Shown one piece after another: positions 1 to 64,000 of a stretch of 64,000 bases of DNA. A model generated the notes under the pieces. It saw only the letters and a program-made list of their open reading frames with translations. It ran no database searches and had not been told where the DNA came from. Positions within the stretch are counted from its first letter, which is position 1. Every line of letters begins with the position of its first letter. The DNA is taken from contig CBDFKD010000002.1 in the NCBI GenBank assembly GCA_965248695.1, forward strand, positions 2,784,001 to 2,848,000, given 5' to 3'. The DNA is from Acidobacteriota bacterium (GTDB taxonomy: Bacteria; Acidobacteriota; UBA890; WLXD01). The translations under genes and the position numbers were made by a program.

Positions 1-28
1 TGCGGCGCGGTTGGGAAACGCGGTACCT

Positions 29-367
29 TCACGCCGCCCTCGATGTGATTTCAGCGAAGGCGACCTCATGCAGAGGCTTGCCGCCAGCTGTTAGAAGTGC
101 TGGCAGACTCGTCAAGTACTTCGGCCAGGTCTGCCCCGTTGGCAGGACCGTTTCGTCCGACAGCTTGGCTCCCCCGAGACTGGCTCCCTGGAGGTTGGCA
201 CCCCGGAGGTCGGCTCCCCAGAACTTGGCTTCCCGGAGGTCGGCACACTGGAGGTCGGCTTCCCGAAGGTTGGCTCCCCTGAGATCGGCGAGCCAAAGGC
301 TGGCTTCTGAAAAGTCGGCACACCGAAGGTCGGCGCCCGGTTCGATCTCCCACTCGTTGACTATCAT
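29..367 (-). CDS. Pentapeptide repeat protein
   Basis: [31 protein letters not shown](D/N)Lxx repeats; 15-bp DNA periodicity. Confidence 0.85.
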
Positions 368-549
368 TACGCTGCCCTCGATGCGCTCTCGGCAGCCTCA
401 TTGCACGTACAGGCATGCGCCAGCTCGCCGCAGCACTCACACGTAGCTACCGAGTCGTCGCAGTACCCCGAGGTGCACACCCAGTCCGCTTCGTAGTCGA
501 AAGCAGCGTCCAGGCCGCAGGCCAGGCAAGCGATCTCGCCGACGCTCAC
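367..549 (-). CDS. Small Cys-rich (Zn-finger-like) phage protein
   Basis: CxxC, CxxxxC, CxCC and HxCxC in 60 aa; abuts or overlaps both neighbours. Confidence 0.6.
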
Positions 550-782
550 GCCGCCCCCTGGGGCTCGCTGACCGGCTGAAGGCGCGCAACCATTCGCTGC
601 GTCACCACGTCGCCAATCAGAGTCGCTACGAATGCGAGTTGGTCCTGCTCATCGAGCCGCGCGTAGTATTCGAGCAGCCGGCTCACAGCTTCGCTCGGTG
701 TCTCCGGGAGCTCCCTGAAACATGCCGGGCACAGGGGGCCTTCGTGGTGGCGGGTGTCAACGAACCGGGTCCGGTCGCTCAT
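546..782 (-). CDS. Hypothetical phage protein
   Basis: ATGA/GTGA-type overlaps with neighbours; CPAC motif. Confidence 0.6.
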   Translation of the reverse strand: MSDRTRFVDTRHHEGPLCPACFRELPETPSEAVSRLLEYYARLDEQDQLAFVATLIGDVVTQRMVARLQPVSEPQGAA

Positions 783-964
783 GCCGCCCTCCCGGTGTAC
801 AGATCCACGTAGAAATCCAGATAGTCCTCAGCGCTGAGATCCCGAGCCGTGCAGCGCTGACGCTCCGCGAAAGCACGGCGCGTGGCGGCATAGTCCAGCC
901 CCCGGCGCTCGCAGTACTCCCGGCACCAGCGGGCCAGCGAATCGAGACGGCGTTCGCGGCGCAT
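779..964 (-). CDS. Hypothetical phage protein
   Basis: Coupled to neighbours; ends in GRAA like the other genes in the operon. Confidence 0.55.
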   Translation of the reverse strand: MRRERRLDSLARWCREYCERRGLDYAATRRAFAERQRCTARDLSAEDYLDFYVDLYTGRAA

Positions 965-966
965 CG

Positions 967-1494
967 CTACCGCCCCACTCCGAACACGGCCTGGGAGCGG
1001 AAGGCGCTGACGAGCTCACCATCGTCGTCCCACTGCGCGCAGGCCATGCACACCACCGGGGGGTTGTGATCGGCGATCTCGCGTGGGTGGGTGGATTGGT
1101 CGCAGGAATCGCACACCGGCCACAGGCGCACACAGGTGGGGCAATAGGCCAAGTAGCCGCGCAGGCACCAGCCCTCTTCCTCTTCCTCCAGCCACTCCTC
1201 GACGGCGCCACAGGCCAAGTACTCATCGCGCGGCGCTTCGATCCTCCTGTTGCAGGAATCGCACTCGATCAGCATCAGGACAGCAGCGGGGCTGGGGGCG
1301 ACGGCGCACTCGACATCGTGTCGAGATACGCGGGCCGTGCTACAGTTGGAGTGCACTGGAATGACCTCCTGTGTGGTTGTGGTTTGGGCGTGAGGAGTTG
1401 CCGCTTCTCGCGCCCTTTTTTCGTTCGGGAGTGCCACTGCGCGGGGGCCGATCCTTCGCAGTGGCGTGTGGGTACCTGCTTTCGGTAGCGTCAT
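967..1494 (-). CDS. Cys-rich early phage protein (first gene after cro-1); its N-terminus is encoded by the array repeat
   Basis: GGAGG RBS just upstream (1498-1502); several CxxC motifs; an internal start near 1356 is also possible. Confidence 0.6.
   Translation of the reverse strand: MTLPKAGTHTPLRRIGPRAVALPNEKRAREAATPHAQTTTTQEVIPVHSNCSTARVSRHDVECAVAPSPAAVLMLIECDSCNRRIEAPRDEYLACGAVEEWLEEEEEGWCLRGYLAYCPTCVRLWPVCDSCDQSTHPREIADHNPPVVCMACAQWDDDGELVSAFRSQAVFGVGR
1433..1494. repeat. Cassette-junction repeat copy A (diverged)
   Basis: GCCACTGCG-N15-CGCAGTGGCGTGTGGGT...TCGGTAGCGTCAT. Confidence 0.8.
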
Positions 1495-1502
1495 CGGGCC
1501 TC

Positions 1503-1718
1503 CTAAGCGGCCTCGTCGAGTGCGAACAGATCCTCGACCTGCACTTCCAAGGCAGCAGCGAGGCGCAACGCTTTATCGACCCGGGGCACAAACCGGCCGT
1601 TGACGAGCCGGTTCACGTAGGAGTAGTCGAGCCCGGTGCGCCGAGCCATTTCACGCTGGCTAACACCGTGCCGGTCGAGTACGTCCTGGATCGTGTATCG
1701 CATTGGCGTATTCTCCAC
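1503..1718 (-). CDS. Cro-like XRE HTH protein, cassette 1
   Basis: GVSQREMARRTGLDYSYVNRLVNG...PRVDKALRLAAALEVQVEDLF, an HTH_3 signature; ATG at 1703 is an alternative start. Confidence 0.85.
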   Translation of the reverse strand: MENTPMRYTIQDVLDRHGVSQREMARRTGLDYSYVNRLVNGRFVPRVDKALRLAAALEVQVEDLFALDEAA

Positions 1719-1804
1719 TGCCTTATAAGGCAGTTACATAATAGCTAGTATCGTTGATGATAACAAGACTGTTAGTGCTTTTTCTGGTGTTGACGAATCT
1801 GTCA
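1717..1804. promoter_or_regulatory. Divergent promoter/operator region, cassette 1
   Basis: AT-rich; perfect 18-bp palindrome ACTGCCTTATAAGGCAGT (1717-1734); TAAC-N6-GTTA (1761-1774) and TGAC-N6-GTCA (1791-1804). Confidence 0.6.
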
Positions 1805-1827
1805 GTGCCCGGATAGCCTCGGCCGGC

Positions 1828-2049
1828 ATGGAACTGCGGGATCGCATCAGGGCGCTCGTAGAAGCGCGCGGCACGACGCTCACCCAAGTAGCCGAGTCCA
1901 TGCCGACGCCTGCTGGCCGCACGAGCTTCTGGCGCGTGGTGAGCAAAACGCGACCGACTAGGGACCCTCGCGCATCCACCCTTCAGAAGATCGCCCGCGC
2001 TCTGGGCGTCACCCTCAGCGAACTTCTTGAAGGCGTCGAGTTCGACTAG
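1828..2049 (+). CDS. cI-like XRE HTH repressor, cassette 1 (HTH only, no peptidase domain)
   Basis: LRDRIRALVEARGTTLTQVAE...PRASTLQKIARALGVTLSELLEGVEFD. Confidence 0.85.
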   Translation: MELRDRIRALVEARGTTLTQVAESMPTPAGRTSFWRVVSKTRPTRDPRASTLQKIARALGVTLSELLEGVEFD

Positions 2050-2120
2050 CCGCGTACGTTCTCTCATCGGACACCCCCGCCAGCGCAGGAGCCGCCATCG
2101 GCCGCGAGGAGCTGTGCCAA

Positions 2121-2882
2121 TTGGGGCTTGATGGAAGTCGCGCCAAACTTCGTCGGGCAAGCCAGCACCTCGAGGCGCTCAAGAGAGAAGCTGACTCCTT
2201 CTTTGAAGCGAACCTCTATCGAATCGCCGTTGAGCCTGAGATCGACGAACTCCACTACGTCGCTCGCGTCAAAGATCCTCCTGCTTTGCCCAGTAGTGAG
2301 TGGGCGCTGACTATCGGCGATTGCATCCACAACCTGCGGTGCTCGCTCGACTACATCGCTTGGGCGCTTGCTGGGGCCGATCTCGATGACACACTCACTC
2401 AGTTCCCGATCTTCGACTCCGAGCGGGCATACAAAGCGCGCGGCACTCCGCGCATGATCCACCTTCCCGCTGAGGCCCGATCCTTGATCCAGCGCGTTCA
2501 GCCGTACCAGAGTGACGATCCCGTGATGGCGCCCCTCTCCCTTCTGAGAAGACTGGACAACCGGAACAAGCACAAATTGCTCTCGGTCGTCGCCGCGATG
2601 CCCGAGCGCTTCCGTTTGAACGCTCTCGTCGATGACGAATCCGCTGGCCAGCCCAAAACGTTCATCGCCGTCACCAAGCCCCGCCTGGTACACAACGCAA
2701 AAATCGCGACCCTCGTCTTCTCTGCACCCCCAAAAGTGCAAATGGATACGCTTGTGGTCGCGCGCGTAGTCTTCGGCGAAGGTATGGGGCCTGATACCGG
2801 CTTGGCTGTATTCGAGAGCCTTGACGCGCTCGTGGTCGAGGTCGGATGGGTCATCGACGCTTTCGATGAGAAGTTCTTCTAG
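2121..2882 (+). CDS. Cargo protein, HEPN-like helical domain (putative defence/Abi)
   Basis: GDCIHNLRCSLDY, QFPI and LRRLDNRNKH motifs; sits inside the split junction repeat. Confidence 0.55.
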   Translation: MGLDGSRAKLRRASQHLEALKREADSFFEANLYRIAVEPEIDELHYVARVKDPPALPSSEWALTIGDCIHNLRCSLDYIAWALAGADLDDTLTQFPIFDSERAYKARGTPRMIHLPAEARSLIQRVQPYQSDDPVMAPLSLLRRLDNRNKHKLLSVVAAMPERFRLNALVDDESAGQPKTFIAVTKPRLVHNAKIATLVFSAPPKVQMDTLVVARVVFGEGMGPDTGLAVFESLDALVVEVGWVIDAFDEKFF

Positions 2883-2930
2883 CTCATCGGCTCTCCGGCG
2901 AAGCTCCATGAGAAGCGTGACGATGGCCTC

Positions 2931-3010
2931 GCCCACTGCGCCGCCTGCCTGATTTCGCAGTGGCGTCGAGGTGCTGGGGCTCGGTATCGTCATCGCTCAG
3001 GCGGCCTCGG
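2931..3010. repeat. Cassette-junction repeat copy B (right part; left part at 2038-2058)
   Basis: CACTGCG-CCGCCTGCCTGATTT-CGCAGTG...GGGGCTCGGTATCGTCATCGCTCAGGCGGCCTCG. Confidence 0.9.
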
Positions 3011-3263
3011 TGCTTGGCGCTGGCTCGTCGGCGGTCTGTTCCAACACTCGCTCCCGTGCCTCCGCTGCTGCATTCTCGGCTGCTTCCAGGCGGTCCAGAG
3101 CGGCGGTGACCTTGGCCTTGAAATCGGCGGGCGGTTGGCGTAGCCCGTTCAGGTAACGGGAAAACAGCGTGGGCTCGTAGCCGGCCGTGAGCGCCAGTCG
3201 CTCTTGGCTCACACCCAGCTGGGCGAGACGGCTGCGTACCTGCTGTACATGAATAGTTTTCAT
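2997..3263 (-). CDS. Cro-like XRE HTH protein, cassette 2
   Basis: LGVSQERLALTAGYEPTLFSRYLNGLRQP HTH. Confidence 0.85.
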   Translation of the reverse strand: MKTIHVQQVRSRLAQLGVSQERLALTAGYEPTLFSRYLNGLRQPPADFKAKVTAALDRLEAAENAAAEARERVLEQTADEPAPSTEAA

Positions 3264-3292
3264 GATCCCGAACTTAGATGAGATTTATTCAT
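3249..3292. promoter_or_regulatory. Operator pair, cassette 2
   Basis: ATGA-N7-TCAT at 3249-3263 and 3278-3292. Confidence 0.55.
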
Positions 3293-3326
3293 TAGTCAAC
3301 ACCGTTGTTGCCGCTAAAGTGAAAAA

Positions 3327-3596
3327 GTGCTTGGGGACCGGCTAGCGAAGACGCGAAAGCGGCGAGGACTATCGCAGTTCCAGCTCGCGGTTGAACTGGG
3401 AGATCGCTACGACCAGTCGATGATCTCCCACGTCGAGAACAATCGAACAGGCCTCGTGCGCGACGGGCTGATCCAAGCTGCCCGCGTGCTCGGCGTTTCA
3501 ACGGACTACCTGCTCGGTCTTACCGACGACCCCACGCCCGCTGCCGACCGCGACACCCCGCGCGCCTGCCCCAAGTGCGGCCACGAGTTCGACTAG
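3327..3596 (+). CDS. cI-like XRE HTH repressor, cassette 2 (C-terminal CPKCG knuckle)
   Basis: LGDRLAKTRKRRGLSQFQLA...ISHVENN...ARVLGVSTDYLLGLTDDP; ends HEFD. Confidence 0.9.
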   Translation: MLGDRLAKTRKRRGLSQFQLAVELGDRYDQSMISHVENNRTGLVRDGLIQAARVLGVSTDYLLGLTDDPTPAADRDTPRACPKCGHEFD

Positions 3597-3687
3597 CCGT
3601 ACGCCCCGCACTGCGCCGTCTGCCTGATTCCGCAGTGGCGTGGGGGTGGTGGGGCTCGGTAGCGTCATGGCTCAGGCGGCCTCGTCG
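3584..3687. repeat. Cassette-junction repeat copy C (complete)
   Basis: GAGTTCGACTAGCCGTACGCCCCGCACTGCGCCGTCTGCCTGATTCCGCAGTGGCGTG...GGGGCTCGGTAGCGTCATGGCTCAGGCGGCCTCG. Confidence 0.95.
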
Positions 3688-3872
3688 TTCGCTGGGAACA
3701 ACTCGTCGAGCGTCTTGCCAAGCGCTGTCGCCATCTTGTGAGCAGTAGGGAAACGGCAACCGAGGCCGTTGCAGACACGATTAACCTGCGTCGGATTGAC
3801 GCCCGATTGGTCCGCAAGCCATTTCTGCGTCCGGCCCTGCCGTTCGAGTTCAGCGCGAACTTCATTCTTCAT
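3672..3872 (-). CDS. Cro-like XRE HTH protein, cassette 3
   Basis: GRTQKWLADQSGVNPTQVNRVCNG...AHKMATALGKTLDELF. Confidence 0.85.
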   Translation of the reverse strand: MKNEVRAELERQGRTQKWLADQSGVNPTQVNRVCNGLGCRFPTAHKMATALGKTLDELFPANDEAA

Positions 3873-3902
3873 GAGGTAATCCGTGTATCAGACTATGCTG
3901 TT

Positions 3903-3975
3903 CTGCAGACTTGCTAATATACATATGGTCCACGTTGCTGTCAATGCATATTTGCATACCCGTCGTTTTGCATAC
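3903..3975. promoter_or_regulatory. Operator region, cassette 3
   Basis: ATGCA-TATT-TGCAT (3944-3957) plus further TGCA/TTGCAT half-sites in an AT-rich intergenic stretch. Confidence 0.55.
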
Positions 3976-4013
3976 GTTGACGCGCATTGGTGGCGCGCGT
4001 AGCGTCGCAGCCT

Positions 4014-4229
4014 ATGGTCAGAACCCTCGGAGGCCGCATCCGGCTGATCGCTGACGAGGCGGAGATCAGCCTTAACGAACTCGCCCGCCGGGCGCGGATG
4101 GACCGGGCCTACCTTGGTCGGGTTCTCAACGGACAAACGCCTAGTCCAGGGATAGCGAACGTCGCCAGAATCGCCCGCGCTCTTGGCGTCACCCTCAGCG
4201 AGCTTCTGGAAGGCGTCGAGTTCGACTAG
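4014..4229 (+). CDS. cI-like XRE HTH repressor, cassette 3
   Basis: LGGRIRLIADEAEISLNELARRARMDRAYLGRVLNG...IARALGVTLSELLEGVEFD; ATG 4014 preferred over TTG 3987. Confidence 0.85.
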   Translation: MVRTLGGRIRLIADEAEISLNELARRARMDRAYLGRVLNGQTPSPGIANVARIARALGVTLSELLEGVEFD

Positions 4230-4301
4230 CCGTACGCCCCACACTGCGCCGTCTGCCTGATTCCGCAGTGGCGTGTGGGTGGTGGGGCTCGGTAACGTCA
4301 T
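4218..4301. repeat. Cassette-junction repeat copy D (complete)
   Basis: Near-identical to copy C. Confidence 0.95.
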
Positions 4302-4390
4302 AAGTTGGCTGGCTCAGGCAACTCTCTTACGAGACGAAAAAGAAGACTCGGGGCACTCGAACAACGCACAGAGAACCCAAACCAACTCGA

Positions 4391-5753
4391 GGATCCGGCC
4401 CGAGTCCTGTGGAAATAAAGATGGCGTAACCTCCGAGTAGGAAAAACACAAAGCCGCCACGAGCGGCAGGAGGCTACGCCGTGAAGCAGGTTAGCACGGA
4501 GGGAACCGGGCTCGTCGAGTTCCGGCAGGACGTACAGGCGCTGTTGCGCACCAGGATCCGCGAGGCGATCCAGATGACGCTTGACGAGGAGCTCACCGAG
4601 GCGCTGGGTTGCGACCGATACGAGCGCAACGGGCAGCGGCGAGGCTACCGCAACGGCAGCCAAAGGCGTCGGGTGACGACAGCCCAAGGGCTCCAGGAGC
4701 TGGACATACCGCGGGGGCGCATCGTGGGGCAAGACGGCAGCACCCGAGAGTTCCGCAGCGCGATCCTGCCACGGTACGCACGGCGAGCCCGGCAGGTGGA
4801 CGAGGCGATCCTGGGAGCATACCTGGCGGGAGCCAACACCCGGCGGATCCGCAAGGCGCTCTCTCCGCTGCTGGGCAAGGCGCACCTGACCAAGAGCACG
4901 ATCTCCAGGGTGGTGGGGCGCCTGAAGGCGTACTTCGAGCGCTGGAGACAGCGAGATGTGTCAGGCGAGCGGTACTGGATCCTGTATTTGGACGGGTTCC
5001 ATCTGAAGGTCAGGCTGGCGAGGCGGGTCGTGTCGGCGCCGGTACTGGCGGTGCTCGGGGTCCAGCCCGACGGCCAGAAGGTGTTGGTAGCGTTGCAGTT
5101 GGCGGTCTCGGAGGCAGCGGTGCACTGGCAAGGACTGATCGAGTCGCTGGTGAGACGAGGGCTGCAGGCGCCGGAGGTGCTGATCGCCGACGGCCACAAG
5201 GGCCTGGCCAAGGCGATCGAGGTATGGCCCGATGTGTCGGTGCAGCGGTGCACACAACACAAGTGGAGCAACTTACGCGACCACTGCCCGGTTCATGCAC
5301 GTGCGGAGATGAAGCGGGACTGGGATGCGATCGTCCGGGCCGATGACGGCAACCAGGCCAGAGCCGCCTACGCCGCCTTCGTACGCAAGTGGTCGACCCT
5401 CGTGCCCGCCGTGGCCCGGAGCCTGCAGGAGGCCGGCTTGAACCTGCTGACTTTCTACCAGTTCCCGAAGCCGATGTGGAAGACGCTGCGCACCACCAAC
5501 GCCCTCGAGAACCTGAACCGGGAGTTCCGTCGTCGTACCAAGACGCAGGGCTCGTTCTCGACCGAGGCCGCTGGGGTGACGTTGCTGTGGAGCCTGGTCG
5601 CCTTCGGCCAGATCCGCATGCGACGCATCGATGGCCACCGGTTCTTGGCTCAGCTCACGTGCGGCCCCGACAAACAGGCCGCCTAACCGATAGGATCATC
5701 CGTCGTCGCGGAGGAGACGCTCATCCAATTTCCACGACATTCGGGGCACATCC
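4391..5753 (+). mobile_element. IS256-family element, copy 1 (1363 bp)
   Basis: Imperfect terminal IRs GGATCCGGCCCGAGTCCTGTGGAAAT / ATTTCCACGACATTCGGGGCACATCC; identical inverted copy at 56439-57801; no flanking duplication. Confidence 0.95.
4481..5686 (+). CDS. IS256-family (Mutator) transposase
   Basis: YLDG, IADG, QRCTQH and TTNALENLNREFRRR motifs. Confidence 0.95.
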   Translation: MKQVSTEGTGLVEFRQDVQALLRTRIREAIQMTLDEELTEALGCDRYERNGQRRGYRNGSQRRRVTTAQGLQELDIPRGRIVGQDGSTREFRSAILPRYARRARQVDEAILGAYLAGANTRRIRKALSPLLGKAHLTKSTISRVVGRLKAYFERWRQRDVSGERYWILYLDGFHLKVRLARRVVSAPVLAVLGVQPDGQKVLVALQLAVSEAAVHWQGLIESLVRRGLQAPEVLIADGHKGLAKAIEVWPDVSVQRCTQHKWSNLRDHCPVHARAEMKRDWDAIVRADDGNQARAAYAAFVRKWSTLVPAVARSLQEAGLNLLTFYQFPKPMWKTLRTTNALENLNREFRRRTKTQGSFSTEAAGVTLLWSLVAFGQIRMRRIDGHRFLAQLTCGPDKQAA

Positions 5754-7057
5754 TTGTGCTCCGGTGGCACGGCGCCATCCGCACCCCACCAGGCGCAGAT
5801 CTTGGCATCCTCGAACGCCAACAATGCCGGCTCACGCTCGACCATGGCAATCACGTCTTCCTTGGTCGGACGGTTCGCCCCCATGTCGCCGCAAATGTGC
5901 GCCAGATGCGTGCCCAGCGGCGGCACCGGCAGGCCGCTGACGAATCGGGCATCGGTTCCGGCCAGAATGCGCCCGTAGTTCTCGGTCTCGACCTCGGCCC
6001 AGCTGTCGGCGTCGAAGAAGTCGTCGAGCGCCGAGTAATCACCCTTCTGCACCCTCGACAGCACGTTGGGCAGCTTCATGTAGATCGTCTCGAAGCGGCG
6101 GTAGAGGCGCCCCATGAACGCTACGCCGTCGAACGACATGGTGACCGTCGTGCCGTCCCGGGTCTGCACCGTCTTGGTGTGCGGCCGCTCATCCAGAATG
6201 CGGCGTACCCGATCGATCTCGTAGTACCAGGCGGGGAGCAGCTCGCGACAGTGCGGGTCTTCGGCGACGCAGAGCCCGAGGATGTCGGTGTACACCTGCT
6301 TGATGGTGTAGAACTCGTCGATCGCGGCGCGGTTGCGGATCTCGCCGAACCAGGGGCTGAGCAGGACGATCGAGCGCACGCGGTCGGGGAAGTAGCGCAG
6401 GTACGCGATCACGCTGCCGCCGCCGGTGGAGTAACCGTAGGCGTTGATCTGTTCGTGGCCGAGGAGCTGACGGATCTCGTCGACATCGCGGGCGATGTCG
6501 TACTCGTTGTACTTGGTGACGTCGATGCCCTCCGCCATCAGCTTGTCGTAGCAGCGCTCGACGGTCTCGGCGTGCAGGCGCAGCCGCTCCATGGAGTCGT
6601 TGGTCAGAACGATCGACGGCGCCAGCCGGTTCTGGTAGGGCGACATGGCGATGTCGGGGCACGACAGCGTCGGCTCGGAGTTGAAGAAGCCGCGGTGATC
6701 GATGAGCACCAGCGTGCGGGTCGCAGCGTCGGTGCGTAGCCAATCGACATAGGCGCGCATAGGAGACAGCCCCGGACCGCCGGGAAAATACACGACCGGA
6801 TCGGGGTGCGGACGTGCGGACCCGTGGTCGGGGGCCATGACGGCGACCGGGAGCTCGACGATGGTGCCGTTCGGATCGTCACGATCCTCCTGGCCGAAGA
6901 ACCGGTAACACTCGGCGTTGGCCCCGAGGAGCTCCGGGGTCGTGCACTCGGCTGACTCCAGCCTCGGCACCTGCGCCTGAATCTGCGCTGAGGGAGCGCC
7001 CGCCAGCGCGAGCAGCCAGACGATCGAGGCGGCAGCGAGCCTGCGGCGCGTGAGCAC
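5754..7057 (-). pseudogene. Secreted alpha/beta hydrolase (TAP/S33-like), 3'-truncated by IS256
   Basis: Signal peptide, PGGPG, DHRG, GYSTGG; lacks the C-terminal Asp/His region present in its paralogue. Confidence 0.85.
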
Positions 7058-7074
7058 TCTGACCGCGCTCGGTT

Positions 7075-8613
7075 CTACTCGAATACCCATGGCCCCAGGG
7101 ACACGTCGTCGGTGCAGCTATCGTCGACTTCGGCATCCGGGTCGTCCAGGAAGCTCGAGATCACCTGCGGCCGACACTCCCCCGCCAGCCCATGCCCGAG
7201 CGCCTGAAACTCGAGGATCTGCAGATTGGGCATTGTGCGCGCCAGATAATGGCCCCAGCGCGTGGTGCAGCACGAGTCGACCTGACCGTGCAGCGACAGC
7301 CCGGGAACATCGGAGTAAAAGCGATCGTTGTGCTCTGGTGGCACGGCGCCGTCCACACCCCACCAGGCGCAGATCTTGTTGTCCTCGAACGCTACCAGCG
7401 CCGGCTCGCGCTCGAGCATGGCGAAGACGTCGTCCTTGGTCGGTCGATTCGCGCCCATATCGCCGCAAACGTGGGCAAGGTAGTAACCGTAGGGCTGCCG
7501 CTCGTCGACGTCATCGGGCGACACCTCACGCCAGCCGTCAATGCTGAAGAAGTCGTCGAGCGCCGAGTAGTCGTGCCGCTGTACCCGCGACAGCACGTTC
7601 GGCAGCTTCATGTAGATGTCCTCGAAGCGGCGATAGATCTTGGCGATCAGGGCGACACCGTCGAACGTCAGGGTAACCGTCCTGCCGTCGTCAGTCTGCG
7701 CGGTGGTGACGTAGGGCTGCGCATCGAGCGCCCGGCGAGCACGGTCGATCTCGTAGTACCAGGCCGGAAGCAGCTCGCGACAGTGCGGATCCTCGGCCAC
7801 ACACAGGCCGAGGATATCGGTATACATCTGCTTGATGGTGTAGAACTCGTCGATGGCGGCGCGGTTGCGATACTCGCCGAACCAGGGCGCCCCGAGCACG
7901 AAAGCGCGCACGCTGTGCGGGTAGTAGCGCAGGTACGCCAGCACGCTGCCGCCGCCCGTGGAGTAGCCGTAAATATCGACCTTGTCGTAACCCAGCAGCT
8001 CACGGATCTCGTCGACGTCGCGGGCGATGTCGTACTCGTTGTACTTCGCCACGTCGACGCCCTCACCGACCAGCTTGTCGTAGCACCGTTCCACCGTCTC
8101 GGCGTGCAGGCGCAGCCGTTCCATGGTGTCGGTGGAGGAAACCACCACCGGGGAAAGCTCGTTCTGGTACGGCGAGATGGTGCGGCCTGGGCAGATCAGC
8201 GTCGGCGTGGCGTGAAGGAACCCACGATGCTCGACGAGAACGACCGGACGGTTGCCGGCATCGCCGCGGATCCAATCGAATTCGCCCATCGGCGACAGGC
8301 CGGGGCCGCCCGGGAAGAAGAAGAGCGGCTCAGGGCTCGGACCGACGTTCGGGGCGTCGGCTGCGCTCTCCGGCGCGATCACCGCCACCGGCAACTCGAC
8401 GATCGTGCCGTTGGGGTCGTCGCGATCCTCCTGGCCGAAGAACATGTAGCAATCGGCGTCGGTGTCAACCAACTGCTGCGTGACGCAGTCGGCGGGCTCG
8501 ATTCGCGGGACGGCTCCCGTCTCCTGAGCACCTGCGAGGCCCGGGAGGGTGGCGACCAAAGCGCACGCCAATCCCGTCCGTATCGCTGGCCGTCGTGCGC
8601 GCGCTACCTCCAA
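7075..8613 (-). CDS. Secreted alpha/beta hydrolase (TAP/S33-like)
   Basis: PGGPG, GYSTGG nucleophile, GQVD and LGHG; TTG start at 8613 after a GGAGG RBS. Confidence 0.85.
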   Translation of the reverse strand: MEVARARRPAIRTGLACALVATLPGLAGAQETGAVPRIEPADCVTQQLVDTDADCYMFFGQEDRDDPNGTIVELPVAVIAPESAADAPNVGPSPEPLFFFPGGPGLSPMGEFDWIRGDAGNRPVVLVEHRGFLHATPTLICPGRTISPYQNELSPVVVSSTDTMERLRLHAETVERCYDKLVGEGVDVAKYNEYDIARDVDEIRELLGYDKVDIYGYSTGGGSVLAYLRYYPHSVRAFVLGAPWFGEYRNRAAIDEFYTIKQMYTDILGLCVAEDPHCRELLPAWYYEIDRARRALDAQPYVTTAQTDDGRTVTLTFDGVALIAKIYRRFEDIYMKLPNVLSRVQRHDYSALDDFFSIDGWREVSPDDVDERQPYGYYLAHVCGDMGANRPTKDDVFAMLEREPALVAFEDNKICAWWGVDGAVPPEHNDRFYSDVPGLSLHGQVDSCCTTRWGHYLARTMPNLQILEFQALGHGLAGECRPQVISSFLDDPDAEVDDSCTDDVSLGPWVFE

Positions 8614-8732
8614 CTCCGCACCTCCCTCGCTGTCGGGCTGTGTGTGTCTGGCTGTCGTGTGTCTGGCCGTCTTCGTGTCGACCGTTACAACGTACCGCGA
8701 AAGCACGCTTGACGGTGTCTGGACGGCCATGT

Positions 8733-8748
8733 TACGAAGAGTTTCGTA
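8733..8748. promoter_or_regulatory. Putative BlaI-type operator
   Basis: TACGAA-GAGT-TTCGTA palindrome between the divergent hydrolase and blaI-like genes. Confidence 0.6.
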
Positions 8749-8842
8749 GTTTGCCGTCGAGCACGTCTCACGCAACCGTTCAACGGCACCAGTCGTGACG
8801 CGCGGCACTCGGCTTGCATCCTTCCCCACGCCGGTCAGAAAC

Positions 8843-9220
8843 TTGAGCAACCCCCGTCCAACGGACGCCGAGCTCGCCATCTTGAACGTGCTCTGGGACC
8901 GCGGTCCGAGCACCGTGCGGGGGGTGCTGGAAGGGTTCCCGCTGCCAGCGCCGGGCTACACGACCGCCCTGAAGCTGCTGCAGATCATGCACACCAAAGG
9001 GCTGGTAGCACGTGACGAGTCGGAGCGCGCCCATGTCTACCGTGCCGCCGCCCCGCGTGAGCATACGCAGCGCGGGCTCGTCGGCGACCTCATCGAGCGC
9101 GGGTTCGGAGGCTCCTCCGAGGAGCTCGTGCTACGCGCGCTCGAGGCGCGCCCGGCATCGGAAGACGAGCTGCAGGCCATCCGGCGCTTGATCGACAGGT
9201 TCTCCGAGGACGCATCATGA
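8843..9220 (+). CDS. BlaI/MecI/CopY-family repressor
   Basis: PTDAELAILNVLWDRGPSTVR...YTTALKLLQIMHTKGLV...FGGS. Confidence 0.9.
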   Translation: MSNPRPTDAELAILNVLWDRGPSTVRGVLEGFPLPAPGYTTALKLLQIMHTKGLVARDESERAHVYRAAAPREHTQRGLVGDLIERGFGGSSEELVLRALEARPASEDELQAIRRLIDRFSEDAS

Positions 9221-10490
9221 ATCGGAGACACTGCCGTGATCTTGGAGACCCCGACGTGATTCGGGGCGACACTGTCGTGATTCGGGAGACGCCGTGGTGA
9301 TCTGGGACGTGCTGGTGTCGCCATCGTGGACCCGGCCACTCGGCTGGGCGCTGGCACACTCGGTCTGGCAGATCACACGTTCGTATTTGCGCATCAGCCG
9401 CAAGCACGCTCGGCGCCGACCCTGTACGGCACCAGCCTGGCGGCGGCGGAGACGGTCGTGTCCACTCCGCCCGAACGCAGCATCGACCTCGCTGGCTATG
9501 TCGAGCCGCTCGTCGAGCTGGCGGTGCTGCTGTGGATAGCAGTCCTGGCGGTCTCCGCCATGCGGTTCGCCAGGGCACTCGCTGACACCGGCCAGCTCTA
9601 CGCCGCCGCCGGCCCGCCCGGTGCCAGCCGGGCTCTCCGATTACGTCGCCCGCCGCCGTGTGGAGGTGGGCGTACGACGACCGATCCGTCTGCGCTGCTC
9701 GGACCGCGTCGACAGCCCCACCCTGATCGGCTGGCTACGGCCCTTGATCCTGATCCCGGACAGCGCCACCGAGCTCGACGCGCACCGCGTCGAGCCATTG
9801 CTCGCACACGAGATGGCGCACATCCGTCGACATGACTACGCCATGAACCTCGCCCAGGCGGTGGTCGACCGGGTGTTCTTCTACCACCCGGCGCTGCGCT
9901 GGCTGTCTGGCCAGGTGCGCCTGGCACGGGAGCACTGCTGCGACGACAGCGCCGTAGCTGCCACGGATGGTGGCCGGCTCGCCTATGCGCGGTCGCTCGC
10001 TGGTCTCGAAGAGCTCCGGGCACACCCGGCCCGGCTCGCTGCCTCGGACAGCGGCCTGCTGCACCGCGTTCGCCGGCTGCTGAGTCCACCGCAGGCGCCG
10101 CGCCGGTTCAAGGCGATCGCCCCGCTGACCCTGGCAGGTGCGTTGGTCGCCAGCGGCGGCTACGCGATGATGCCGTCGGTTTCTGCCACCACCGTGCTGG
10201 ACGGTCTCGACCCGGTGCATCTGCTCGGCGGGCGCGAGCTTGCCGGCACCCCCAGCCTGGCAGTGCGACTGCACGGCTACCGCTACCTGTTCGCCGATAC
10301 GTACACCCGCGAGCGCTTTCTGGCAGATCCTGATCGATACGCGGTGCTCAACGTGCGGGCGTGCCCGGTCACGGGCGATCCTGTGCGACCCGACGTATGG
10401 CGTGTGGTCGACGGCCGCATCGTGCTGTTCTGCTGCCGCGGGTGCTGGCCAGACTGCCGCCCTAACCAACCTCCCCTATCTCTTCGAGGA
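9217..10490 (+). pseudogene. BlaR1-like M56 peptidase with YHS-like C-terminal domains, frameshifted
   Basis: LGWALAHSVWQ, SPTLIGWLRPLILIP, LAHEMAHIRRHD, FFYHP, REHCCD; YHS-like GLDPV...YRYLF and CPVTG...FCCRGC; spread over several frames. Confidence 0.8.
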
Positions 10491-10499
10491 GTTCCAAGC

Positions 10500-11521
10500 A
10501 TGTCGAGCTCGAATCTGCCGCACCCAGAAGTACGAAGGTCTTCGTTGATTCGCCACCTACGCCGCGGATCGCAGATCGCGCTGGCCGGCAGCCTGGCGAT
10601 CAGCGCACCGGCGACTTCGCATCTGGGCGTCGCCGTTGCCGCAACTCCGCATCTCGGTCCCGCCGTTGCCGCAACTCCGCATCCAAATCTCCTCACCCCC
10701 GCAGCTTCGCGCCAGGACACCGATGTTCCTCCCATGCCCAATGACTTCCCCACCCATCTGGTGGGCGATCCCGAGATCGACGGCCGACGGCTACGCCCCT
10801 ACCGGGTCGAGCTGTCGATGTCTCGGGTGGGCAGGGACGGCCCCCTACAGCTCGGCGAACGTGTGCGGGTCGGGGCCATCCAGGTGAACGAGCTGGCGTT
10901 GGTGGAGGTCGATGGACGACAGGTTTGGCGCCGCACCATCGAGACCCGCCGCGCCGGCACCGACGAGATCCTGGCCGTGGCCAGCATCGACATGGACCAC
11001 ACCTCCCTACGGCCGCTGCGCGCCAGCGTCGAGCAGGGCGACAACAAGCAGAGCTTCGAGTACGACGGCGACGCCCACGTCATCCGTCAGACCGATGGCG
11101 CCGGCACCAACGGTGCCGAGCTGAGCCACGATCTGTGGATGTACGAAGCCGGCGCGCACGACGTGCTCATGAGCGCCCTGCCGCTGCGCGAAGGCTTCGC
11201 GGCGCGCATCCCCGTCGTGATGGCGTCCGGCGGCGCCAAGTACTGGGCCATTCCACGCGTGGTGGCCTCGGAGAAGATCGACGTAGGCGACGGAGTGCCG
11301 CGCGACGCCTGGGTGGTGGATCTCGACTGGTGGGGCATGGGCGCCCAGCAAGCACCGAGTACTACCCGGGTGGCGGCGTCAACGACACCGGCGGCACCGG
11401 CGGCAGGTACTGGGTGTTGAAGTCACCACCGGAGGGTCTGCCGGGAGTGGTGCGAGTACGCACCGAGATCGACGACAGCAACGACTCGGTAATTCAGATG
11501 CAGGCAGCAGAAACGCAGTAG
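10500..11521 (+). CDS. Hypothetical exported protein (frameshift near 11350)
   Basis: GAGGAG RBS before ATG 10500; signal-like N-terminus; internal tandem duplication AVAATPH x2; C-terminus continues in another frame. Confidence 0.55.
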
Positions 11522-11555
11522 AAGTCGCTGCGCGCCGACAGAACCGCTCCGCGCA

Positions 11556-11996
11556 TCATGTCGTCGAGCGCCCGGCAAGCTCGGCGGGATCAACTCGTTC
11601 GACCGAGTCGATGCGGTCGAAGTGGCGATCGGTGGACAGGATCCGTGGCAGCTCGTTGGACTCCATCACCGCTACGTGGATCGCATCGCGAGGAGACATC
11701 TTGGCGCCTTCGAGCAGCAGGTGGAGAGCGCGCACGGTGTCGGCCTCGGTAACCGGGAGGACTTCCCGGCTCAGGTTGCGTGCCGAGTCGAACACCGTCC
11801 GTGCAGTGTCCGCGCGCCCGATCGAGAAATAGCGATACAGGATCTCTTGCAACACCTCGGAGCTGGTCACCAGATCGATGCCTTCCTCCAGGACGCGCTC
11901 CAGAGCGTCGAGGCACGGCCGCCGTAGTGGATGCTCGCCGCCGGCGGCGTACATCAGCACGCTGGTGTCGAGGAAGAGGGCTCCCGGCTCAGTCAT
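11556..11996 (-). CDS. vapC: VapC PIN-domain toxin
   Basis: FLDTSVLMY, TSSEVLQE, RDAIHVA and STDRHFD motifs. Confidence 0.9.
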   Translation of the reverse strand: MTEPGALFLDTSVLMYAAGGEHPLRRPCLDALERVLEEGIDLVTSSEVLQEILYRYFSIGRADTARTVFDSARNLSREVLPVTEADTVRALHLLLEGAKMSPRDAIHVAVMESNELPRILSTDRHFDRIDSVERVDPAELAGRSTT

Positions 11997-12267
11997 CGTC
12001 CTCAGTCCAGACCGCCACCGTGCCCCTCTTCAGTCGGACGTAGTCCTGTTCCCAGGCGGCGTAATCGTCAGGGGGCGGGGCGTCCGCGGCCTTCAAGGCG
12101 TCGAGAGCCGCTCGGCGCCGCTTTCGATCTTCGGGCTCCAGGCAATACCGAACGATCGATTCGCGCACCACGGCAGCCAACTTGCGGCCGCTGCCGCGCG
12201 CGATCGCTTCCAGAGCGTCGTACTGCGCTGGCGCGAGCGTCACCTGGACCTTCCGGGTCGTGCCCAT
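11989..12267 (-). CDS. Ribbon-helix-helix-type antitoxin
   Basis: Overlaps the vapC start; MGTTRKVQVTL...LAAVVRESI. Confidence 0.75.
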   Translation of the reverse strand: MGTTRKVQVTLAPAQYDALEAIARGSGRKLAAVVRESIVRYCLEPEDRKRRRAALDALKAADAPPPDDYAAWEQDYVRLKRGTVAVWTEDDD

Positions 12268-12286
12268 GGCCGAATGATATCTGTAG

Positions 12287-12318
12287 GATGACATTTGTGT
12301 CAATATAATTATGTCATC
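12287..12318. promoter_or_regulatory. TA promoter/operator inverted repeats
   Basis: GATGACA...TGTCATC and TGACA-TTTG-TGTCA, AT-rich, upstream of the antitoxin. Confidence 0.5.
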
Positions 12319-12636
12319 ATAGACGAGATACCAATAGCCGGCACGGCGGGTCAGGAATAACCCGACGGGGGCGAATCGGGCGCCGTCGTACCCCCCTGCC
12401 GCAGCATTGAGATCGTGCAGCCGGCCGAGGGCGTCGGGTACTGTCGAGATGACAAGCCGATCGCCGGCCTGAACGTCAAACCCTGCCGGGTAGAGCAGGC
12501 GCTCGTTCGACGGACGCTCGAGGCTGAGGACCATCTTGTTGGCTTTGAGCGTGTTCTCGGCGCGAGCAACTGGTTCGAGGAGCTGGGGCGGCTCGTGCCG
12601 ACGAACCCGTAGCCTTTACCAGCAGCACCAGATCGG

Positions 12637-13335
12637 CTAGTTGTCGACTTTCTCCGACGCCGGCGGCCTGGCGACCCGGACCTTCGCTCGGCCCTCGCTG
12701 CCGACGAAGTCCCAACACACCTGCCCGAAGTAGAGCGCCCACAAGACGATGGCGCAGAGCTTGAAGACGTCTTCGCTCTCCCTCACGGCGGGGTCCAGAG
12801 TGAACACCACGTTGTCGATCACGCTGGAGATCGCGAAGCCCCCGACGGCCCCGAGCAACAGCAACCACGGGGTTCCTGCCATGACGGCGCGCGAGACCCC
12901 GAACAAGGCCACGAGGGAAGCCGCATAGAAAACGTGGAACAGGATCTCCGGTATCCCCACCTTGTCAGCGAAAGCGTCGTGGAACAGAAGGGTATCGTCG
13001 ACCGCCATGGTCAGCCCGAGCGCGCCGCCGATAACCAAAATCCTGTACGTGCTGCCGTCGGAGAAGCGCGCGCCGAGCGCTCGATGGGCGACGATCGCGG
13101 TCGCGACCGTCGCTGCGCCCGACACCAGCCAGAGCGTCGATCCGAGGAGCGACGCGTATGCATAGTACGGAGGAACCCCGGCCGCGCGGTACGGATCCCT
13201 CGTCAGGATCTTCATCGAAACACCGAAATAATCGGCGGCGAGCAATACGCCGGCGGCGGTCGCGGCACCGAGTACGAGTGCCCCTAGATAAAGGCCGCTG
13301 TACCGCTTCAGATTCTCGATCATTCTGCCTTCCAT
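12637..13335 (-). CDS. Hypothetical multi-pass membrane protein
   Basis: Six to seven hydrophobic segments; DD..FHD and ED.FK motifs. Confidence 0.7.
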   Translation of the reverse strand: MEGRMIENLKRYSGLYLGALVLGAATAAGVLLAADYFGVSMKILTRDPYRAAGVPPYYAYASLLGSTLWLVSGAATVATAIVAHRALGARFSDGSTYRILVIGGALGLTMAVDDTLLFHDAFADKVGIPEILFHVFYAASLVALFGVSRAVMAGTPWLLLLGAVGGFAISSVIDNVVFTLDPAVRESEDVFKLCAIVLWALYFGQVCWDFVGSEGRAKVRVARPPASEKVDN

Positions 13336-13389
13336 GGCGATCGCCGCCAGCCCGGCTGCTCAGACCTCGGGCAGGCACCCACAGAGCCG

Positions 13390-15099
13390 TCAGCGCCAGG
13401 ATTCATGCTCGTATACCGACTCCCCTTCAAGAAGCGTCACCAGGACCTTTGCCTGGTGAATCTCCTCCGGCGGGATATCGAAAAGATTGCGATCGAGCAC
13501 CACCAGATCAGCGTATTTGCCGACCTCCAGGGTGCCGATCTCGCTCTCCCGGAAGTTCAGGTACGCGACATCGATGGTGTAGCCGGCGATCGCGGTAGCC
13601 AGATCGACGACCTCTTCGGCGTTGAACGGCTCACCGGGGCCGGCGGTCAGGCCGCGGCGGGTGACCGCCACCTGCATGCCCTCGAGCGGGTTCATCGACG
13701 ACACGCCCCAGTCGCTACCGAAGGCGATCCGGCCGCCAGCGTCGACCACCGCGCCGACCGGATAGACCCAGCGCGTGCGCTCGAGCCCGATGCGGGGCTC
13801 GATGAGATCGATCACCATCTCATCGCGCTGCGCCCAGATCGGCTGGAAGTTGGCGATCGCGCCGAGCTCGGCGAACCTGGGGAAGTCGTCCGGGTGGGCC
13901 AGATCAATGTGGGCGATATGGTGCCGGGAGTCGCGTTCATCGTTCACCGCGCGGGCATGCTCGAACGCGTCTAACGCGTAGCGAACGGTCGCATCGCCGA
14001 CGGCGTGCACGTGCACCTGGAAGCCCTCGGCGTCGAGCGCCGCTACCAGCGGGTTCAGGTCCTCGGGTGCGATGTTGGGGTGCCAGCGAAAGTCGGGGCG
14101 ATCGGCATAGGGCTCGATCAGCGCGGCGGTGTGGTTGTAGATCAGGCCATCGCCACCGATCTTCACGGCCGTGGGACGAAAGCGCTCGCCGCCGAACTCG
14201 TTGCGCAGGGCAACCACGCGAGCGACGTTTTCGAGTCCTTCCTCGGCGTTGATGCGTAATCCGGTGACCGCGCGCACCGTCAGCTCGCCGCGTGACTCCA
14301 GCGCCGCGTAGGCCTGCAGCGACTCCCTGCCGCCGCCGGCGTCCTGGAATGAGGTGATGCCAAGGCTGTTGGCCAGCTGGATGCCGCGCCGCAAGGCATC
14401 CGTCCGCTGCTCCGCACTCGGCTCCGGAACGTGCTCGTACACCAGCCTGCTGGCCGACTCGTGCAGGGTGCCGGTCGGCTCGCCGGTTGCCGGGTCGCGC
14501 TCGATGCGCCCGTTCTCCGGATCCGGCGTGTCCTTCGTGACCCCGGCGAGCTCCAGCGCGCGCGAGCTCGCCCAGGCGGAGTGGCCGTGCTGCGACGTGA
14601 GGATGATCGGTCGTCCCGGGGCGATCTCGTCGAGGACCGACTTGTGCGGGTTGGCCTGATCGAACAGGAACAGCGCCCAGCCGCCGCCGCGGATCCATTC
14701 GTCCGCCGCTCCCTCGGAGGCACACTCGCGAATCGCGTCAATGACGGCGTCGAGGGTAACGATGTCGCGCACGTTGCAGCCGCGGTTATCGACCGGGTGT
14801 ACATGCGAATCGCCAAACCCGGGCAGCAACATCTTGCCCTCGAGATCGACGACTCGGGTATCGGCCCCGATCAGCGGAGCGACTTCGTCGTCGGAGCCGA
14901 CGGCGACAATCCGACCGTCGGCAACTGCCACCGCCTCGGCCCATGGCTGGGTGGGGACGACCGTGTAGACGGCGCCGTTGCGGAGCACCAGGTCGGCCGG
15001 GTCGGGAGAATCAGCACACGCGACCGTGAAGGCGACCGTAACGAGGACAGCGGACAGCGCCGCCAGCGGAACCAGCGAGTGGGCGCGGGAAGTTCTCAT
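13390..15099 (-). CDS. Amidohydrolase_3 (YtcJ/N-substituted formamide deformylase-like), probable lipoprotein
   Basis: PGFGDSHVH, HAVGD, RHHIAH, FGSDW and GTLEVGKYADLVVLD; VAC lipobox. Confidence 0.9.
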   Translation of the reverse strand: MRTSRAHSLVPLAALSAVLVTVAFTVACADSPDPADLVLRNGAVYTVVPTQPWAEAVAVADGRIVAVGSDDEVAPLIGADTRVVDLEGKMLLPGFGDSHVHPVDNRGCNVRDIVTLDAVIDAIRECASEGAADEWIRGGGWALFLFDQANPHKSVLDEIAPGRPIILTSQHGHSAWASSRALELAGVTKDTPDPENGRIERDPATGEPTGTLHESASRLVYEHVPEPSAEQRTDALRRGIQLANSLGITSFQDAGGGRESLQAYAALESRGELTVRAVTGLRINAEEGLENVARVVALRNEFGGERFRPTAVKIGGDGLIYNHTAALIEPYADRPDFRWHPNIAPEDLNPLVAALDAEGFQVHVHAVGDATVRYALDAFEHARAVNDERDSRHHIAHIDLAHPDDFPRFAELGAIANFQPIWAQRDEMVIDLIEPRIGLERTRWVYPVGAVVDAGGRIAFGSDWGVSSMNPLEGMQVAVTRRGLTAGPGEPFNAEEVVDLATAIAGYTIDVAYLNFRESEIGTLEVGKYADLVVLDRNLFDIPPEEIHQAKVLVTLLEGESVYEHESWR

Positions 15100-15205
15100 T
15101 GCCACCTCGTGTCCTGTAGCCGTGGAGGGGTCGGATCGTGGTCCGCGGGGCGGTCGCTTGTGCCAGAGAGAATGGGCTTCGCTCGCCGGCAAGACGGGCC
15201 GGGCG

Positions 15206-16702
15206 TCACGAGCGCGGCTCCGAAGCCAGCCGAGAGACTCGATCGAAGGGACTCAGAACTCCGAGCCGGTCGCCCAAGGGCAGCAGATTGCCGTCGATGT
15301 CGCGCAGAGGCTGCGGCGGATCAATCCGCTGGGTCAACGGCGTGACCACGAGCAACAGGACGGCGCTCGCCGCCAAACCGAGCATGTCGGACGGAAGCTC
15401 CGGGAACAGAACCAGACTGGCAATCCAGACCACGGCGCCGCCGATCATGCTGGCCAGCGCGCCGAAGCGATTCGACTTCGACCACCACACTCCCGCCACT
15501 ACCGGAACGAAGATAGAGACCAATAGAGCCGAGAACGAGTCGACCATCAGCACGTAGACGGCCTGGACGTAGAGGGCGATGCCGAGGGCACCCACGCCGA
15601 AGACCGGCACCGAGTAGCGCGCCCACGCCAGCCGCACGGCCGGGCTCGCGTTCGGGTAGAAGTACGGGATGATGTTGGCGCTCAGCACGCTCGCCGGCAC
15701 CAGCAGCGCACTGTCGGCGCTGCTCATGATCGCGGCAAGCAGGGCGCCCACGAAGATCGCCAGCGCCAGCGGATGCAGATAGTGCAACGCAAGCTGCGGG
15801 AGGATGAGCTCGGGGTCCGCCAGCTCGGGCAACACGAGCACGCCGAGCACCCCCAGTAGCACCGGGATCACGCCAACGGTGAGATAGCCGATCCCCGCCA
15901 GATAGGCGGAGTTCTGCGCCACGTTCTCGTTCTTGGCCGACATGGCGCGCTGCATCAGGTCTTGCGAGGCAATGCTACCGATGCCGATCACCGCCCAGTC
16001 GCGCGCGTAGTTCAGCCAGGTGGCGAAGCCGCCCTCCGCCGGGATTATCCGCAAACTGCCGGCGGGCAATGCCGAGTACGCTGCCTGCCAGCCGCCGAGA
16101 TCCCCGACCACGATCGGCAGCATCATGACGAAGCCGGCCATGAGAATCACCATCTGCACGAAATCGGTCATCGTCACCGCCCACATCCCACCGGCGGAGG
16201 TGTAGGAGAGCACGATCGCCGAGGCCACCAGAATGCCGGTGGTGGCGGAAACACCGGCCAGCGCCTGCAGGATGAAGCCGAAGGCCACCAGCTGGGCGCC
16301 GGTCCAGCCGATGTAGACGAAGATCATTACGACCGCCGAGAGCATCCCGGCGGTGGGGCCGAACTTGATCTCGAAGAAGCTGGCGATGGTCAACAGCCGC
16401 ATGCGGCGCATCATGCGCACGACGAACAAGCCCGCCAGCAGCAGACACACGCCGGCACCGAACGGATCGGCGATGACGCCGAGCATGCCGCCCTCGTACG
16501 CTGCCCCGGCGGCTCCCATCGTGGTGCCGGCACCCATCCAGGTGGCAAACAGGGTGGCGCTGCAAAGCCACAACGGCAGACGGCGGCCGGCGACGATGAA
16601 GTCGTCGCTGTCCTTGACCCGCCGCGACGCCAGGGCTCCGACGATCAGCATCCCGACGACGTACACCCCGACGCCGGAGAGCACGATCAGCTGATCACTC
16701 AC
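15206..16702 (-). CDS. Sodium:solute symporter family transporter
   Basis: DFIVAGRRLP, GGMWAVTMTDFVQ and AAIMSSADS. Confidence 0.92.
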   Translation of the reverse strand: MSDQLIVLSGVGVYVVGMLIVGALASRRVKDSDDFIVAGRRLPLWLCSATLFATWMGAGTTMGAAGAAYEGGMLGVIADPFGAGVCLLLAGLFVVRMMRRMRLLTIASFFEIKFGPTAGMLSAVVMIFVYIGWTGAQLVAFGFILQALAGVSATTGILVASAIVLSYTSAGGMWAVTMTDFVQMVILMAGFVMMLPIVVGDLGGWQAAYSALPAGSLRIIPAEGGFATWLNYARDWAVIGIGSIASQDLMQRAMSAKNENVAQNSAYLAGIGYLTVGVIPVLLGVLGVLVLPELADPELILPQLALHYLHPLALAIFVGALLAAIMSSADSALLVPASVLSANIIPYFYPNASPAVRLAWARYSVPVFGVGALGIALYVQAVYVLMVDSFSALLVSIFVPVVAGVWWSKSNRFGALASMIGGAVVWIASLVLFPELPSDMLGLAASAVLLLVVTPLTQRIDPPQPLRDIDGNLLPLGDRLGVLSPFDRVSRLASEPRS

Positions 16703-16765
16703 GAGCAGACTTCTCCTGCCAGCCGGCCGCGCCGAACAGCGGGGCCGCCACCACCGCGTGATGAT

Positions 16766-18181
16766 CTACCCGCGCCAAAGGCCCTCCTGCACCAAGTCGT
16801 CGACCGTCGCCTCGATGCTCTGCCGCAACACCTCGACGATGGTGTCGATCTGCTCGAGCGTCAGGATCAGCGGCGGCGACAGCACGTTCAGGTGACCCAG
16901 CGGCCGCACGAGCAGGCCACGAGCCTGAGCGTGTGCCGCGATCCGATTGCCGACCCCGACCTCCGCCGGCAACAGCTCCTTGGTCTCCTTGTCGGCCACG
17001 TTCTCGATGCAAAGCATGAAGTCCTTGCCGCGCACGTCGCCGACGATCGGTGAGTCCATCAGCGTCGCGAGCCTCTTCTCGAACTCCGGACCGACCTCGC
17101 GCACGTGGGCGCAGATCTCCTCGCGCTCCATGATCTCGATGTTCTTCACCCCGGCGGCGCACGAGACCGGATGCCCCGAGTAGGTGAACCCGTGGGTGAA
17201 CAGCGCCCCCTCCGCCTGCGGCACGCTGATGACGTCGTAGATCTCCTTCGACAGGATGGTCGCCGACAGCGGCACGTAGCCCGAGGTCAGCCCCTTGGCG
17301 CAGGTAATGATGTCGGGCACGAAGTCGAACACCGGCTCGGAGGCGAACATATGGCCCAGCCGTCCGAAGCCGGTCACCACCTCGTCGGAGATGTAGAGCA
17401 CGCCGTACTTGCGGCAGACCGCGAGCGTGCGGCGGTGGTAGCCGGGCGGTGGCACGATGACGCCACCGGCGCCCATGATGGGCTCGGCAATGAAGCAGGC
17501 GACGTTGTCCGGGCCCAGCTGCAGGATCGCGTCTTCCAGCTCCGCAACCTGCTGGTCGCAGAATTCATCGAGCGTCATGCCGGCGGGCCGCCGATAACAG
17601 TTGGGGGCGGAGACGTGATGCACCAGCTCGGTGTCGACGTCGAAGCCCTCATGGTCCGCCATCACCCCGGTCATCGACATCGCCAGGTAGGTGCTGCCGT
17701 GGTAGCCGTCGACGCGCGAGATGATCTTCTTCTTGGTGTGCTTGCCGAGCCGGTTGAAGTAGTAGTGGATGATGCGCACCGCCGTGTCGTTGGCCATCGA
17801 GCCGCCGGTGCCGAAGAAGATGTGGTCGAGGGTGCCGGGAGCCAGCTCGGCGAGCTTGGCCGCGAGCTCCGCCGCCGGTGGCGTGGCCAGGTGACCGAAG
17901 GTCGAGTAGTAGGGAATGCGGCGCGCCTGCTCACCGATGGCGGCGGCCATCTCCTCGTTGCCGTAGCCGATGTTGACGCACCACAACCCGCCGATCGCGT
18001 CCAGATACCGCGTGCCCTCGGAGTCGAGGACGTAGGCACCCTCCGACTCGGTCATGATAATCGAGCCTTCCTCCTTGAAGACGGAGAAATCCGTCCACGG
18101 GTGGATCGAGTGGTCGCGATCCTTGCGCCACAGCTCCTGCGTGTCGTGAGCGCGGGCGGCTTCCTCGAGGTGCTTCATCAT
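16766..18181 (-). CDS. Class III PLP aminotransferase (omega-amine:pyruvate type)
   Basis: GGLWCVNIGYG, YHGST, FIAEPIMGAGG, DEVVTGFGRLG and CAKGLTSGYVP. Confidence 0.95.
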   Translation of the reverse strand: MMKHLEEAARAHDTQELWRKDRDHSIHPWTDFSVFKEEGSIIMTESEGAYVLDSEGTRYLDAIGGLWCVNIGYGNEEMAAAIGEQARRIPYYSTFGHLATPPAAELAAKLAELAPGTLDHIFFGTGGSMANDTAVRIIHYYFNRLGKHTKKKIISRVDGYHGSTYLAMSMTGVMADHEGFDVDTELVHHVSAPNCYRRPAGMTLDEFCDQQVAELEDAILQLGPDNVACFIAEPIMGAGGVIVPPPGYHRRTLAVCRKYGVLYISDEVVTGFGRLGHMFASEPVFDFVPDIITCAKGLTSGYVPLSATILSKEIYDVISVPQAEGALFTHGFTYSGHPVSCAAGVKNIEIMEREEICAHVREVGPEFEKRLATLMDSPIVGDVRGKDFMLCIENVADKETKELLPAEVGVGNRIAAHAQARGLLVRPLGHLNVLSPPLILTLEQIDTIVEVLRQSIEATVDDLVQEGLWRG

Positions 18182-18202
18182 CAGCTCCGGGTTGTTGCTC
18201 GC

Positions 18203-18874
18203 TCACGGGTCGCCGGGCACGCCGTACGACGGTGCTTCGCTCGGGTCGAGTGCGCGGGTGACATAGGACTCCAGCTGCGGCTCGTACTCGCGCCAAAGCA
18301 CACCCAGCTGAGGGATCGGGTCGGTGTCCCAGTCGACGCGCAGATCGACGATCGGCCACGACACCTCGTGCGCCACCAGCAGCCCGGCGGAGCGCACCGG
18401 TCCCTCCTCACCGCCTGCCGCCAGCCCGGCCTCGAGGGCCGCCAGCAACCGCGAGGCGAGATGACCCTCGGATGCCTCGAAGCCGCGCACCATCGCCGAA
18501 GGAACCCCGCGGCTGGCCAGCAGGTTGCCGATAGCGACGCAGTCATGCCCCTCCGCCGCCGCGTGCCGCCCCAGGGTGCGCTCACCGCTGAAATGCGCCA
18601 CCCCTCCGTCCGTGTCGACGAGGGCCAGCTGTCGCCACGCAGCGTGCGGCGCCGAGTCCACCAGGGTGCCAAGCGCCTGCTCGGCCGGCCTCCCTTGTTC
18701 CAGCAGATCGAGGCCGCGCTCACCGAGGCTCGGATCGGTGATGTTCTGACTCAACGCGGCGCCAGCACCGGAACGCACGAAGGCGCAACGCGCCGCCACG
18801 CAGATGCTCGACGACGACACCGTCACCCCGACCATCCCGGTGCGCGCGCAACGGGCCGCGATTGACATCGTCAT
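18203..18874 (-). CDS. DUF1028-family (Ntn-hydrolase-like) protein
   Basis: MTMSIAARC..TG..GV.VSSSS..VAARC, GNLL, AGGEEGPVRSAG and DLRVDW. Confidence 0.85.
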   Translation of the reverse strand: MTMSIAARCARTGMVGVTVSSSSICVAARCAFVRSGAGAALSQNITDPSLGERGLDLLEQGRPAEQALGTLVDSAPHAAWRQLALVDTDGGVAHFSGERTLGRHAAAEGHDCVAIGNLLASRGVPSAMVRGFEASEGHLASRLLAALEAGLAAGGEEGPVRSAGLLVAHEVSWPIVDLRVDWDTDPIPQLGVLWREYEPQLESYVTRALDPSEAPSYGVPGDP

Positions 18875-19308
18875 TCGCGTCGCCCGTTGGCCGATCGGCC
18901 GGACTCGGCAATCACCGCGATCACATCGATCTCGACCAGCCAGTCGGTCGAGGCGAGGCCATCGACGATGAGCCCGGTGGACACCGGAAACACACCCTTC
19001 AGCCAGCTGCCGATGGTGCGGTAGACCGGCCCGCGATACGCCCGGTCGGTGAGATAGACAGTGATCTTGCACACATCGGCGAGCTCGCTTCCTGCCTCCT
19101 GGAGCAACTGCGCGACGTTGCGCATCGCCTGGTCGGCCTGAGCAGCGCAGTCGCCGATGCCCGCCGTGTTGCCTTCCAGGTCGGTGCCCACCTGGCCGCG
19201 CAGGAACACGATGTTGCCGGCGACAACGACCTGACACAGGTCGTTGTCGAGATCCTGGTCCGGATAGGTGTCGCGAGTGTTGAACTTGCGCAGCCTCGTA
19301 TGTGTCAT
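18871..19308 (-). CDS. RidA-family protein
   Basis: HTRLRKFNTRDTYP...FLRGQVG...PVSTGLIV...LVEID. Confidence 0.9.
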   Translation of the reverse strand: MTHTRLRKFNTRDTYPDQDLDNDLCQVVVAGNIVFLRGQVGTDLEGNTAGIGDCAAQADQAMRNVAQLLQEAGSELADVCKITVYLTDRAYRGPVYRTIGSWLKGVFPVSTGLIVDGLASTDWLVEIDVIAVIAESGRSANGRRE

Positions 19309-19341
19309 GCCACACGTTCCCCGAGTCCGGATGGTCTGGCG

Positions 19342-20790
19342 CTACGACTCCCGATCAGACAGCCCGGCCGCCTTCTTGACGAGATCCAGCGGACCGGAAA
19401 AGTCGAAGTTGTTGTACACCGCCGCCAGGTGAGCGAACGGCGGCGACTGGGCAAACAGCTCGAAGGTCACCCGGTGACCGGCGTAGTCGGAGTTGATGAG
19501 ATCGCGCGCGTAGGCCAGCAGCTTGCGGCGATCCTCCGCCACCCAGTTGTCGTTGACGTTGTAGTACTTCTCCAGCCACGGTCCGATCTCCGGCGCAGCG
19601 AACGACTGGCTGTCGGGCGTGATGCAAATCTGACCGCCACACAGCTCGCGCGCCAGATGCACGATGGCTGGAAGCTGGCTGCACGCCAGCACTCGGCCGG
19701 TGTACAGGAGCGACTGATTCGGCATCAGCAGACCGGCCGGGCTGCGCTCACCGTGAGCGATCGCCGCCGTCAGGTGGGCGTTGATCCCCTCCCGATAGCA
19801 CGCCATGGAAGCCAGTTTCTCGCGCACCGCCTGCTGCTTGTCGGTGCCGGTCTGGCGAACGTTGAACAGCGCCGTACCGATCAACAGATCGGCGATGGTC
19901 AGGATGCGCTGCACGAACGGAAAGGCGCTGTAGCGATGCAATGTGGCGCGAATGAACGCCGCGGCGCGCGTGTGGCGGTGGAATAGAACGTCCTCCCACG
20001 GGATCAGCACGTCGTCGAAGATCATCAGCGAGTCGACCTCGTCGAAGCGGCTGGCGATCGGATAGTCGGCGGCGGCGCCGCGCTCGGCGAACCCCGACCG
20101 GCACAGGTGCTTCAGGCCGGCGGCGTTCATCGGCACGATGAAGCCAACCGCGTAGTCGGACAGCTCGGCATCGCCCCAGTTGGCGATCGTCGGTTTGGCA
20201 AACGCCTGGTTGGAATAGGCCGAGGCGGTCTCGTACTTGGCCCCCCGCACCACAATGCCGGCATCAGTCTCGCGCACCACGTGCAGCAACATGTCCGGGT
20301 CCTGGTCCTGCGGCGCTTTCGAGCGATCGCCCTTGGGATCGGTGTTGGCCGACACATGGAACGGAACGCCCACCAGCGCGTGCTGAATGTGGCGCTCGAT
20401 ATTGCTGGCAAACCGCGGGTCGATCTCGGCAAGCACGTCGGTGCCGTCGAACAGCGACCACATCTCGCCGATGGTCTCGTCGCCGACCCGAATCACCACG
20501 CCGCCGATGTCGCCCATCACCGCGTCGACCGCACGTCGCTTGTCGTGCCAGTCGCGTTCCACCTTCGGCAACTTCAACGCGATGGCATTCGTCTCGCCAG
20601 TATCGTCATCGACGTAGCTCATCACCTCGCGGTGCTGCTCTTCGTGCGCCATGTCGTAGATGCGCGCCCGCACGTCGACGATCGGCTTGAAGGCGGGATG
20701 GATGGGAACGTCGTCGACCCGCTCGCCGTCGATCCACACCTCGCGATCGTCACGGATCGACTCCACGTACTGCTCGGCGGTTCGGATCAC
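19342..20790 (-). CDS. HpaB/4-hydroxyphenylacetate 3-monooxygenase-family oxygenase component
   Basis: YVESIRDDREVWIDGERV..HPAF, DPKGDRS, GIVVRGAK and SRFDEVDS..IFDDVLIPWE. Confidence 0.9.
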   Translation of the reverse strand: MIRTAEQYVESIRDDREVWIDGERVDDVPIHPAFKPIVDVRARIYDMAHEEQHREVMSYVDDDTGETNAIALKLPKVERDWHDKRRAVDAVMGDIGGVVIRVGDETIGEMWSLFDGTDVLAEIDPRFASNIERHIQHALVGVPFHVSANTDPKGDRSKAPQDQDPDMLLHVVRETDAGIVVRGAKYETASAYSNQAFAKPTIANWGDAELSDYAVGFIVPMNAAGLKHLCRSGFAERGAAADYPIASRFDEVDSLMIFDDVLIPWEDVLFHRHTRAAAFIRATLHRYSAFPFVQRILTIADLLIGTALFNVRQTGTDKQQAVREKLASMACYREGINAHLTAAIAHGERSPAGLLMPNQSLLYTGRVLACSQLPAIVHLARELCGGQICITPDSQSFAAPEIGPWLEKYYNVNDNWVAEDRRKLLAYARDLINSDYAGHRVTFELFAQSPPFAHLAAVYNNFDFSGPLDLVKKAAGLSDRES

Positions 20791-20968
20791 GGTCGAGACT
20801 CACCCTCGCTGGCGCAATTCGCTCTGGTAATCGCCACGATGCGGCATCCAAACAAAGACCGGCGACCTTGTCCACCACCATTACCTGGAACCTGAGGTCA
20901 CGCCACAGAATCGGCTATTCTTCCGGACCACCGCATCAGTGCAAATGAGCTACGAAAGCAGGAGAGGC

Positions 20969-22526
20969 ATGGTGAACACTGAACAGGATCACGCCGGAGG
21001 CCCAAGCGGCCTCAGCAGCCGCGGACGGATAGCCGGCTCGCTCCCATCGTTGGCCGCCGCAACAGTCCTGGTCATGGCGCTGCCGATGTCGACCGTGGCC
21101 AACCCACAGGCCGGCCCGCCTGTCCGAGACGCACGACAAACGCCACGTGCCTATCGCATGGCCTCCCGGCAGCTCATGTTGCCCGGAATCGTCGGGCGGC
21201 ACTCCGGGCACGATGTCAACATGATCGCCCGCATCCTCAACGTGGCGAATCGCGAGATCGACATCGCCATCGAGCTCATCGAGCGCGACGAAAAAACCCC
21301 CGCCGTCATCCTGAGACATAAGCTCGCAAGGCGCGCACTGCTGGCGATCCATGGCGACAGGGAGCTCGATCCCGGCTTCATCGGTGCCATGACGATCAGC
21401 TCCAATAAACCAGTCGTCGCCATTGTCAACCTGGGGCCCCGCCTTGGGCCTACCGGCACTGCCATCGGCTACAACCCCACCCACGCCGGCGGATCGTCGA
21501 TCCTCACCCAGAATCGACACGGCAAGGGCTTCATGACGTTCTCCCAGCTGGTCAACTTCGAGAGGCAGGAGGTGTCGGCGAACCTCTTCGGCAACGACGG
21601 CAACAACAACGGGTGGTAACTGGGGTACGAAGATCGCGCCGGGGGGCAACTGGTTTCGGAGCGTCGGCGAGATTTTCCAGACCGGCGGAGCCGTGCAGCC
21701 ACTATCGATCTTCAACGCCGTTGCGCCGACCGACAAGGTGGGCTCCGGGGCGATTATCCAGGACACCAAGACCGGCGATATGTACTGGAACCCGGCCACG
21801 TTCCAGCACATCGCGGGTCAGCGCATCATCCTGCCGCGCCTCGTCAACTTCAACGGCGAGACGTCGACGCTGTTTGTTCAGAACCATGGGGCTACGGCGG
21901 TCAACGTGCACGTGACCCGGCATACGGGGCCGGCGCAGTCGACCACCACCGATTTTCCACTCATCCTCAACGAGCTCATGATCATCGAGGATTTCGGAGG
22001 CCACGATGACCCTGGCGGCGACTTCCTGCCCTGGGTCGAGATCTTCGGAACAACCAACGGCCTGCGCGGAGCCGAGGATGCCTTCCTAAGCGCCGTGCTG
22101 ACGACCGACCAGACCCCGCCCGGGCGCATCGCCAGCGCCGACTCCGGCGCCCGCGGCGTCAAGTCGGGCAACTTCCACACGCTGGTGCCCTCGTGGACGG
22201 AGGAGTACGGCGCCAACAAGCGCGCCGTGGCGTTCGGAGCCACGGCCTCCGACAGCTCCACCGTAAGCTTCTGCGCGCTCAACATCGGACCCAAGCCGGC
22301 GCGCGTGAAGGTGGTGGTGCGCGATGCCGACGGCAAGCGAGTGTTCTCCAAGGCCGTCGACGTCGGCGCCAACGAGACCGTCGACGTGCCGTTCCCGAGT
22401 CGCGTACAGGGCGAGAATCTGTACGTCGACGCCAAGATCTCCAAATCGGGACCGGTGTTCACCTACCTGCGCGAGGAACGCGACACCGGCGAAACCAACT
22501 ACATTCCGGGAATCGCGCTGAAGTAA
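20969..22526 (+). pseudogene. Secreted hypothetical protein, single frameshift near 21612
   Basis: ORF 20939-21619 continues as GGNWGTKIAPGG... into ORF 21693-22526 if one G of the GGG run is removed. Confidence 0.6.
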
Positions 22527-22532
22527 CGCGGC

Positions 22533-23153
22533 ATGCGACAGCGACACTTCATCGACACTCACAAGGTCGCCACCGGCCCCGCCGTGCTCGGCATGATGGC
22601 CTGGCATTCCTCCTGGGATCACGCCACCGCCTGGATTTACCTCGCGCTGCACGGAACCTACGGGTTGCTGTGGGTCTGGAAAAGCCGCACCTTTCCCGAC
22701 AAGAGCTGGGAGGAGCGCTGCACGGTGGTCTACGGCCTGACGATCTGGGCCGGGCTGTCGCTGTACTGGATCGCCCCGTGGATCGTGACCTCCGGTGGCG
22801 TCGAGCCGGCCCCGTGGTATCTGGCTGCCTGCATCACGCTGTGGGGCCTCGGCGTGTTCCTACACTTCGCCTCCGACATGCACAAGAACATCGCACTGCA
22901 GCTGCAGCCCGAGCACCTCGTACACACCGGCCTCTGGGCCCGTTGCCGCAACCCCAATTACCTGGGCGAGCTGTTCATCTACCTGGGCTTCGGCCTGCTT
23001 GCGATGCACTGGTTGCCGATGCTGGTGATCGGGCTGTTCCTGGTGGCGGTGTGGATCCCAAACATGCTCAAGAAGGATCGATCGCTGGCGCGCTACCCGG
23101 AGTTCGAGGCCTACAAGGCGCGCAGCTGGTTCCTGCTGCCGCCGCTGATCTGA
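22533..23153 (+). CDS. DUF1295/steroid-5-alpha-reductase-like membrane protein
   Basis: GLWARCRNPNYLGELFIY. Confidence 0.85.
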   Translation: MRQRHFIDTHKVATGPAVLGMMAWHSSWDHATAWIYLALHGTYGLLWVWKSRTFPDKSWEERCTVVYGLTIWAGLSLYWIAPWIVTSGGVEPAPWYLAACITLWGLGVFLHFASDMHKNIALQLQPEHLVHTGLWARCRNPNYLGELFIYLGFGLLAMHWLPMLVIGLFLVAVWIPNMLKKDRSLARYPEFEAYKARSWFLLPPLI

Positions 23154-23356
23154 TCGCAGGCAGATTCAACATCGTCGCGCTGATCGACCGCCGCGCCGAG
23201 TCCTGCGCGAGCCCGAGCTGCTCGTGCAGAGTGTGCGCCGTTCACAGCCCCTTGGTCTTCGGGACACAGAAAAACAGCGACGCGCGCCGGACGGGCCGAT
23301 GATGGCCTCGCTGCCACAGGAGGGTCCAATGCAGGCGCCTAGAAATACGCGGCGCA

Positions 23357-24136
23357 ATGCTAGTGGCTGCCGGCGCCGTGTCGCTTTCGTCGCTCCTCGA
23401 GCTCTCCGCGCTAGCGGAGCCTACCGCTGGCTCAGCGGGTGAGCCGATCATCCGCAAGGTGGGTATCAGCGACGATGAGACGCAGATGCTCATCTACGCT
23501 AGGAATTTGTGTGCCAATCCCGTAGTGATGCTGTCGACGATCGAGTTGGAGGTCGATATCTGTCGACTTGGGTCACCCCAGCTGATCATCGCGGACTTGC
23601 CTGAGCACATCGATCCGGCAGGTTACAGGCTGTGAGTGGATTGCGGCGTCAACAGCCGTGGCAATGGCATGCTCGGCTACGTCTTCGTCGGCGGCGGTGG
23701 CGCTGTCCTGGGTACGCAGGGTCCGCAGGGTCCCAGGGGTTTTCCGGGCAGCGACGACGCCGACGGCATGGACGGCGCTGATGGCCAGGACGGTGCCGTT
23801 GGAGCGACCGGGCCGATGGGCCCCCCAGGAGCGCCAGGGCCCCCCGGCCCGGTTGGAGTGAGCGAGTATCAAAGGGTCGCCGGTACCTGCACGGCAATCC
23901 CCCCCACCAGGGCGAACGGAGTCCAAGCCACCTGCCCGGCCGGCACGAAAGCACTTGGTGGCGGCGTCTTCTGGTACGACGATGCAGCTTGCACTATCCC
24001 GGCAATCGACCTTACCCTGCAGGTCAGCAGCAGCGGGCCCACCAGCGACACGCTATGGGATGCCGGGGTCTTGAACAACGATCGCGGGGTCACCCTGTAC
24101 GCGCAGGCCAGGGCCATCTGCGCCATTGTCGGCTGA
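23357..24136 (+). pseudogene. Secreted collagen-like (Gly-X-Y) protein with an in-frame TGA at 23633
   Basis: Two same-frame ORFs separated only by TGA; GPQGPRGFPG...GPMGPPGAPGPPGP; CPAGTKALGGG C-terminal domain. Confidence 0.65.
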
Positions 24137-24422
24137 GCGCGGTTCAGCGCCCAGCGAATTGGGTCGGTGCGTTTTCTGGCCGCAGCTGATCTGAGATGCG
24201 CTGGACCCACTACGTCCGCAACGGCGCACGGCGACGCTGCCCGCGCTGTGGCCGGGAGCCGCTGTTTCGCCGCTGGAATCATCTGCGCAACGGCTGCACC
24301 GCTTGCGGCCTCCGCTACCTGATCAACCCCGGCGACCCTGGGCCTAGCTGCTGGTGATCGATCGCGGCGCGCTGATCCTGCCGCCTATCGGGCTGATCTA
24401 CTTCGGCCTGCTGCCACGCGAC

Positions 24423-24540
24423 CCGCGGTGGATCGTGGCTATCTTCGCCGTCTACATCGCGGCGGTCGTCTATACCGCACCAAATCGCTACGGCATCTGC
24501 ATCGCGTTGGACGTGTTGACGCGCGGCGAGGACGGCGAAC
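24423..24540 (+). repeat. Diverged direct repeat (membrane-protein 3' fragment), copy 1
   Basis: Encodes PRWIVA.FA..IAA..YT.P.RY.ICIALDVLTRGEDGE; second copy at ~25918-26031. Confidence 0.8.
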
Positions 24541-24556
24541 GCCGCCGCTGATCTGA

Positions 24557-25720
24557 CTACAGGCAGGGTCCCGGATCGCCTACCTCGTCGCCGCCCACCG
24601 GGCCGGCCTCTTCCGGTAGACCCTCTTCCTCACCGAGAGACGTCAACGATCCGTCGGATTGGATCGCAAAAGCGCCTATCGTGCCGCTACCCGCGTTGCT
24701 CACGTACATATAACGACCGCCGCGAGCAATGGCCAAGTCGTTTGGACCCAGTCCCGGAATCGCGACCACACCGTCGAAGAGCTCGAGTTGCCCGCTGTTG
24801 GGGTCGACTTTGTAGCCACTGATGGTGCCGGAGTCCCTGTTGGTGGTGTAGGTGAAGCCGCTCTTGCTGTCATGGGCGAGCGCGCCAGTCTCGGTCTGGG
24901 AGTTGTCCACCGAACCCGAGATCACATCCAGCGCTCCGTTGGGTCCCACCCGGTACGACGACACGGCCCCCGCCGCGCCCGTGCCGACCGGGAAGTTGCC
25001 GAACGCCTCGGCTACGAGCAGCCGGTTCCGACGTGCGAAGGCGCAGCCGAAGGGCGTGTTGCCGTTGGAAATGTTCATCACCGGGTTGGCGCTGGGAGAG
25101 CCAAACTGACTCATGCCGTAGATGCGAATGCTGTTGTCACCCTTGATCGTCACAGCCAGCAGGTTACCGGCACGATTGAAACTGACCTGCGCGGGAGAGA
25201 CGAGAAAGAACGGCGGGTTCTCCCCATTCAAGTTCAGGTCCCGTGTCGTGCCGGAAAGTGGTTCGAGCCTGTCCTCGCCGAAGTTGAAACCCGTGATGTT
25301 GGCTGAACCCCCGGTGTTGAGAACGAAGAGCCATCCCTTCGCCATAGTCAGGCTCGCGGGGGCCTGACCCCCCGATTTGATCGTCTGAACGACTTCCAGC
25401 CCCGACTTGCTGGCGCGCATGACCGTGATGCTGTTGCTCTTGGAGTTGGCGGCGAACAGCCAGCGACCGCTCTTGGTGACCGGGAAGCGCTTCCGCGCGC
25501 CGAGCCCGTCCGGGGTGTCAACGCCACGGCCGCCAGTGCGGAAGTCTGCGAAATGGGTTAGTGATCCATCCGCGTTGCGGTCGAAAACGACGATCTCGTT
25601 CCTGCGCTGGTTGCTCATTGCGTAGACGCGATCGCGCCAGCCAGCTTCGGCCGGCGAGTAGCTCGCCGTCGCAACCAGCATGCCGAGGGCTAAACTCGGT
25701 ACGAGTATCTTGCGATGCAC
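24557..25720 (-). CDS. Lactonase-family (6-phosphogluconolactonase-like) beta-propeller, secreted
   Basis: VYAMSN...IVVFDRNADGSL, LFAANSKSNSITV and YVSNAGSGTIGAFAI repeats. Confidence 0.85.
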   Translation of the reverse strand: MHRKILVPSLALGMLVATASYSPAEAGWRDRVYAMSNQRRNEIVVFDRNADGSLTHFADFRTGGRGVDTPDGLGARKRFPVTKSGRWLFAANSKSNSITVMRASKSGLEVVQTIKSGGQAPASLTMAKGWLFVLNTGGSANITGFNFGEDRLEPLSGTTRDLNLNGENPPFFLVSPAQVSFNRAGNLLAVTIKGDNSIRIYGMSQFGSPSANPVMNISNGNTPFGCAFARRNRLLVAEAFGNFPVGTGAAGAVSSYRVGPNGALDVISGSVDNSQTETGALAHDSKSGFTYTTNRDSGTISGYKVDPNSGQLELFDGVVAIPGLGPNDLAIARGGRYMYVSNAGSGTIGAFAIQSDGSLTSLGEEEGLPEEAGPVGGDEVGDPGPCL

Positions 25721-25917
25721 TTCAACCTCCTAGCGGTCGAGTCGTCTCGTCTTACGTACCCTGGATGGTAACCGAGGCCTGCGCTTGCACGGCGTGAGCA
25801 TCATCCCGCCCCTATCGGCTGACCTTCCCGGGCCGATTCCGCGGCACTACCGTGAACGCCCCGATCACAGAACGCAGCCGGGGTAGCTACATAAGCAACA
25901 GTGCTCGGCGGCGGTGC

Positions 25918-26031
25918 CCGCGGTGGATCGTGGCTCTGTTCGCCGCCTTCATCGCGGCGATCTACACCACGCCGCATCGCTACCGCATCTGCATCGCGTT
26001 GGACGTGTTGACGCGCGGCGAGGACGGCGAA
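25918..26031 (+). repeat. Diverged direct repeat, copy 2
   Basis: Shares GCATCTGCATCGCGTTGGACGTGTTGACGCGCGGCGAGGACGGCGAAC exactly with copy 1. Confidence 0.8.
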
Positions 26032-26035
26032 CCCT

Positions 26036-26290
26036 CTACTTGACCGTCGCGCTGACCGTCTTGTTGGCCGCCTGGAGGTCGCCGTCGGTCGGAGTGACAG
26101 TGCGCTCCAGCCGATCGCCCTTCTTGAACTGATCGACGGCGAGGGCATCGGCGTGTGCCGCGATGGTGACCTCGCGGACCACCTTGCCGTTGACCGTCCA
26201 GACGTATTCGTAGGACACGATCGTGTAGTCCGGATCGTCATTCACCAACGCGTGCTTGATCTGACAGAAAGGCACGATCCCGGTCGCCGG
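26036..26290 (-). pseudogene. Orphan C-terminal fragment paralogous to the M23 protein at 27469-29004
   Basis: VPFCQI.H.L..DDPDY..VSY.YVWTVN..VVR.VTIAAHADALAVDQF.KGDRLE. Confidence 0.85.
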
Positions 26291-26543
26291 TGTCGCGATC
26301 GACCTTCTTGTCTGGTCGGCAGCGATTCTCCGTTCATTTCGCGTCTCGCAGGTGGGGGCCGCTGCTGTGGCCGCTGGAGCCGATCAACCCGATGTGCTCC
26401 CCGGCCACGAGCATGTCTCGAGCCTTACGGGCGACGACGACAACTATCCGATCAGCTATCCTTCCCGAACACTCATCGGTGCTCGACAAGCACACGCTGT
26501 AACTTCCCATCGACTCAACGCAGGTACCACAGGGAGAAACACA

Positions 26544-26657
26544 TTGGGCAAGGGCGACCCGCGCACCAAGCGCGGCAAGATATTCATGGGCTCGCACGGC
26601 AAGAAGCGGCCGAAGGCCACGAGCAAGAAGAAGAAGACCAGCGGCTCCAAGAAGTAG
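26544..26657 (+). CDS. thx: 30S ribosomal protein Thx (bS31/bTHX)
   Basis: TTG start after a GGGAG RBS; MGKGDPRTKRGKIFMGSHGKKRP matches the Thx signature. Confidence 0.85.
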   Translation: MGKGDPRTKRGKIFMGSHGKKRPKATSKKKKTSGSKK

Positions 26658-26666
26658 GGAGCCGCA

Positions 26667-27452
26667 ATGAGCGACATTCCGGCGACCGACCTCATGGCCG
26701 GCAAGAAGGGCCTGATCGTCGGTGTGGCCAACCAACGCTCGATAGCCTGGGGCATCGCCCGTCGGGCCGCCGCGGCCGGGGCGCAGCTGGCGTTCACCTA
26801 CCAGGGGGAGGCGCTGCTCAAGCGCGTGCAGCCACTGGCCGAGTCGATCGGCAGCGACGTGCTGGTGCCCATGGACGTCACCGACGAAGCTCAGGTGGAC
26901 GGCGCGTTCGCCCAGGTGCAGGACGGCCTCGGCGGCCTCGACTTCCTGGTGCACTCCATCGCCTACGCCGAGCGCGAGGACCTCAAGGGTCGCACCATCG
27001 ACACTTCCCGCGAGGGCTTCCTCAAGGCCATGGAGATCAGCGTCTACTCGCTGCTGCTGCTGGCCCGCAAGGCCGAGCCGCTGATGACCGACGGCGGCAG
27101 CATCGTGGCGATGACCTACTACGGCTCGGTGAAGGCAGTGCCCAACTACAACGTCATGGGCATCGCCAAGGCCGGACTCGAGGCCTCGGTGCGCTACCTG
27201 GCGCTTGATCTGGGCGAGAAGAACATCCGCGTCAACGCCATCTCGGCCGGCCCCATCAAGACCCTGGCCGCCTCGGGTGTGTCAGGACTGCGCGGCATGC
27301 TCGCCGCGATGGCCGAGCGCGCGCCGCTGCGGCGCAACGTGGACACGGACGACGTCGGCGCCGCCGGTCTGTATCTGCTGTCCGACCTCGCCAAGGGAGT
27401 CACCGGCGAAGTGCACTACGTCGACGCGGGGCTCAGCACCACGGCGATGTGA
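26667..27452 (+). CDS. fabI: Enoyl-ACP reductase
   Basis: [39 protein letters not shown] and [13 protein letters not shown]. Confidence 0.97.
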
Positions 27453-27468
27453 CGCAAGGGAGGCCCTC

Positions 27469-29004
27469 GTGAGCAACCATCGGAACGCCACCACCCACCG
27501 TCCGGTGATCACCGCCGCTCTCGTGACGGTCGCTACTCTCGTGATGCTGCTGTCGGGATCCGGTGCCGCCTCCGGCCAGCAATCGGTCACGCTCCGTCAG
27601 GTGGGCGCTGGTGAGCTGAGATCGCCGAACGGTGGCGGCCGCTGGCAGGGCTTCCGGCCGGGCCCCGCGCCCGCAGAGCGTGCCGCCGCAGGTTCCGATA
27701 TCACTCCGTCCGACTACGCCCGAGCCCGTGCCGCCCTCGCCGAGTACGAGCGCACCTACAGGCGACTACCGGCGCTGAGGACGGACATCCCCAACCGTTA
27801 CCCCTTCTATCCGCAGGCCGGCAAGCACGAGAGCGACCTCTTCTTCACCAACTTCGCCGATCTCGATCCCGCGGGCGGCGCTGGAGCCATCGTTGACTGG
27901 GACTGTACGGGTTACACCTACGACACCCATCACGGCACCGACTCCGGCGTGCGCAGCTTCGCGTTTCAGGACGTTGGCGTGCCGATCTACGCGGCGCTCG
28001 ACGGACGCGTGATCGATACCGACGACGGCAACCCGGACCGCAACACGGCGCTGATCGACAAGCCCGCCAACTACGTAATGATCGATCATGGCGACGGCCA
28101 GACCGGCTTGTACTGGCACATGCGCCGCAACAGCGTGGCGGTGCGGAAGGGCGACAGCGTGGTTGCCGGGCAGACCATCGGCATGACCGCCTCGAGCGGC
28201 TTCAGCACCGGGCCGCACCTGCACTTCGAGACCTGGGAGGATGGCGAGTGGCTGGAGCCGTTCACCGGCAAATGCAATCCGGGCACGAGCGGGTACACCA
28301 AGCAGCTCAAGTTCAAGCGCAAGACATACCTCTGGGACGCGGGCATCACCCACGAGGATCTGGCCAAGCTGCCAACCAAGAAGCTCCCGCCCGAGCAGCT
28401 GCCCTCATCGGGCCAGTTCCAGACCGACGACGAGTTCCTCAACATCTGGTTCTGGGTCGGCAACCTGCCGGAAAGCAGCTCGATGAAGCTGGTGTTCCGG
28501 CGCCCGAACCGCTCCGTCGCCTTCGACACCGGCGTTTTCGACATGGGCAACACCGACTTCCTGAGCGCGACTTGGTGGACGCAACAGTGGCTGGCCAACG
28601 ACATGCGAACAATCACCGGCGATTGGACTGTGGAGCTGCATATCAACCGCAAGAAGCTCGCGACCCTGCCGTTCACCGTGTTGACCAAGCGCGACCCGAA
28701 GAAGAACGGCGCGCCGGCAGCGCTCAAGAAAGTGAAGTTCCGCCGCAAGCCCAAGGCCGGCGTAGTGCCGTTCTGTGAAATCAGTCACTCGCTGATCCTC
28801 GACGATCCCGACTACGATGTCGTGTCATACCGCTACGTCTGGACCGTCAACAACACGGTCGTGCGCGACGTGACGATCGCGGCACACGCCGATGCGCTCG
28901 CCGTCGACCAGTTCGCCAAAGGTGACCGGCTGGAATGCACCGTCACCCCCTCGGACGGCGATCTCGAAGCCGCCAGCAAGACGGTCGGATCCAAGGTCAA
29001 GTAG
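27469..29004 (+). CDS. Secreted M23-family metallopeptidase
   Basis: HHGTD, IYAALDG, YWHM and SGFSTGPHLHFE. Confidence 0.9.
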   Translation: MSNHRNATTHRPVITAALVTVATLVMLLSGSGAASGQQSVTLRQVGAGELRSPNGGGRWQGFRPGPAPAERAAAGSDITPSDYARARAALAEYERTYRRLPALRTDIPNRYPFYPQAGKHESDLFFTNFADLDPAGGAGAIVDWDCTGYTYDTHHGTDSGVRSFAFQDVGVPIYAALDGRVIDTDDGNPDRNTALIDKPANYVMIDHGDGQTGLYWHMRRNSVAVRKGDSVVAGQTIGMTASSGFSTGPHLHFETWEDGEWLEPFTGKCNPGTSGYTKQLKFKRKTYLWDAGITHEDLAKLPTKKLPPEQLPSSGQFQTDDEFLNIWFWVGNLPESSSMKLVFRRPNRSVAFDTGVFDMGNTDFLSATWWTQQWLANDMRTITGDWTVELHINRKKLATLPFTVLTKRDPKKNGAPAALKKVKFRRKPKAGVVPFCEISHSLILDDPDYDVVSYRYVWTVNNTVVRDVTIAAHADALAVDQFAKGDRLECTVTPSDGDLEAASKTVGSKVK

Positions 29005-29140
29005 GGCGGTGGTCAACTCGTCGCAGCTCGGGCAGCGGTCAACGCCGCGCAGCACCGGCGGTCGTGTTCGACTCGCGCCCTCGATTGACTCGGGAAGTAG
29101 TATCTAGCCAATCGCAAGGATGAGACTCGGAGGGGTGTTG

Positions 29141-29896
29141 ATGCGAAGACAGGGATCTCGCGTAGGACAGATCCGGTTGTTGTTGATCTGTGCTGCGCTC
29201 GCGGTGGGATTGCTGGGAACGGCGGCCCGAAGCGAAACGCCTGAGCAAGCCGCTACGCGGGACGGGGCGAAAATACGGTTAGAGAATGTCGACATCTTCG
29301 TCGAGGTCAACGACACCAGTGGAAATGCCGGAATCCAGATGTTTCTCGACGGAGAGGGTTGGGACTCGATGACCCTCATGGATCCGAATGGCAACATGTT
29401 GTTCGACGTGAATGCCGACGGCGGCGTCGGGGCACAGGGCATCACCGAATTCTTCTTCGAGAGCGCCGAGCCGTCGTTCGACGTGCAAACGCTCGAGGAG
29501 CTGCTGGCGCTTTTCCCCGAGGGTGATTACAGCTTCCGAGGGACGACCACGGAGGGGAAGAAACTGAACGGCAAGTCGAAGTTGACCCATGCGATCCCGG
29601 ATGCGCCTCCGATCAAATTTCCGGCAGCGGGAGAGCTCGTGAACCCGAATTGGGCCTGGTTCGAGTGGGGGCGGGTCCCGAACCCACCCGGCAGCAGAAT
29701 CGTTGGCTACGACGTGAGCGTCTGGAACCTGAACAACGGCCGCACGTTCGCCGCCGAGCTTGGATCCAAGGCGAGGACGATAACCGTCCCACCCGAGTTC
29801 ATGGATCCCGCAACGGAGTACAAGTTCGAGGTGCTCGCGATCGAGAGGAGCGGCAACCGGACAATCTCGGAACGGGAGTTCACCACGCAGGACTAG
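29141..29896 (+). CDS. Secreted hypothetical protein with an Fn3-like C-terminus
   Basis: Signal peptide; EYKFEVLAIERSGN. Confidence 0.65.
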   Translation: MRRQGSRVGQIRLLLICAALAVGLLGTAARSETPEQAATRDGAKIRLENVDIFVEVNDTSGNAGIQMFLDGEGWDSMTLMDPNGNMLFDVNADGGVGAQGITEFFFESAEPSFDVQTLEELLALFPEGDYSFRGTTTEGKKLNGKSKLTHAIPDAPPIKFPAAGELVNPNWAWFEWGRVPNPPGSRIVGYDVSVWNLNNGRTFAAELGSKARTITVPPEFMDPATEYKFEVLAIERSGNRTISEREFTTQD

Positions 29897-29921
29897 GGCA
29901 CACCCAGTTCCGGCCGCGCCG

Positions 29922-30522
29922 CTACGGCCGATAGCCGAACGCGTCGAAGGCGAAGCCCCACTGCTGCCGCACGCGCGCCGCGACCTCCGCGTCGAGCTGG
30001 CCGTATTCGTTCTTGCAATAGCCACGCACCGATTCCAGGTAGCGCTCCAGTGCGGGCATCGCCACGTGGAAGTCGGGAATCTCCAGCCCCTGGTAAACGC
30101 GCTCCAGGATCGCCAGCGGGTCCCGCTCGAGCTCGTCGAATCCGATCTCCACCAGGCGGCCGTCGGGTATTCGCGTCCGCTCGTCCAAGTACGCCCCATA
30201 CAACTGGCGATATCGTCGAAAGATGCGATCGTCGAGGGTCTCTGGACGACCACGCTGATACCGCTAGAACGGTTCCACCACGCGCTCCATGTAGCTGGTG
30301 GACTGGTAGACCCGGTAGGGATCCCGGTGAACATGAACGAAGCGCGCGTCCGGGGGGCCTCCAGCAACAGCGGCACACGCGCGGTGTGCAGCGGCGACTT
30401 GAACAGCCGCCGCCCGTACTTGAGCGTCAGCTTGGCAACTAGGCGGAGGAGGGAAGCGATCCAACGGCGTCGCTCGTCCGCATCGGCGTGGTGGAACGTG
30501 AGATAGCGGTGGTTGTACAGAT
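29922..30522 (-). pseudogene. Sulfotransferase 3' fragment, frameshifted
   Basis: KSPLHTARVPLL / PDARFVHVHRDP / FDELERDP spread across frames. Confidence 0.8.
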
Positions 30523-30540
30523 CAGCCCGACCGGGGAACG

Positions 30541-30976
30541 CTGGGAATCGCCGTGGGCATGCCGGTACAACGGCTTGGTTGTTACTCCACCGGCTGCTGC
30601 TACGGGCAGCCAACGAGCCTGCCGTGGGGCGTGACCTATTCGGTAACCGGCACCACCTTCCCGAGCTCCGCTCCGCTGAGGGCCGTGATCCATCCGGCGC
30701 AGCTGTACGAGGGCGCCCTGGTCGGGCTCCCTGGCCGTCATGCTGTGGTCGTTTCGTCGCGGGCACGCGCCCGGCGAGGCCAGTTTCATGTTCATCGCCG
30801 GCTACGGCGTGATTCGATTCATGAACGAGTTCTTCCGCGCCGACCCGCGTCTGTATCTGTGGGACGGTGGGCCGCCAGTGCCGCAAGCGGCCAGCCTGGC
30901 GGCGGGTGTGGCGGGCCTGTACGGGCTGTATCGATTGCGCCCGCGACGAGCCGCGATCCCGAGCAAGGGTAGCTAG
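30541..30976 (+). pseudogene. lgt: Prolipoprotein diacylglyceryl transferase (Lgt-like) 3' fragment
   Basis: RLGC..GCCYG.PTSLPWG, HPAQLYE and YGVIRFMNEFFRAD. Confidence 0.8.
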
Positions 30977-31016
30977 CAGGCCGGACCCGCCACCCTGCCA
31001 GCGCGGCCGCCGGAAG

Positions 31017-32260
31017 CTATTCCGACCGCAGCGCCACCACCGGCTCGATACGCGACGCCCGGCGCGCCGGTATCCAGGTTGCCAGTAGCACCACTCCGAG
31101 CATCACCAGGCTGGTGGTCGCGTGCGTCAGCGGATCGAACGGATCGACCTCGTACAGCTGCGACTCCATTGTCCGCACCAGCGCCAGGGTCCCGGCGAGC
31201 CCGAGCCCCAGCCCGGGCCTCGGGTACACGCGGAACTGGCCGCCGACGGCGTTCGGGTGGGGCGCAAACGCGTGGCACGGCTGATGAGCCAGGCGGGGCT
31301 GGAGGGTGTCAGCCGCCGCCGTCGGCTGCGCACGACGCGCCGCGGTACTGACGCGCAGCCGGTGCCCGATCTGGTGAAACGTGACTTCGCGGTCGGTGCA
31401 CCCGATCGCCTGTGGGTTGCCGACATCACGTACGTCTCTACGTGGTCGGGGTTCTTGTACCTGGCGGTGGTGATGGATGCCTTCAGCCGGCGGGTGGTGG
31501 GCTGGTCGATGGCCAACCACCTGCGTACCGAACTGGTGCTTGAGGCGCTCAACATGGCGATCTGGCAACGCCGACCTGAGAGCGTGATCCACCACTCTGA
31601 TCAGGGCACGCAATACACCTCGATCGCCTTCGGCCACCGCTGCAAGCAGCTCGGTGTACGTCCCTCGACCGGATCAGCTCGCGACTGCTACGACAACGCC
31701 ATGGCCGAGAGCTTCTTCGCGACGCTAGAGACGGAGCTGCTATGGCGGCAGAGCTTCAAGAGCCAGGTCGAAGCCCGCATGGCCGTGTTCGAGTTCATCG
31801 AGGGGTTCTACAACCCACGACGGCGCCACTCTGCGCTCGGAAACCAATCCCCAATCGCCTACGAGAGGAGCTACTCCGAGACCCCGTCACCGGCTGTGGA
31901 AACTGCCGTACCCATGCAGATCGCGCCGCGATCCGCACCGCCACTTGGAAGCCGCTCTGCGGCTCCCACGAGTTCCCACAGCACTACGACTACGGCCTCA
32001 AATCCAAGCGTTCAACTGTCCACCGAAACGGGGTAACTCCACAACGTCGCATACGTCAGTGATAGGACAGCTGAGCTAACGCCCGTCCCGAGCGCGAACG
32101 CTAAGATCGCTGCGACGGGCAGTGCGGGCGCCCGCATACCTGATCGGACGGCAACTACGAGGCCTCTCATCAGGAACGCGCTCCCGCTCGTAAACAGGCG
32201 CCAAACGATGGAACTCTCGAGGCGCCCGCGATGCGTCCGGCTCCTTCTCCAGGCGACCGA
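31017..32260 (-). pseudogene. ADOP-type ABC permease remnant (N-term ~32042-32260, C-term 31017-31219) split by IS3 debris
   Basis: AAILAFALGTGVSSAVLS N-terminus and LATWIPARRASRIEPVVALRSE C-terminus. Confidence 0.7.
31220..32041 (+). mobile_element. IS3-family element, left end deleted
   Basis: rve motifs WVADITY, HHSDQG and DNAMAESFF; right IR CTGTCCACCGAAACGGGGTAACTCCA. Confidence 0.9.
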
Positions 32261-32370
32261 CAACGACTCGATAAATCGACCGATGTGACGTGTATCAGCT
32301 GCGATCCTTCTCCACGGATCAGACCCGTCGTAAGGGCGGCCCGCTGGGTTGCGCTTCGACGGCTGGCGCG

Positions 32371-32470
32371 AGTGCCACTAGCCCGTTGACGCGCCGTACC
32401 CCCCGCTTAGCGCTGCTCCCTTCCGGGCCTGACGCGGTTCACGAGGCTGCACCGCACAGGGCCCGGCGCC
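32371..32470 (-). ncRNA. ffs: Signal recognition particle (4.5S) RNA
   Basis: Minus strand GTGAACCGCGTCAGGCCCGGAAGGGAGCAGCGCTAAGCG (SRP helix 8 with GGAA loop); flanks pair into an extended imperfect stem; ends approximate. Confidence 0.8.
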
Positions 32471-32611
32471 GTCCCAAGACGCTGGCGGCCGTGGCTCCAC
32501 CGCCGAATTCGTGCCGATCGATCGGCCGTAGCGGAGCGAGCTGCGCCACGCCGCGACCGAGCGCCGATGGTGCCACGCCGGCCGGATACCCATCAAGCGA
32601 CCCGAGGGCAG

Positions 32612-33882
32612 TGACCTGCCCCCCAATAATCGGGCCAGTCTGAGAGTTAGGATTTGAGGCTCTCAGGATGGCTCGGGAAGGGGGAAGAATGGCGCGGAAG
32701 CGGTACACTGTAGAGCAGATCATCGCCAAGCTCAGGGAGGCAGAGATCGAGCTAGCGAAAGGGGCCAAGACACCGGAGGCATGCCGCAAGCTGGGAATCA
32801 GCGAGAACACGTATTACCGGTGGCGCAAGGAGTACGGTGGACTGAGGGTGGATCAGGCACGGCGACTCAAGGAGCTGGAGCGGGAAAACGGCCGGCTCAA
32901 GAAGTTGCTGGCGGAGACGATGCTCGACAACGCCATCCTCAAAGAGGTTTCGTCGGGAAACTTCTGAGCCCGGCACGACGGAGCCGGGCAGTGCACCACG
33001 CACAGCAGTCGTTGGGTGTGTCCGAGAGGCGAGCCTGCAGAGTACTGGGCCAGGTGCGCTCGACGCAGCAGTATCGGCCCAAGGTGCCGCAGGAGGAGAA
33101 GGCACTGGTGGAGCGGATGACCCAGCTGGCGACGCAGTACGGGCGCTATGGGTACCGGCGGATCACGGCGCTGTTGGTACGTGAGGGGTGGCGAGTGAAT
33201 CACAAGAGGGTCGAACGGTTATGGCGTCGTGAGGGGCTGAAGGTACCGAAAAAGCAGCCCAAGCGCGGACGCTGGTGGCGCAATGATGGATCGTGCGTGC
33301 GGCTGCGGCCGGAGAGGAAAGATCACGTCTGGGCCTATGACTTCGTGCACGAACGAACTCACGACGGGCGAGCGTTTCGTCTACTGACGATCGTGGATGA
33401 GTACACGAGAGAGTGCTTGGCAATCGATGTAGCACGCAGGCTCAACTCCGAGAACGTGCTGGAGCGACTCGCTGAGCTGTTCGTGAACCGGGGTGTTGCC
33501 GATCACATCCGCTCCGACAACGGACCGGAGTTCACTTCTCGGGCAGTGCGTGAATGGCTCGAGCGAATCGGTGTGAAGACGCTGTTCATTGAGCCCGGAT
33601 CGCCATGGGAAAACGGCTATGTGGAGAGCTTCAACGGCAAGCTCCGAGACGAGCTGCTGAACGGCGAGATCTTCTACACGCTCAAGGAGGCGCAGTGCTT
33701 GGTGCACCGCTGGCGCCGCCAGTACAACCAGGTGCGGCCCCATAGCTCGTTGGGCTATCGACCGCCTGCACCCGAAGCGACGTTGTTGCAGCCGGCTACG
33801 CTCCGCTTCGCCAGCTCCAACAATCTCTTGCCAGTACCGATTCTATGAGTTACGAAGTGGCCCAAACACTTGGGGCAGGTCA
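32612..33882 (+). mobile_element. IS3-family (IS407-like) element with 3-bp TSD CAG
   Basis: IRs TGACCTGCCCC...GGGGCAGGTCA; orfA 32689-32967, orfB to 33848, -1 slippery site GGGAAAC; CAG on both flanks. Confidence 0.95.
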
Positions 33883-35152
33883 CAGCGCCGTCGTCGGATA
33901 CACGGCTGCAGCGATCGGGTTGCCGACCAAGCTGCTTGCCAGAGCGATCCCGGACACGGGCCCGGAGGCAGCGCCGGAAGAGCAGAGACGCCCCGAAAGT
34001 TGGCGCAGAAACTGGACCATCCCGGCGGAGTACTACGTCGACGAATCGCGCTGGGAGTTCGACGAGCGCCTGGTGGCCGACCACTTCTGGCAGATGGTCG
34101 ACCACGAGAGCAGGATTCCCAACGCCGGCGACTTCTTTGTCTTCGAGTTCGGTCGCAGCGAGAGCATCCTGATTGTGCGCGGGCGCGACAACGAAGTCCG
34201 CGGCTTCTACAACGTCTGCCGTCACCGCGGCTCGCGCCTGTGTCGTCACAATGCGGACCCGATCCCCGAGGACCCGCGCCTGTCGGTCAAGCAACTCGGT
34301 CAGTCGGGCAGCTCGCCGGTGTTCCGATGCCCGTATCACGCCTGGACCTACGACACCGAGGGCAGCCTGATCTATGCCTATGGCATGCAGGAGGACTTCG
34401 ACCCGGCGGACAACGGCCTGATTCCCTGCCATCTCCGCATCGCCGACGGCTTCATCTTCGTGAACCTGTCGCGAGAGGAGACGCCGCCGGAGTTCGAGTC
34501 GGCGATCGAGCCCTTCCGCCGCAAGGTGGGCCAACGACACGGTACAGTGCAGTTGAAGGTCGGCGAGCGCGTCTACGTACCGATGCACGCCAACTGGAAG
34601 CTGGCGCTGGAGAACTTCCTGGAGTGCTACCATTGCGGGCCCTCGCACGAGTACCTGTGCCACGTGCACCCGGGCTCTGACCTCACGGTGCCGGGAGAGC
34701 GGCAATGGTGGGCCGAGGACTACGTCAGCGGCACGATGGACGGTAAGCCGGCGGCACCGTTGCTGCCCAGCATCAAACGCACCCGGGTCACGCAGAGCGA
34801 GACGGCGGCAGGTTGGTCGAACAGTTACTGGCTCGGCTACGACGACTACGTCTTCGCAGTGAGGTTCACGCCCCGCGATGTCGACCTCACCGATGTGGAG
34901 TGCCTCTGGCTGGTCCACCCCGACGCGGAGGCGAGGGTGGACTACGACCCGGACAGGCTCAAAGAGCTGTGGCTGGTCACGCTGCTGGAGGACATCTGGC
35001 TGTGCGAGAACAACCACGCCGGCATCCGCTCAGGCGCCTACCGGTCGGGACGCTACGCTACTCACGAGCTCGGGAAGGTGATGCCGGCCGGGTTCATCCG
35101 CTGGTACATGGCCGCCGTTCGGGGCGACATCGGGCCGGCGCTGCCGTACTGA
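33883..35152 (+). CDS. Rieske non-heme iron oxygenase alpha subunit (GbcA/CntA-like); 5' end disrupted or displaced by IS
   Basis: CRHRG...CPYHAWTY Rieske ligands; NWK..ENFLECYHC...H mononuclear Fe site. Confidence 0.85.
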
Positions 35153-35199
35153 GCGGCGTGCTCACCGCGCCACCCGTATCCGGCGGAAGCTGGCCAGGG

Positions 35200-35303
35200 T
35201 GATCCCGCGAGGCAACCGCGGTTCGGGTATCGGAGGTTGTGCGTGTTGCTGCGCCGTGAGGGATGGGTAGTGAACCCGAAGCGCGTGTATCGGATCTATC
35301 GGG
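35200..35303 (+). mobile_element. IS3 orfB remnant
   Basis: QPRFGYRRLCVLLRREGWVVNPKRVYRIYR. Confidence 0.7.
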
Positions 35304-35304
35304 A

Positions 35305-36690
35305 GGATGCTTCCGTAGAAAAAGGTGACGGTGATCCGGCCCCGATAGACTGTCGGCGCCATCCACAGTCAATGGAGAATCACCATCATGGGCAAGAGTC
35401 GCAGAAGCGACACGAGTAGGAAAGCGGCAGCAGCGCACAACCAGCGGGCAGAGGCCGTGCTGGGAGCAAGAACGGGTCTGCTGGAGCTGGTGATGGAGGC
35501 TGGTTTCGGGGTACTCGGAGCCGTGCTGGAGCAGGACCGGGCGAGGCTGTGCGGTGAGCGCCACGCGCGGCCCGATCACAGGCGCGCGTACCGACACGGC
35601 TACGACGAAGGCTCGCTGGTGATGGGCGGTCGGCGGGTCAAGGTGCGCAAGCCACGAGTTCGGAGTCTCCAGGGACAGGAACTGCCGCTGCCTCACTGGG
35701 AGAGGTACAAGGCCGCCGATCCGCTGGGTGACCGAGCCCTGGAGCAGATCCTGTACGGGGTAACGACGCGCCGCTACGACCGCTCGTTGGAGACGCTGCC
35801 GGAAGGGCTCCCTTCATCAGCCACGAGCCGCTCGTGCGTATCCCGGGAGGTTCGTGGCGCGCACGCAGTACTTGGCGCGACCTCTGGGTGAGATCGACCT
35901 ACCGGTGCTGATGATCGACGGTATGCATATGGCCAGGCACTTGCTGGTGATCGGCATCGACATCGACACCGACGGGCACAAGCACGTGCTGGGCGTTGTG
36001 GAGGGCAGCACCGAGAGCTCGCGGACCTGCCGGGCGCTGCTGCGGCAGCACATCGAGCGCGGCATGCCGGTGGAGCGGGCGCGGCTCGCGGTGATCGACG
36101 GCTCCAAGGGACTGCACAAGGCGGTGCGCGCCACGTTCGACAACTGGGCGCTGATCCAGAGGTGTCGCGTGCACAAAATCAAGAATGTGCTGGAGCACCT
36201 TCCCAGGCACATCCGGCCCTGGTTCAGTGCCAAGATCCGCAAGGCTTGGCGGGCGGAGACACCGTCAGCCGCCGCCAGAAAGCTGGAGGCCTTGGCCAAC
36301 GAGCTGCAGGTTGATCATCCCGGCGCCGCGTCCTCTTTGCGCGAAGGGATGGATGAAACCCTGACCGTCACCCGGCTGCGCGTGCAGGGAGCGCTCCTTC
36401 GCACTGTCCGTTCAACCAAAACGATCGAGAACCTGCACGGGTGCATCAAGCGCGTCAGTGGCAACGTGAAGCGGTGGCGTTCTGGAAGCATGCTCGTACG
36501 TTGGGGCCGTGACTGCGCTCATCGAGGCCGAGAGCCGATTCCGTACGGTTCGTGGCTACCGCGAGATCGCCAAGCTCGATGCCCAACTCAACGCCGCGCT
36601 CGGTGTGTCCCTTGAGGAGCAACGCCGCAGTGCCTAACAATCCGTCCACCTTCACCGTCGCCTTTAGTTCAACGGACGACGGGACATCCC
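35305..36690 (+). mobile_element. IS256-family element with frameshifted transposase (35388-36615)
   Basis: YRHG, LMIDG, VIDGSKGL and QRCRVHK; degenerate IRs GGATG...AAAGGTGACGGTGA / TCACCGTCGCCTTT...CATCC. Confidence 0.85.
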
Positions 36691-36711
36691 CGAGCACCAA
36701 GAGGTAAGCCC

Positions 36712-39339
36712 ATGCAGATCCAATCCAGCCGTTTTGCGGCAGTGGCCACGCTGGTCGCCGTATTCCTTGGCACTCCAGCCTACGCGCAGTCTGCCGAGGG
36801 GACGATCAGCGGTACGGTGCGCGATGCCAACGGCGCTTCGGTCGCCGGCGCCACGGTGCTGGCGTCGAACGAAGTCACCGGCTCGGTAGTAGGTGCCGTG
36901 ACATCCGGCGGCGGGATCTACTCGCTAACCCTCGCCCGGGGCACCTACACGGTGCGGGTGTCGCTGAGCGGTTTCCGCGAGCAAGTGCGGGCTGCCGTTG
37001 ACGTCGGCGACGGCTCGATGGTGAGCGCGGATTTCACCCTCGAGGCCGAGCTCGCCGTGGAGGTCACGGTCACGGCCGCGAAGCGAGAGGCGGCCCTAGG
37101 CGACGTGCCGTTCTCGGTTGCCGCTGCAACCGAGGATCAGCTTCGCGACCGCGGCATCGACGACCTCGAGGGCGTGGCCGCGAACGTCGCCGGGTTCACC
37201 GTCCAGAACCTCGGTCCCGGCCAGAGCCAGGTCGCGATCCGCGGCGTGTCGGCCGGCCAGATCGTGCGCGACCAGCCGGGCGTCAAGGAGCAGGTGGGTG
37301 TGTACCTGGACGAGTCAACGATCTCGCTGTCGCTGTTCACGCCCCAGATCGACATGTTCGACATGTCCCGCATCGAGGTACTGCGCGGGCCGCAGGGAAC
37401 GCTGTTCGGCTCCGGCTCGCTGTCGGGGACCGTACGTTACATCACGAACCAGCCCGAGCTCGGCGTGCAGAAGACGTTCGGCGAGATCAACGTTGGTTCG
37501 ATGACCGGTGGTGAGGTCGGTGGCGCGGTAAAGATCGGCGTCAACGCACCCCTCAGCGAGAACGCCGCCGTACGCTTCACCGGCTATTCGACCCGCCTCG
37601 GCGGCTACATGGACGCCGTACAGCCGGACCTCAGCGTCGCCGAAAACGTCAACAGCGGTCATCGCACCGGTGGTCGCATCGCGCTGCTGGCGGCTCCCAG
37701 CGATCGGTTCACGATCACGCCACGGATCTTCTTCCAGAAGATCGAGATGGACGGCTGGAACCGGGCGGACGCATACAACATCCTCGCCAACCCGTTCACG
37801 ACCACGCGGCCGGCGGTGACGCTCGGTGACCGCCAGCTCTTCACACAGTTCGAGGAGCCGTACACCGACGAGTTCCTGCTCGCCGACGTGAACCTCACCT
37901 ACGAACTCAGCGACAAAGTTAGCCTCACCTCGATCACGTCGCACACCAACCGCGACGTGCTGGTGGTGCGCGACGCGACGGCACTGAACGCCAGCATTCT
38001 CGGCGGCACCCTCCCTTTCGGTGAGGAGATCTTCACGATCGACGCGCCGCTGGACGATGCTACCGATGCGCAAGTCTTCACACAGGAGCTGCGCTTTTCC
38101 GGCGGCACCGACCGCGTCGCCTGGGTGCTCGGGGGCTTCTACAGCAAGATTGACCGCGACTACGGTCAGAGCGTGATCGTGGTCGGCTTCGAGGACACTA
38201 CCAGTATCAGTACGGTAGGGGACTTCGGTGCTGGCAAAGACGAGCTGTTCTTCTCCGACCTCAGGTATGACTTCAAGCAGTTCGCTGCGTTCGGCGAGGC
38301 CACTGTCGACGTTACTGAGGACTTCAGCCTCACTGGCGGCCTGCGGTTCTATGACTTCAGCGAGGACCGGGTGCAGACGTTCGACGGCATCTACGCCAAC
38401 GCCGGCACCACCATCGGATCCACCGAGGCAAGCGGTGTTGTCCCCCGCTTCATCGCCTCGTACCGCGTCGGCGAGACAAACCTCAACGCGCAGGTCTCGA
38501 AGGGCTTCCGGTTGGGCGGCATCAACGATCCGCTCAATACCCCGCTGTGCACCCCGGAGGACCTCGTGACGTTCGGTGGCCGCGACTCGTGGGACGACGA
38601 GACCGCCTGGAACTACGAGGTCGGCACCAAGTCGACGATCATGGGCGGCCGCGGCTCGCTGAACCTGTCGGCGTTCTACGTGGACATCCGCGACCTGCAG
38701 GCCACGGTGACCGCGGGATCATGCTCGTCGCGTGTCATCTTCAACGTGCCGAAGGCCCGCAGCGCCGGCTTTGAAGTGGAGTTCTCGGCCACACCGACCG
38801 ACAACTTCGACTTCGCCATATCGGCCAGCTTCTCCGCTGCGCAGCTGCGCTCGACCCTCACGTCCACGTCGAGCACGGGCGCCGTCAGCGTTGTGTCGGG
38901 CATCGAAGAAGGCAACCGGCTGCCGAGCGTGCCGGAGGTGCAGATCGCCGCCGCCGCCACCTACCAGTGGCTCGTCGGCAACAGCTCGCTCATGTACTTG
39001 AGCGGCGTGTTCCAGCACGTCGGCTCGCGCTTAACGCAGATCGGCGATCAAGCGGCGGGTTTCGGCGCCGTGAACCTGTTGTCGTTCGATCCCAACAATA
39101 TCGGCGGCCCCTATACACAGAACATCTTCACGTTCGATCCCGAGCTGCCGTCCTACACGCTGCTTAACCTGCGCCTCGGCATGCTGCGCGGTCCCTGGGA
39201 CATCGCGCTGTACGCTAACAACATCACCGACGAGCGCGCTCTGCTGGCGTTGGACCAGGAGCGTGGAACCCGCGCCCGCGTCGGCTTTCTCGTCAACCCG
39301 CCGCGGCGGTTCGGCATCGCCTCGAGGTTCACGTTCTGA
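36712..39339 (+). CDS. TonB-dependent receptor with N-terminal carboxypeptidase-regulatory-like domain
   Basis: GTISGTVRD..GA.V, IEVLRGPQGTLFG and C-terminal RFTF. Confidence 0.95.
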   Translation: MQIQSSRFAAVATLVAVFLGTPAYAQSAEGTISGTVRDANGASVAGATVLASNEVTGSVVGAVTSGGGIYSLTLARGTYTVRVSLSGFREQVRAAVDVGDGSMVSADFTLEAELAVEVTVTAAKREAALGDVPFSVAAATEDQLRDRGIDDLEGVAANVAGFTVQNLGPGQSQVAIRGVSAGQIVRDQPGVKEQVGVYLDESTISLSLFTPQIDMFDMSRIEVLRGPQGTLFGSGSLSGTVRYITNQPELGVQKTFGEINVGSMTGGEVGGAVKIGVNAPLSENAAVRFTGYSTRLGGYMDAVQPDLSVAENVNSGHRTGGRIALLAAPSDRFTITPRIFFQKIEMDGWNRADAYNILANPFTTTRPAVTLGDRQLFTQFEEPYTDEFLLADVNLTYELSDKVSLTSITSHTNRDVLVVRDATALNASILGGTLPFGEEIFTIDAPLDDATDAQVFTQELRFSGGTDRVAWVLGGFYSKIDRDYGQSVIVVGFEDTTSISTVGDFGAGKDELFFSDLRYDFKQFAAFGEATVDVTEDFSLTGGLRFYDFSEDRVQTFDGIYANAGTTIGSTEASGVVPRFIASYRVGETNLNAQVSKGFRLGGINDPLNTPLCTPEDLVTFGGRDSWDDETAWNYEVGTKSTIMGGRGSLNLSAFYVDIRDLQATVTAGSCSSRVIFNVPKARSAGFEVEFSATPTDNFDFAISASFSAAQLRSTLTSTSSTGAVSVVSGIEEGNRLPSVPEVQIAAAATYQWLVGNSSLMYLSGVFQHVGSRLTQIGDQAAGFGAVNLLSFDPNNIGGPYTQNIFTFDPELPSYTLLNLRLGMLRGPWDIALYANNITDERALLALDQERGTRARVGFLVNPPRRFGIASRFTF

Positions 39340-39397
39340 GATACGCTGTTGCGCACCCATGACTCGCCTTGCCGATGACGAGATCGAACCTCGACTC

Positions 39398-40800
39398 GAG
39401 ATATAACCGAAAGTTGTGGATGGGAGGAAAAAGAAAGGCAGCGTAACCTTCGCTGGGGATTTCAACAACCAGCAGCCGGCTATGGAGGCCGGGAAGGAGA
39501 CGCCACCCGTGCTCAAGATTATCGGTGGGACTGAAGGTGCGGAAGAGCAGCTGAGGCTGGACGTGGATGAGCTCACCCGGCAGGGGGCGGTGCAAATGCT
39601 GGCAGCGGCGCTGGAGTGGGAGGTTCAGCAGTATGTCCAGCGCTACGCGGGGCAGCTAGACGAAGCGGGCCGCCGGCAGGTAGTACGCAACGGACGAGCT
39701 CGGGCACGCAAGATCACGCTGGGGTGCGGGACGGTCCAGGTAGCTGCACCGCGGATCAACGATAAGCGGCTCGACGAGCAGGGACTCAGGCAGCGGTTCA
39801 GCAGTCGGATCCTGCCGCCGTACATGCGGCGTTCGCCAAAGGTGGCTGAGGTGTTGCCGGTGCTGTACCTGAGGGGCTTGTCGACGGGCGACTTCAAGGA
39901 GGCGCTGCCGATCCTACTGGGGCAGGAGGCGAGCGGCCTGTCGCCGTCGGCGATCTGCCGGCTGACCAACGCCTGGAGCACGGAGTACGAGGCGTTCCGC
40001 AGGCTGGATCTATCTACCAAGCAGTACGTCTACGTATGGGCCGACGGCGTGCACTTCAACATCCGACGTGAGGATGATCGGCTTTGCACGCTGGTGCTGC
40101 TGGGCGTTTTGCCGGACGGCACCAAGGAGCTCATTGCCGTCGAGGACGGGTATCGAGAGAGCACCGAGAGCTGGGCGTTCGTGCTCCGAGATCTGAAGCG
40201 TCGAGGGATGCCGGCACCGTTGCTGGCGGTGGGTGACGGTGCGCTAGGGTTCTGGGCACCGGTGCGAGAGGTATGGCCCGAGAGCCGAGAGCAACGATGC
40301 TGGGTGCATCGGCTGGCCAACGTGCTGGACAAGTTACCGAAGCGGCTGCAGGCCAAGGCCAAGCGTGCGCTCCACGAGATCATCGACGCGCCAACGCGTG
40401 AGGATGCTCAGGAGGCCATGACGCGGTTCGCTGCCGACTACGGAGCCAAGTACCCCAAGGCCGTCGCCTCGTTGCAGCGCGACGCCGACAAGCTGCTGAC
40501 GTTCTTCGACTTTCCCGCCGAGCACTGGGTTCATCTGCGCACCGTCAACCCGATCGAGTCGGCGTTCGCCACGGTGAGGCTCAGACAGCGCGTCACCAAG
40601 GGCGCCGGCTCACGCACCAAGGCGCTGACGATGGCCTTCAAGCTCCTGGAGATGGCGCAACGAAGATGGCGCCGCATCAACGCTCCCCACCTCAGTGCCC
40701 TCGTGCTCGAGGGCGCCACATTCGTCGACGGAGTTCACCTGATCTCTAGCGAAGACGCTGCCTGATCGGATCCCCTGATCCACAACATTTCAAATAACTC
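39398..40800 (+). mobile_element. IS256-family element (transposase 39482-40765)
   Basis: VVRNG, YLRGLSTGDF, WADG, GDGALGFW and QRCWVH; IRs GAGATAT...GTTGTGGA / TCCACAAC...ATAACTC. Confidence 0.93.
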
Positions 40801-40888
40801 CCATGCAACGTGACTGTGGTGGTAGCGTAGCGATCGGCACGCGACTCGCGAGGCCGCCTCTTCGGTAGACGATTCGGATGGAGCCAGG

Positions 40889-41605
40889 ATGAACGACGAC
40901 ACTCGAGTTTCGCGATCCACACCCCCCTGGGGATCGACAACGCCCATCGCCATCGCCTACCTCGATACACCGCCGCCCGGGCTCGATCGGTGGGACGGTG
41001 GACCGGTGCCGGCCGGCTGCGTGTTCTGGAGCGAAGCGATGAAGGGGCGCCCCTTCTACACGCTTCCGGAGGATCACTACAACTGTGCCGTCGGTAGCTA
41101 CACGCACAACATCTCGCTTCCCGACGAACGCAGCGCGGAGCTCGATCAGAGCCTCAGCGAGATGGTGGGCGCCGGCTACCTCGACATGGCGGAGGTAGCC
41201 GGAATCCCGCGGCTGAGCGCTTCTCCGGCAGTCGTGGCTTACGGGCCGGTGGACGATGTGAGCTTCGTTCCCGATGTCGTTCTGGTTGCCGTCGACGCGA
41301 GCCAGGCGATGTTGCTCTACGAGGCTGCGCTGAAAGCCGGCATCGGCGAGGCAATTGCGCCAGCTCTCGGACGGCCGTCGTGCGCCGTCCTGCCGCTGAC
41401 ACACAATGGTGGATCGATGTCGATGTCGCTCGGCTGCAAGGGCAACCGGATCTTCACGCAGCTCGGCGACGAGCAGATGTACGTCTGTGTCCCGGGAGAC
41501 AGGTGGTCGGATCTCCTACACGGACTCGATCGGGTCGCCAGCGCCAACGCTGCAATGGCGAGCCACTATGAGACCCACCGCGACCGCGTCGGACAGACGG
41601 GCTGA
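40889..41605 (+). CDS. DUF169-family protein
   Basis: C..W, CAVG, PDVV, RPSC and SLGCKGNR motifs. Confidence 0.75.
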   Translation: MNDDTRVSRSTPPWGSTTPIAIAYLDTPPPGLDRWDGGPVPAGCVFWSEAMKGRPFYTLPEDHYNCAVGSYTHNISLPDERSAELDQSLSEMVGAGYLDMAEVAGIPRLSASPAVVAYGPVDDVSFVPDVVLVAVDASQAMLLYEAALKAGIGEAIAPALGRPSCAVLPLTHNGGSMSMSLGCKGNRIFTQLGDEQMYVCVPGDRWSDLLHGLDRVASANAAMASHYETHRDRVGQTG

Positions 41606-41630
41606 CACCGACCGGCAGAAGGAGTTGGCA

Positions 41631-42911
41631 ATGAAACGACGGTTGGTTGTAGCGGTTGCGACGATGGCTGTTGCCTCGACTGCCCTGGCCCAGCAAAGAC
41701 CCGACCCGAATCGTCCCGGGGCGCGAGAGGTGATCGAGTACGACGTGCCCGACACGGTCGACATCGACTACAAAGTGCTCGACAGCATCGATACCTCGTC
41801 GTCGGCGTACGGCGTTGTGCCGCTGCCCGCCGAGGTCGGCAAGACCCTGACCGGTCTCTTCAGCAAGTACACCAAGCACGTCGCGCCCAACGGTAAGCCG
41901 ATCCACATCTTCGGCCAATCGCGCGTGAGTGAGCTGCAGATGGCGCGTGCCCGGGAGATCCTGAAATACCACCTCACGGATGCGCCGGGCACCCGGTTCG
42001 GCAGCGACAAGGCCGCCATCGCCAACCGGATGGGAGACGTGCGCGCCACGCTCATATACACCGACACCCAGGCCAGGGCGTTCGCGATGTACGACATCGT
42101 CGGAGAGTCGGAGCTCGCGCTCCAGGACCTGTACGCCACCGAATCACCGGTGGAGGGCGACTACGTCTACCTTCACAACGAGGCCGAACCGGGAGCCTTT
42201 TTCACGCGCGACGCCTCGTACGAGGAGATCTTGCATCTCGTGCATGCCAAGGGCATCGAGGCGATGCTTCCCGAGTACCACGCCGCGATCGTGGACGCCG
42301 AGCAGCGTGCCGTGGATGCCGGGATCTACAAGTACGGCAGGCCGGCTCCCCACGAGTACATCATCAGCGGCTTCGACATCTACTTCGGACTGTGGGACCA
42401 CCATCCTCAAGGCGACGGGGGCTCCTACGGCGGCGAGTATCCCTACCACACACGCGTCGAAATGAAGGCGGGCGATCGGCCTCTGTTCGATCTCATCGAG
42501 GGCTTCTGGCCCGAGTACCTGACCTACAACGCCTACATCGATGCGTCGTTCGAGGGCAACTTCCTGATGGCCTACGACGGAGCGGTCGAGTACACCAACA
42601 AGTCCCGGTTCCTGGTGCAGGTCACGTTGACCGGCTCGAACGACTCGGGCGTTCGTGGCAACGACCAGGACAACGTGCTGACCGGAAACGCCGGCAACAA
42701 CGAGCTCACCGGAGCGGCGGGAGACGATCTCGTCGCCGGCGCGGCCGGCACCGACCGTGCCACCTTCGCCGGGGTGGCATCCGAGTATGGAATCGATACG
42801 AGCGGGTCGACGACGACCGTGGCCGATACGGTGGAGGACCGCGACGGGACCGACCGACTGACCGGTGTGGAGATCCTCGTCTTTCGCGACAGAGAGGTCG
42901 CCGTCGAGTAA
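41631..42911 (+). CDS. Secreted protein with C-terminal RTX-like Ca-binding repeats
   Basis: AAGGAG RBS, signal peptide, GNDQDNVLTGNAGNNELTGAAGDD and DGTDRLTGVE. Confidence 0.75.
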   Translation: MKRRLVVAVATMAVASTALAQQRPDPNRPGAREVIEYDVPDTVDIDYKVLDSIDTSSSAYGVVPLPAEVGKTLTGLFSKYTKHVAPNGKPIHIFGQSRVSELQMARAREILKYHLTDAPGTRFGSDKAAIANRMGDVRATLIYTDTQARAFAMYDIVGESELALQDLYATESPVEGDYVYLHNEAEPGAFFTRDASYEEILHLVHAKGIEAMLPEYHAAIVDAEQRAVDAGIYKYGRPAPHEYIISGFDIYFGLWDHHPQGDGGSYGGEYPYHTRVEMKAGDRPLFDLIEGFWPEYLTYNAYIDASFEGNFLMAYDGAVEYTNKSRFLVQVTLTGSNDSGVRGNDQDNVLTGNAGNNELTGAAGDDLVAGAAGTDRATFAGVASEYGIDTSGSTTTVADTVEDRDGTDRLTGVEILVFRDREVAVE

Positions 42912-43013
42912 GGTCGCCCAGCCTGCGACAAGACCAGGATGGAGGCGACCCTGAAAGATCGTCGAGACGGGCGCCCCCCGTTGAGACCTTCGTTCCAAAC
43001 CGAGGAGACGCGC

Positions 43014-44786
43014 ATGTCAACACGATCCGTATGCCAGCTGGCCTTGTCGTTGGTCCTGTTGGGCGGAGCGCTGGATGCCGGATTTGCTCAATCGACTCCG
43101 ACGGGGAGTGCCCTCGTTGCGGGGACCGAGGCAATCGGTGCCGCCGTACGGCAGAACGGCAGCTACGACGATCTCGTGGCGCTCTTCTTCGAGTTCCGCG
43201 AGGCGCAGGACTCGACCAACGATCAGGGCGTGCCCGACTACACACGGGGAGCGGTTGCCGAGCGGTACCAGGAGTTGCAGCGGTTTCGCGAGCGGCTGGC
43301 CGGCTTCGAGATCAATGCTTGGCCTCTCTGGCAGCAGGTCGACTATCACCTCGTCCGCGCTGAAATGAACGCCGTGGAATTCCACCATCGGGTTCACAAG
43401 CCCTGGGAACGCGATCCCGGCTTCTACTCGATTCGTGGTGGCGACGCCGGAGCAGCGATCGAAGCCGAGGCGTTCACGCGCCCTCTCTTCGAGCTCGAGC
43501 CACCCTTCTCCGCCGAAGACAAGACCCGCTATCAGGCGATCCTCAGGGCCATTCCGGGATTCTACGAGCAAGCGCGAGGCAATCTCGCCGAGGCGGCGGG
43601 AGATCTCGCTGTGCTCGCGATTCGCAACTCCGAGAGTGAAGCGCGGATGTACGAGCGGATCGCGCGGCGGTTGCAAGACGCCCACCCCGAACTTGTTGCG
43701 GATGCTCGGGCAGCAGGGCAGGCGGTGCGCGACTACGCCGAGTGGCTGCAGGCCAACCTCGGCGACATGACCGCCGCAGCAGGCATCGGCAAGGACAACT
43801 ACAGCTGGTGGCTGCGAAACGTGCAGCTCTCTCCATGGGGTTGGGAGGAGAGCAACGCCATCATCCAGCGGGAGTACGACCGCATCATCTCGTTCTTGAA
43901 GCTCGAAGAGCAGCGCAACCGCGACTTGCCGTCGCTGGAGGTCGACATGACCATGCGCGATTACCGAGCCAGCGTGTTCGAGGCGCTCCACACCGTCGTC
44001 GAATTCCTACGCGACGAACAGATCATGACGATCGACGACTGGGTCAACCCGGCCGACTACACCGGGTTCGAGTCTCTCGAGGAGCTCGATGAGCGAATTG
44101 CCCGCGAAGGGGGAGGGGGTGATGAACGGCTCCTGCCCGAGAACTCCAGCATCGACACGAAAGTACGCCAGCGCGAGATGCTCCCTGGCGAGACGCACGA
44201 GTTCATCGGCCACATGCTCGATTACCAGCGCCAGGAGCGGCTCACTCGCAGTCCGATACGCAGCGCCGGGCGGCGCTACAACATGGGCTCGATGCGCACC
44301 GAGGGCTGGGCGGTCGCACTCGAGGAGTTGCTCATGCAGGCGGGTGTGCTCGACGACCGCCCTGGCAGAGGCCGCGAGATGGAGTACCTGATGAATGCCT
44401 CGCACATGAGCCTGTCCATCCCCGACATGAAGATGCACTCCAACGAGATCAATCTCACCGAGGCGAGGCAACTTTGCGCCGAGATCATGCCGCGCGGCTG
44501 GTCGCGGCCCGAGGAGGACATGGTCTGGTTCGAGATGCAGTCGAACCTCCGCAATCCAGGCGGGTTTCACAGCAACGTAGTCACCGGCAAGGCCTATTTC
44601 ATGAAGCTGTTCCGGGAACGGGCTCAGCCTCTCGGGGATGACTTCGTGCTCCGCGACTTCATCGACGACTTCCTGGCTGCGGGCGTTATTCCCATGCCCC
44701 TCATTCGCTGGGAGATGACCGGGAACGATGACGACATCGCGTTGGTGACCGAGGAGCTGCCGGCCGACGACAGCGCCGGGAACTAG
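43014..44786 (+). CDS. DUF885-family protein
   Basis: [19 protein letters not shown] and [19 protein letters not shown]. Confidence 0.75.
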
Positions 44787-44817
44787 CGTGTTCGTCCTGA
44801 ACCGCGCGGAGAATCTC

Positions 44818-45753
44818 ATGCGTCCCACGCCGATACGTCTCATTATTCTCGTTGCCGCCCTCGCGTTAACTGTCGGTGCAGACTCACCCGGGTCAGCGAC
44901 GCAGGACATGGGCTCCAGAATCGCTTTCGTCTCGAACCGAGATGGGGATACCGAGATCTATCTGATGAACGCCGATGGGTCCGACGTGACGCGGTTGACG
45001 AACAGCCCGGGCTTTGACGGGGCGCCGGCGTGGTCTCCGGACGGCACACAGATCGCCTTCGCATCCTCGAGGAGTGGCAACGCCGACATCTGCATCATGA
45101 ATGCCGATGGATCCGACGTGACGTGCATCACGACCCACCAGGCAAGCGACCGTGGCCCCTCCTGGTCGCCCGATGGGTCGATGATCGCCTTCGAGTCCGA
45201 TCGCAGCGGCAGCTCGCAGGTGTGGCGCACGAACGTCGACGCCGGCAACTGGGGATACAACCTGACGCAGCTGACCGCCGACCATCCGCTGGGGCGCGTC
45301 AACAACTTCCTGGCGTGGTCGCCCGACGGTGTGTGGGTCGCTTTCGAAGCGGATCGGGACCGGGATGACCCTGAGATCTACCTCGCGAGCGCCGTTGACG
45401 GCACGAACCAACGGCGGTTGACGTACACTCGCGCCCTCGACGAAGTTCCGAGCTGGACCCCGGACAGCAAGCAGATCGTCTATTCGACGGACCGCGATGG
45501 CGAGCCCCAGAACGGCAACTACGAGATCTACATCATGAACGCCGACGGCTCCGACAAACGCCGCCTGACCAACGCACCTGGGGCCGATTCGAACCCGTCG
45601 GTGTCCGCCGACGGTTCACGGATCGCGTTCGATTCCTCCCGCGACGGGACGTCAGAGATCTACGTCATGAACATCGACGGGATGAACCAGGTTCGTTTGA
45701 CGACCTCGGACAGAGGGGTGTCCAGCAACAACCCGGCCTGGTCTCCGCACTAG
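44818..45753 (+). CDS. TolB-like PD40-repeat protein
   Basis: Repeated PAWSPDG..IAF.S.R.G..EIY.MNADG. Confidence 0.9.
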
Positions 45754-45775
45754 TCGTTCGCACGAGTTGGCAGCC

Positions 45776-46092
45776 TCAGAACGAGTACGAAGCCCTCCCG
45801 TAGACGAATCGTCCCGGTTCCGGGACCGCGGTTCTGAGGAAAGGATTCTTGGCATTCAGGTGGTTGACGTAGCGTCGGTTCGCCAGGTTGAGCACGCGAA
45901 AGCTGACTCCGAATCCTTGTTGCGATCGCCAGCCTGCGTCCAGATTGATGACCTCGGCGCCTGCGGTCGGGGTCTCGCCGCGCAGGCTGGCCACACGGTT
46001 CTGGTCAGCGGTGATACGCAGCGTTCCCTGGGCGTACCAGCGGCTCTGCGGCTCGAAGCGCACGCCGAGATCTACAGTGAACGGCGAGACGC
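45776..46092 (-). pseudogene. TonB-dependent receptor C-terminal fragment
   Basis: NLANRRYVNHLN...EPGRFVYGRASYSF. Confidence 0.7.
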
Positions 46093-47019
46093 CCCGCACG
46101 ACCTGCTCCGGTCGTGGCGGCAGGGCCAGGCGCGATTGAGACGGATCGTACTCAAAAGGCTTTGTCAGACGCTCCACCAGGGCGTGAAATGGCTTGAAAT
46201 CACTGTCGCTGGTGGCCGCCTCAATCGCTTCTTCCACCAGATGATTGCGCGGAACGAAGGCCGGGTTGGCGGCGTACATGGATTCCTGTCGGTCGGCTGG
46301 CGTGGTCGGTTCTTCTTTCAGTCGCGCCCGCCAGCGCTCCAGCCATGAATTGAATGCTTGCGGGAATTCGAAAATCGCGCCGACCCCTTCGTCGCCCGTG
46401 TTCCCGTTGGCGAGGTCAGCCAGGCGCCGAAAACTGAGGGTGAAGTCCACACTGGTCTCCGCCATCACCGACACCAGGTCCTGTAGCAGGGACTCGTCCT
46501 CTTCACCCTCGGGCCGAAAGCCAAGCTTGCAAGCAATGCCCTGCTGGTGGGCATCCAGGAACTTATCGGGAAACGCATCGACGCTATCCTGCGCCAGCGT
46601 TCCGGCTTGCTCCGGGACTTCGTGCAGCAGTGGCAACAGGGTCTGTGCCAGGCAGACCAGGTTCCAGTGGGCGATGCGGGGCTGGTTGCGGTAGGCATAA
46701 CGGCCGCCATGGTCAATGGAGCTGTAGACGGTGTCGGGATTGAAATCATCCATGAAGGCACAGGGCCCGTAGTCAATGGTTTCCCCGGAAAGCAGCATAT
46801 TGTCCGTATTCATCACGCCGTGGATAAACCCGACCAGTTGCCACCGGGCCACCAGTTGAGCCTGTTGGCCTACGACTTCCTGCAGCAGCGCCTGCGCGGG
46901 ATTGTCTGCCGCGGCCAGGCCTGGGTAGTGGCGAGCTATCACGTGGGCCACCAGCATTTGCAGTGCCTCGGTATCCTGCTTTGAGGCGAAAAACTGGAAC
47001 GTGCCAATGCGGATATGGC
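46093..47019 (-). pseudogene. selO: SelO/YdiU AMPylase C-terminal fragment
   Basis: [24 protein letters not shown] and ANPAFVPRNH; both termini missing. Confidence 0.9.
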
Positions 47020-47950
47020 CTCGGTCGTCCCGAACATTTCTTCGGTTTCGAGCCAGCGCACGTCTGGGAACGCTACGGCAGCCGCAACGAGATGAGCTCC
47101 GAGAGCTGGATCGAGGGCCCGTGGATGACGCGGCACGGCAACACCTATTACCTGCAGTACGCCGCTCCAGGAACCGACTGGATCACGTACGGAGTGGGCG
47201 TGTATACGAGCGATGCTCCGCTCGGCCCGTTTAACTACTACGAGGGGAGCCCGATCCTCGTGCACCGCGGTGGGCTGATCAACGGGACCGGTCACCACAG
47301 TGTGGTCGAGGGGCCCGACGGCGCGCTGTGGGCAGTCTATACGCTCCTGTAGCGAAACTGGAACCGCATGTTCGAGCGTCGCATCGGGCTGGATCCGGTC
47401 GGATTCAACGAGCACGGCAACATACGCATCGCCGGCCCGTCGGAGATTCCCCAGTGGGCCCCGGGCCACTCGCCCGAACCGTGGCGTAACAACGAAACCG
47501 GTTCCATCCCCCTGTCGCTGGACAAGAACTACGTCGCCAGCAGCGAGGCACCCGGGCGCAACGCTCCCTACGCGATCGATGACAACGCCCGCACCTGGTG
47601 GGCACCGACAGTCGACGACCTCGAGCCCTGGCTGCAGATCGACCTCACCGCCGGGTGGCGGCAGGACTACGTCATCGATTCGACGCGCCTTCTGTTCCTG
47701 CTCCCGGAGGGCGACGTGGAGGACGAGTCAGCACCGAGCAACCTCGGCGATCCGTGGCGGATCCGGCGCTACCGAATCGAGGTTTCGTCGAACGGCAAGA
47801 CCTTCTCCACTGTCGTCGACAAGACCGGCAACGGGACCGATAACGCTGTCGAGTTCGATGCGTTCGCCGAGGTTCCGTCCCGGTACGTGCGCCTCACGCT
47901 GACCGGATGGCCCCCGGATCTTCGCGCGGTGTGCTGGAGATCACGGTCTT
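47020..47950 (+). pseudogene. GH43-like glycoside hydrolase + discoidin (F5/8) fragment with nonsense codon
   Basis: WIEGPWM...YYLQYAAPGT, GTGH and AID....TWW; TAG at 47350. Confidence 0.75.
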
Positions 47951-48039
47951 CGGCAGGCCCGTGCCCGAGTAACCGGCTCGCACCACGCTGGCGGCGCGAC
48001 CACGACAGCCGCTACCGGCAGATCAGCTCGCGTGGAGGG

Positions 48040-48400
48040 AGGCGCACGTGGTCGCCCAGACGCTCATGGCCCAGCAGGCCGCCGAGAGGGGCTTCGAGCT
48101 CCTCGGCGAGCGGCGCATGGGCTACATCCCTGAGAACGGCACCTTCTGGTATCAGGCTCGAAGTATCGTTCTACGCGCCCACGGGCTCCTCTACCGGCCG
48201 CACCATCACCACTGGCTCTACCAGCTCCACTTCGGCACCATCCTGACCGGAGGGCTGCCCTACCGGATCCTCGTCTCCGTGATGGGCGTCGTCATCGCCC
48301 TCCTCAGCGTTACCGGAGTCTGGATTTGGTGGGAACGGCGCCGGATCCGAGTTCGCAAGGCCGCCACAGCGTGCCTTGAGTGGCCAAACCCGTACCACCG
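48040..48400 (+). pseudogene. PepSY-associated TM protein 3' fragment
   Basis: WLYQLHFG...GLPYRILVSVMG...LSVTGVWIWW. Confidence 0.65.
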
Positions 48401-48728
48401 AAAGGGGCTCGAGAGACGGTTGCGCGGGAAGCCGGTGCCGAAGCGAACCGTGGCGTCTCTGTTGACAACAGGAGCAACGTCGGTTGCCGCTAACATCCTG
48501 AGAATCAAAAGGTTATAGTCTGCTCTCTCGAAGAGTCCCACAGTAGTCTACGCCGCTCATGATTTGTTGTTCGGGAGTCTGCTGCTCGCCGCAGACACTT
48601 CGAGGCGAATCGGGTGGCGACGTACGGCTCGACATGCGCATTTCGCCGAGGCGCACCGTGCACGGGCCGCTACGGACGTAGAAATCGACGCCACCACAGC
48701 GCCCCGTCCGCCCATTCGACGAAACGTG

Positions 48729-48806
48729 TTCGGGAGCCGCTCGAGCGCGTACAATTCGGGAGCCGCTCGAGCGCGTACAATTCGGGAGCCGCTCGAGCGC
48801 GTACAA
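48729..48806 (+). repeat. Perfect tandem repeat, 3 x 26 bp
   Basis: TTCGGGAGCCGCTCGAGCGCGTACAA x3. Confidence 0.97.
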
Positions 48807-48844
48807 TAGGGGTGGAACTATGCGCTCCCGGGAGACTGGCGGAA

Positions 48845-49534
48845 ATGATATTCGATCCCATGTACGTTCTCTTCATCGCCCCTGGCCTAGTGCTGTCGAT
48901 TTGGGCCAGTGTGCGCGTGAAGAGCGTGTTCAAAAAGTACTCGCAGGTTCGCTGCATGCGGGGCTGCACGGGCGCCGAGGCAGCCCAGGAGCTGCTGCGC
49001 GGGGCCGGGATCACCGACGTGCGCATCGTCCGCTCCCACGGTGTCCTGTCCGATCACTACAACCCGGTCACCAAAACGCTTGCGTTGTCCGAGCAGGTCT
49101 ACAACTCGAACTCCATCGCGGCAGTGGGAGTCGCGACCCACGAAGCCGGGCACGCCATTCAGCACGCGCGACACTATGCACCGCTCTGGGTGCGCTCCGC
49201 ACTGGTGCCGACGGCCAATATCGGATCGAGCCTCGGGTATTTCGTGATGTTAATGGGCCTGTTCGTCGCGTCGACCAACATGGTGCTGGTGGGGGCGGTG
49301 TTGTTTTCGGCGGTTCTGCTGTTCCAGCTCGTCACGCTTCCCGTCGAGTTCAACGCCTCAAGCCGCGCCAAGGCGCTCGTCGTCGAGCACGGCATCATCA
49401 CGATGAAGGAACGGAAGGGCGTCGACAAGGTGTTGAACGCAGCGGCCCTGACCTACGTGGCGGCCGCCGTCAGCACGCTCCTGACTCTGCTGTACTTCCT
49501 GTGGCGGTCTGGGCTGATCGGCGGGCGTCGTTAG
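48845..49534 (+). CDS. Zinc metallopeptidase (YugP/Zn_peptidase_2 family)
   Basis: LSDHYNP, ATHEAGHAIQH, TLPVEFNASSRA and AAALTYVAA. Confidence 0.92.
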   Translation: MIFDPMYVLFIAPGLVLSIWASVRVKSVFKKYSQVRCMRGCTGAEAAQELLRGAGITDVRIVRSHGVLSDHYNPVTKTLALSEQVYNSNSIAAVGVATHEAGHAIQHARHYAPLWVRSALVPTANIGSSLGYFVMLMGLFVASTNMVLVGAVLFSAVLLFQLVTLPVEFNASSRAKALVVEHGIITMKERKGVDKVLNAAALTYVAAAVSTLLTLLYFLWRSGLIGGRR

Positions 49535-49705
49535 TCTCGCGGCTTGCCGCACCCGAGGGCGAGCCTCGCGCACGGCGGGCCCGCAGCTCGTGAAGTCGCC
49601 GAGGTAGATCCGGTTGTCCGCATCGGGAAGCCACGAACATCCGGTCGTGTGGACCTCGTGATCGCCGTTCGACTGCGCGTTCTTGTTGACGTAGTACCCA
49701 GCCAT
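49531..49705 (-). pseudogene. Small hypothetical protein, probably 3'-truncated
   Basis: GGAGG RBS; [27 protein letters not shown]...YLG.F.SC..AV. Confidence 0.55.
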
Positions 49706-49959
49706 TGGTGGTCCCTCCGTGTTGCTGCCGGGATCATGGGATCCTGGCGTCCGATCGTCAGTACTTGAGTGCTCGCGGTCGTGCGGAGGGTTCGGGTCTC
49801 GGCCCGGCGATATCGTGCTCCTTGCTCCGAATACGCCCATCTCGACCCTTGGTCGTGAGCTCGCCCCCCTCTCCGCCCGTGGGGGACGTGACCAACATCG
49901 ACGAGCTGGTCGCCAAGATTCGCCGCTGGATCGAGGAGAAGGAGATCCCGCCAGGTGAG

Positions 49960-50659
49960 GGTCATCAATTCGGTGGCTGGAACCCGCAACTGGGCGACGG
50001 TCGCGCCATACTGCTCGGCGAGGTCATCGCCGCGGACGGTATTCGCCACGATATCCAACTCAAGGGCTCGGGCCGCACGCCCTATTCCCGCAATGGCGAT
50101 GGCCGCGCCCCCCTGGGCCCGGTATTGCGTGAGTACATTGTCAGCGAGGCCATGGCGTCCCTGGACATTCCCACCACCCGCTCGCTGGCGGCCGTGACCA
50201 CTGGCGATCCGGTATACGGGGAGGCAGCCCTGTCGGGCGCAGTCCTGGCTCGCGTGTCCCAGAGCCATATCCGCATTGGCACGTTCCAGTTTTTCGCCTC
50301 AAAGCAGGATGCCGAGGCACTGCAAATGCTGGTGGCCCACGTGATAGCTCGCCACTACCCAGGCCTGGCCGCGGCAGACAATCCCGCGCAGGCGCTGCTG
50401 CAGGAAGTCGTAGGCCAACAGGCTCAACTGGTGGCCCACTGGCAACTGGTTGGGTTTATCCACGGCGTGATGAATACGGACAATATGCTGCTTTCCGGGG
50501 AAACCATTGATTACGGCCCGTGTGCCTTCATGGATGATTTCAATCCCGACACCGTCTACAGCTCCATTGACCATGGCGGCCGTTATGCCTACCGCAACCA
50601 GCCCCGCATCGCCCACTGGAACCTGGTCTGCCTGGCACAGACCCTGTTGCCACTGCTGC
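49960..50659 (+). pseudogene. selO: SelO/YdiU AMPylase central fragment
   Basis: [32 protein letters not shown] and GVMNTDN. Confidence 0.9.
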
Positions 50660-50809
50660 AGGTTAAGCTAGCAGGGACCTTCCCGTCGGAGAGCCGGTCC
50701 GTCTTGTCCAATATTCGACTTATTGGACGCGCTTTGGAACCGCGATCGCATAGCTTTCCGGCAGGCCTGCAAGATCCCGATTGTTGTCGCCAGAGGGAAA
50801 GTGAGGCAA

Positions 50810-51456
50810 ATGGCGAGTAAGCAACGACGAACGGACACCGCACAAGGTTTCTTTGAACGAGAATGTGTTCAGGAGGCAGTTTGGCGAGGCATTATCTCGA
50901 CGAGTGATGGACGCATCACGTATCGCCTCCGCCAAACGAGATCATACGACCTGTCAGACCCCGAGGAACTTATTCGCGCGTTTTCCATTGCGTGGCTAGT
51001 CGTGCAACGCGACTACCCACCGACTCGACTTCGCACCGAGGTTACCGTCCCACGAAGGAATCCATCGGATTACGCGGATGTGGTTGTCTACGAGGATGCT
51101 GATTGTTCAACGCCTTATCTTGTTGTCGAAAATAAGGCCCCGGAGCAGACAGAGAGCAGACGGCGTCAAGGTATTGAACAGGGCTTCGGCAACGCCAATT
51201 CGCTCCGAGCCCCCTTCATGCTCTACGACGAAGGCACTGACTCGGCTGCATTTGACGTGGCGAATCATCCGCCAATGGAGCGCGAACAGAACCGCCTCGG
51301 CCCTCGTGACTCATTGCCGGCAATGTATGGTTCCGCTCCTGAGTACGTTCACATAGCCGGACAGCCCGGTGACATAGAACCATTGGATGCCCGACAACTC
51401 GAGACGGCGGTTCGTCGAGCGCGCGGCATTATATGGTCCGGAGGCCGGCGCGATCC
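50810..51456 (+). pseudogene. HsdR_N-domain restriction/N6-methylase gene, truncated by IS3
   Basis: PEE.IR...YP...EV.VP.R.P...ADVVVY...VENK and IIWSGGRRDP at the IS junction; lower GC. Confidence 0.75.
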
Positions 51457-52716
51457 TGACCTGACCCCCGAAAACGGATCCGGATGTAATCTCACGATCT
51501 GGGTCAAGAACGGGAGGTCAGAATGCCGAGTAAGAGGCACAGCGCCGAGCAGATCGTACGCAAGCTCCGGGAGGCTGAGGTGGAGCTGGCTCGAGGGGCG
51601 ACGGTCAAGGATGCCTGCCGCAAGCTAGCAATCACCGAGCACACCTACTACCGGTGGCGGCGAGAGTACGGCGGACTGAAGCTCAACCAGGCCAGAAAGC
51701 TCAAGCAACTGGAGAAGGAGAATGCCCGGCTCAAGAGGCTGGTGGCGGAAAAGGAACTCGACCTGTCGATCCTGAAGGAAGTGGCGGAGGGAAACTTCTG
51801 AGCCCAGCTCGGCGGCGAGAGGCGGTGGCACATGTACGGGGGCGGCTGGGCGTCTCGGAGAGGCGGGCGTGTCGGGTACTGAAACAACCACGCACGACAC
51901 ACCGGTACGTGCCAAGAGAGCCGCAACAGGAGCAGATTTTGACGGAGCGGATCGTGGATTTAGCCCGACAGTACGGGCGCTACGGATATCGGAGGGTGAC
52001 AGCGTTGCTGCGCATGGAGGGCTGGTCCGTGAACCACAAACGAGTGCAGCGTATCTGGCGGCGCGAAGGGCTGAAAGTACCGAGAAAACAGCCCAAACGA
52101 GCACGGCTGTGGCTGAGCGATGGCTCCTGCATCCGGCTGCGCCCACAGCACCGGGATCATGTCTGGGCGTATGACTTCCTGCACCACCGGACGCACGACG
52201 GTCGGGCTATGAGGCTGCTGACGATCGTCGATGAGTACACACGAGAAAGCCTGGCGATCCATGTAGCACGGAAGCTCAACTCTGAGGACGTGCTGGAGCA
52301 GCTCGGGAGGTTGTTCGTACACCGGGGCATACCTGAGCACATCCGGTCGGATAACGGACCAGAGTTCACCGCCGAGGCGGTTCGCGACTGGCTGGGCCGG
52401 TTGGGCGTGGGGACGCTGTTCATCGAGCCGGGCTCGCCGTGGGAGAACGGTTACGTGGAGAGCTTCAACGGCAAGCTACGCGACGAGCTGCTGGATGGAG
52501 AGATCTTCTACACGCTCAAGGAGGCAAAGGTTCTGATCGAGAGATGGCGTCAGCACTACAACCGCATGCGACCGCACAGCTCGCTGAGCTATCGGCCGCC
52601 CGCACCCGAAGCGACGTTGTTGAAGCCGGCTGCGCTCCGCTTCGCCGGCCTCAACAACCTCTTGTCAGCACCGAGTTACTGAGATAAGACATGGTACTAA
52701 CCGCGGGGTCAGGTCA
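51457..52716 (+). mobile_element. IS3-family (IS407-like) element, copy 1
   Basis: IRs TGACCTGACCCC...GGGGTCAGGTCA; orfA 51523-51801, orfB to 52682; no TSD. Confidence 0.95.
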
Positions 52717-52737
52717 GCCCCAATAGCAACCGAATCC

Positions 52738-53142
52738 GTGACCCTACAGCTGTTCCTGAGCGATTCCGCGAATCGCCGCCTGGTGCCGCGTATCCAGCGC
52801 CTCGACGCACCGCTGACGCTGGCGGCCAAGGCTCAGCTGGCAATTGAGCAGCTGATCGACACGCCGGGCTCACCGCTGCCCCGCGGAACCGAAGTGCGCG
52901 AAGTCTGGGTATCGACGGCGGGCATCGCCTACGTCGACTTCGGCGCCAATCTACCGATCTCGATGCGCAAGGGAAGCCTGGCGGAGATCCACGCCGTCTA
53001 TGGGGTCGTAGGCACGTTGACGACCTCGTTCCCGCAAATAAGGGCGGTGCAGTTCCTCATCGACGGCAGCAGCGTGGACACGCTCACCGGCCATTTTGAC
53101 CTCGCCGGGCCGATCCTCCCCCACCGCGATTGGCTCTACTAG
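52738..53142 (+). pseudogene. GerMN-domain protein, 5'-truncated by IS
   Basis: LPRGT, AYVDF, GS.AE...VY.VV.TL and VQFLIDG...TL.GH.DL. Confidence 0.8.
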
Positions 53143-53412
53143 TGGCCAGTAACAGATGATCGTTGCATATCGCAGATGGGATTTGCGGGTGAGATCAAGG
53201 CGCGGCGAGGATGTCGATGCAGTGGGCATCGTCGACGAGGCGCAACGCCGATATCGCCCGCAACCGCCCATCTGTCCGGAGGATGGCGGCGAAATCGGCC
53301 CGTCTGCGGCGTTGCTCCTCCTCCAAGATGGGCAAACATCGTCTCGTCGTCGCGCCTGGCATCCGGACCCATTTCGCCACCACGATATGCAACGATCATC
53401 TGTTACAGGCCA
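53143..53412. mobile_element. MITE-like element with 30-bp terminal IRs flanked by CTAG
   Basis: TGGCCAGTAACAGATGATCGTTGCATATCG ... CGATATGCAACGATCATCTGTTACAGGCCA (29/30 match); CTAG at 53139 and 53413. Confidence 0.85.
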
Positions 53413-53465
53413 CTAGGGCGTGCCGCGGGGTCCTGCGCGAAGCCCGCTACCTCGAAGCTGGCGCG

Positions 53466-54110
53466 ATGAGCGGCGCGGCGGCGCCGCCAGGCAACAGCGC
53501 ACGCATCGAGCTGCTCATCGGCACCCACAACCGCGCCAAGGTCGAGGAGATCGCTGCGCTGCTCGCGGCGGTGCCTTGGCGGTGCCGCGCACTGCCGGAG
53601 GGAGCTGACGAGTACCCCGAGAGCGGCGACACGTTCGCCGAGAACGCCCAAGGCAAGGCGCTGTACTACGCCCGGCTGACCGGGTCGGTCACGCTCGCCG
53701 ACGACTCGGGTCTGGAGATCGACGCCCTGGACGGCGAGCCGGGAGTCTACTCCGCCCGATACATCGATCCGGAGTTGTCGCAGCGGCAACGTAATCTCGC
53801 CGTGCTCGAACGCCTTGCCGGTGTTGCCGAGACGGACCGCAGTGCGCAGTTTGTATGCCATGTCGTGCTGGCGCGCCCGGATGCCCTGATATGCGAGCGC
53901 CACGGCGTCTGCACCGGCCGCATCACACGTCAGCCGCACGGCGAAGGAGGGTTCGGATATGACCCGATCTTTCGGGGCACGGGCGATACACGCACTTTTG
54001 CGCAGCTGACACGCGAGGAAAAGTCACAGCGCTCACATCGCGGCAAGGCCATCGCTGCGATGATCGAGTTCCTGCAAGGCTGGACCCCGGATTCGGAGTC
54101 CGGCTCATAG
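53466..54110 (+). CDS. rdgB: RdgB/HAM1 non-canonical purine NTP pyrophosphatase
   Basis: THN..K..E, ADDSGL, PGVYSARY, GFGYDPIF and SHRGKA. Confidence 0.95.
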   Translation: MSGAAAPPGNSARIELLIGTHNRAKVEEIAALLAAVPWRCRALPEGADEYPESGDTFAENAQGKALYYARLTGSVTLADDSGLEIDALDGEPGVYSARYIDPELSQRQRNLAVLERLAGVAETDRSAQFVCHVVLARPDALICERHGVCTGRITRQPHGEGGFGYDPIFRGTGDTRTFAQLTREEKSQRSHRGKAIAAMIEFLQGWTPDSESGS

Positions 54111-54154
54111 CACGAAGCAACTCGTCGCGGCGTTGTATCCTGAGCGCTGCACGA

Positions 54155-54228
54155 CGGGGTGTGGCGCAGCTTGGAAGCGCACCTGCTTTGGGAGCAGGGG
54201 GCCGGAGGTTCAAATCCTCTCACCCCGA
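54155..54228 (+). tRNA. tRNA-Pro(TGG)
   Basis: CGGGGTG/CACCCCG acceptor stem, CCTGC-TTTGGGA-GCAGG anticodon arm, GGTTCAAATCC T-arm; CCA not encoded. Confidence 0.95.
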
Positions 54229-54458
54229 CTTGGTTAAGGCCTTACGCACCAACAGGTTGCGCTCATCGGGTTATCAGATCCGGTGAGCGCGATTTGCTTT
54301 GGGAGGTTCTCGGGGGGGGCTCGTGTCTCAATAAGGGGGGCTGATTCCCGAAAAACAGGGGGGTATGGCTGATCGGGAGCGAGCGCCGTCCAATCGCGGC
54401 CGTTTCGGGCGATTCTCCGACAAAGCGGCGTCGAGAAGGTGTGAATCATCGCGTAATC

Positions 54459-54514
54459 GAGAGCGAGGGCCTGAAGAGCCCTGCGTCGGTGGTTCAATTC
54501 CGCCCGAGCCCACC
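54459..54514 (+). pseudogene. 3' portion of tRNA-Phe(GAA); att-like remnant
   Basis: AGGGC-CTGAAGA-GCCCT anticodon arm, GGTGG-TTCAATT-CCGCC T-arm, 3' acceptor strand CGAGCCCACC; 5' acceptor strand and D-arm missing. Confidence 0.8.
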
Positions 54515-54809
54515 TCAATATTCCCCGATTTTCATAGCTATTCCGGGGTTTTCTCGCTGCCCGTGCGCGCGACACCCTTTTCGCTATACGGGGTCATATT
54601 TGCCCACAATGCGCACCAAGTGGCACCAGATCGGCACCACACCACGTTAGGGATGTGCTTTCGGTGAGTGAGAAACCGTTGAGCGACAGCGCGCGGATCG
54701 GGGAAGAACCGAGCCAGACGGCGCTACGGGTCCGTCGGCACGAGCCGGTTTAGCTCGTCCAGTGACTCCCGCTTGAGACTCACCCGTCATCGCCTCGTCT
54801 CGACATAAG

Positions 54810-54827
54810 TCATGATCTATATCATGA
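54810..54827. promoter_or_regulatory. Operator-like palindrome upstream of the RES-Xre operon
   Basis: TCATGAT-CTAT-ATCATGA. Confidence 0.55.
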
Positions 54828-54868
54828 TATGGCTGTCAAGTCACCACCTAGGGGCTAGGAGGCTCGCC

Positions 54869-55353
54869 ATGGAAAGACCCGCAAAGACAGCAAGAGGACA
54901 TCCGTCGTGGCTACGAACTTCGTGCGGCTCGTCCGAACGAGTCAGACAGATACCATAACCAGCGGGCCTAACGGTCGCTTCCACGCCAGGCAGCCAACAA
55001 GCTACTTGGCAGACACGATTGAAACAGCAAGACAGGAGATAGCAGCGAGGCTCGGTCTTCGTAGAATCAAGCTCGGCGGGTTTCAGACAATTCACGTTGA
55101 CCTTGTCGGGCTAGACCTCGTGGATTTGACTGATGCCGACACGCGGAAACGATACGGGGCGTCGAGTGCAGACCTCACGGCTGTGCCGCCACCCCGAGCC
55201 TGTCAGGAGCTTGGTGCTCGACTTCGTTCGGAAGGTTACGACGGAGCGATCTACGAATCGGCCCGTGTTCGCGGCGCGCGGTGCGTGGTGCTGTTTCTCG
55301 AGAATGCTGGCGATCGACTCAGGGTAGAGAAGACCCACAAGAAACCGCCCTAG
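54869..55353 (+). CDS. RES-domain toxin (ATG 54869 is out of frame by one base; in-frame GTG at 54907)
   Basis: GRFH, YLAD..ETA..E, LVDLTD, ACQELG..LR..GYDGAIYESAR and VVLF. Confidence 0.8.
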
Positions 55354-55372
55354 GGCGGCAAAATGAGATCTT

Positions 55373-55768
55373 ATGGCGAATACTCAGCGTGTGGAGATGA
55401 AACGCCGCGGAAGGCATTGGCCTACGTTGGTCCGAGGGCTACGGCAAGACCTTTCGGGCGATACCGACCGGCCGCTGTCGCGGGCACGGTTCGCGCAGCT
55501 GCTGGGTGTGACGGAGCGCACTGTGGTTCGATGGGAGCAGGATGGTACGCGGCCTCCCATCGGCCGCAACGCGAAGACGCTCGCTCACATGGCCGAAGTC
55601 ATCGACGCACTCGGTGACATGATCTACGAGGAGGACCGGCTCGCGTTCTTCGCTGAGCCTCATCCGCTGCTATTGAATCTGCCGCCCATCGTGCTGTTAG
55701 GCCATGACACGGGCGCGAAGAGGGTCATGGAGCAGGTCGAGGCGGCAGCTACAGGTACGTTCGGATAG
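55373..55768 (+). CDS. Xre-HTH antitoxin with MbcA/ParS-like C-terminus
   Basis: LSRARFAQLLGVTERTVVRWE; FFAEPHPLL...P...L.....G...V......A.G.F. Confidence 0.8.
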   Translation: MANTQRVEMKRRGRHWPTLVRGLRQDLSGDTDRPLSRARFAQLLGVTERTVVRWEQDGTRPPIGRNAKTLAHMAEVIDALGDMIYEEDRLAFFAEPHPLLLNLPPIVLLGHDTGAKRVMEQVEAAATGTFG

Positions 55769-55926
55769 TCAGCGCATCTCGGCGACGCGGTGCGTGACTA
55801 TCGAAACCTCTCGCATGCGGGGCTGGAGGTGCGGCGCCAGATGACGTTCGGCAGAGAGGAAGCGAGAATCGCTGTGGACGTAGTGAATTTGGTCCAGCGT
55901 GACCTCAGCGAAGCGGCAAACGGCCA

Positions 55927-56438
55927 ATGCTGAAGAGCCTTGCTGAGGCTCTTGCGACTTTCTTTCAGAACCTCACCCTCACCCGACTGGTCGTAGTCCT
56001 GGTTGGTGTCGTGATATCGCTCTCGGCTGTGCTGTTCGCTGGCGATGCGGTGACTGGCTATTCCTTTTTCTGGACACTCAATCAGAAGACTGAATCCCTG
56101 CTCAGACTTCATGACACAGCGGAGCGCTTGGGCTTGGAGAGGTCCGGTGAGTTGGAGGAGATCTATCGGTCCTTGGTTGATGACCTGATGACACACGACG
56201 TACAGCCGTCCGTCGGCGCAGGGTTTTTCTCAAGAATCCCGTTCGCCGTCTATTACCCGCAAGATGGGATGGAAGTCACGGGCAAGGCGCTAAGCGCGTT
56301 GGTACTTCCGATCTTGTTCGTATTGGCGGCCTTGTTCAGGGTTGGGAAGGCGAAGATTGAAAAGAAGACGGTTTTCGGTCTGCTCGTGTTCTCTGCTGCG
56401 GCGGCAATCGTTGCGGTCCTGATCCCCACCATCATCGA
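55927..56438 (+). pseudogene. Membrane protein truncated by IS256 copy 2
   Basis: Three hydrophobic segments; reads into the IS end (DVPRMSW...). Confidence 0.65.
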
Positions 56439-57801
56439 GGATGTGCCCCGAATGTCGTGGAAATTGGATGAGCGTCTCCTCCGCGACGACGGATGATCCT
56501 ATCGGTTAGGCGGCCTGTTTGTCGGGGCCGCACGTGAGCTGAGCCAAGAACCGGTGGCCATCGATGCGTCGCATGCGGATCTGGCCGAAGGCGACCAGGC
56601 TCCACAGCAACGTCACCCCAGCGGCCTCGGTCGAGAACGAGCCCTGCGTCTTGGTACGACGACGGAACTCCCGGTTCAGGTTCTCGAGGGCGTTGGTGGT
56701 GCGCAGCGTCTTCCACATCGGCTTCGGGAACTGGTAGAAAGTCAGCAGGTTCAAGCCGGCCTCCTGCAGGCTCCGGGCCACGGCGGGCACGAGGGTCGAC
56801 CACTTGCGTACGAAGGCGGCGTAGGCGGCTCTGGCCTGGTTGCCGTCATCGGCCCGGACGATCGCATCCCAGTCCCGCTTCATCTCCGCACGTGCATGAA
56901 CCGGGCAGTGGTCGCGTAAGTTGCTCCACTTGTGTTGTGTGCACCGCTGCACCGACACATCGGGCCATACCTCGATCGCCTTGGCCAGGCCCTTGTGGCC
57001 GTCGGCGATCAGCACCTCCGGCGCCTGCAGCCCTCGTCTCACCAGCGACTCGATCAGTCCTTGCCAGTGCACCGCTGCCTCCGAGACCGCCAACTGCAAC
57101 GCTACCAACACCTTCTGGCCGTCGGGCTGGACCCCGAGCACCGCCAGTACCGGCGCCGACACGACCCGCCTCGCCAGCCTGACCTTCAGATGGAACCCGT
57201 CCAAATACAGGATCCAGTACCGCTCGCCTGACACATCTCGCTGTCTCCAGCGCTCGAAGTACGCCTTCAGGCGCCCCACCACCCTGGAGATCGTGCTCTT
57301 GGTCAGGTGCGCCTTGCCCAGCAGCGGAGAGAGCGCCTTGCGGATCCGCCGGGTGTTGGCTCCCGCCAGGTATGCTCCCAGGATCGCCTCGTCCACCTGC
57401 CGGGCTCGCCGTGCGTACCGTGGCAGGATCGCGCTGCGGAACTCTCGGGTGCTGCCGTCTTGCCCCACGATGCGCCCCCGCGGTATGTCCAGCTCCTGGA
57501 GCCCTTGGGCTGTCGTCACCCGACGCCTTTGGCTGCCGTTGCGGTAGCCTCGCCGCTGCCCGTTGCGCTCGTATCGGTCGCAACCCAGCGCCTCGGTGAG
57601 CTCCTCGTCAAGCGTCATCTGGATCGCCTCGCGGATCCTGGTGCGCAACAGCGCCTGTACGTCCTGCCGGAACTCGACGAGCCCGGTTCCCTCCGTGCTA
57701 ACCTGCTTCACGGCGTAGCCTCCTGCCGCTCGTGGCGGCTTTGTGTTTTTCCTACTCGGAGGTTACGCCATCTTTATTTCCACAGGACTCGGGCCGGATC
57801 C
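56439..57801 (-). mobile_element. IS256-family element, copy 2 (transposase 56506-57711)
   Basis: Reverse complement of 4391-5753; identical protein. Confidence 0.95.
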
Positions 57802-57986
57802 GTCGTTCGGGAAACCCGTAGTGCGGGCCTGGATCACAATGGTGCAATCCTCGCCGAGCGCATCGCTATCCACTGACAAGGGGCGGGACGACTTGGATTG
57901 CGCTGCCCAGCCAGACAACAGTCCGCAGGTGGCGATGAGTGCGACTGTCCGGACCAAGTGTCCCCGGTTACGCGCAGTTTGGATCC

Positions 57987-58550
57987 TCATGACAGCCGTA
58001 TCTCGAAGATCGCCCACGCCCCGAGCTTCTTCTTGTTCGGCGCTCGTACGAACCTGCCACTGTCTGTGGCGAAAGCCACGTAATGGAAATCCACGGACGG
58101 TAGGATGTCCACAGTGGTGCTGATCTGAATAATCGTGGTGCCGTCTGAAGTCGTGCTGATCGTGACCGGGCCAAAGAGGCTGAAGAATCCGCCCCCGGAC
58201 GGGATGCAAAGGGCTGTCACTTCGGCGTCGACTCCGAGGTACTTGCCGAGCCGGTTCGGCTTGCGGAATCCGGTGGTTTGGTCTTTGTCCGAGTCGATGA
58301 GGATTCCGTAGGCGAGATTCGTCACGGGGCCGGAGCAGTCGGGGGCCTCCGCCACCTCGATACGAATATCTACCCCGCGTCCTACGACCTTGCCCCATTT
58401 AAACTTGCCGGTCTCGACGAGTTGCGCCGAGATGATGTCCAGGTGCCCGGTCCGGGGGGCGGTCCCGTAGACAGGGGTGGCAAGCAGGACGCCCAGCAAG
58501 GCGATCCGCAGTCGGCGGGCGATCGTGGCGATCCTAGAGCGGTCGGTCAT
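57987..58550 (-). CDS. Secreted hypothetical protein
   Basis: Signal peptide; ILIDSDKDQTTG motif. Confidence 0.6.
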   Translation of the reverse strand: MTDRSRIATIARRLRIALLGVLLATPVYGTAPRTGHLDIISAQLVETGKFKWGKVVGRGVDIRIEVAEAPDCSGPVTNLAYGILIDSDKDQTTGFRKPNRLGKYLGVDAEVTALCIPSGGGFFSLFGPVTISTTSDGTTIIQISTTVDILPSVDFHYVAFATDSGRFVRAPNKKKLGAWAIFEIRLS

Positions 58551-58807
58551 GGATCCCTCAGAGGGTTTGCGAAGTCGGACGGGTGTCCGGTGCTCGAGAC
58601 GCTACAGGTCGAATCCCTGATGAACAATAGGTGCCGCCTCTAGCAAGAGAGCGTCCCGGAGGGATCCGATGAACGTCTATGCGGCTATCGTCCTCGAGTG
58701 GGTTCGTCCGACGAGCACAGCAAACAGCAGGACATCCCAGGTGATCGCCGCCGGTACAGCAAACGTCGGGATAAGCCACGTAGCTCCGACAGTCTCCCGC
58801 TTGCGCT

Positions 58808-58866
58808 TCCCCTTGCACTTCGACAAGAGGCTTGGCATGATTGTCTCTTGTCGAAGCAGAAGGGGA
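58808..58866. promoter_or_regulatory. Putative PadR operator inverted repeat
   Basis: CTTCGACAAGAG...CTCTTGTCGAAG perfect 12-bp arms, flanked by TCCCCT/AGGGGA. Confidence 0.65.
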
Positions 58867-58878
58867 ACGAGCCGGGGA

Positions 58879-59217
58879 ATGACAATGACCGATGACGCGC
58901 CAGACCTCCCGCAGGGAACTCTCGATCTGTTGATCCTGAAGACCGTCGCGTTGCAGGCCACACACGGCTGGGCGGTGGCGCAGCGCATCCAGCAGCTATC
59001 GAGCGATGTGCTGCAGGTTCGCCAGGGGTCGCTGTATCCGGCGCTGCATCGGCTCGAGCACCGGGGGCTGATCCGGGCGCACTGGGGTACTTCGGACAAC
59101 AATCGTAAGGCGCGCTTCTACGAGCTCAGCGCCGCTGGGCGGCGCCATCTGGAGAATCAGATGCGGCAGTGGGGCCGGCTGACGACGGCCGTCGCCCAGG
59201 TGCTCGAGGCGAGCTGA
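58879..59217 (+). CDS. PadR-family regulator (acidobacterial type)
   Basis: QGTLDLLILK...HGW...I.Q.S...L.V.QGSLYPALHRLE..G...A.WG.S.NNRKARFY. Confidence 0.92.
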   Translation: MTMTDDAPDLPQGTLDLLILKTVALQATHGWAVAQRIQQLSSDVLQVRQGSLYPALHRLEHRGLIRAHWGTSDNNRKARFYELSAAGRRHLENQMRQWGRLTTAVAQVLEAS

Positions 59218-59221
59218 GAGC

Positions 59222-61919
59222 ATGCGGCGACTCGGTTCCTGGCTGCGGGCGATGGTCTTTCGACGCCACCATCGTGACGAGATCGATGCGGAGCTGCGAT
59301 CGCATCTGCACGAGGAAGTGGAGTCGCTGGTGGGTTCGGGAGTCGCTCGGTCAGAGGCTGAACGTCGAGCGCGGGCCCAGTTCGGCAACCTGAAGGCGAT
59401 ACAGGAGGAATGCCGCGAGGCCCGCGGCACGCGGATTGCGGACGTCACCGTCCAGGATCTGCGCCACGGGCTGCGCATTCTGCGGCGCTATCCGGCCTTC
59501 TCGCTGACCGCGGTTCTCACCCTGGCACTGACGGTGGGTGCGGTGTCGACGGTGCTCACGGTGCTCAGCACGTTCTACTTCCAGCGCTGGAACGTGCAGC
59601 ACCCGAAGCAGATCGTCGAGGTGCAGGCGACGCGCAACGAGGGCACCCGTATCGCCCCGGTTTCCTGGGCCGAGTACGTCCATTTTCGCGACGCCACGCG
59701 CACGCTGCAGAATCTGGCTGCCGCCTACACCACGGCGCCGTTGCACATCACCACCGACGACGATGCCTTCGACCTCACCGGCGCGGCGGTGTCGGCCAAC
59801 CTGTTCCCGATGCTCGGTCTGGAGCCGGCGGCGGGGCGGTTCTTCCGCGCCGAGGAGGACTCCATTCCGGGCCGCGACCCGGTGGCGGTGATCAGCCACG
59901 AATTCTGGCGCCGCTGGTACGGGGGTGAGCCTGGCGCGATGGGCGCCACCTTGGTGATCAACGGCACCGGATTCGAGGTGATCGGCCTAGTGCCAGCGGC
60001 GTTCACCGGCTTCGATGCGGCGCCGGTGCAGATCTACATGCCCACCATGATGCTCGGGGTGGGCTACCGGTGGTGCTCGGTTCTGGAGGATATCGACTGC
60101 ACCATCCTGCAGATGTTCGGTCGGCTCGCCGATGGGGCCTCGGCCGCCACCGTGGAGGCGGAGATGCAGTCGCTGCATCCGACCCACTGGGCCGCTGCGG
60201 AACGCGGCGACAACTCGGGCACCGCCGTGCGCCAGGTGCGTGGCATGTACCAGAGCGGCGTGGATGAGCAGTTCATGAGCCTGCTGATGATCGTCGCCGG
60301 TGTCCTCTTCCTGGTGTGCTGTGCCAACCTGGCGGGTCTGCTGATTTCCCGTGGTCGGGCACGGACAGCGGAGCTGGCGCTCCGCGCATCGCTCGGAGCT
60401 TCGCGTCGCCGATTGGTGCGCCAGTTGTTGACCGAGGCCTTGGTGCTTGCGACCGTCGGCGGCGGTCTCGGCGTGTTGCTGTCGGTGCTGTTGACGCGCC
60501 TGCTGCAGGCCCGGTTCTACCTGCTCGACAGCTCCGGGCGGCCGCTGGTCTACGACTTCGGGCTGCGGCCAGAGATCGTAGGTGCGACGTTCCTCGTCGC
60601 GCTGGTCGCCGGCTTGCTGTTCGTATTGCTGCCAGCGTGGGGGCTGGTGCGCCGGACGGTCACCCTGGAGCGGGTGGCGTCGGCCGGCCGAACGTCGGCG
60701 CCGGTGCATCGCTGGCTGTTGGGTTTGCAGGCGGCGAGTGCGGTCGCGCTGGTGGTGCTCGCTTCGCTGCTCTCGGTGAGCGTTGGCGCGCGGGCACGCG
60801 AGGCCAACATCGAGCCTTCCCGAGTGGCGCTCCTTCGGTTGCGTCCGCGGCTCATGGAGTACTCGCCCGAACAGGCGCAGCGCTATCTGCGAGACGCGGT
60901 TGATCGCCTCGAGGCGTTGCCTGGAGTGGAGTCGGTGAGCGCCGTCGGTACAGGGATCGCCCTGATGGGCTTTGTCGCCGATGTCAGCGTCTCTGGCACA
61001 GCCTCGGAGGGCAGCGGCACCGAGGGCAGCGCCACCGAAGGCAACGCCACCGGGGACAATGCCGCTGAGGCACCGACGGCGGCGACGCGCGTGGGGTATA
61101 TCGAGATCGGCCCGCGCTACTTCGAGACCCTCGGCACCCCGGTGCTCCGCGGGCCGCGAGTTCGGCATCGACGACGACACCACGAGCTCACCGGTGGCGG
61201 TGGTCAGCGTGGCGCTCGCACGGCAGCTGTGGACCGATCGCGATCCGCTAGGCGCCGCGATTCGGGTCAACGACGTCGAGCACCAAGTGGTCGGGGTGGT
61301 GGCGGACGTACCGCTGCAGGGGCGCGGTGAACCATCGCGGCCGTACGTGTTCGTTCCCTTCTGGCAGAACCCCGAGCGGGTCGACGCCCGGCTGCAAGTA
61401 CGCGTCGACGGCAACCCGGAGACGATGCTCCCGACGCTGGTGCGCGAGGTTCGACAGGTCGACCCGCGGGTGCCGGTATCGGAGACCATCACCATGGAGT
61501 GGCGTCTGGCGGGTTTGTTTCGACCACTGCGTATGGGCGCCGCCACGGTTTCCTACGCCGGCGGCCTGACCGTCATGCTCAGCGCGCTGGGTCTGTACGC
61601 TTCGCTCGCTGCCGCCGTTGCCCGGCGGACCAAGGAGATCGGCATCCGTCAGGCGATTGGCGCCTCAGCCACCGGAATCCACGCCATGGTCGCCCGCGAG
61701 GGCATGCGCGTGATCCTGATCGGTGTTGTCGCCGGAGCCGGGCTGGCGCTGGCGAGCGCGCGAGTCTTCCGGCACCTGTTGTACGGAGCCGCGTCGGGTG
61801 ATGCGATCTACTACGTGCTGGCCGGCACCCTGGTCACGATCGTCGGTCTGTTGGCATGTTTCCTGCCCGCCAGGCGTGCCGCTCGCATAGCACCGATGAA
61901 GGCTCTGCGGGCCGACTGA
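59222..61919 (+). pseudogene. ADOP-type ABC permease (MacB/FtsX duplicated), frameshift near 61150
   Basis: QDLRHGLR.L, CANLAGLL, RASLGASR.RL and RRTKEIGIR.AIGA; split over ORFs 59222-61330 and 60972-61919. Confidence 0.88.
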
Positions 61920-62314
61920 TCTGGAGGGCAGCTATCACGGACGAAGCGCTCGGTACCGTAGGATCCCTCGCGCTAGTGGGGGCCGCCCGAGACGATCGGC
62001 GTCTGTTGGCGTCGCCCCACCGGCGGAAGTCTCGAGGAGGGGTGCTCGACACCTCGCAACGATGGGTCGCGCGGCCATGTCTCTTACCGCCGGCCCTACG
62101 GCACAATAAGCGACTGCTCGTGGAGCGCCCTGCATCGTTGTTTATGCCGGACCCTTGCAACCAGAAAAGCCTACGAAACGGCAGCTGGCCACCTCGAAGG
62201 GTGTCGCGCCGCTGCTGCCCCTGTCTTGGTCTCTGATCGTAAAAGGGACCCTTCGGCCGTTTCATGTGTAGTGGGATGGGCACGGCGCAAATTCTGACGG
62301 GAGGCAATCGGTGA

Positions 62315-62535
62315 TGACCTGCCCCCCAATAATCGGGCCAGTCTGAGAGTTAGGATTTGAGGCTCTCAGGATGGCTCGGGAAGGGGGAAGAATGGCGCGG
62401 AAGCGGTACACTGTAGAGCAGATCATCGCCAAGCTCAGGGAGGCAGAGATCGAGCTAGCGAAAGGGGCCAAGACACCGGAGGCATGCCGCAAGCTGGGAA
62501 TCAGCGAGAACACGTATTACCGGTGGCGCAAGGAG
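62315..62535 (+). mobile_element. Left-end fragment of the IS3 element seen at 32612
   Basis: Identical to 32612-32832; cut by the next IS. Confidence 0.92.
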
Positions 62536-63795
62536 TGACCTGACCCCGCGGTTAGTACCATGTCTTATCTCAGTAACTCGGTGCTGACAAGAGGTTGTTG
62601 AGGCCGGCGAAGCGGAGCGCAGCCGGCTTCAACAACGTCGCTTCGGGTGCGGGCGGCCGATAGCTCAGCGAGCTGTGCGGTCGCATGCGGTTGTAGTGCT
62701 GACGCCATCTCTCGATCAGAACCTTTGCCTCCTTGAGCGTGTAGAAGATCTCTCCATCCAGCAGCTCGTCGCGTAGCTTGCCGTTGAAGCTCTCCACGTA
62801 ACCGTTCTCCCACGGCGAGCCCGGCTCGATGAACAGCGTCCCCACGCCCAACCGGCCCAGCCAGTCGCGAACCGCCTCGGCGGTGAACTCTGGTCCGTTA
62901 TCCGACCGGATGTGCTCAGGTATGCCCCGGTGTACGAACAACCTCCCGAGCTGCTCCAGCACGTCCTCAGAGTTGAGCTTCCGTGCTACATGGATCGCCA
63001 GGCTTTCTCGTGTGTACTCATCGACGATCGTCAGCAGCCTCATAGCCCGACCGTCGTGCGTCCGGTGGTGCAGGAAGTCATACGCCCAGACATGATCCCG
63101 GTGCTGTGGGCGCAGCCGGATGCAGGAGCCATCGCTCAGCCACAGCCGTGCTCGTTTGGGCTGTTTTCTCGGTACTTTCAGCCCTTCGCGCCGCCAGATA
63201 CGCTGCACTCGTTTGTGGTTCACGGACCAGCCCTCCATGCGCAGCAACGCTGTCACCCTCCGATATCCGTAGCGCCCGTACTGTCGGGCTAAATCCACGA
63301 TCCGCTCCGTCAAAATCTGCTCCTGTTGCGGCTCTCTTGGCACGTACCGGTGTGTCGTGCGTGGTTGTTTCAGTACCCGACACGCCCGCCTCTCCGAGAC
63401 GCCCAGCCGCCCCCGTACATGTGCCACCGCCTCTCGCCGCCGAGCTGGGCTCAGAAGTTTCCCTCCGCCACTTCCTTCAGGATCGACAGGTCGAGTTCCT
63501 TTTCCGCCACCAGCCTCTTGAGCCGGGCATTCTCCTTCTCCAGTTGCTTGAGCTTTCTGGCCTGGTTGAGCTTCAGTCCGCCGTACTCTCGCCGCCACCG
63601 GTAGTAGGTGTGCTCGGTGATTGCTAGCTTGCGGCAGGCATCCTTGACCGTCGCCCCTCGAGCCAGCTCCACCTCAGCCTCCCGGAGCTTGCGTACGATC
63701 TGCTCGGCGCTGTGCCTCTTACTCGGCATTCTGACCTCCCGTTCTTGACCCAGATCGTGAGATTACATCCGGATCCGTTTTCGGGGGTCAGGTCA
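62536..63795 (-). mobile_element. IS3-family element, copy 2 of 51457-52716
   Basis: Reverse complement; identical orfA/orfB. Confidence 0.95.
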
Positions 63796-64000
63796 AGGTC
63801 GTCCACCCTGACGAGTTTGCCGGGTGGATTATTGACGCTCGCAAGCCCGCCAGGATGTCCGACAGACCCGCCCGTTAGATCAAACCGCACATTAGTTCGG
63901 CGGTTCCCCCCCCACGCTCCCCTCCGCGCAGCGGGCGTCGTCGTCCCTTACTGAATGTAGCCCAGACTTCTTAGAAGCTCGTGCTGCTGACGCGATAGCG

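Follow-up and report, generated by a model that had tools for sequence, protein, structure and literature searches.

Stacked cro/cI-type switch modules between conserved junction repeats in an integrated element of an Acidobacteriota bacterium

An integrated mobile element of about 14 kb in an Acidobacteriota genome carries not a single cro/cI-type switch but three different switch modules stacked in a row, and originally had more. The array forms the regulatory end of the element and occupies positions 1433-4320 of the window, the 64,000-nucleotide stretch of DNA that was analysed (Table 1). It comprises six XRE-HTH genes, grouped as three divergent pairs in one common orientation, all of them present where a sequence-only reading of this DNA had placed them. 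Every module follows the same layout, namely a junction repeat (Rep), a cro-like gene on the minus strand, an AT-rich control region, a cI-like gene on the plus strand and sometimes cargo, and the units of the window array measure 0.6-1.5 kb. As the same reading had held, the HTH sequences differ from one another, with 24-35% identity to the first protein. The Pfam cut-off (HTH_3, HTH_31 or HTH_26) is passed by five of the six genes, the exception being cro2, with an HTH_31 score of 23.9 bits against a threshold of 27. Relatives of cI2 are encoded by 146 of 265 viral-contig candidates, the 80 that were kept being 33-61% identical, and cI3 may begin either at TTG 3987, giving 80 aa, or at ATG 4014, giving 71 aa. 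The cargo gene ORF253 has homologues of similar length at 37-41% identity and an AlphaFold2 model with a pLDDT of 81; searches returned 0 matches in Pfam or PADLOC and, for the fold, 0 PDB matches at E<=0.001, and its Atlas clusters are all unnamed.

Table 1. Features of the switch array and its surroundings, with the positions of the sister arrays (window positions unless a contig or Mb value is given)
Feature	Position	Strand	Remarks
Pentapeptide-repeat gene	29-367	-	Pentapeptide, E 3e-21 (Pfam); distal early operon
Three small ORFs	367-549, 546-782, 779-964	-	distal early operon (in the window, 29..964)
orf175, Cys-rich, first early gene	967..1494	-	listed ORF starts at ATG within Rep A
Terminator-like hairpin, strong	1386..1422	+	13 pairs + T6; opposite strand to early operon, immediately left of Rep A
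Rep A	1429..1498		nhmmer; cro1/early-operon junction
cro1, type A	1503..1718	-	71 aa; C-terminus DEAA; HTH_3 E 6e-11; PHROG repressor families
Control region, module 1	1719..1827		GC 0.46
cI1	1828..2049	+	73 aa; HTH_3 E 1e-6
ORF253	2121..2882	+	cargo gene 3' of cI1, before next Rep; homologues
Rep B2	2929..2999		nhmmer; crossed by short-read unitigs 2873-3134
cro2, type B	2997..3263	-	88 aa; C-terminus TEAA; HTH_31 E 5e-5, own HMM, PHROG repressor families
Control region, module 2	3264..3326		GC 0.38
cI2	3327..3596	+	89 aa; C-terminal CPKCG motif; HTH_31 E 3e-9
Rep C	3601..3674		nhmmer; extended repeat 3579-3668 takes in last codons and stop of cI2
cro3, type C	3672..3872	-	66 aa; C-terminus DEAA; HTH_3 E 2e-7
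Control region, module 3	3873..4013		GC 0.50
cI3	3987..4229	+	HTH_31 E 2e-11
Rep D	4234..4306		nhmmer; followed by 84 nt (4307-4390) with a mere trace of a cro 3' end
IS256-family insertion sequence	4391-5753	+	Mutator-type transposase 4481-5686, Transposase_mut E 1e-82
Other arrays, G000	C1:10.0-12.8 kb; C2:5.224 Mb		module arrays besides the window
Other arrays, G007	C2:3.79 Mb; 0.48 Mb		module arrays

The element replicates and recombines; to the left of the array, on the minus strand, it encodes an integrase, a DnaC-like loader, a primosomal protein (DUF1376), a Holliday-junction resolvase, a Sak4-like annealase and a PD-(D/E)XK exonuclease. No virion genes were found for the element with three Pfam families: capsid and TerL gave 0 matches in the whole genome, and portal gave one sub-threshold match, far off. 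Direct linkage to the early operon is confined to the Rep-proximal module. The first early gene, orf175, had 0 matches in Pfam, PHROG and PADLOC and has an alternative start at an internal GTG near 1361, with AGGAGG upstream; the distal early genes have homologues in sister elements that keep the same order. Since an IS256-family element cuts the array on the right, three cassettes are a minimum. This insertion sequence has nine more full-length copies and one partial copy elsewhere in the genome; its flanks, when compared, differ and show no 8-bp target-site duplication. On its right side lies a truncated hydrolase gene.

The modules are joined by Rep, a conserved linker of 70-100 bases with four direct copies in the window, which an nhmmer search against the 5.9-Mb genome recovered at E 1e-14 to 5e-20. 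This search bore out the proposed junction repeats A, C and D and the copy of B at 2931, whereas the copy of B placed at 2038 is the 3' tail of cI1 (1990-2052), which is 95% identical to that of cI3 (4170-4232). Rep A has the pattern ACTGCGC-N14-CGCAGTGGCG-N17-GGTANCGTCAT, and a search of the genome for the exact core gave 11 hits, against 0 for a reversed control. The core pattern is matched by 20 of 20 anchored copies, a 21st having CGTCGT instead of CGTCAT, and the alignment of the 20 copies contains no gaps and 27 invariant columns. Rep takes in the last cro codons, a ribosome-binding site with its ATG, and the opening ~20 codons of whichever early gene comes next, the ATG being in frame with that gene in all five proximal copies; the repeat is retained after every cro, even where no early gene follows. 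Its left edge is sharp, six kinds of left flank abutting one and the same position, and CGCAGTGGCG, which adjoins an 8-bp inverted repeat, does not vary, third codon positions included; these properties would be compatible, too, with a site for protein binding or recombination. The alignment gave no covariation or fold signal, and Rep has none of the usual attC features. Its inner variants (the loop and N17) go with the type of left flank and not with the type of cro, as is expected from homologous exchange.

The stacked layout recurs in five arrays of 3-5 modules each, in two genomes of different genera (G000 and G007), and the family is known from just 2 of the 26 genomes of its class. Apart from the window array (W), these are S and T in G007, and P and Q. 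Type A stands first in W, P and Q, second in T and third in S; it precedes type B in all four arrays that hold both, and B-type modules are distal in all four. Variable cassette number and order among relatives is what the sequence-only reading had proposed to look for. Because the same modules occur in other numbers and orders in sister elements, the stack is taken to be real and to be reassembled through recombination at the linker. Positions 3-4 of array S are collinear with the window block Rep-A-ORF253-Rep-B-Rep (87.6% over 2242 nt), and the ends of homology blocks between arrays coincide with the edges of Rep and with the stop codon of cI. The Rep A/cro1 junction combines the left part of S_1 with the right part of S_3, the switch falling within a common 34-nt stretch, so that window Rep A is exactly what would be expected if the first Rep of this five-module array had crossed over with the third. 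Protein blocks are up to 100% identical between the two genomes, and the events are therefore recent. The cassettes stand as distinct switch-like units between direct repeats, and the geometry permits a deletion between Rep copies to place another unit before the early operon, both as had been suggested. The first cassette carries ORF253 in addition, and the spacers consist of variable remnants and cargo in place of uniform cassettes. Such remnants include three copies of orf82 fused to Rep, a fragment of orf78 (19 aa) and, in array T, a ParB-like early gene that follows the final Rep; array P holds an orphan cI and array Q a frameshifted one.

The HTH genes of the five arrays are open in 34 of 35 cases, the lone exception being a 2-nt insertion, with dS of up to ~1 between homologous modules. 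For diverged pairs dN/dS lies at 0.13-0.5, with 0.13-0.15 for diverged copies of cI-A, 0.26-0.5 for cro-B and 0.19-0.29 for the never-proximal cI-B. Among the B-type copy pairs, dS is 0.36-1.04 in five of six, the W-T pair being far closer (0.05-0.18); for cI-B this pair, the closest that is distal in both arrays, gives a dN/dS near 1, calculated from very few changes. The intact genes and these ratios fit the earlier suggestion that all repressors may be expressed, and the purifying selection may stem from times when each module was active elsewhere, in another element.

The control regions are AT-rich compared with a whole-region GC of 0.61, as had been noted, and each has its own symmetric or repeated motif: ACTGCCTTA/TAAGGCAGT, an 18-bp perfect palindrome, at 1717-1734 in module 1, TGAATA..TATTCA at 3250-3291 in module 2, and TTTGCATAC twice, at 3951 and 3967, in module 3. 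Promoter-like sites are directed toward cro1 (1766-1738) and toward cro3 (3944-3916), the latter a near-consensus, sigma-70-like TTGACA-17-TATATT (11/12), and sigma-70-like sites toward cro also occur in distal G007 and C1 modules of ranks 2-4. The terminator-like hairpin beside Rep A is also present in arrays S and T.

We hold with middling confidence that modules are stacked and shuffled by homologous recombination at conserved boundaries, and that distal modules are kept as working extra repressors. The boundaries are Rep on one side and the common cI 3' tail on the other; recombination at these short stretches would swap, add and delete modules among sister elements, and copies would consequently differ in module number, order and promoter-proximal module. 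The Sak4-like annealase, the exonuclease and the Holliday-junction resolvase of the element probably assist, and phage annealases, Sak4 included, are reported to recombine short diverged homology and to drive mosaicism (PMC3945230, PMC5928155, PMC5499656, PMC2327257). The distal modules are kept intact and most likely still make repressors, which we infer would protect against sibling elements with different specificities or allow regulation in common with them. The origin of the first cI-tail-to-Rep joint is left unexplained by homologous recombination on its own, as are the sharp left edge with its six flanks and the third-position invariance of CGCAGTGGCG.

The strand arrangement, with cro genes and early operon on one strand and cI genes and cargo on the other, would also suit a serial (OR-gate) switch in which every cro-side promoter reads leftward via the next Rep and module into the single early operon. 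Loss of any single repressor would then turn the element on, a single long transcript may cover all the cI genes, and the element, by virtue of the stack, would be able to react to several sibling or helper elements, beyond exclusion alone. Although promoter-like sites face cro in proximal and distal modules of four arrays, Rep persists where no early gene follows, and the cro strand from module 3 to the early operon has a single terminator-like site, a weak one at 2454-2437 (in a simple consensus scan that can miss terminators of GC-rich bacteria without T-runs), we consider this arrangement unlikely: read-through would run antisense over each cI gene, and an antitermination-like RNA structure is not supported. 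It is likewise improbable that the stack is debris, left after tandem integration or recombination of related elements and interior deletion, with young distal modules of no present function. The spacer remnants of other early operons fit such decay, as do the orphan and frameshifted cI genes, the IS-cut window array and the recent, near-identical blocks; yet nearly all HTH genes stay open despite the divergence of homologous modules, the always-distal B-type modules combine high dS in most pairs with dN/dS of 0.19-0.5, promoter-like sites are kept, and no indel occurs in 20 Rep copies.

Programmed immunity switching, in which a dedicated recombinase would delete or excise cassettes at Rep at appreciable frequency and so change the early-operon switch, was the central proposal of the sequence-only reading. 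It draws on the direct repeats, the sharp edge where six flanks meet, the invariant CGCAGTGGCG beside its inverted repeat and the varying proximal module, but it is not supported and appears highly unlikely, no sign of a dedicated or site-specific mechanism having been seen. The sole recombinase gene found is the tyrosine integrase, 10 kb off, and the integrases are just 34-60% identical among three sister elements whose Rep is the same; the inner variants of Rep co-vary with the left flank, the single readable junction falls in plain homology, and attC features are lacking. The comparison with a repeat-spacer memory is an analogy only. The chance that the stack is an assembly artefact, in which a single switch was represented by alternative alleles, contributed by co-existing strains and strung together, is close to negligible, even though the runs containing this stretch resemble a mixed community with variant copies (loose ends, variant letters). 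The five arrays come from two separately assembled genomes and have adjacencies in common (A-ORF253-Rep-B in W and S), each module has unique flanks, and independent short-read unitigs span 2873-3134 (ORF253-Rep B2-cro2) as well as 4256-4420 (from Rep D into the IS); the joints of these unitigs have 30-nt sides only, too short to show deletion junctions.

No equivalent of the stacked switch was found in the literature searched, and we know of no described system with this layout. One of the closest comparisons is with the exchange of immunity-region modules in lambdoid phages, known from imm434 and imm21 hybrids and from the modular theory of phage evolution. There, too, a repressor gene and a divergent cro, with operators of their own, act as a replaceable module between flanks common to heteroimmune relatives. 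The exchange is likewise reported to proceed by homologous recombination, aided by phage recombinases tolerant of short diverged homology (PMC2327257, PMC3945230). Lambdoid phages, however, have one module per genome, which is replaced, whereas elements of the window type stack 3-5, each with a boundary copy and with no virion genes found. In CTX-phi/RS1 arrays of Vibrio cholerae, what repeats is the entire element, replication genes included, as a result of site-specific integration; here it is the switch alone, bounded at the cro/early-gene junction. The likeness lies in several heteroimmune repressors (rstR alleles) in one tandem locus and in recombination that reportedly makes the arrays differ between strains (PMC4169478, PMC8265649). 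Tandem prophages of Mycobacterium abscessus similarly place two unrelated repressors side by side, and the authors of the report on them weigh homologous recombination against integrase-mediated routes (PMC9934374). The same report notes C-terminal 'AA' degradation tags on regulators, and a C-terminal AA is found in 17 of 19 cro-like proteins here; those prophages are two complete ones with att sites inside the repressor gene (PMC9934374), unlike the stacked units, which are incomplete elements with no att site seen. Integron gene-cassette arrays also consist of units in one orientation with a conserved repeat that has an inverted repeat inside, their number and order varying among relatives, but no IntI stands beside the switch array, no attC-type site is present, and the switch units have their own promoters and two genes. 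Finally, dicA/dicC of Qin in E. coli is the retained immunity region of a cryptic prophage. It resembles the window array in that a cro/cI-like pair outlives the rest of its element, and differs in that such regions are single, unrepeated pairs without the common boundary repeat that joins the modules of the stack.

The window array comprises six small XRE-type HTH genes, which the ORF listing and the Pfam and PHROG scans resolve into three divergent pairs. The partners score in Pfam HTH_3, HTH_31 or HTH_26 and in PHROG repressor families, and identity to the first HTH protein across the six is 24-35%. Each module is composed of a conserved junction repeat (Rep), a cro-like gene on the minus strand, a control region and a cI-like gene on the plus strand. 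The three control regions are AT-rich (GC 0.46, 0.38 and 0.50 versus 0.61 regionally), and each carries a palindrome or direct repeat of its own, which represents a candidate operator. This agrees with the sequence-only reading, made without database searches, which had described three divergent pairs. That reading had also assigned control of the early operon to the first cassette alone, and indeed only cro1 heads the early genes, while modules 2 and 3 precede another module. Its proposal of conserved junction repeats stands for four direct Rep copies; the site at 2038, which it had grouped with them, belongs instead to a second, distinct repeat formed by the 3' tails of cI1 (1990-2052) and cI3 (4170-4232), which are 95% identical.

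Features of the window array and composition of the related arrays. W, P, Q and R belong to the window's own genome (G000, contigs C1 and C2; the window is C2:2784001-2848000), S, T and U to a related genome (G007); letters such as A, A' and B'' are module types, listed from the early operon outwards.
Feature	Location	Content
Module 1 pair	1503-1718 (-) cro1 / 1828-2049 (+) cI1	HTH gene pair
Module 2 pair	2997-3263 (-) cro2 / 3327-3596 (+) cI2	HTH gene pair
Module 3 pair	3672-3872 (-) cro3 / 3987 or 4014-4229 (+) cI3	HTH gene pair
Control regions, modules 1-3	1719-1827, 3264-3326, 3873-4013	between divergent genes
Rep copies	1429-1498, 2929-2999, 3601-3674, 4234-4306	direct; junction repeat
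ORF253	2121-2882 (+)	cargo gene
Array W	window	A (+ORF253), B, C, then IS
Array P	G000 C1	A', orphan H-type cI, B', D
Array Q	G000 C2, 5.22 Mb	A' (cI with 2-nt insertion), E (+ORF253), X
Array S	G007, 3.79 Mb	F (+ORF253 paralogue), G, A' (+ORF253), B'', Y
Array T	G007, 0.48 Mb	H, A, B, then fourth Rep on ParB-like early gene
Loci R (G000), U (G007)		one Rep and one cro-like gene each

Between cI1 and the second Rep lies ORF253 (253 aa), whose homologues are 37-41% identical. Its AlphaFold2 model is confident, and a fold search with it returned no match at E<=0.001. Neither ORF253 nor six further cargo ORFs gave a Pfam match above cut-off or a convincing PADLOC match, and in the Atlas the cargo falls in unnamed clusters only; a weak PADLOC match to Cas1 (E 0.0065) concerns the cargo of another array, not that of the window. 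Beyond the fourth Rep, 84 nt lead to an IS256-family element (4391-5753) that lacks a target-site duplication and is followed by a hydrolase gene truncated at 5754. The array is therefore cut there and may once have been longer; the missing duplication and the truncated gene point to removal of its right part by IS-mediated deletion or rearrangement. Nine more full-length copies and one partial copy of this IS are present in the genome. The stretch 5754-8913 holds two tandem paralogous hydrolase-like genes (-), the first being the one cut by the IS; part of this cut gene recurs with 96% identity at C2:931645-931994.

The element to which the array belongs spans about 13.7 kb from integrase to IS. 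To the left of the array, on the strand of the cro-like genes, small ORFs and two pentapeptide-repeat genes are followed by genes for a PD-(D/E)XK exonuclease, a Sak4-like annealase and a Holliday-junction resolvase, then by a DUF1376 primosomal protein, a DnaC-like loader and a tyrosine integrase, beyond which lie ordinary chromosomal genes. Thus cro1, the first Rep, the first early gene next to it (orf175) and the annealase, exonuclease, primosomal, DnaC-like and integrase genes are all on the minus strand. The search for virion genes covered three Pfam families, in an element whose right end was lost to the IS: the HK97-type capsid and TerL models (PF05065, PF03354) matched nowhere in the genome, and the portal model PF04860 gave one sub-threshold match, 2.77 Mb away. 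From this gene content and these results, the element looks like an integrative, replicating and recombination-proficient element with no virion genes among the three families tried. No helper or packaging function was identified in it, no tRNA adjoins it, comparison of the integrase side with the array side in three G000 elements revealed no att direct repeats, and orf175 has no relatives in viral contigs. The 5' part of the first early gene contains, on the strand opposite to that operon, a strong terminator-like hairpin (1386-1422, +). Such a hairpin, with 12-13 pairs and a T-run, is conserved in three arrays, the other two copies lying at L052 17441-17412 and L054 10220-10249. It could mark the end of a small antisense RNA comparable to OOP of phage lambda.

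Exact matches to the Rep pattern number 11 in G000 and 9 in G007, which represents a different genus of the same family; the other 24 genomes of the class contain none, and the reversed pattern gave no hit. Sister elements sharing the early genes are located at C1:10-25 kb and C2:5.224-5.240 Mb of G000, and four are present in G007. The sequence-only reading had named variable cassette number and order among relatives as support for its proposal, and the five arrays in these two genomes do vary in this way, with 3-5 modules each. Type A ranks first, second or third, A precedes B in all four arrays that contain both, and HTH proteins of 123-157 aa are confined to the last module of P, Q and S. 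Positions 558-2772 of W (array coordinates; add 899 for the window) are collinear with S 3527-5741 at 87.6% identity over 2242 nt. The ORF253 protein is 100% identical in both genomes, that is, in two genera, so exchange is recent, and the integrases are only 34-60% identical between elements whose early genes and Rep are nearly identical. Judged from these alignments, the elements are mosaics that have recently exchanged material between genera. More distant elements in G005 and G006, and the C1 copy in G007, have no Rep and at most one match to our own HTH profile HMM.

Several further copies and fragments were observed. The proximal cI-like gene of array Q (G000 C2:5226136-5226368) carries a 2-nt insertion and is thereby frameshifted; the intact copy on C1, 98% identical, could complement it in trans. 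Some 25 kb to the left of the window lies an isolated fragment (C2:2759378-2759644) that is 86% identical to cI1 (269 nt, 53-aa ORF). It is surrounded by IS-type transposase genes, has fragments of pentapeptide and orf78 genes close by, and looks like the remnant of another copy of the element. An 82-aa ORF without Pfam match, opening with the Rep-encoded peptide and ending GEAA, has three copies in arrays S and T (L052 14937-15185; L054 10985-11233 and 13171-13419), with 78-81 of 82 residues identical.

Twenty copies of Rep align without a gap over 81 columns, 27 of them invariant (CTGCGC, CGCAGTGGCG, GGTA and CGTCAT); a 21st copy reads CGTCGT. On the cro strand, Rep begins with the final codons and stop of cro (the cro-like proteins end in EAA in 15 of 19 cases and in AA in 17 of 19), continues with a short spacer, which in proximal copies has an AGGAGG-type site, and closes with an ATG and 20 codons (MTLP..TPLR..GAV). 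This small frame is in phase with the first early gene in all five proximal copies, and is fused to the 82-aa ORF (orf82) in three copies and to orf78 in one. In the eight copies adjoining cI or ORF253 it is a shadow frame, antisense to a real gene. Third codon positions of TPLR do not vary across the alignment, and together with the shadow frames this means that a purely coding role is insufficient; the nucleotide-level invariance hints at a role at the DNA or RNA level. A nut-like or other structured RNA is unsupported: the 8-bp inverted repeat (15-nt spacer) has its outer three pairs broken in 2-4 of 17 distinct copies, no pair with compensatory change and five pairs that never vary, four copies, folded on one strand or on both, do not outperform shuffled sequence (z-scores -0.4 to -1.5), and Rfam over 900-4500 returned nothing relevant, with one chance match at E 0.75. 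The suggestion that the repeat might be traced through phage databases led nowhere: neither phages nor plasmids contained a blastn match to 900-4400, and exact-pattern scans, in which G007 is absent and the window's own genome and near relatives may be missing, found 0 loci in viral contigs, 3 in genome contigs and 4 in metagenome contigs. These seven loci are likely due to chance, with weak or no nhmmer scores and no element proteins.

Homology blocks between arrays start or stop at CTGCGC, at CGTCAT and at the cI stop codon, and Rep and the cI tail are common to modules whose HTH parts are only 24-35% identical. The left edge of Rep is sharp: left flanks of six different kinds all meet it within 1-3 nt of CTGCGC. 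Loop and N17 variants inside Rep follow the left flank rather than the cro type, and cro-A' is preceded by three different variants, which places the exchange point between Rep and cro at the ATG/cro-stop end. In the window, the junction of the first Rep with cro1 matches the first Rep copy of array S up to ..CCTAAGCGGCCTCGTC and the third copy beyond it, the change falling within a 34-nt stretch common to both. Exactly this product is expected if the first Rep of an S-like array crosses over with the third, and the reverse insertion would look identical. Array Q retains the conserved DEAA-stop tail, but out of frame with cro-E; there the tail moved together with Rep. Recombination also cuts inside genes, since C-terminal halves of cro-B, and likewise tails of cI-B, recur in differing combinations. 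According to PMC3945230, PMC5928155, PMC5499656 and PMC2327257, enzymes of the Sak4-like annealase, exonuclease and resolvase kind recombine short, diverged homology and drive phage mosaicism; the element's own set may act at these boundaries. Programmed site-specific switching is quite improbable as the source of such joints: the only integrase found, a match to the generic Phage_integrase family, lies about 10 kb from the array, at the element's other end. The short-read unitigs (four runs, one sample) break within the repeats, and joints such as 1517>4198 and 3670>4199 have 30-nt sides with an unread middle and are uninformative on deletion junctions. An assembly artefact is scarcely credible: independent unitigs covering 2873-3134 and 4256-4420, and the five arrays in two assemblies, contradict such an origin.

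The likeliest reading, at about even confidence, is that the switch modules of the stack are functional and heteroimmune, and that homologous recombination at conserved boundaries has assembled and rearranged them. Replication would be controlled by the module next to the early operon, and the remaining modules would supply extra repressors. That the distal modules are inert debris of tandem elements is unlikely. HTH genes are open in 34 of 35 cases across the five arrays, and dN/dS between diverged copies (dS 0.36-1.5) is 0.19-0.29 for cI-B, 0.26-0.5 for cro-B and 0.13-0.15 for cI-A, B-type modules never being proximal. Promoter-like sites towards cro occur in modules of rank 2-4; in the window they are present only towards cro1 (9/12) and cro3 (TTGACA-17-TATATT, 11/12). 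Control regions of the A/A' and B/B'/B'' subtypes have diverged jointly with the HTH parts, as expected for evolving specificities. However, the closest pair of copies that are distal in both arrays has a dN/dS of about 1 with few changes, which counts against living distal modules, and selection on distal HTH genes may be older than stacking. As background, a crude count with our own HMM over 80 viral loci with a cI-B relative found 0 small HTH ORFs in 9 loci, 1 in 41, 2 in 16, 3 in 12, 4 in 1 and 6 in 1. A similarly low probability attaches to serial promoters feeding one early operon. A broader proposal, no more probable, treats the stack as a working heritable record of whole switches. Annealase, exonuclease and resolvase would capture the switch of each sibling met, at the Rep boundary, every captured repressor would stay expressed, and all cro-side promoters would be wired serially to the element's one operon for replication. 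Such a multi-input switch would shut out several heteroimmune rivals and would be triggered by inactivation of any of their repressors.

The standard account gives temperate phages and their relatives a single repressor/cro switch that defines the immunity group. In the present family of small integrative elements, 3-5 different switches follow one another, in a number and order that vary between sisters, and the boundary between modules is legible to the base. Provided that the distal repressors work, the stack would give the element and its host compact immunity to several rivals at once, or a means of listening to several, and would be a natural example of switch modules that recombination stacks and rewires. 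Without working distal repressors, it is still an unusually clear record of immunity-module exchange at conserved linkers.

Among known systems, the lambda-type switch is similar in its divergent HTH regulator pairs, of which there are three here, and in a cro-side gene that heads the early (replication) operon, in module 1 only. A lambda-type control region has repeated or symmetric operators and promoters that face each other; the window regions have candidate operators, and promoter-like sites towards cro1 and cro3 only. Lambda-type repressors have a C-terminal oligomerisation/self-cleavage (S24) domain, absent from the three window cI-like proteins, which have 73-89 aa and match HTH families only; by analogy, the modules would work like cI/cro switches minus this domain. 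In behaviour, the Rep and cI-tail boundaries resemble the homologous sequences that flank lambdoid imm regions, and like the linkers of phage mosaic modules they are short shared edge sequences with recombinant joints inside. In an unrelated, low-GC viral contig from IMG/VR (L078:1420-4339), two tandem divergent HTH pairs have conserved gene 3' ends (72-79% over 119-126 nt) and differ elsewhere; this is a possible second, independent switch duplication, and such duplication may thus be more widespread. The literature covered, which was incomplete, yielded no account of cro/cI arrays in tandem. An integron combines an IntI-type integrase, attI and Pc beside the first cassette, in contrast to the single distant integrase here. 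attC sites are imperfect palindromes of 57-141 bp with conserved core sites, whereas Rep has a single 8-bp inverted repeat and no GTTRRRY-type core visible in the alignment; integron cassettes are mostly single promoterless ORFs, while each unit here has two genes and its own control region. The likeness to a repeat-spacer memory drawn by the sequence-only reading fails on repeat and unit size, since CRISPR arrays have repeats of 21-48 nt, short uniform spacers and cas genes nearby, and the window array has Rep copies of 70-100 nt and units of 0.6-1.5 kb. The gene content fits that of a candidate phage satellite of the PICI-like kind; such satellites carry an integrase, a repressor and replication genes but lack those for capsid, portal and terminase. 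Stacking is also seen in CTX/RS1 arrays and, in a passage on Mycobacterium abscessus (PMC9934374), in tandem prophages, but the repeated unit here is the switch only.
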